DNA from: a virus
Reading direction: 5' to 3' (one strand)
UHGV virus genome: UHGV-0099331
DNA length: 18,860 nucleotides
A program made the position numbers and the translations under genes. The notes beneath the pieces were generated by a model. That model was not told the origin of the DNA and did not search any database. It saw only the letters and a program-made list of their open reading frames with translations. Below are positions 1 to 18,860 of the stretch, piece by piece (positions within the stretch are counted from its first letter, which is position 1; every line of letters begins with the position of its first letter).

Positions 1-8309: not shown

Positions 8310-8971
8310 GCGTTAGTTTCTCCACAGTCACGACACGCCACGGCGCCCGGAGCTGCACACTCGCGGGCGTCATTACTTTCTGAAATGCAAAAGATTTTGT
8401 AGACCAGTGCTGCATGCTCCTGCAGCTTCGAAATTGAGAGATACAGCTCGTCGTTAATTGCTGTCTTCTCATGCGGTTCCACCACACCGTCTTCGATTGC
8501 CGAACGAATCTGTCTGGAATAACTGCCAATCTGTTCAATGACTTCCAGCAGGCGCTGGTTAATATCGGCGTTGTCCACATCCTCGACGTCAGGAAGAGAC
8601 ACAAAGACGCCATTTGCAGACTGCGCCACAGCGTCAGCAATGAAGTGAGTTCCACCAGCACGTTGCAAAATCATTGCCCATCCCAGCGGGAAAATCTGAT
8701 CGCCATCGGCACGAAGGCGGTTAAATAATGCGTTTTCTGTTACATCCAGCCAGTCAGCTGCTTCAGCGTAACCACCCGGCAACGCTGCGATAGTTTTTCT
8801 GACAGCTTTCACGTACCACTCAGGCTGTTTTTCTACTTTCCAGTGATGCTTACCCACGGTTAGCCTCATCGTTCTGTGGTTTCTGTTAATCGATTTATCC
8901 ATTAGATTTTTCATAAAGCTCAGGTTTAAATGGCAACCGTCCGCAAGTTCTATATGCAGCTTCTGCTGCAC
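8306..8971 (-). CDS. cII-like / YdaT-like regulatory protein
   Basis: ORF immediately downstream of the cro-like gene in the PR operon. The N-terminal extent is uncertain because the track ORF overlaps cro by 77 nt; internal ATGs at 8914, 8902 and 8869 are alternatives. Family call is by position and weak recollection. Confidence 0.5.
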
Positions 8972-9095
8972 GTCCTTTTGGAATTAACTGGCCCGGACGG
9001 TTTCGCCACTGATAAACGGCTTCAGTTGTTATGCCGAAAAAAGCAGCAACTTTCTCAATACTGCCGAAGTAGCTTTCGATATCGTCAGTTGTCAT
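8895..9095 (-). CDS. Cro-like repressor (YdaS/Cro family HTH)
   Basis: 66 aa; divergent from cI across the operator region; HTH segment VAAFFGITTEAVYQWRNR; GGAGG Shine-Dalgarno. Confidence 0.75.
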   Translation of the reverse strand: MTTDDIESYFGSIEKVAAFFGITTEAVYQWRNRPGQLIPKGRAAEAAYRTCGRLPFKPELYEKSNG

Positions 9096-9105
9096 ACGCC
9101 CTCCA

Positions 9106-9172
9106 AACTAAGTTTTATTAGATGCTAATTACAAATCTATCTTTGGTCAATAAAAACTAAGATTACTTAGCA
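9106..9172. promoter_or_regulatory. OR-like operator region between cro and cI
   Basis: Two inverted-repeat sites with shared half-sites: CTAAG-N4-ATTAG (9109-9122) and CTAAG-N4-CTTAG (9157-9170). Confidence 0.5.
9122..9150 (-). promoter_or_regulatory. PR-like promoter for the cro operon
   Basis: Minus strand: -35 TTGACC (9145-9150), 17 bp spacer, -10 TAGCAT (9122-9127); the 9109-9122 operator overlaps the -10 and start region. Confidence 0.45.
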
Positions 9173-9192
9173 ATTCAAGAAATGGTGCTCCT

Positions 9193-9819
9193 ATGGAAAC
9201 GGTTGGTCAGCGTATAAAAGCTCTGAGAAGAGTTACCGGAACGTCCCAGAAAGAATTGGGTAAATTTTGTGGAGTAAGCGACGTTGCTGTGGGGTACTGG
9301 GAGAAAGACATCAATACCCCTGGTGGGGAGGCACTTTCGAAATTAGCGAAGTTCTTCAATACGTCAATAGATTACATTCTTTATGGTGCTGAGTTTGAAG
9401 GCAAACTCGTCACAAACATGCGCAGAGTTCCTGTAATATCGTGGGTTCAGGCTGGGCAGTTTACTGAGTGCAGGGCAGCAGAAGTGTTTAGTGAAGTGGA
9501 CAAGTGGGTAGATACATCATTAAAGATTGGTGATAACTCATTTGCATTAGAGGTTAAAGGTGACTCCATGACTAACCCTAATGGCCTCCCAACAATACCA
9601 GAAGGCGCAACAGTGATTGTAGATCCAGATGCAGAACCTCGTCATGGAAAAATAGTCATCGCTCGACTTGATGGAACAAACGAAGCTACAGTAAAAAAAT
9701 TAGTCATCGATGGCCCTCAAAAGTTTTTAGTGCCATTAAATCCTCGGTATCCCAACATCCCTATCAATGGTAATTGCCTTATCATTGGTGTAGTCAAAGG
9801 AGTTCAATACGAACTCTAA
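9193..9819 (+). CDS. CI-type prophage repressor (HTH_XRE plus LexA-like S24 peptidase, SOS-cleavable)
   Basis: 208 aa; N-terminal HTH (QRIKALRRVTGTSQKELGKFCGVSDVAVGYWE); VQAGQF Ala-Gly cleavage motif as in lambda CI (VQAGMF); GDSM catalytic Ser and a downstream Lys. Confidence 0.9.
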   Translation: METVGQRIKALRRVTGTSQKELGKFCGVSDVAVGYWEKDINTPGGEALSKLAKFFNTSIDYILYGAEFEGKLVTNMRRVPVISWVQAGQFTECRAAEVFSEVDKWVDTSLKIGDNSFALEVKGDSMTNPNGLPTIPEGATVIVDPDAEPRHGKIVIARLDGTNEATVKKLVIDGPQKFLVPLNPRYPNIPINGNCLIIGVVKGVQYEL

Positions 9820-9835
9820 GACCTCTCTTCTCTAA

Positions 9836-9901
9836 CTAAGGCACCGAACTAAGAAAAGTTTGGTGTTTTCTCTTGCCATAATAACTAAGTTAAGTTAGAT
9901 T
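9836..9901 (+). promoter_or_regulatory. OL/PL-like operator-promoter downstream of cI
   Basis: Three CTAAG half-site occurrences (9836, 9849, 9885-9898 as CTAAG-N4-GTTAG) matching the OR half-sites. Plus-strand promoter -35 TTGCCA (9873-9878), 17 bp spacer, -10 TAGATT (9896-9901). Confidence 0.45.
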
Positions 9902-9989
9902 TTATATCAAAGATAACGAACAGGCAGGACGCCCACGAAGTAGCCGCCTGGGGCATATGAAGTCCAGGATGATTCGTTAGCAACAAAAA

Positions 9990-10054
9990 AGCGCCCTACA
10001 GGACGCTTAGCTCTTTAACAATCTGGTCCCCATCAACAAGTAACTGATAACTTG
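9990..10054 (+). promoter_or_regulatory. nut-like leader: boxA consensus flanked by two small hairpins
   Basis: AGCTCTTTAACAA at 10009-10021 matches boxA (TGCTCTTTAACAA) at 12 of 13 positions. Hairpins at 9990-10007 and 10037-10054. Confidence 0.35.
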
Positions 10055-10066
10055 AGGAGATGTGAA

Positions 10067-10273
10067 ATGCACAAAACAGAACCCAAAATCGTCGCGCCTG
10101 GCTACACAGATGAGGAAATTTATGAGTGGATGACAAAGAAGCTGGCAGCTATAAACCAGCTTCGTGAAGTGCTGTCTTATCGACAGGAAACAATAGACTC
10201 CTTAAAAAAACTGGATCAGGAAATCACGGTTTTATCACAGGATGTTACTTTAGATATTGTGCAGACAAATTAG
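10067..10273 (+). CDS. Hypothetical small protein (68 aa), first gene of the PL-like operon
   Basis: ATG at 10067 with GGAG at 7 nt; AT-rich; predicted helical. Not arginine-rich, so not an obvious N homolog. Confidence 0.5.
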   Translation: MHKTEPKIVAPGYTDEEIYEWMTKKLAAINQLREVLSYRQETIDSLKKLDQEITVLSQDVTLDIVQTN

Positions 10274-10679
10274 GATCCCATTCATTTTCGTCAAAATCAT
10301 CAAAGTGATGAATTTGTGATCTCCAGTCTCGATAATCTAAAAATTTCTGGGCGGTTACGCTTATTTTATCAAGTGTGAGTTCATCCTGAATTGAAAGAAG
10401 AAGTTCATCAAATTTCATCTCATTAATCTGTTTTGGCATCCAGTGATGCTTCATCAGAATAAGGTGAACCAGAGCCTTTTTCCCATTCAACTGATTATAG
10501 GGAGTGCCGAATTTCTTCCGGTGCTCATGTAAGACAAGGTCCAAAAGAGTAAGTAATGTTGCCCTTGATTCAACTTTGCTTATTTCGACTGATGACACTA
10601 CCCCACTGATTTCAATGCCCCGATACTTTCCAACATTTTCACAGTGGGATTTGTACAGCGTATAGATATTACCGGACAT
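10245..10679 (-). CDS. Hypothetical protein (144 aa), AT-rich, convergent with and 3'-overlapping the 68 aa gene
   Basis: ATG at 10679 with AAGGA Shine-Dalgarno. Low GC relative to the phage backbone. No recognisable family. Confidence 0.55.
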   Translation of the reverse strand: MSGNIYTLYKSHCENVGKYRGIEISGVVSSVEISKVESRATLLTLLDLVLHEHRKKFGTPYNQLNGKKALVHLILMKHHWMPKQINEMKFDELLLSIQDELTLDKISVTAQKFLDYRDWRSQIHHFDDFDENEWDPNLSAQYLK

Positions 10680-10963
10680 TTCTTTTCCTTTTGCATTGTT
10701 GGGGATAACCAGATTAACCGAATCCTTGTTGTTGGGGAATAACTAGGTCCACCTCGCCTGATGTGGCTAAAAGCAGGCACATAACAGCTAAGTATTTTCA
10801 ACCAGAGAGAATCCTTAGCGTTGTGGTGAATGCGGCTCAGCGCACGCGGGTTAAGGTTGAGGCTGACAGTCGACCTTCTGTGGATACCCACCCGCCTGGT
10901 GTGCAACCTTCGCCAGGCACCGGGAGGCACCCGGCACCACAACTTTATGCTGTGTGTAGTCTT

Positions 10964-11010
10964 GGCGGTACCAGCTTGTACCCTTGCTTCCGGCTGGTAC
11001 CGTCCTTTTT
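10964..11010 (+). terminator. Strong Rho-independent terminator (tL-like)
   Basis: 12 bp stem GGCGGTACCAGC / GCTGGTACCG(T)CC with a 17 nt loop, followed by TTTTT (11006-11010). Confidence 0.55.
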
Positions 11011-11012
11011 AC

Positions 11013-11098
11013 AAAACAGAGAAGAGCATCACCGGACGACGGGCTCATAACCCAATCCATCCGGGCGGCAGTCACCGCAGGTGTTCTTCTCTGTTTTG
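11013..11098 (+). terminator. Long imperfect hairpin with nested inner stem; second terminator-like structure or structured RNA
   Basis: Outer arms AACAGAGAAGAGCA (11013-11026) and TGTTCTTCTCTGTT (11082-11095), followed by TTTTG. Inner GC-rich stem CACCGG...CCGGGCGG...CACCGCAGGTG. Confidence 0.4.
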
Positions 11099-11147
11099 TG
11101 GAGAAACTAACCGACCTTGCAGGGTCGATATGATGAGGAGCAGCAAA

Positions 11148-11510
11148 ATGGCTAGCGAACGCAGTACTGATGTGCAGGCATTTATCGGGGAGCTGGACGG
11201 CGGCGTATTTGAAACCAAAATCGGCGCAGTTCTCAGTGAAGTCGCTTCCGGTGTGATGAACACGAAAACCAAAGGTAAGGTCTCGCTCAACCTGGAAATC
11301 GAACCGTTTGATGAGAACCGAGTGAAAATCAAACACAAACTCTCATATGTTCGCCCGACTAACCGCGGGAAAATTTCCGAAGAAGACACCACCGAAACGC
11401 CGATGTATGTCAATCGCGGTGGTCGCCTGACTATTCTGCAGGAAGACCAGGGACAATTACTGACTCTTGCCGGTGAACCTGACGGAAAACTACGCGCAGC
11501 AGGTCATTAA
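11148..11510 (+). CDS. yfdP: YfdP-like prophage protein (120 aa)
   Basis: ATG at 11148 with GAGGAG at 7 nt. Protein MASERSTDVQAFIGELDGG... resembles CPS-53 YfdP from memory. The longer track ORF from 10830 runs through the GC-rich hairpin region and is rejected. Confidence 0.7.
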   Translation: MASERSTDVQAFIGELDGGVFETKIGAVLSEVASGVMNTKTKGKVSLNLEIEPFDENRVKIKHKLSYVRPTNRGKISEEDTTETPMYVNRGGRLTILQEDQGQLLTLAGEPDGKLRAAGH

Positions 11511-11575
11511 TATCGTTCTTAATTAACTGATTATTTATCTCATCACTGAATATCTTTATATAGTGAGGACTTATT

Positions 11576-12400
11576 ATGTCTCAGAACTTAGACGCAACCG
11601 CAATTAATCAAATCCATGCCCTTATTTCTGCTCAGGGTGTTAATGAAATTATCAGTAAGATTGGTGCCGATGCTGTGGCATTGCCTGAGAATTTCCGCAT
11701 TCATGATCTGGAAAAATTTAATTTAAATCGCTTCCGTTTCCGTGGCGCGCTTTCCACTGCCAGCATCGATGATTTTACCCGTTATTCTAAAGATCTTGCA
11801 GATGAAGGCACCCGCTGCTTTATCGATGCTGATAATATGCGTGCCGTCAGTGTGCTTAACCTGGGTACTATTGATGAGCCTGGTCACGCAGATAACACTG
11901 CCACTCTCAAACTGAAAAAGACAGCACCGTTCTCTGCTCTGTTGTCTGTTAACGGCGAGCGTAACTCCCAGAAGTCACTGGCAGAATGGATTGAAGACTG
12001 GGCCGACTACCTTGTGGGCTTTGATGCTAATGGTGACGCCATTCAGGCAACAAAAGCGGCTGCGGCGGTCCGTAAAATCACGATTGAAGCAAACCAGACC
12101 GCTGATTTTGAAGATAATGACTTCAGCGGCAAACGCTCCCTGATGGAGTCTGTCGAAGCGAAGACCAAAGACATTATGCCAGTGGCATTTGAATTTAAAT
12201 GCGTTCCGTTTGAAGGTCTGAAAGAACGTCCGTTTAAATTACGCCTCAGCATTATCACTGGCGATCGTCCTGTACTGGTTCTGCGCATTATTCAGCTGGA
12301 AGCGGTGCAGGAAGAAATGGCTAACGAATTTCGTGATCTGCTTGTTGAGAAATTCAAAGACAGCAAAGTAGAAACCTTTATTGGTACTTTCACCGCCTGA
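11576..12400 (+). CDS. yfdQ: YfdQ-like protein (DUF2303 family, 274 aa)
   Basis: 274 aa ORF with a good Shine-Dalgarno (GTGAGGA). N-terminus [30 protein letters not shown] matches CPS-53 YfdQ from memory. Confidence 0.8.
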
Positions 12401-12527
12401 TTTCATTACTGCAAATGCCCCTGCGGGGGCATTTATGGAAACGTAATTAACTCAATAATCACCGGATGGTGAGGGATTCTTTTTACCAGAATTCAGCGCG
12501 GTGCAGCGCATATACGTGGAGAACAAA

Positions 12528-13064
12528 ATGTCATTTATTAAAACTTTTTCCGGGAAGCATTTTTATTATGACAAGATAAATAAAGACGACATCGATATTA
12601 ACGATATCGCGGTTTCCCTTTCAAATATCTGTCGCTTTGCCGGTCATCTTTCGCACTTCTACAGCGTCGCCCAACATGCGGTTCTTTGCAGCCAGCTGGT
12701 GCCGCAGGAATTTGCTTTTGAAGCGTTAATGCATGATGCAACAGAAGCGTATTGCCAGGACATTCCCGCACCACTGAAACGCCTTCTTCCTGACTATAAA
12801 CGGATGGAAGAAAAAATAGACGCCGTAATCCGTGAGAAATACGGGTTACCCCCAGTTATGAGTACACCCGTGAAATATGCCGATCTCATCATGCTGGCAA
12901 CCGAACGCCGCGATCTCGGGCTTGATGATGGCTCTTTCTGGCCTGTACTGGAAGGCATCCCGGCAACAGAGATGTTCAACGTGATTCCACTGGCACCGGG
13001 TCATGCCTACGGGATGTTTATGGAACGTTTTAACGATTTATCGGAGTTACGCAAATGCGCATGA
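12528..13064 (+). CDS. yfdR: YfdR-like HD-domain phosphohydrolase (178 aa)
   Basis: HD-domain metal-binding residues (e.g. ALMHDATEAY). ATG at 12528 with GGAGA Shine-Dalgarno gives 178 aa. Confidence 0.8.
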   Translation: MSFIKTFSGKHFYYDKINKDDIDINDIAVSLSNICRFAGHLSHFYSVAQHAVLCSQLVPQEFAFEALMHDATEAYCQDIPAPLKRLLPDYKRMEEKIDAVIREKYGLPPVMSTPVKYADLIMLATERRDLGLDDGSFWPVLEGIPATEMFNVIPLAPGHAYGMFMERFNDLSELRKCA

Positions 13065-13417
13065 ATGTTTTCGAAATGGAAGGGTTTCTTCGCGGGAAAT
13101 GTGTACCGCGAGATCTGAAAGTGAACGAAACAAATGCTGAGTACCTAGTACGTAAATTCGACGCGCTTGAAGCTAAATGTGCGGCACTGGAAAACAAAAT
13201 AATACCAGTGTCAGCTGAACTGCCACCTGCAAATGAAAGTGTTCTGTTATTTGATGCTAACGGAGAAGGCTGGCTAATTGGCTGGCGTTCTCTCTGGTAC
13301 ACCTGGGGGCAAAAAGAAACCGGAGAATGGCAGTGGACATTTCAGGTCGGGGACCTCGAAAACGTCAATATCACTCACTGGGCAGTAATGCCGAAAGCAC
13401 CGGAGAATAAGAAATGA
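13055..13417 (+). CDS. yfdS: YfdS-like protein (120 aa)
   Basis: Overlaps the yfdR-like stop by 10 nt; GGAG at 8 nt; 120 aa. Confidence 0.7.
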   Translation: MRMNVFEMEGFLRGKCVPRDLKVNETNAEYLVRKFDALEAKCAALENKIIPVSAELPPANESVLLFDANGEGWLIGWRSLWYTWGQKETGEWQWTFQVGDLENVNITHWAVMPKAPENKK

Positions 13418-13629
13418 GCGTGATAAAAACTCATACAGGAATTGTTATTACCCGAAACGGTCCGCAGGTAAAAAAACTGCACCAGACAAAGCGGATGTGG
13501 GTCGTCGGAGAAAACGAGTTTTACCACAAAGAAACCGGACGCCGCCACTTTGCAGAAAATACGCGCCGCCGACTGCTCCTGGACAGCATCAGGCCAATTA
13601 AACAGGTAGCAACCAGAGAACAAAATTAA
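13414..13629 (+). CDS. Hypothetical small basic protein (71 aa)
   Basis: ATGA start/stop overlap with the upstream gene; GGAGA Shine-Dalgarno. Confidence 0.55.
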   Translation: MSVIKTHTGIVITRNGPQVKKLHQTKRMWVVGENEFYHKETGRRHFAENTRRRLLLDSIRPIKQVATREQN

Positions 13630-13690
13630 TTATCAGGACTGAAATTTGATATTACTGCCCGTGTGCAGCGGGTTAAGTGGAGAAACAGCC

Positions 13691-13900
13691 ATGGCAAAAC
13701 TAATGAAAGCGAGCCAATGGGGACGCCGTGAATTCTCTAATGGCTCAATTCCTGACAACCGAACGATAAAACGCTGGGTCGAGAACGGTCTGCTCATGGG
13801 GCGTATCGTGGACGGTTCTGTTTTTGTCTGCGAAACAGAAAAATGGGGAGTCGACTCAATGGTTAGTCAAGCTGTTCGCAAGTTAATAAATGAGGGATGA
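13691..13900 (+). CDS. Excisionase (Xis-like)
   Basis: Small ORF immediately upstream of int, with its stop overlapping the int start (ATGA). ATG at 13691 preceded by GGAGA. RTIKRWVENGLL...DGSVFVC resembles lambda Xis (RWVRE...DGREYLF). Confidence 0.6.
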   Translation: MAKLMKASQWGRREFSNGSIPDNRTIKRWVENGLLMGRIVDGSVFVCETEKWGVDSMVSQAVRKLINEG

Positions 13901-15081
13901 CCATGGCGGCAAGGCCACGTAAAAAAGAATACAGACATCTTCCTGATTATCTGGTTTTTGATAAAGATCGAGGTGTTTATAAATTCACACTTATTACCGG
14001 AAAAAAGAAAAATATAGGTAAGGATCGGGCAATAGCCGTTGCAATCGCCAGAGAGTACAACCTGAGGATGCGATCAGAATTATACCCATCAGTGGATAAT
14101 CTTATTAGAGAATCTGGCGGGGTCACCGGAGAAGCAAAACCATTTGCTGAACATGTCGATCACATAATGGCCAGAATTATCGAAGACGAACGACCTTCCC
14201 AGAGTACCTTAGATGACTGGAAAAATGACGCTCTACGCGTAAAAGCGTTTTTCGTAAATGTTCCGGCATGCGATATCGAACTTGAACACGTTAATGCCTA
14301 CATCAACAAATATCATGCCAGCGCATCCGCAAATGTGCAGAACAGAAAGGTCAGCTTTCTTAAAAAGTTGTTCTCTTATGCGGTCGATGAATCACTAATG
14401 CAGGATAACCCGGCCATCAGAAAAAAAATGCGTAGGACTGATGAGAAGAAAAGACGGCGCCTGTCACTCGAGCATTTTATAGCTATCAGGCAGGCCGCTG
14501 CACCATGGTTAAGAACAGCAATGGACCTAGCATTGCAGACTACACATGCACGACTCGAAGTATCGCGAATCCGTTACTCAATTCGCGAACCTAAAGACGG
14601 TTTATGTGGATGTGTTTGGTTCGAACAACCACAAAATGGCATATATGGTACACTATACATCCATAGGCAAAAAGTACAAAAAAAGGAGGCATCACATGTT
14701 GCAATACCAATTGGTGAAGAATTGAAACGGATAATTGACAATAGCCGTGACAATGTGGCCAGTCCCTTTGTCGTTCATAGAATCCCAGAACGGCATGTTA
14801 AACGCAGTAAAGAGGTTTCGCACCCAACTCAAGTTGCACCAGATTATTTGAGTCGGTCATTCTCTTCCGTGCGAGACAAACTCGGACTATGCAATCATCT
14901 AGCAATGGAACAAAGACCTACATTCCATGAAATAAGAGCTTTGGCAGCTCACCTATTTGATAAACAAGGGATTGATCCGCAGGGACGAATGGCACATAGC
15001 GATGCGAAATCTACTAAAATTTATACTAAAAATCATATAGATTGGATTGTTGTCCCTCATGGAGAAATTAAAACCGGTTAG
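13897..15081 (+). CDS. Tyrosine recombinase / phage integrase
   Basis: 394 aa; C-terminal catalytic region with HEIR...H and the KIYTKNH tyrosine motif. Confidence 0.9.
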   Translation: MTMAARPRKKEYRHLPDYLVFDKDRGVYKFTLITGKKKNIGKDRAIAVAIAREYNLRMRSELYPSVDNLIRESGGVTGEAKPFAEHVDHIMARIIEDERPSQSTLDDWKNDALRVKAFFVNVPACDIELEHVNAYINKYHASASANVQNRKVSFLKKLFSYAVDESLMQDNPAIRKKMRRTDEKKRRRLSLEHFIAIRQAAAPWLRTAMDLALQTTHARLEVSRIRYSIREPKDGLCGCVWFEQPQNGIYGTLYIHRQKVQKKEASHVAIPIGEELKRIIDNSRDNVASPFVVHRIPERHVKRSKEVSHPTQVAPDYLSRSFSSVRDKLGLCNHLAMEQRPTFHEIRALAAHLFDKQGIDPQGRMAHSDAKSTKIYTKNHIDWIVVPHGEIKTG

Positions 15082-15218
15082 TTATTAAATTCTCCACTTT
15101 ATTTTGACTGACAATAACGGTTGCTAAGGCATAGAGTAAAGCTTAATTTAAAAGGCAGTTCTATGCCCATTTACCATAACTTCTCCCTTGTCCAGAAAGC
15201 AATATTTATTAATAAAAT

Positions 15219-16175
15219 TTATTTACCCTTATTATACTCTTCAGTAATCTTATTCATGGATGATATATATTTATCCAGCCCACCATAGTTGGCTATCATT
15301 CGAAATGAATTACGGTACTCTGCCATTTTCACATCATGATTAGTAATTCCACACCAGCCACAAACTTTATTTTCCATGTTTAAAGGCTCATAACATTTTT
15401 TACATTGCCTTGATGCAGGTATTATATTGCCATTAATAAATTGGTGTGATTTGAGATTTTGAGATAAAAGAAATGGTGTAGTTGTTGTTTTTCCTATTAC
15501 CATTTCGAAATATCTACATTTAGCCTTTTTAGCTAAAGATTGAATTTTCTGCTTTAATAAATCATTTGATTTGTGCCCAACTATAACTCCAGTTATACAA
15601 TTAATCGGTACCGGAAGGAGCATAAGATTGTCATTCAGTTTAGTAAGTGCTTTCTCATTAATTATTACGCGACGTTCCTGCTCATAACTCCAGCAAGTTT
15701 GTTTTGTCAAATATGCGGCTGTCATTATACAGGATTGTAGCCAGTAGATATAACGAGGTTTACAGATATGAAATGCTCTCGCCAGAATGTCTTCAATACC
15801 TGTATCTGGAGAATCTTTATATTCAACATCTGCTATTGAACTATGATCCTGGAAGCCGATTTCATCCAAATACTTTTTAAACTTCTCCTCATTAATCTCT
15901 ATTACAAAACCAGAAGAATTACCTGCATAATGTGCCCACATAGGTGGTATCACAGGGCTTTTCGTAAAACAAGTTGCTGGTTGTTTTGTAACCATGCCAA
16001 TCATTTCATTGTAAAATGCTAACTCATCAGAACCGCGATTAAAATCAATAGTAAGGAAAAACTCATAGGGATCATTATATTCATGTAAATGAGAGAATTT
16101 TATTCCTATATGTGTTTCATCCATCATCAATTTATCAATTATATCCGCTCCCATAAACTTATACAAATTGGTCAT
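15219..16175 (-). CDS. DUF2971-like protein with C-terminal zinc ribbon (cargo gene, AT-rich)
   Basis: ATG at 16175 with AAGGAG at 6 nt (318 aa). Motifs LYKF...FSHLHEYNDPYEF, CFTKSP...MWAHYAG and CWSYEQERR fit my recollection of DUF2971; C-terminal CKKCYEP...CGWCG. Markedly AT-rich. Confidence 0.6.
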   Translation of the reverse strand: MTNLYKFMGADIIDKLMMDETHIGIKFSHLHEYNDPYEFFLTIDFNRGSDELAFYNEMIGMVTKQPATCFTKSPVIPPMWAHYAGNSSGFVIEINEEKFKKYLDEIGFQDHSSIADVEYKDSPDTGIEDILARAFHICKPRYIYWLQSCIMTAAYLTKQTCWSYEQERRVIINEKALTKLNDNLMLLPVPINCITGVIVGHKSNDLLKQKIQSLAKKAKCRYFEMVIGKTTTTPFLLSQNLKSHQFINGNIIPASRQCKKCYEPLNMENKVCGWCGITNHDVKMAEYRNSFRMIANYGGLDKYISSMNKITEEYNKGK

Positions 16176-16261
16176 ATACAACTCCTTTTTTATAAAATAA
16201 CATTTTAAATCATATGATTATGGAGGCACAAAATCCAGTAATTAGTTTTCAAGCCTGTTGT

Positions 16262-16626
16262 GATGTAGTTCGAGGACAAACTGAAACGTATTATTGATAA
16301 CAGTCGCGATAACGTTGCCTGCCCGTATATCGTTCACCGTATACCGAGCGTAATAACAAACGCAGTAAAGAGGTATCCGCACCTGCCTATCTTAGCCATA
16401 CTTTTCATTGCCCCGTGATTCGTTAGGCTTGTGTAATAATTTGACGATGGAGCTGCGCCCCCACATTCCACAAAATACGCGCACTAGCTGCATTTTGTTT
16501 GATAAACAGGGAGTAGACCACAAGGGCTTATAGCCCACAGCGACGCGAAATCAACGAAAATTTATACGCGGAACCATATGATTGGGTAATGCTTCCGCAC
16601 GGTGAAATTAAATATAATGCATAATA
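16262..16626 (+). pseudogene. Integrase 3'-end remnant (degraded duplicate of the int C-terminal region)
   Basis: DNA-level similarity to int 14716-15081: shared blocks GAAACG-ATTATTGA-AA-AG-CG-GA-AA, AAACGCAGTAAAGAGGT, GCGA-GCGAAATC-AC-AAAATTTATAC and GAAATTAAA. The conserved stretch translates as KLKRIIDNSRDNVA (int has LKRIIDNSRDNVA); the central part is degenerate and lacks an intact frame. Confidence 0.7.

Positions 16627-18860: not shown

Follow-up and report, generated by a model that had tools for sequence, protein, structure and literature searches.

Comparisons across prophage genomes indicate that two small convergent genes beside cI, here called ORF68 and ORF144, form a widely conserved convergent two-gene module. 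The pair lies in an 18,860-nucleotide viral stretch (UHGV-0099331, the window), which comes from an SfV/SfIV-like E. coli prophage. We propose, with a probability of roughly 40%, that the two genes are a portable, polarity-locked moron of temperate enterobacterial phages, in which ORF144 would act as an exclusion protein in the lysogen and ORF68 as its lytic antidote. A preliminary description of the region had noted the two genes and missed both the module and the membership of ORF68 in the YdfC family.

Features of the region are listed in Table 1. The convergent 68 aa and 144 aa genes of the preliminary description are both present and share their 3' ends. In the ORF list for the plus strand the frame of ORF68 opens at a TTG; the 68 aa product is obtained when it is read from the ATG, which starts 7 nt beyond a Shine-Dalgarno sequence. 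Relative AT-richness of the pair, also claimed earlier, holds to a moderate degree, with a GC content of 0.41 for ORF68 and 0.38 for ORF144 compared with 0.43 for cI, 0.47 for the window, 0.50 for yfdP and 0.52 for the non-coding stretch after the pair. Profile matches for both proteins and synonymous bias in ORF68 indicate that the two ORFs are real genes.

Table 1. Features in and around the convergent gene pair (positions in the window)
Feature	Position	Strand	Remark
PL-like sigma-70 promoter, TTGCCA-17-TAGATT	9873..9901	+	consensus scan
cI-operator-like repeat AACTAAGTTAAGTTAGA	9883-9899		overlaps PL-like promoter
Structured leader RNA (block A)	9912..9984	+	5' end of PL transcript
Intrinsic terminator, AAGCGTCCTGTAGGGCGCTT then TTTTTGTT	9989..10008	-	distal stop of ORF144 transcript, before PL/cI
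boxA-like element AGCTCTTTAACAA	10009-10021	+	12/13 positions of rrn boxA
Frame of ORF68 from TTG	10052..10273	+	ORF list
Shine-Dalgarno sequence GAGGAG	10054-10059	+	ahead of ORF68
ORF68	10067-10273	+	68 aa from ATG
Terminator-like hairpin	10138..10163	-	inside ORF68, 82 nt beyond ORF144 stop
A7 homopolymer tract	10204..10210	+	inside ORF68
Overlap of ORF68 and ORF144 3' ends	10245-10273	both	29 nt
ORF144	10245-10679	-	144 aa, ATG start
AGGA	10689-10686	-	ahead of ORF144
ORF144 upstream region	10680..10790	-	homolog of promoter-like block conserved across subfamilies
Inverted repeat CCAC-N-GTGG	10749-10766		within ORF144 upstream block
STnc100-like sRNA or leader with terminator (block B)	10790..11013	+	divergent from ORF144; terminator at about 10965-11010

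ORF144 matched the NCBIfam model NF033230 ("ECs1072 family phage-associated protein") over residues 4-144 with 157.8 bits (cutoff 70) and PHROG 5286 over residues 1-144 (1.5e-90). Genes of this family encode proteins of about 145-155 aa. As to whether ORF144 is conserved in related prophages, a point raised in the preliminary description, an exhaustive search returned 76 clusters at 50% identity. Its AlphaFold model is all-helical with a pLDDT of 94.7, and these data point to a real, folded, conserved protein. The statement that neither protein is recognisable had to be given up, as both ORF144 and ORF68 belong to named, though uncharacterised, families. Of the searches proposed in that description, the one for remote homologs thus supplied family names for both proteins and no homolog of known function for ORF144, whereas the structure search, in spite of a confident model, gave no convincing or informative match for ORF144 among PDB and viral structures. 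No Pfam family matched ORF144 at E up to 0.1. Pfam searches over 47 members of the ECs1072 family, a PDB sequence profile and a word-index profile search returned only "hypothetical" or "ECs1072 family" names. Searched with PADLOC-DB v2.0.0 models (E up to 0.1), none of ORF68, ORF144 and YfdP gave a match. Weak HD-GYP/HDOD neighbors of ORF144 recurred and were rejected because the HD-type residues are not conserved. The protein has a GRAVY of -0.47 and no hydrophobic or transmembrane segment; its conserved surface includes R54, H72 and W134. Because ORF144 is small and soluble, with no transmembrane segment, enzymatic motif or informative structural neighbor, no effector activity can be proposed. 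In a microarray list for uninduced Sakai cultures, ECs1072 itself is among the significantly regulated genes (PMC2241611).

ORF68 matched PHROG 1744 over residues 1-68 (6e-35) and no curated Pfam or NCBIfam model. In tblastn searches 19 phage genes, the majority annotated as ydfC or YdfC family, were 39-41% identical to it over 97% of its length, and by its likeness to these depositor-annotated genes ORF68 can be assigned to the YdfC-family small proteins. Compared with the E. albertii allele, five of six substitutions in the first 48 codons are synonymous in this frame (frameshifted contigs of two metagenomic loci, L022 and L023, were left out of these counts). Alleles with A8 in place of the A7 tract encode a frameshifted product of 80 aa, as seen in the DNA alignment and a tblastn frame break. 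The 80 aa variant was rejected as the true ORF68, since conservation with YdfC and the Proteus homolog follows the 68 aa frame, which retains the L..LDQEIT.L motif common to both. A8 alleles coexist with an intact ORF144, which suggests that either the partner can do without its tail or induction does not require the partner. In E. albertii, ORF144 has diverged to 72% identity inside flanks that are about 99% identical, and the N-terminal domain of the partner is unchanged, which speaks against close co-evolution between that domain and ORF144.

Of 111 loci with an ECs1072 homolog, 109 also have a convergent 3' partner ORF with the N-terminal motif of ORF68; they represent 18 clusters when grouped at 80% identity and 8 when grouped at 50%. 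The 3' ends of the two genes overlap in 105 loci, by 9 to 227 nt in the other subfamilies. The motif, [EQ]P.[IF]..[PG]G.[TD]..[EQ][LI]..W[LM], is common to convergent partners of all ECs1072 subfamilies; it lies in the conserved N-terminal region of about 50 residues, after which comes a coiled-coil-like stretch. When an HMM built from eight partner sequences was searched against 10,237 six-frame ORFs from 119 sources, its only hits were the ORFs that converge on the 3' end of an ECs1072 homolog; subfamilies outside the training set, including Serratia L026 and L113-L118, were recovered at the same position. In Sakai Sp4, analyzed separately, the partner motif was also present in the convergent ORF, although with less significance (E 2.6e-4). 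Four contexts were seen for the module: the position after cI (PL), a PR-type early-right operon, the early operon of P2-like phages, and the interval between Q and holin. In each of them the partner points in the direction of the lytic operon, and the ECs1072 gene invariably stands alone in the opposite orientation. Outside the PL context the partners have diverged to 25-45% identity. The partner family is also found alone, the ECs1072 family almost never, judging from paired loci and ydfC phages. The pair does not fit type II toxin-antitoxin systems, which have two co-directional, usually overlapping genes within a single autoregulated operon; in all 109 paired loci the genes are convergent.

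It is very unlikely, given this recurrence, that the pairing is a coincidence, with ORF68 as no more than the opening backbone gene of an early-left operon and ORF144 as an unrelated moron beside it. YdfC-like genes are indeed ordinary early-left genes in Qin-like phages that have no ECs1072 gene, and the E. albertii swap alters ORF144 and not the N-terminal domain of its partner. However, both pairing and overlap recur far from PL, namely between Q and holin, in the P2-like operon and in the early-right operon of Sakai Sp4, and the partner HMM matches no other position among the ORFs searched.

The PL-like promoter and boxA leader of the preliminary description were both found, although promoter-like sites around PL are no more numerous than expected by chance. 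This one, however, is overlapped by ACTAAG..TTAG repeats, and two further copies of these (9105-9121 and 9154-9170) separate cI from cro. The first part of the PL transcript, block A, is conserved in prophages SfV, SfII, ST64B, Yersinia and Pectobacterium; its RNAalifold structure has 15 predicted pairs, with compensatory changes in four. No Rfam family was found for it, and its covariance model found no second copy in the window, such as the one after PR that goes with the put RNA of HK022. HK022 is a lambdoid phage without N that has a structured RNA after PL and a non-N gene in the "N position" (PMC9378689). In position and size block A fits the HK022 put RNA (two-stem, about 70 nt, just after PL), and short motifs are common with putL; the alignment was unconvincing and the identification was dropped. 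In a one-way comparison, in which the block A model was searched against HK022 only, the PL-nun region gave no match at E up to 10. We consider block A to be context of the cassette, outside the cassette proper.

The boxA-like element is a single match where 0.04 would be expected, and its exact 12-mer is shared by PhiR29_1, one further locus (L115) and every window-type locus. ORF68 is the first ORF on the PL transcript. Its place directly after PL and the boxA-like element is what might recommend it as a divergent N-type antiterminator at a boxA leader, a reading that we regard as extremely improbable. The earlier observations that the 68 aa protein is acidic and unlike N were both borne out: ORF68 has a pI of 4.8, two arginines, no arginine-rich motif and no Pfam match. 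It is also unlike HK022 Nun, which is basic and has an arginine-rich motif. Moreover, homologs of ORF68 are encoded in P2-like operons and in the Q-holin interval, contexts in which a nut-type role is inapplicable, and no boxB-type hairpin follows boxA; the neighboring hairpin stands before boxA and is the minus-strand terminator. This terminator is also present in PhiR29_1, which has another minus-strand cassette, and missing in SfV, which has none. Together with the hairpin inside ORF68, which has no T-run on the plus strand, it makes two hairpin-plus-T-run terminators on the ORF144 strand, predicted to end the transcript ahead of PL and cI.

The "N/rex position" of the preliminary description is better viewed as a variable cassette site, which carries different cassettes in related phages. 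Other cassettes, several of them on the minus strand, fill the slot in SfV, SfII, PhiR29_1, mEp460_4F5 and sal3, and in the window two conserved RNA-like blocks flank an exchangeable segment that contains boxA, both genes and the minus-strand terminators. The window-type locus was found at a coverage of at least 80% in 406 of 5,426 complete E. coli genomes (about 7%), and the cassette also occurs in prophages of Shigella, Salmonella, Klebsiella, Yersinia, Serratia, Pectobacterium, Proteus and Pantoea. In one Yersinia prophage a SieB-family gene (PF14163) comes next after the ECs1072 homolog and has the same orientation. Minus-strand terminators, an extended -10 block upstream of most subfamilies and AT-richness give the cassette the anatomy of a moron. 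In a separate retrieval of related loci, a scan of genome contigs gave three loci and an IMG/VR search with profile P0071 gave none.

On the other side of ORF144, the STnc100-like element scored 43.4 bits (E 1e-7) against the full-length RF02076 STnc100 model, whose gathering score is 47. Klebsiella phage KPP5665-2 has a true STnc100 (108 bits) in the same relative position, where it adjoins the module. STnc100 as a third component of the module was considered and rejected: it was absent from eight loci of other subfamilies (Yersinia, Pectobacterium, Proteus, Serratia, the late region of ST64B, L110, L114 and L118), and SfV-like phages retain an STnc100-like element without the module. We treat it as phage backbone or hotspot context, not necessarily part of the cassette.

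Most of the other subfamilies have upstream of the ECs1072 gene a promoter-like block, TTCTCC-17-TGgTATCTT, with an extended -10. The -10 of this block is degenerate in the window, and a scan of the window found no consensus sigma-70 promoter for ORF144. A hand-picked candidate, TTCCCC-17-TAATCT, was dropped, as it matches just six of 12 positions. The conservation of this block bears on another possibility, that the cassette is a cis-acting brake, in which antisense RNA and convergent transcription from the ORF144 promoter damp leaky or premature expression of the PL, PR or late operon, and in which the ORF144 protein would regulate its own promoter or the switch, with the inverted repeat in the promoter spacer as operator. 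Phages P2 and 186 are established examples of switches that work by interference between convergent promoters. In favor of a brake, the module keeps one polarity towards the lytic operon in each of the four contexts, and the proteins are less well conserved than the non-coding promoter block with its CCAC-N11-GTGG repeat. A purely cis role, however, would not keep a folded protein of 145 aa across 76 clusters, nor the partner motif. ORF144 has no helix-turn-helix or other DNA-binding signature in Pfam, and SfV and other relatives manage without the cassette; we therefore judge a brake to be quite unlikely.

The proposed moron would work as follows. In the lysogen, PL is repressed and ORF144 would be made from its own promoter, acting against incoming phages as an exclusion or abortive-infection factor. 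The earlier claim that the 144 aa gene opposes PL agrees with our data: the gene is conserved, and its strand is the one facing PL transcription. Upon induction, transcription from PL would run antisense through ORF144, with boxA probably shielding about 1 kb of poorly translated RNA from Rho, and would silence ORF144 by transcriptional interference or antisense pairing. ORF68 made from PL may then neutralise the leftover ORF144 protein, such that the phage's own lytic growth is not aborted. Prophage systems of defence plus self-immunity combine a defence gene expressed in lysogeny, protection against heterologous phages and a co-encoded element that neutralises the defence in the lytic cycle of the carrier. 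The pair fits this class in architecture, since ORF144 is anti-oriented and has terminators on its strand while its partner belongs to the lytic operon; for expression in lysogeny the support is the Sakai microarray list. On the other hand, a partner encoded downstream of Q would be produced rather late, and such timing suits an antidote poorly. The YdfC-like genes of phages that have no ECs1072 gene might be counter-defence genes. A fuller version, which we put forward only tentatively, is that the pair represents a new exclusion or abortive-infection system based on a structurally unmatched protein, with ECs1072 as effector or sensor in the lysogen, YdfC as antidote made solely from the lytic operon and free YdfC, including that of K-12 Qin, as counter-defence. 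In this version the convergent overlap would ensure that the two genes are inherited together and expressed reciprocally.

The roles of the two proteins could also be swapped, with the YdfC-like partner as a lytic host-takeover or toxic early protein and ORF144 as an inhibitor made in the lysogen, where it would protect the cell against leaky PL expression and weaken superinfecting relatives that depend on YdfC-like proteins. Genes at the start of PL operons often target the host, as with lambda kil, cIII and gam, and partners that occur alone, beside an ECs1072 family that nearly never does, fit a protein acting on the partner alone. In addition, YdfC is encoded in the toxic dicBF operon beside the division inhibitors DicF and DicB (PMC5069750). 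However, no toxicity of ydfC has been reported, and a filamentation screen lists ydfC only as a neighbor of dicB and dicF (PMC6206680). A prophage also gains little from inhibiting its own early protein. The convergent layout, which turns the inhibitor off as the effector appears, is compatible with swapped roles and gives them no special support, and we consider this arrangement unlikely.

Several known systems resemble the exclusion and antidote arrangement that we favor. SieB of lambda and P22 is, like ORF144, an exclusion gene expressed in the lysogen and the sole anti-oriented gene in the PL operon; lambda sieB is convergent with N and abuts the N stop, which is the geometry of ORF144 relative to ORF68. 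Esc reportedly protects the carrier phage, and sieB, which is accompanied by the sas RNA, is said to be under antisense control from the PL side (work of Ranade and Poteete from 1993). ORF144 differs from SieB in being a soluble, helical protein of 144 aa with no membrane segment and no match to PF14163. The candidate antidote ORF68 is a separate convergent gene, whereas Esc is an internal translation product of sieB. Another example is BstA/aba of Salmonella BTP1 and relatives, which lies downstream of cI with a cognate self-immunity element in the same locus and whose BstA variants have cognate specificity (PMC8585504). BstA is larger than ORF144 and has no similarity to it (no shared Pfam match), its self-immunity depends on a 63 bp DNA element and not on a protein, and the gene orientation is also different. 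A third example involves TERi (TerI and anti-TerI1/2) of Listeria comK prophages, in which a small defence protein is active in lysogeny and separate small self-immunity proteins are made on induction (bioRxiv 10.1101/2025.02.27.640495). TERi belongs to another host phylum, and its published abstract mentions no convergent overlapping layout.

ORF68 is also comparable to YdfC of the Qin dicBF operon (ydfA-ydfB-ydfC-dicF-dicB-ydfD): annotated ydfC genes are 41% identical to it, and the motif EP.I.AP.YTD.E.YEWM is common to both. Both are small promoter-proximal ORFs of a repressor-controlled early-left operon, and Qin-like loci have no ECs1072 gene opposite ydfC. The likeness to YdfC names the family of ORF68 but supplies no mechanism.

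If the proposal is correct, a compact two-protein defence and self-immunity system would join BstA/aba, TerI/anti-TerI and SieB/Esc, and a function would be assigned to the ECs1072 family, to PHROGs 1744 and 3501 and to the K-12 gene ydfC. The polarity rule, with the antidote in the direction of the lytic operon and the effector against it, may then serve as a genomic signature for other such cassettes. Even without a role in defence, a structurally unmatched protein of 145 aa that is tied to a convergent overlapping partner is a testable unit.

The convergent pair of the YdfC-family ORF68 and the ECs1072-family ORF144 is a conserved, polarity-locked module, which is the key result of this analysis. 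Both frames exist as first proposed and overlap by 29 nt, and both are AT-rich (GC 0.41 for ORF68 and 0.38 for ORF144; the window as a whole has 0.47, cI 0.43 and the downstream DNA 0.50-0.52). The preliminary description had found neither protein recognisable; this has to be corrected, as ORF144 belongs to NCBIfam NF033230 ('ECs1072 family phage-associated protein', 157.8 bits, cutoff 70) and PHROG 5286, and ORF68 to PHROG 1744 and the YdfC family. Both families have already been catalogued, as hypothetical. The remote-homology and structure searches proposed for ORF144 yielded this family name and no informative relative: there was no Pfam or PADLOC match, and no structural relative was detectable in the structure libraries searched. 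A word-index search returned close relatives only; an exhaustive HMMER search gave 76 ECs1072 clusters at 50% identity, all single-domain and about 145-155 aa, with all source proteins named 'hypothetical' or 'ECs1072 family'. Multiple alignment of 47 sequences showed near-invariant L50, R54, L64, G66, A69, H72 and W134 and a C-terminal EWDP motif, and AlphaFold2 with this alignment predicted eight helices (pLDDT 94.7, pTM 0.89). ORF144 is a real, conserved, folded protein.

At distant ECs1072 loci, the ORF convergent at the ECs1072 3' end repeatedly started with EP.I..G....E(L/I)..W(L/M). Eight such convergent ORFs were aligned, and columns 1-54 were made into a partner HMM, which was run against all six-frame ORFs with 40 aa or more in 119 sources (10,237 ORFs, 789 kb). 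Every significant match was an ORF that converges on the 3' end of an ECs1072 homolog, and subfamilies left out of the HMM were also recovered. Partners were present in 109 of the 111 ECs1072 loci (18 clusters at 80% identity, 8 at 50%). The two loci lacking a significant match were L008 and L115, the latter with a weak match at the right place. The partner 3' end fell within a strict distance limit around the ECs1072 stop in 105 of the 109 pairs; where the genes overlapped, they did so by 9 to 227 nt. Four partners were cut by a premature stop and ended 52 or 97 nt short. Given this recurrence, it is very unlikely that ORF68 and ORF144 adjoin by coincidence, even though Qin-like phages carry YdfC-like genes without any ECs1072 homolog. 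The dependence is asymmetric: the ECs1072 gene needs the partner, and the partner does not need the ECs1072 gene.

The module was found in four contexts: (i) in the early-left operon, directly following cI (E. coli, E. albertii, Yersinia, Pectobacterium, Proteus and IMG/VR loci L110-L118); (ii) in the interval from Q to holin (ST64B around sb50, Serratia, and five Klebsiella phages with some 75 further loci from IMG/VR); (iii) within the P2-like cox-to-gpA early operon of Pantoea; and (iv) in Sakai Sp4, where a cII-like gene and the replication gene of the early-right operon flank it and the module gene is ECs1072 itself, now ECs_5703. In all contexts, the partner pointed the same way as the lytic operon around it, and the ECs1072 gene was an anti-oriented island. 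The GenBank records examined for ST64B and for Klebsiella phages leave the ECs1072 ORF out and annotate only the partner (sb50 and GP45, the N-terminus of sb50 being over-extended).

By tblastn, 19 phage genes, mostly annotated ydfC or YdfC family, were 39-41% identical to ORF68; they are located in Qin-like dicBF operons (cI/dicA, a 118 aa gene, ydfC, dicB, ydfD, exoVIII). The published description of YdfC goes no further than a small protein without an assigned function (PMC5069750). Compared with the E. albertii allele, five of six substitutions in the first 48 codons of ORF68 were synonymous in its frame, vs 0/6 and 1/6 in the other frames. At 10204-10210 the window has a tract of seven A residues (A7), where E. 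albertii and a minority of E. coli loci have eight (A8); the extra base changes the 68 aa product to 80 aa with an unrelated tail and extends the overlap with ORF144 to 64 nt; the difference could be mutation, phase variation or slippage. Since the 68 aa frame keeps L..LDQEIT.L, common to YdfC and the Proteus homolog, the window has the intact form. ORF68 is acidic, as described, and its pI of 4.8 and just two arginines show that it is not N-type; in spite of its place behind a promoter and boxA, an N-like role is therefore extremely improbable.

The window belongs to the SfV/SfIV/CPS-53 type of lambdoid prophages. Over 1.4 kb around the pair, several E. coli chromosomes were 100% identical, and phages Kati, vB_EcoS-569R4, vB_EcoM-689R6 and SfIV were 98-99.8% identical; among 5,426 complete genomes of E. 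coli, 406 had this locus (coverage at least 80%). The PL-like promoter and boxA leader postulated before ORF68 were both located. Promoter-like sites around PL were no more frequent than by chance; an ACTAAG..TTAG repeat overlaps this PL-like site and also occurs twice between cI and cro, a pattern that would be expected of a cI-controlled PL. The boxA occurred once, vs 0.04 expected. We also observed, in the ash/ant-like region, C4 antisense RNA and IsrK matches that exceeded their gathering scores; SfV, ST64B and an E. albertii prophage have them. Neither had an Rfam match in the window, whose relative thus has no P1/P7-type immI-like RNA pair. In the window, a second AT-rich gene in anti-orientation separates the Q antiterminator from holin; Klebsiella, ST64B and Serratia phages have the module in this slot. 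Directly 3' of the integrase is a very AT-rich segment; this may be an independent insertion at the prophage end, either a small integrated element or a satellite.

Features of the window and of comparison loci (L numbers)
Feature	Position	Strand	Details
SDH family Clp fold serine proteinase (RefSeq name)	~2411-3406 (L001 1612-2607)	+	GC 0.33-0.41
cII-like	8306-8971	-	CP76 family
Cro	8895-9095	-	
cI	9193-9819	+	LexA/S24-type
PL-like promoter	9873-9901	+	TTGCCA-17-TAGATT; promoter scan
Block A	9912-9984 (about 9915-9978 in the comparison of relatives)	+	~70 nt, directly after PL
boxA AGCTCTTTAACAA	10009-10021	+	12/13 positions of rrn boxA
ORF144-strand terminators	10163..10138 and 10008..9989	-	hairpin + T-run, 3' of ORF144
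ORF68	10067-10273	+	ATG to stop; GAGGAG 7 nt upstream
ORF144	10245-10679	-	144 aa
Motif CCACCTCGCCTGATGTGGCTAAAAGCAGGC	10749-10779	+	CCAC-N11-GTGG (10749-10766)
Same motif	L013, L015, L017, L026, L110-L118		upstream of ECs1072 genes
Same motif	L121 2948-2978		just upstream of ydfC, Qin-like phages
Block B	starts about 10749		includes STnc100-like RNA
STnc100-like RNA	10790-11013	+	ends in terminator; divergent from ORF144
DicF-like match	10951-11005		weak, E 0.28
yfdP, yfdQ, yfdR, unnamed phage gene in yfdS position, yfdT, torI (xis), int	downstream, in order	+	
AT-rich segment	~15586-18709 (L001 14787-17910)		GC about 0.31-0.37; small HTH and DNA-binding genes, 'rolling circle replication-associated protein'
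C4 antisense RNA/IsrK	L002 813-1001, L006 242-430, L009 3464-3652		Rfam
ECs1072 ORF, ST64B	L027 3281-3715	+	unannotated
ECs1072 ORF, KPP5665-2	L028 3345-3791	+	unannotated
STnc100, KPP5665-2	L028 3028-3223	-	108 bits; between Q and holin

Comparison with SfV, SfII, PhiR29_1, mEp460_4F5, ST64B and sal3 revealed two conserved, RNA-like blocks. The variable segment between them comprises boxA, ORF68, ORF144 and the minus-strand terminators; in its place, SfV has a plus-strand gene of 98 aa and mEp460_4F5 one of 122 aa, and PhiR29_1, SfII and sal3 have minus-strand genes. Block A varies hardly at all across prophages of E. coli, Shigella, Salmonella, Yersinia and Pectobacterium; its fold has four covarying base pairs. 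It matched no Rfam family, and its covariance model found no second copy in the window. A put-type antiterminator was considered and is not supported, as the model matched neither the HK022 PL-nun region nor lambda. Block A may represent a novel RNA that acts in cis, as leader or antiterminator, in N-less lambdoid phages. The STnc100-like RNA of block B scored 43.4 bits (E 1e-7), below the gathering score of 47; in Klebsiella phage KPP5665-2, a bona fide STnc100 has the corresponding position, starting divergently ~120 nt upstream of the ECs1072 homolog. The weak DicF-like match covers the 3' end of the STnc100-like RNA. The layout mirrors that of Qin, where ydfC is followed by a long UTR with dicF and then dicB.

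Upstream of ECs1072 genes of several subfamilies is a ~75 nt non-coding block that is better conserved than the proteins: a -35 (TTCTCC, TTCACC or TTGCCA), 16-17 nt containing the inverted repeat CCAC-N11-GTGG, an extended -10 (TGgTATCTT, or TGaTAAAAT in Klebsiella-type loci), a short leader and a Shine-Dalgarno sequence. The window keeps the left part, with a degenerate -10 and about 40 nt extra before the ORF144 ATG, and the promoter scan found no ORF144 promoter there. SfV-like phages that lack the module keep the motif in its plus-strand form; it may act as an operator, a promoter element or an RNA element. Read in the plus direction, neither minus-strand terminator ends in a clear T-run, so both should stop ORF144 transcription and leave PL unblocked.

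That accessory or defence genes reside beside cI is well known. In a lysogen, PL would be repressed and ORF144 made from its own promoter; upon induction, the PL transcript would run antisense across ORF144 and express ORF68. The boxA, by its established Nus function, probably shields this transcript from Rho across about 1 kb of poorly translated RNA. That the cassette is mainly a regulatory brake we regard as quite unlikely. Fixed polarity in four unrelated operons and one-sided dependence are best accommodated if ORF144 is a lysogen-expressed exclusion or abortive-infection protein, the carrier phage supplies an antidote from its lytic operon, and free-standing YdfC is a counter-defence; we tentatively assign this model a probability of about 0.4. 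The reverse assignment, with the partner as effector and ORF144 as immunity protein, seems unlikely. Circumstantial support for the model of defence plus antidote comes from a SieB gene adjoining the module in Yersinia, other cassettes in the same slot, a 72%-identical ORF144 allele inside 99%-identical flanks, and the listing of ECs1072 among regulated genes in uninduced Sakai. However, neither family has a phenotype on record, the defence database gave no match and an effector motif is absent, frameshifted partner alleles occur beside intact ORF144, and at the post-Q position the partner would be made relatively late. As a precedent, SieB of lambda and P22 has the same geometry (N-> <-sieB); BstA/aba is encoded downstream of cI (PMC8585504), and TerI with anti-TerI follows a similar logic of defence plus self-immunity.

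In the searchable literature, we found no description of the convergent pairing, the polarity rule or the link between the ECs1072 and YdfC families. The module is widespread, sharply defined and directly testable, and is thus of moderate to high interest.

Follow-up and report, generated by a model that had tools for sequence, protein, structure and literature searches.

The window analysed here, a stretch of 18,860 nucleotides, comes from a ymf/yfd-type lambdoid prophage of E. coli, in which a cI-like S24 repressor, yfdP/Q/R and an integrase gene (int) were recognized. The features around its integrase-proximal end are as follows.

13897–15081, plus strand: int, the tyrosine integrase gene of the prophage, with a lambda-type arm-binding domain
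15082–18106: variable cargo slot from the int stop codon to a conserved att arm, delimited by breakpoints against four other loci (L016, L017, L018 and L010) and by alternative cargo
15153–15168, minus strand: short hairpin resembling a terminator, in the gap between int and the convergent DUF2971 gene
15219–16175, minus strand: DUF2971 coding sequence, 318 aa plus stop, identified from the open reading frame listing, Pfam, RefSeq and homologues
16270–16624, plus strand: delta-int, the decayed 3' part of a second integrase gene, at the apparent junction of two cargo modules
16659–17799, minus strand: second cargo, an overlapping pair of genes for a 255-aa TPR-like protein (17032–17799) and a 127-aa protein (16659–17042)
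18238–18291, plus strand: attR core, an exact 54-nt copy of the tRNA-Pro 3' half plus 8 nt downstream

The copy of tRNA-Pro at attR, together with the gene order of strain J2 (yejM, intact tRNA-Pro, an IS1-truncated prophage, two hypothetical genes, yejO), indicates that the prophage is integrated at tRNA-Pro and that its DNA extends to position 18237. Integration inside yejO was ruled out: strain 98218 has an intact yejO, and the att core corresponds to the 3' half of tRNA-Pro. Two irregularities were seen near this end. At about 18411–18414, in the 3' region of yejO, the window is shorter by about 630 bp than strains with an intact yejO (the BLAST pieces meet at 18411/18414, against 7881 to 8511 in L016), and in the matching ST131 genome RefSeq annotates this gene as incomplete, with a frameshift. 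The plus-strand segment 18200–18237, immediately 5' of the att core, partly resembles the 5' half of tRNA-Pro (GGCGCGG...CAGCG...GGCGCGGTGA against GGCACGT...CAGC...AGCGCACCGT) and may be a phage-borne pseudo-tRNA half; ARAGORN called no tRNA in this region, the window gave no match in Rfam and tRNA scans, and a 78-nt tRNA-Pro is annotated at the corresponding prophage end in NC19. Elsewhere in the prophage, 1.3 kb between the cI-like repressor and yfdP (9820–11147) is unannotated in the matching RefSeq record. It holds an AT-rich minus-strand frame of 144 aa (10245–10679) with no Pfam or PADLOC match, followed by a GC-rich segment (0.54) of overlapping, spurious-looking frames, and may be another moron slot.

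The DUF2971 gene was found in 53 of 5,426 complete E. coli genomes, always in single copy, and the 52 near-full-length copies are at least 99.7% identical. Near-identical int is confined to 52 genomes, and 57 others have int alleles of 80–95% identity and no DUF2971 gene. When the window was compared with those alleles by local BLAST, homology stopped at the int stop codon (15069–15080) and resumed at 18107. In place of the intervening DNA, MLI107 carries a gene for a 289-aa hypothetical protein, NC19 genes for 283-aa and 66-aa hypotheticals, and GTEN_24 a DUF4760 gene followed by an AAA-ATPase pair. The break in homology and the alternative cargo together identify 15082–18106 as a variable cargo slot. 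The earlier note had placed the gene in a recombination-delimited cassette; this is only loosely correct, as the gene lies in the variable int-to-attR interval of the prophage and has no recombination sites of its own. The equivalent slot in GTEN_24 (positions 6567–9867 of that locus, L018), with its DUF4760 gene, a transposase fragment and a small-protein plus AAA-ATPase pair beside a DNA primase gene, is another candidate defence cargo, possibly with a satellite next to it.

In K. aerogenes, an 82%-identical homologue occurs in the same convergent int-DUF2971 pair. Homology to the window there covers 13805–16214 and then jumps straight to 18107–18288, from which it follows that DUF2971 is the sole cargo at that locus. 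Delta-int in the E. coli slot is frameshifted, interrupted by stop codons and 67–75% identical to int alleles. We infer that this slot is composite, an int-DUF2971 module having been joined to the remnant of an older module of another integrase and the two-gene pair, for example by deletion between tandem prophages. It was considered whether the pair and the DUF2971 gene form one system; this was rejected, as K. aerogenes lacks the pair and J2 has kept it without DUF2971, after the loss of the remaining prophage to IS1. The pair may possibly be an independent second cargo system. All Pfam TPR matches of its 255-aa protein fall below threshold, the 127-aa protein shows a faint resemblance to HEPN (E=0.099) and contains an R-x6-H string, and the two belong to PHROGs 17809 and 5176, both of unknown function, with no PADLOC match.

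The DUF2971 gene itself and its product have the following features, all on the minus strand.

16209–16237: putative weak sigma-70 promoter, TGGATT-17-TATGAT, from the alignment of orthologues and below the threshold of the promoter scanner
16182–16187: Shine-Dalgarno sequence AAGGAG, 6 nt from the ATG, with GGA kept in orthologues
15486–16175: N-terminal ART-like DUF2971 core, aa 1 to about 230
15675–15683: E165-Q-E167, the family-invariant ExE and putative catalytic motif III, invariant in both alignments and described as a motif in PMC12522546
15222–15485: subfamily-specific C-terminal module, aa 231–318, with beta-hairpins, four-Cys knuckles and three helices
15351–15404: CxxC-N10-CxxC zinc-ribbon-like cluster (C258, C261, C272, C275), invariant in 46 sequences and weakly matched by the DZR model

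The open reading frame listing gives a TTG-started frame at 15219–16181, in which an in-frame ATG at 16175 yields the 318 residues that the earlier note had counted; RefSeq WP_000183538.1, named 'DUF2971 domain-containing protein', is the same product. Its 318 codons in DNA of 33% GC and its 48 full-length homologues exclude a chance open reading frame. Three further statements of the earlier note also proved accurate: the gene is AT-rich, it has a strong Shine-Dalgarno sequence of its own, and it is transcribed against int. With a GC content of 0.333 and a GC3 of 0.273, against a GC3 of 0.35–0.44 in int and other prophage genes and a GC content of 0.466 for the whole window, the gene is compositionally foreign even within its own prophage.

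An alignment of upstream regions points to a signal that may travel with the gene. The element TGGATT-17 nt-TA(T/A/G)GAT, about 30 nt before the ATG (16237–16209), keeps its position in orthologues from E. coli, K. aerogenes, Enterobacter and P. agglomerans that are carried on different elements; its first hexamer is degenerate in Enterobacter. It could plausibly be a weak sigma-70 promoter. This promoter is proposed from positional conservation only, as a consensus scan gave no site directly upstream of the gene and a total number of matches equal to the shuffle expectation. In the window and at loci L010, L020 and L007, the same TGGATT(TT)-N-TAnGATTT sequence can also be read as GGATTT/TGATTT direct repeats about 22 bp apart, which could form a regulator-binding site instead of, or besides, a promoter.

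The earlier note had assigned the protein to DUF2971 and had proposed a Pfam search as a check. In that search PF11185 matched aa 79–170 over its whole length (model 1–89/89; E=1.8e-9, 39.3 bits against a cutoff of 22), and even at a maximum E of 10 it was the sole model reported, without any other ART model or DarT/DUF4433. A word-indexed search returned the 48 full-length homologues (303–348 aa, 33–99% identity). In an alignment of 46 of these, down to 34% identity, the core residues N34-D35-P36-E38, P78-M-W-A-H-Y83, Y119, K139, R141, Y155, K158, W162, Y164-E165-x-E167-x-R169 and G200 are invariant. An exhaustive profile search of 1.84 billion cluster representatives then gave 15,999 relatives at E<=1e-3, only 89 of them at E<=1e-30, and matches weaker than about E=1e-25 span profile positions 60–230 only. 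When the query was aligned with about 28 of these distant relatives, K6, N34, D35, P36, M79, W80, Y83, G89, Y119, K158, W162, E165, E167, R169 and G200 were invariant. The DUF2971 motifs YK, NDP, MWxHY and W.YExE.R are all present in the window protein and are invariant in 32 sequences of 20–44% identity. The distant relatives carry a long helical insert after NDPFE, which the zinc-ribbon subfamily does not have.

According to a computational survey (PMC12522546), DUF2971 belongs to the ART superfamily, lies close to DarT and AbiGi and has both a conserved Tyr and an ExE motif; the features of the subfamily core agree with that placement. The core has the superfamily fold, with DarT and Tpt1 as its nearest members, and its ExE is invariant in both alignments. 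Thus, the description of the function as unknown in the earlier note is outdated. The use of NAD+ and the transfer of ADP-ribose would follow from a catalytic role that is at present putative. Sequence searches of the PDB reached no solved structure, Foldseek against BFVD gave nothing at E<=1e-3, and NCBIfam had no match for the protein. The 'ADP-ribosylation factor' GTPases that appeared in the PDB search (E 0.36–1.7) are, despite their name, chance matches on the string PxW.HY.N.xG.

Since the distant relatives stop near residue 240 of the query and lack the Cys cluster, the C-terminal module is a subfamily-specific addition to the catalytic-looking core. It is common to only 89 of the approximately 16,000 family representatives. 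Its motif, C258-KK-C261 ... C272-GW-C275, had been called a zinc ribbon in the earlier note. The CxxC...CxxC pattern was read correctly, with the four Cys, E263, P264 and W274 all invariant among the 46 homologues; the zinc ribbon is borne out as far as two conserved CxxC knuckles, and the Pfam double zinc ribbon model (DZR) stays below threshold (17.4 against 27.3 bits). No informative structural neighbour was found for the tail modelled alone (pLDDT 89). This putative zinc-ribbon module may supply binding of a target, possibly a nucleic acid, sensing of infection, or autoinhibition.

Relatives of the gene are thinly but widely spread. A scan of one genome per species found 117 among 185,579 species, in Proteobacteria, Microbacterium, Chloroflexota, Nitrospiraceae, Opitutaceae and other hosts. 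About 24 full-length copies are found in IMG/VR, of which 13 lie within 2 kb of the end of their contig, and in PLSDB plasmids of Shewanella, Agrobacterium and Rhizobium carry zinc-ribbon homologues of full length. No close homologue was found in 50,697 sequenced phage records, and weak relatives were present in two sequenced phages. Hundreds of plasmids of Klebsiella (320 records in PLSDB), Enterobacter, Salmonella and E. coli encode a tail-less DUF2971 paralogue that is about 28% identical over aa 1–215. Eight loci were inspected by hand. The homologue in K. aerogenes lies in the int-att slot; that of Morganella in the nin-like region of lambdoid prophages, co-oriented in the early-right operon between Dam/Lar and Q; that of Edwardsiella in the Q-to-lysis moron slot; and that of P. 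syringae at a prophage end, past the tail and lysis genes. In Pantoea it lies next to an RNase-A-like toxin/immunity pair at one edge of a P4-like satellite, in Serratia on a ParM/StbA element beside GmrSD and a type III R-M system, and in P. asplenii near AbiJ-NTD4 and DUF4917 genes; the Rhizobium locus is ambiguous.

The neighbourhoods were also surveyed systematically. When 436 ORFs within three genes on either side at 80 species-level loci were clustered, no neighbour family occurred in more than three loci, and no antitoxin, macrodomain, chaperone or immunity gene was conserved across them. This, the position next to int and the sole-cargo arrangement in K. aerogenes uphold the view of the earlier note that the gene is stand-alone cargo, and it is almost certainly a stand-alone cargo gene with a DUF2971/ART fold. 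The neighbours are rich in defence genes, as a context survey suggested in the earlier note was meant to reveal. The 140 ORFs within two genes on either side at the first 43 loci matched 228 PADLOC models, and 123 control ORFs at least 7 kb away in the same loci matched 87, mostly through one or two E1-E2/JAB proteins and one LmuB; this comparison is crude, as models and not proteins were counted and the two sets are not independent. Matches among the neighbours included ThsA (3 members), ThsB, LmuA/LmuB (2), GajB, AriA (2), AbiLi (2), PbeA (2), Dsr1, mad3 (3) and PDC-S66 (3), and the Pfam domains SIR2_2 and TIR_2 appeared three times each. The result agrees with the contexts inspected by hand and with the match of the protein itself to PDC-S31.

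That match involves five PDC-S31 HMMs in PADLOC-DB (best E=4.9e-22), and PDC-S31 is, as here, a single-gene arrangement. The best matches cover aa 68–228 or 4–132 only, that is, the core and not the tail. PDC entries are computational candidates, and our literature search returned no paper on PDC-S31. The closest validated precedent is Aristaios, a lactococcal DUF2971 protein of 316 aa whose predicted fold is ART-like and whose single gene forms an abortive-infection system (PMC11381338); it suppresses phage transcription and protein production (PMC13064643, PMC12967558). Aristaios comes from the plasmid pUCCL641_199 of the Gram-positive Lactococcus, whereas the window protein belongs to an enterobacterial prophage, and the likeness is one of family. 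Because the ART domain covers most of Aristaios (PMC11381338), it probably lacks the zinc-ribbon tail. When the query and a core-only relative were searched against PLSDB by tblastn, no Lactococcus record was among the matches listed. With the PDC-S31 match, the Aristaios precedent and the defence-rich neighbourhoods, the candidacy for a single-gene defence factor put forward in the earlier note is supported.

Other ARTs resemble the protein in part. DarT ADP-ribosylates DNA bases in defence (PMC11543638, PMC11825919), yet it is only about 10% identical to the window protein, which has no DarT Pfam match and carries the additional zinc-ribbon module; the macrodomain or NADAR antitoxin of DarTG is absent beside the gene, and none recurs at homologous loci. 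CmdT ADP-ribosylates mRNA and thereby blocks translation (PMC11618068), so that, as a defence ART that stops phage gene expression, it resembles the reported Aristaios phenotype. However, CmdT in CmdTAC requires an antitoxin and a SecB-like chaperone that senses a capsid protein, whereas the window gene has no partner, and genes for such an antitoxin and chaperone are absent from the window and from homologous loci. The match to the Tpt1/KptA RNA 2'-phosphotransferases covers just 80–101 residues. The window protein has no evident counterpart of the Tpt1 catalytic tetrad, Arg-His-Arg-Arg, and the role of Tpt1 is housekeeping, unlike that of this mobile cargo.

We propose that the protein could be a self-contained two-domain anti-phage effector, a moron of its lambdoid prophage. 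Its N-terminal DUF2971 domain would be an ART-fold enzyme of the nucleic-acid-acting, DarT/Tpt1-like branch, and the zinc-ribbon/helical tail would take the role that a partner protein has in DarTG or CmdTAC, whether in target binding, sensing or autoinhibition. The gene would be expressed in the lysogen, probably from its own weak promoter. Upon infection by another phage, the enzyme would use NAD+ to ADP-ribosylate DNA or RNA or, less likely, a protein of the expression machinery; phage gene expression would be shut down and the infection aborted, as reported for Aristaios. It is probable that the protein acts against phages, and the full account, that of a lysogen-expressed, self-contained abortive defence ART, has in our judgement slightly better than even chances. 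The more specific proposal of nucleic-acid ADP-ribosylation is tentative, with chances somewhat below even.

Phage ARTs modify host machinery, and the protein could instead benefit its own phage, by reprogramming host transcription or translation during lytic growth or by counter-defence, in the way of T4 Alt, ModA and ModB. The placement of the Morganella homologue in an early-right operon is consistent with such a role, as are the assignment of the core domain to a PHROG of unknown function and the weak relatives in two sequenced phages. We nevertheless regard it as unlikely. Homologues are found outside phages, on plasmids, on the ParM/StbA element with GmrSD and type III R-M and at the P4-like satellite edge, and among Thoeris, Lamassu and Gabija genes; sequenced phage records hold no close one; and the E. 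coli copy, at the att-proximal edge, has a conserved upstream region of its own and is transcribed against int, as is typical of a lysogen-expressed moron.

ART-fold toxins are common in TA and addiction systems, and a compositionally foreign gene that hops between mobile elements could be an addiction or selfish stabilization toxin, or an inert binder of NAD or ADP-ribose, with no direct anti-phage role. An addiction module would normally need the conserved antitoxin or immunity neighbour that the 80 loci do not show, the strict retention of ExE and the other motifs across roughly 20–99% identity argues for an active enzyme over an inert binder, and the precedent in the family, Aristaios, is an Abi system; these readings too seem to have only a small chance of being correct. 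Finally, Legionella lpg1268 and about 18% of DUF2971 proteins have been proposed computationally as effectors (PMC12522546), and the window matches ST131/O25b:H4 clinical isolates, as might be expected if the protein were secreted by pathogenic E. coli as a virulence effector or toxin. Such a role is very improbable, as the N-terminus (MTNLYKF...) forms the first, conserved strand of the catalytic domain and has no hydrophobic leader, no secretion-system or immunity gene recurs near the 80 loci, the subfamily is found in soil, marine and plant bacteria and in MAGs of many phyla, and E. coli carriers include dog, pig, pork, lettuce and sewage isolates.

The DUF2971 family, its ART-like nature and its role in defence were already described in the literature, and the protein itself already bore a PADLOC candidate flag and its RefSeq name. 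To these the present analysis adds a subfamily with a zinc-ribbon tail and no insert (89 of about 16,000 representatives), the absence of a partner gene as judged from neighbourhoods, and the location of the gene in an int-attR slot of E. coli tRNA-Pro prophages that is defined and has exchangeable content. This interval of tRNA-Pro (proL/yejO) prophages is a cargo hotspot in clinically relevant lineages, including ST131. It is also conceivable, if rather unlikely, that the subfamily comprises self-regulating nucleic-acid ARTs in which the tail is a built-in phage sensor or autoinhibitor, with an undescribed DNA or RNA target specificity. If true, the tail would stand in for the antitoxin or chaperone found in DarTG and CmdTAC, which would be a new regulatory logic for ART-based immunity, and a self-regulating ART would be available in a genetically tractable E. 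coli prophage. Specialists are unlikely to be surprised by a defence ART at this locus. However, with about 16,000 representatives after clustering at 50% identity, DUF2971 is a very large family, and one of its members has been validated as anti-phage. The E. coli prophage copy, for which the BASEL and T-series phages, simple genetics and obvious point mutants (in ExE and the four Cys) are at hand, offers a convenient and tractable handle on the substrate of DUF2971 and on the control of an antitoxin-less ART.
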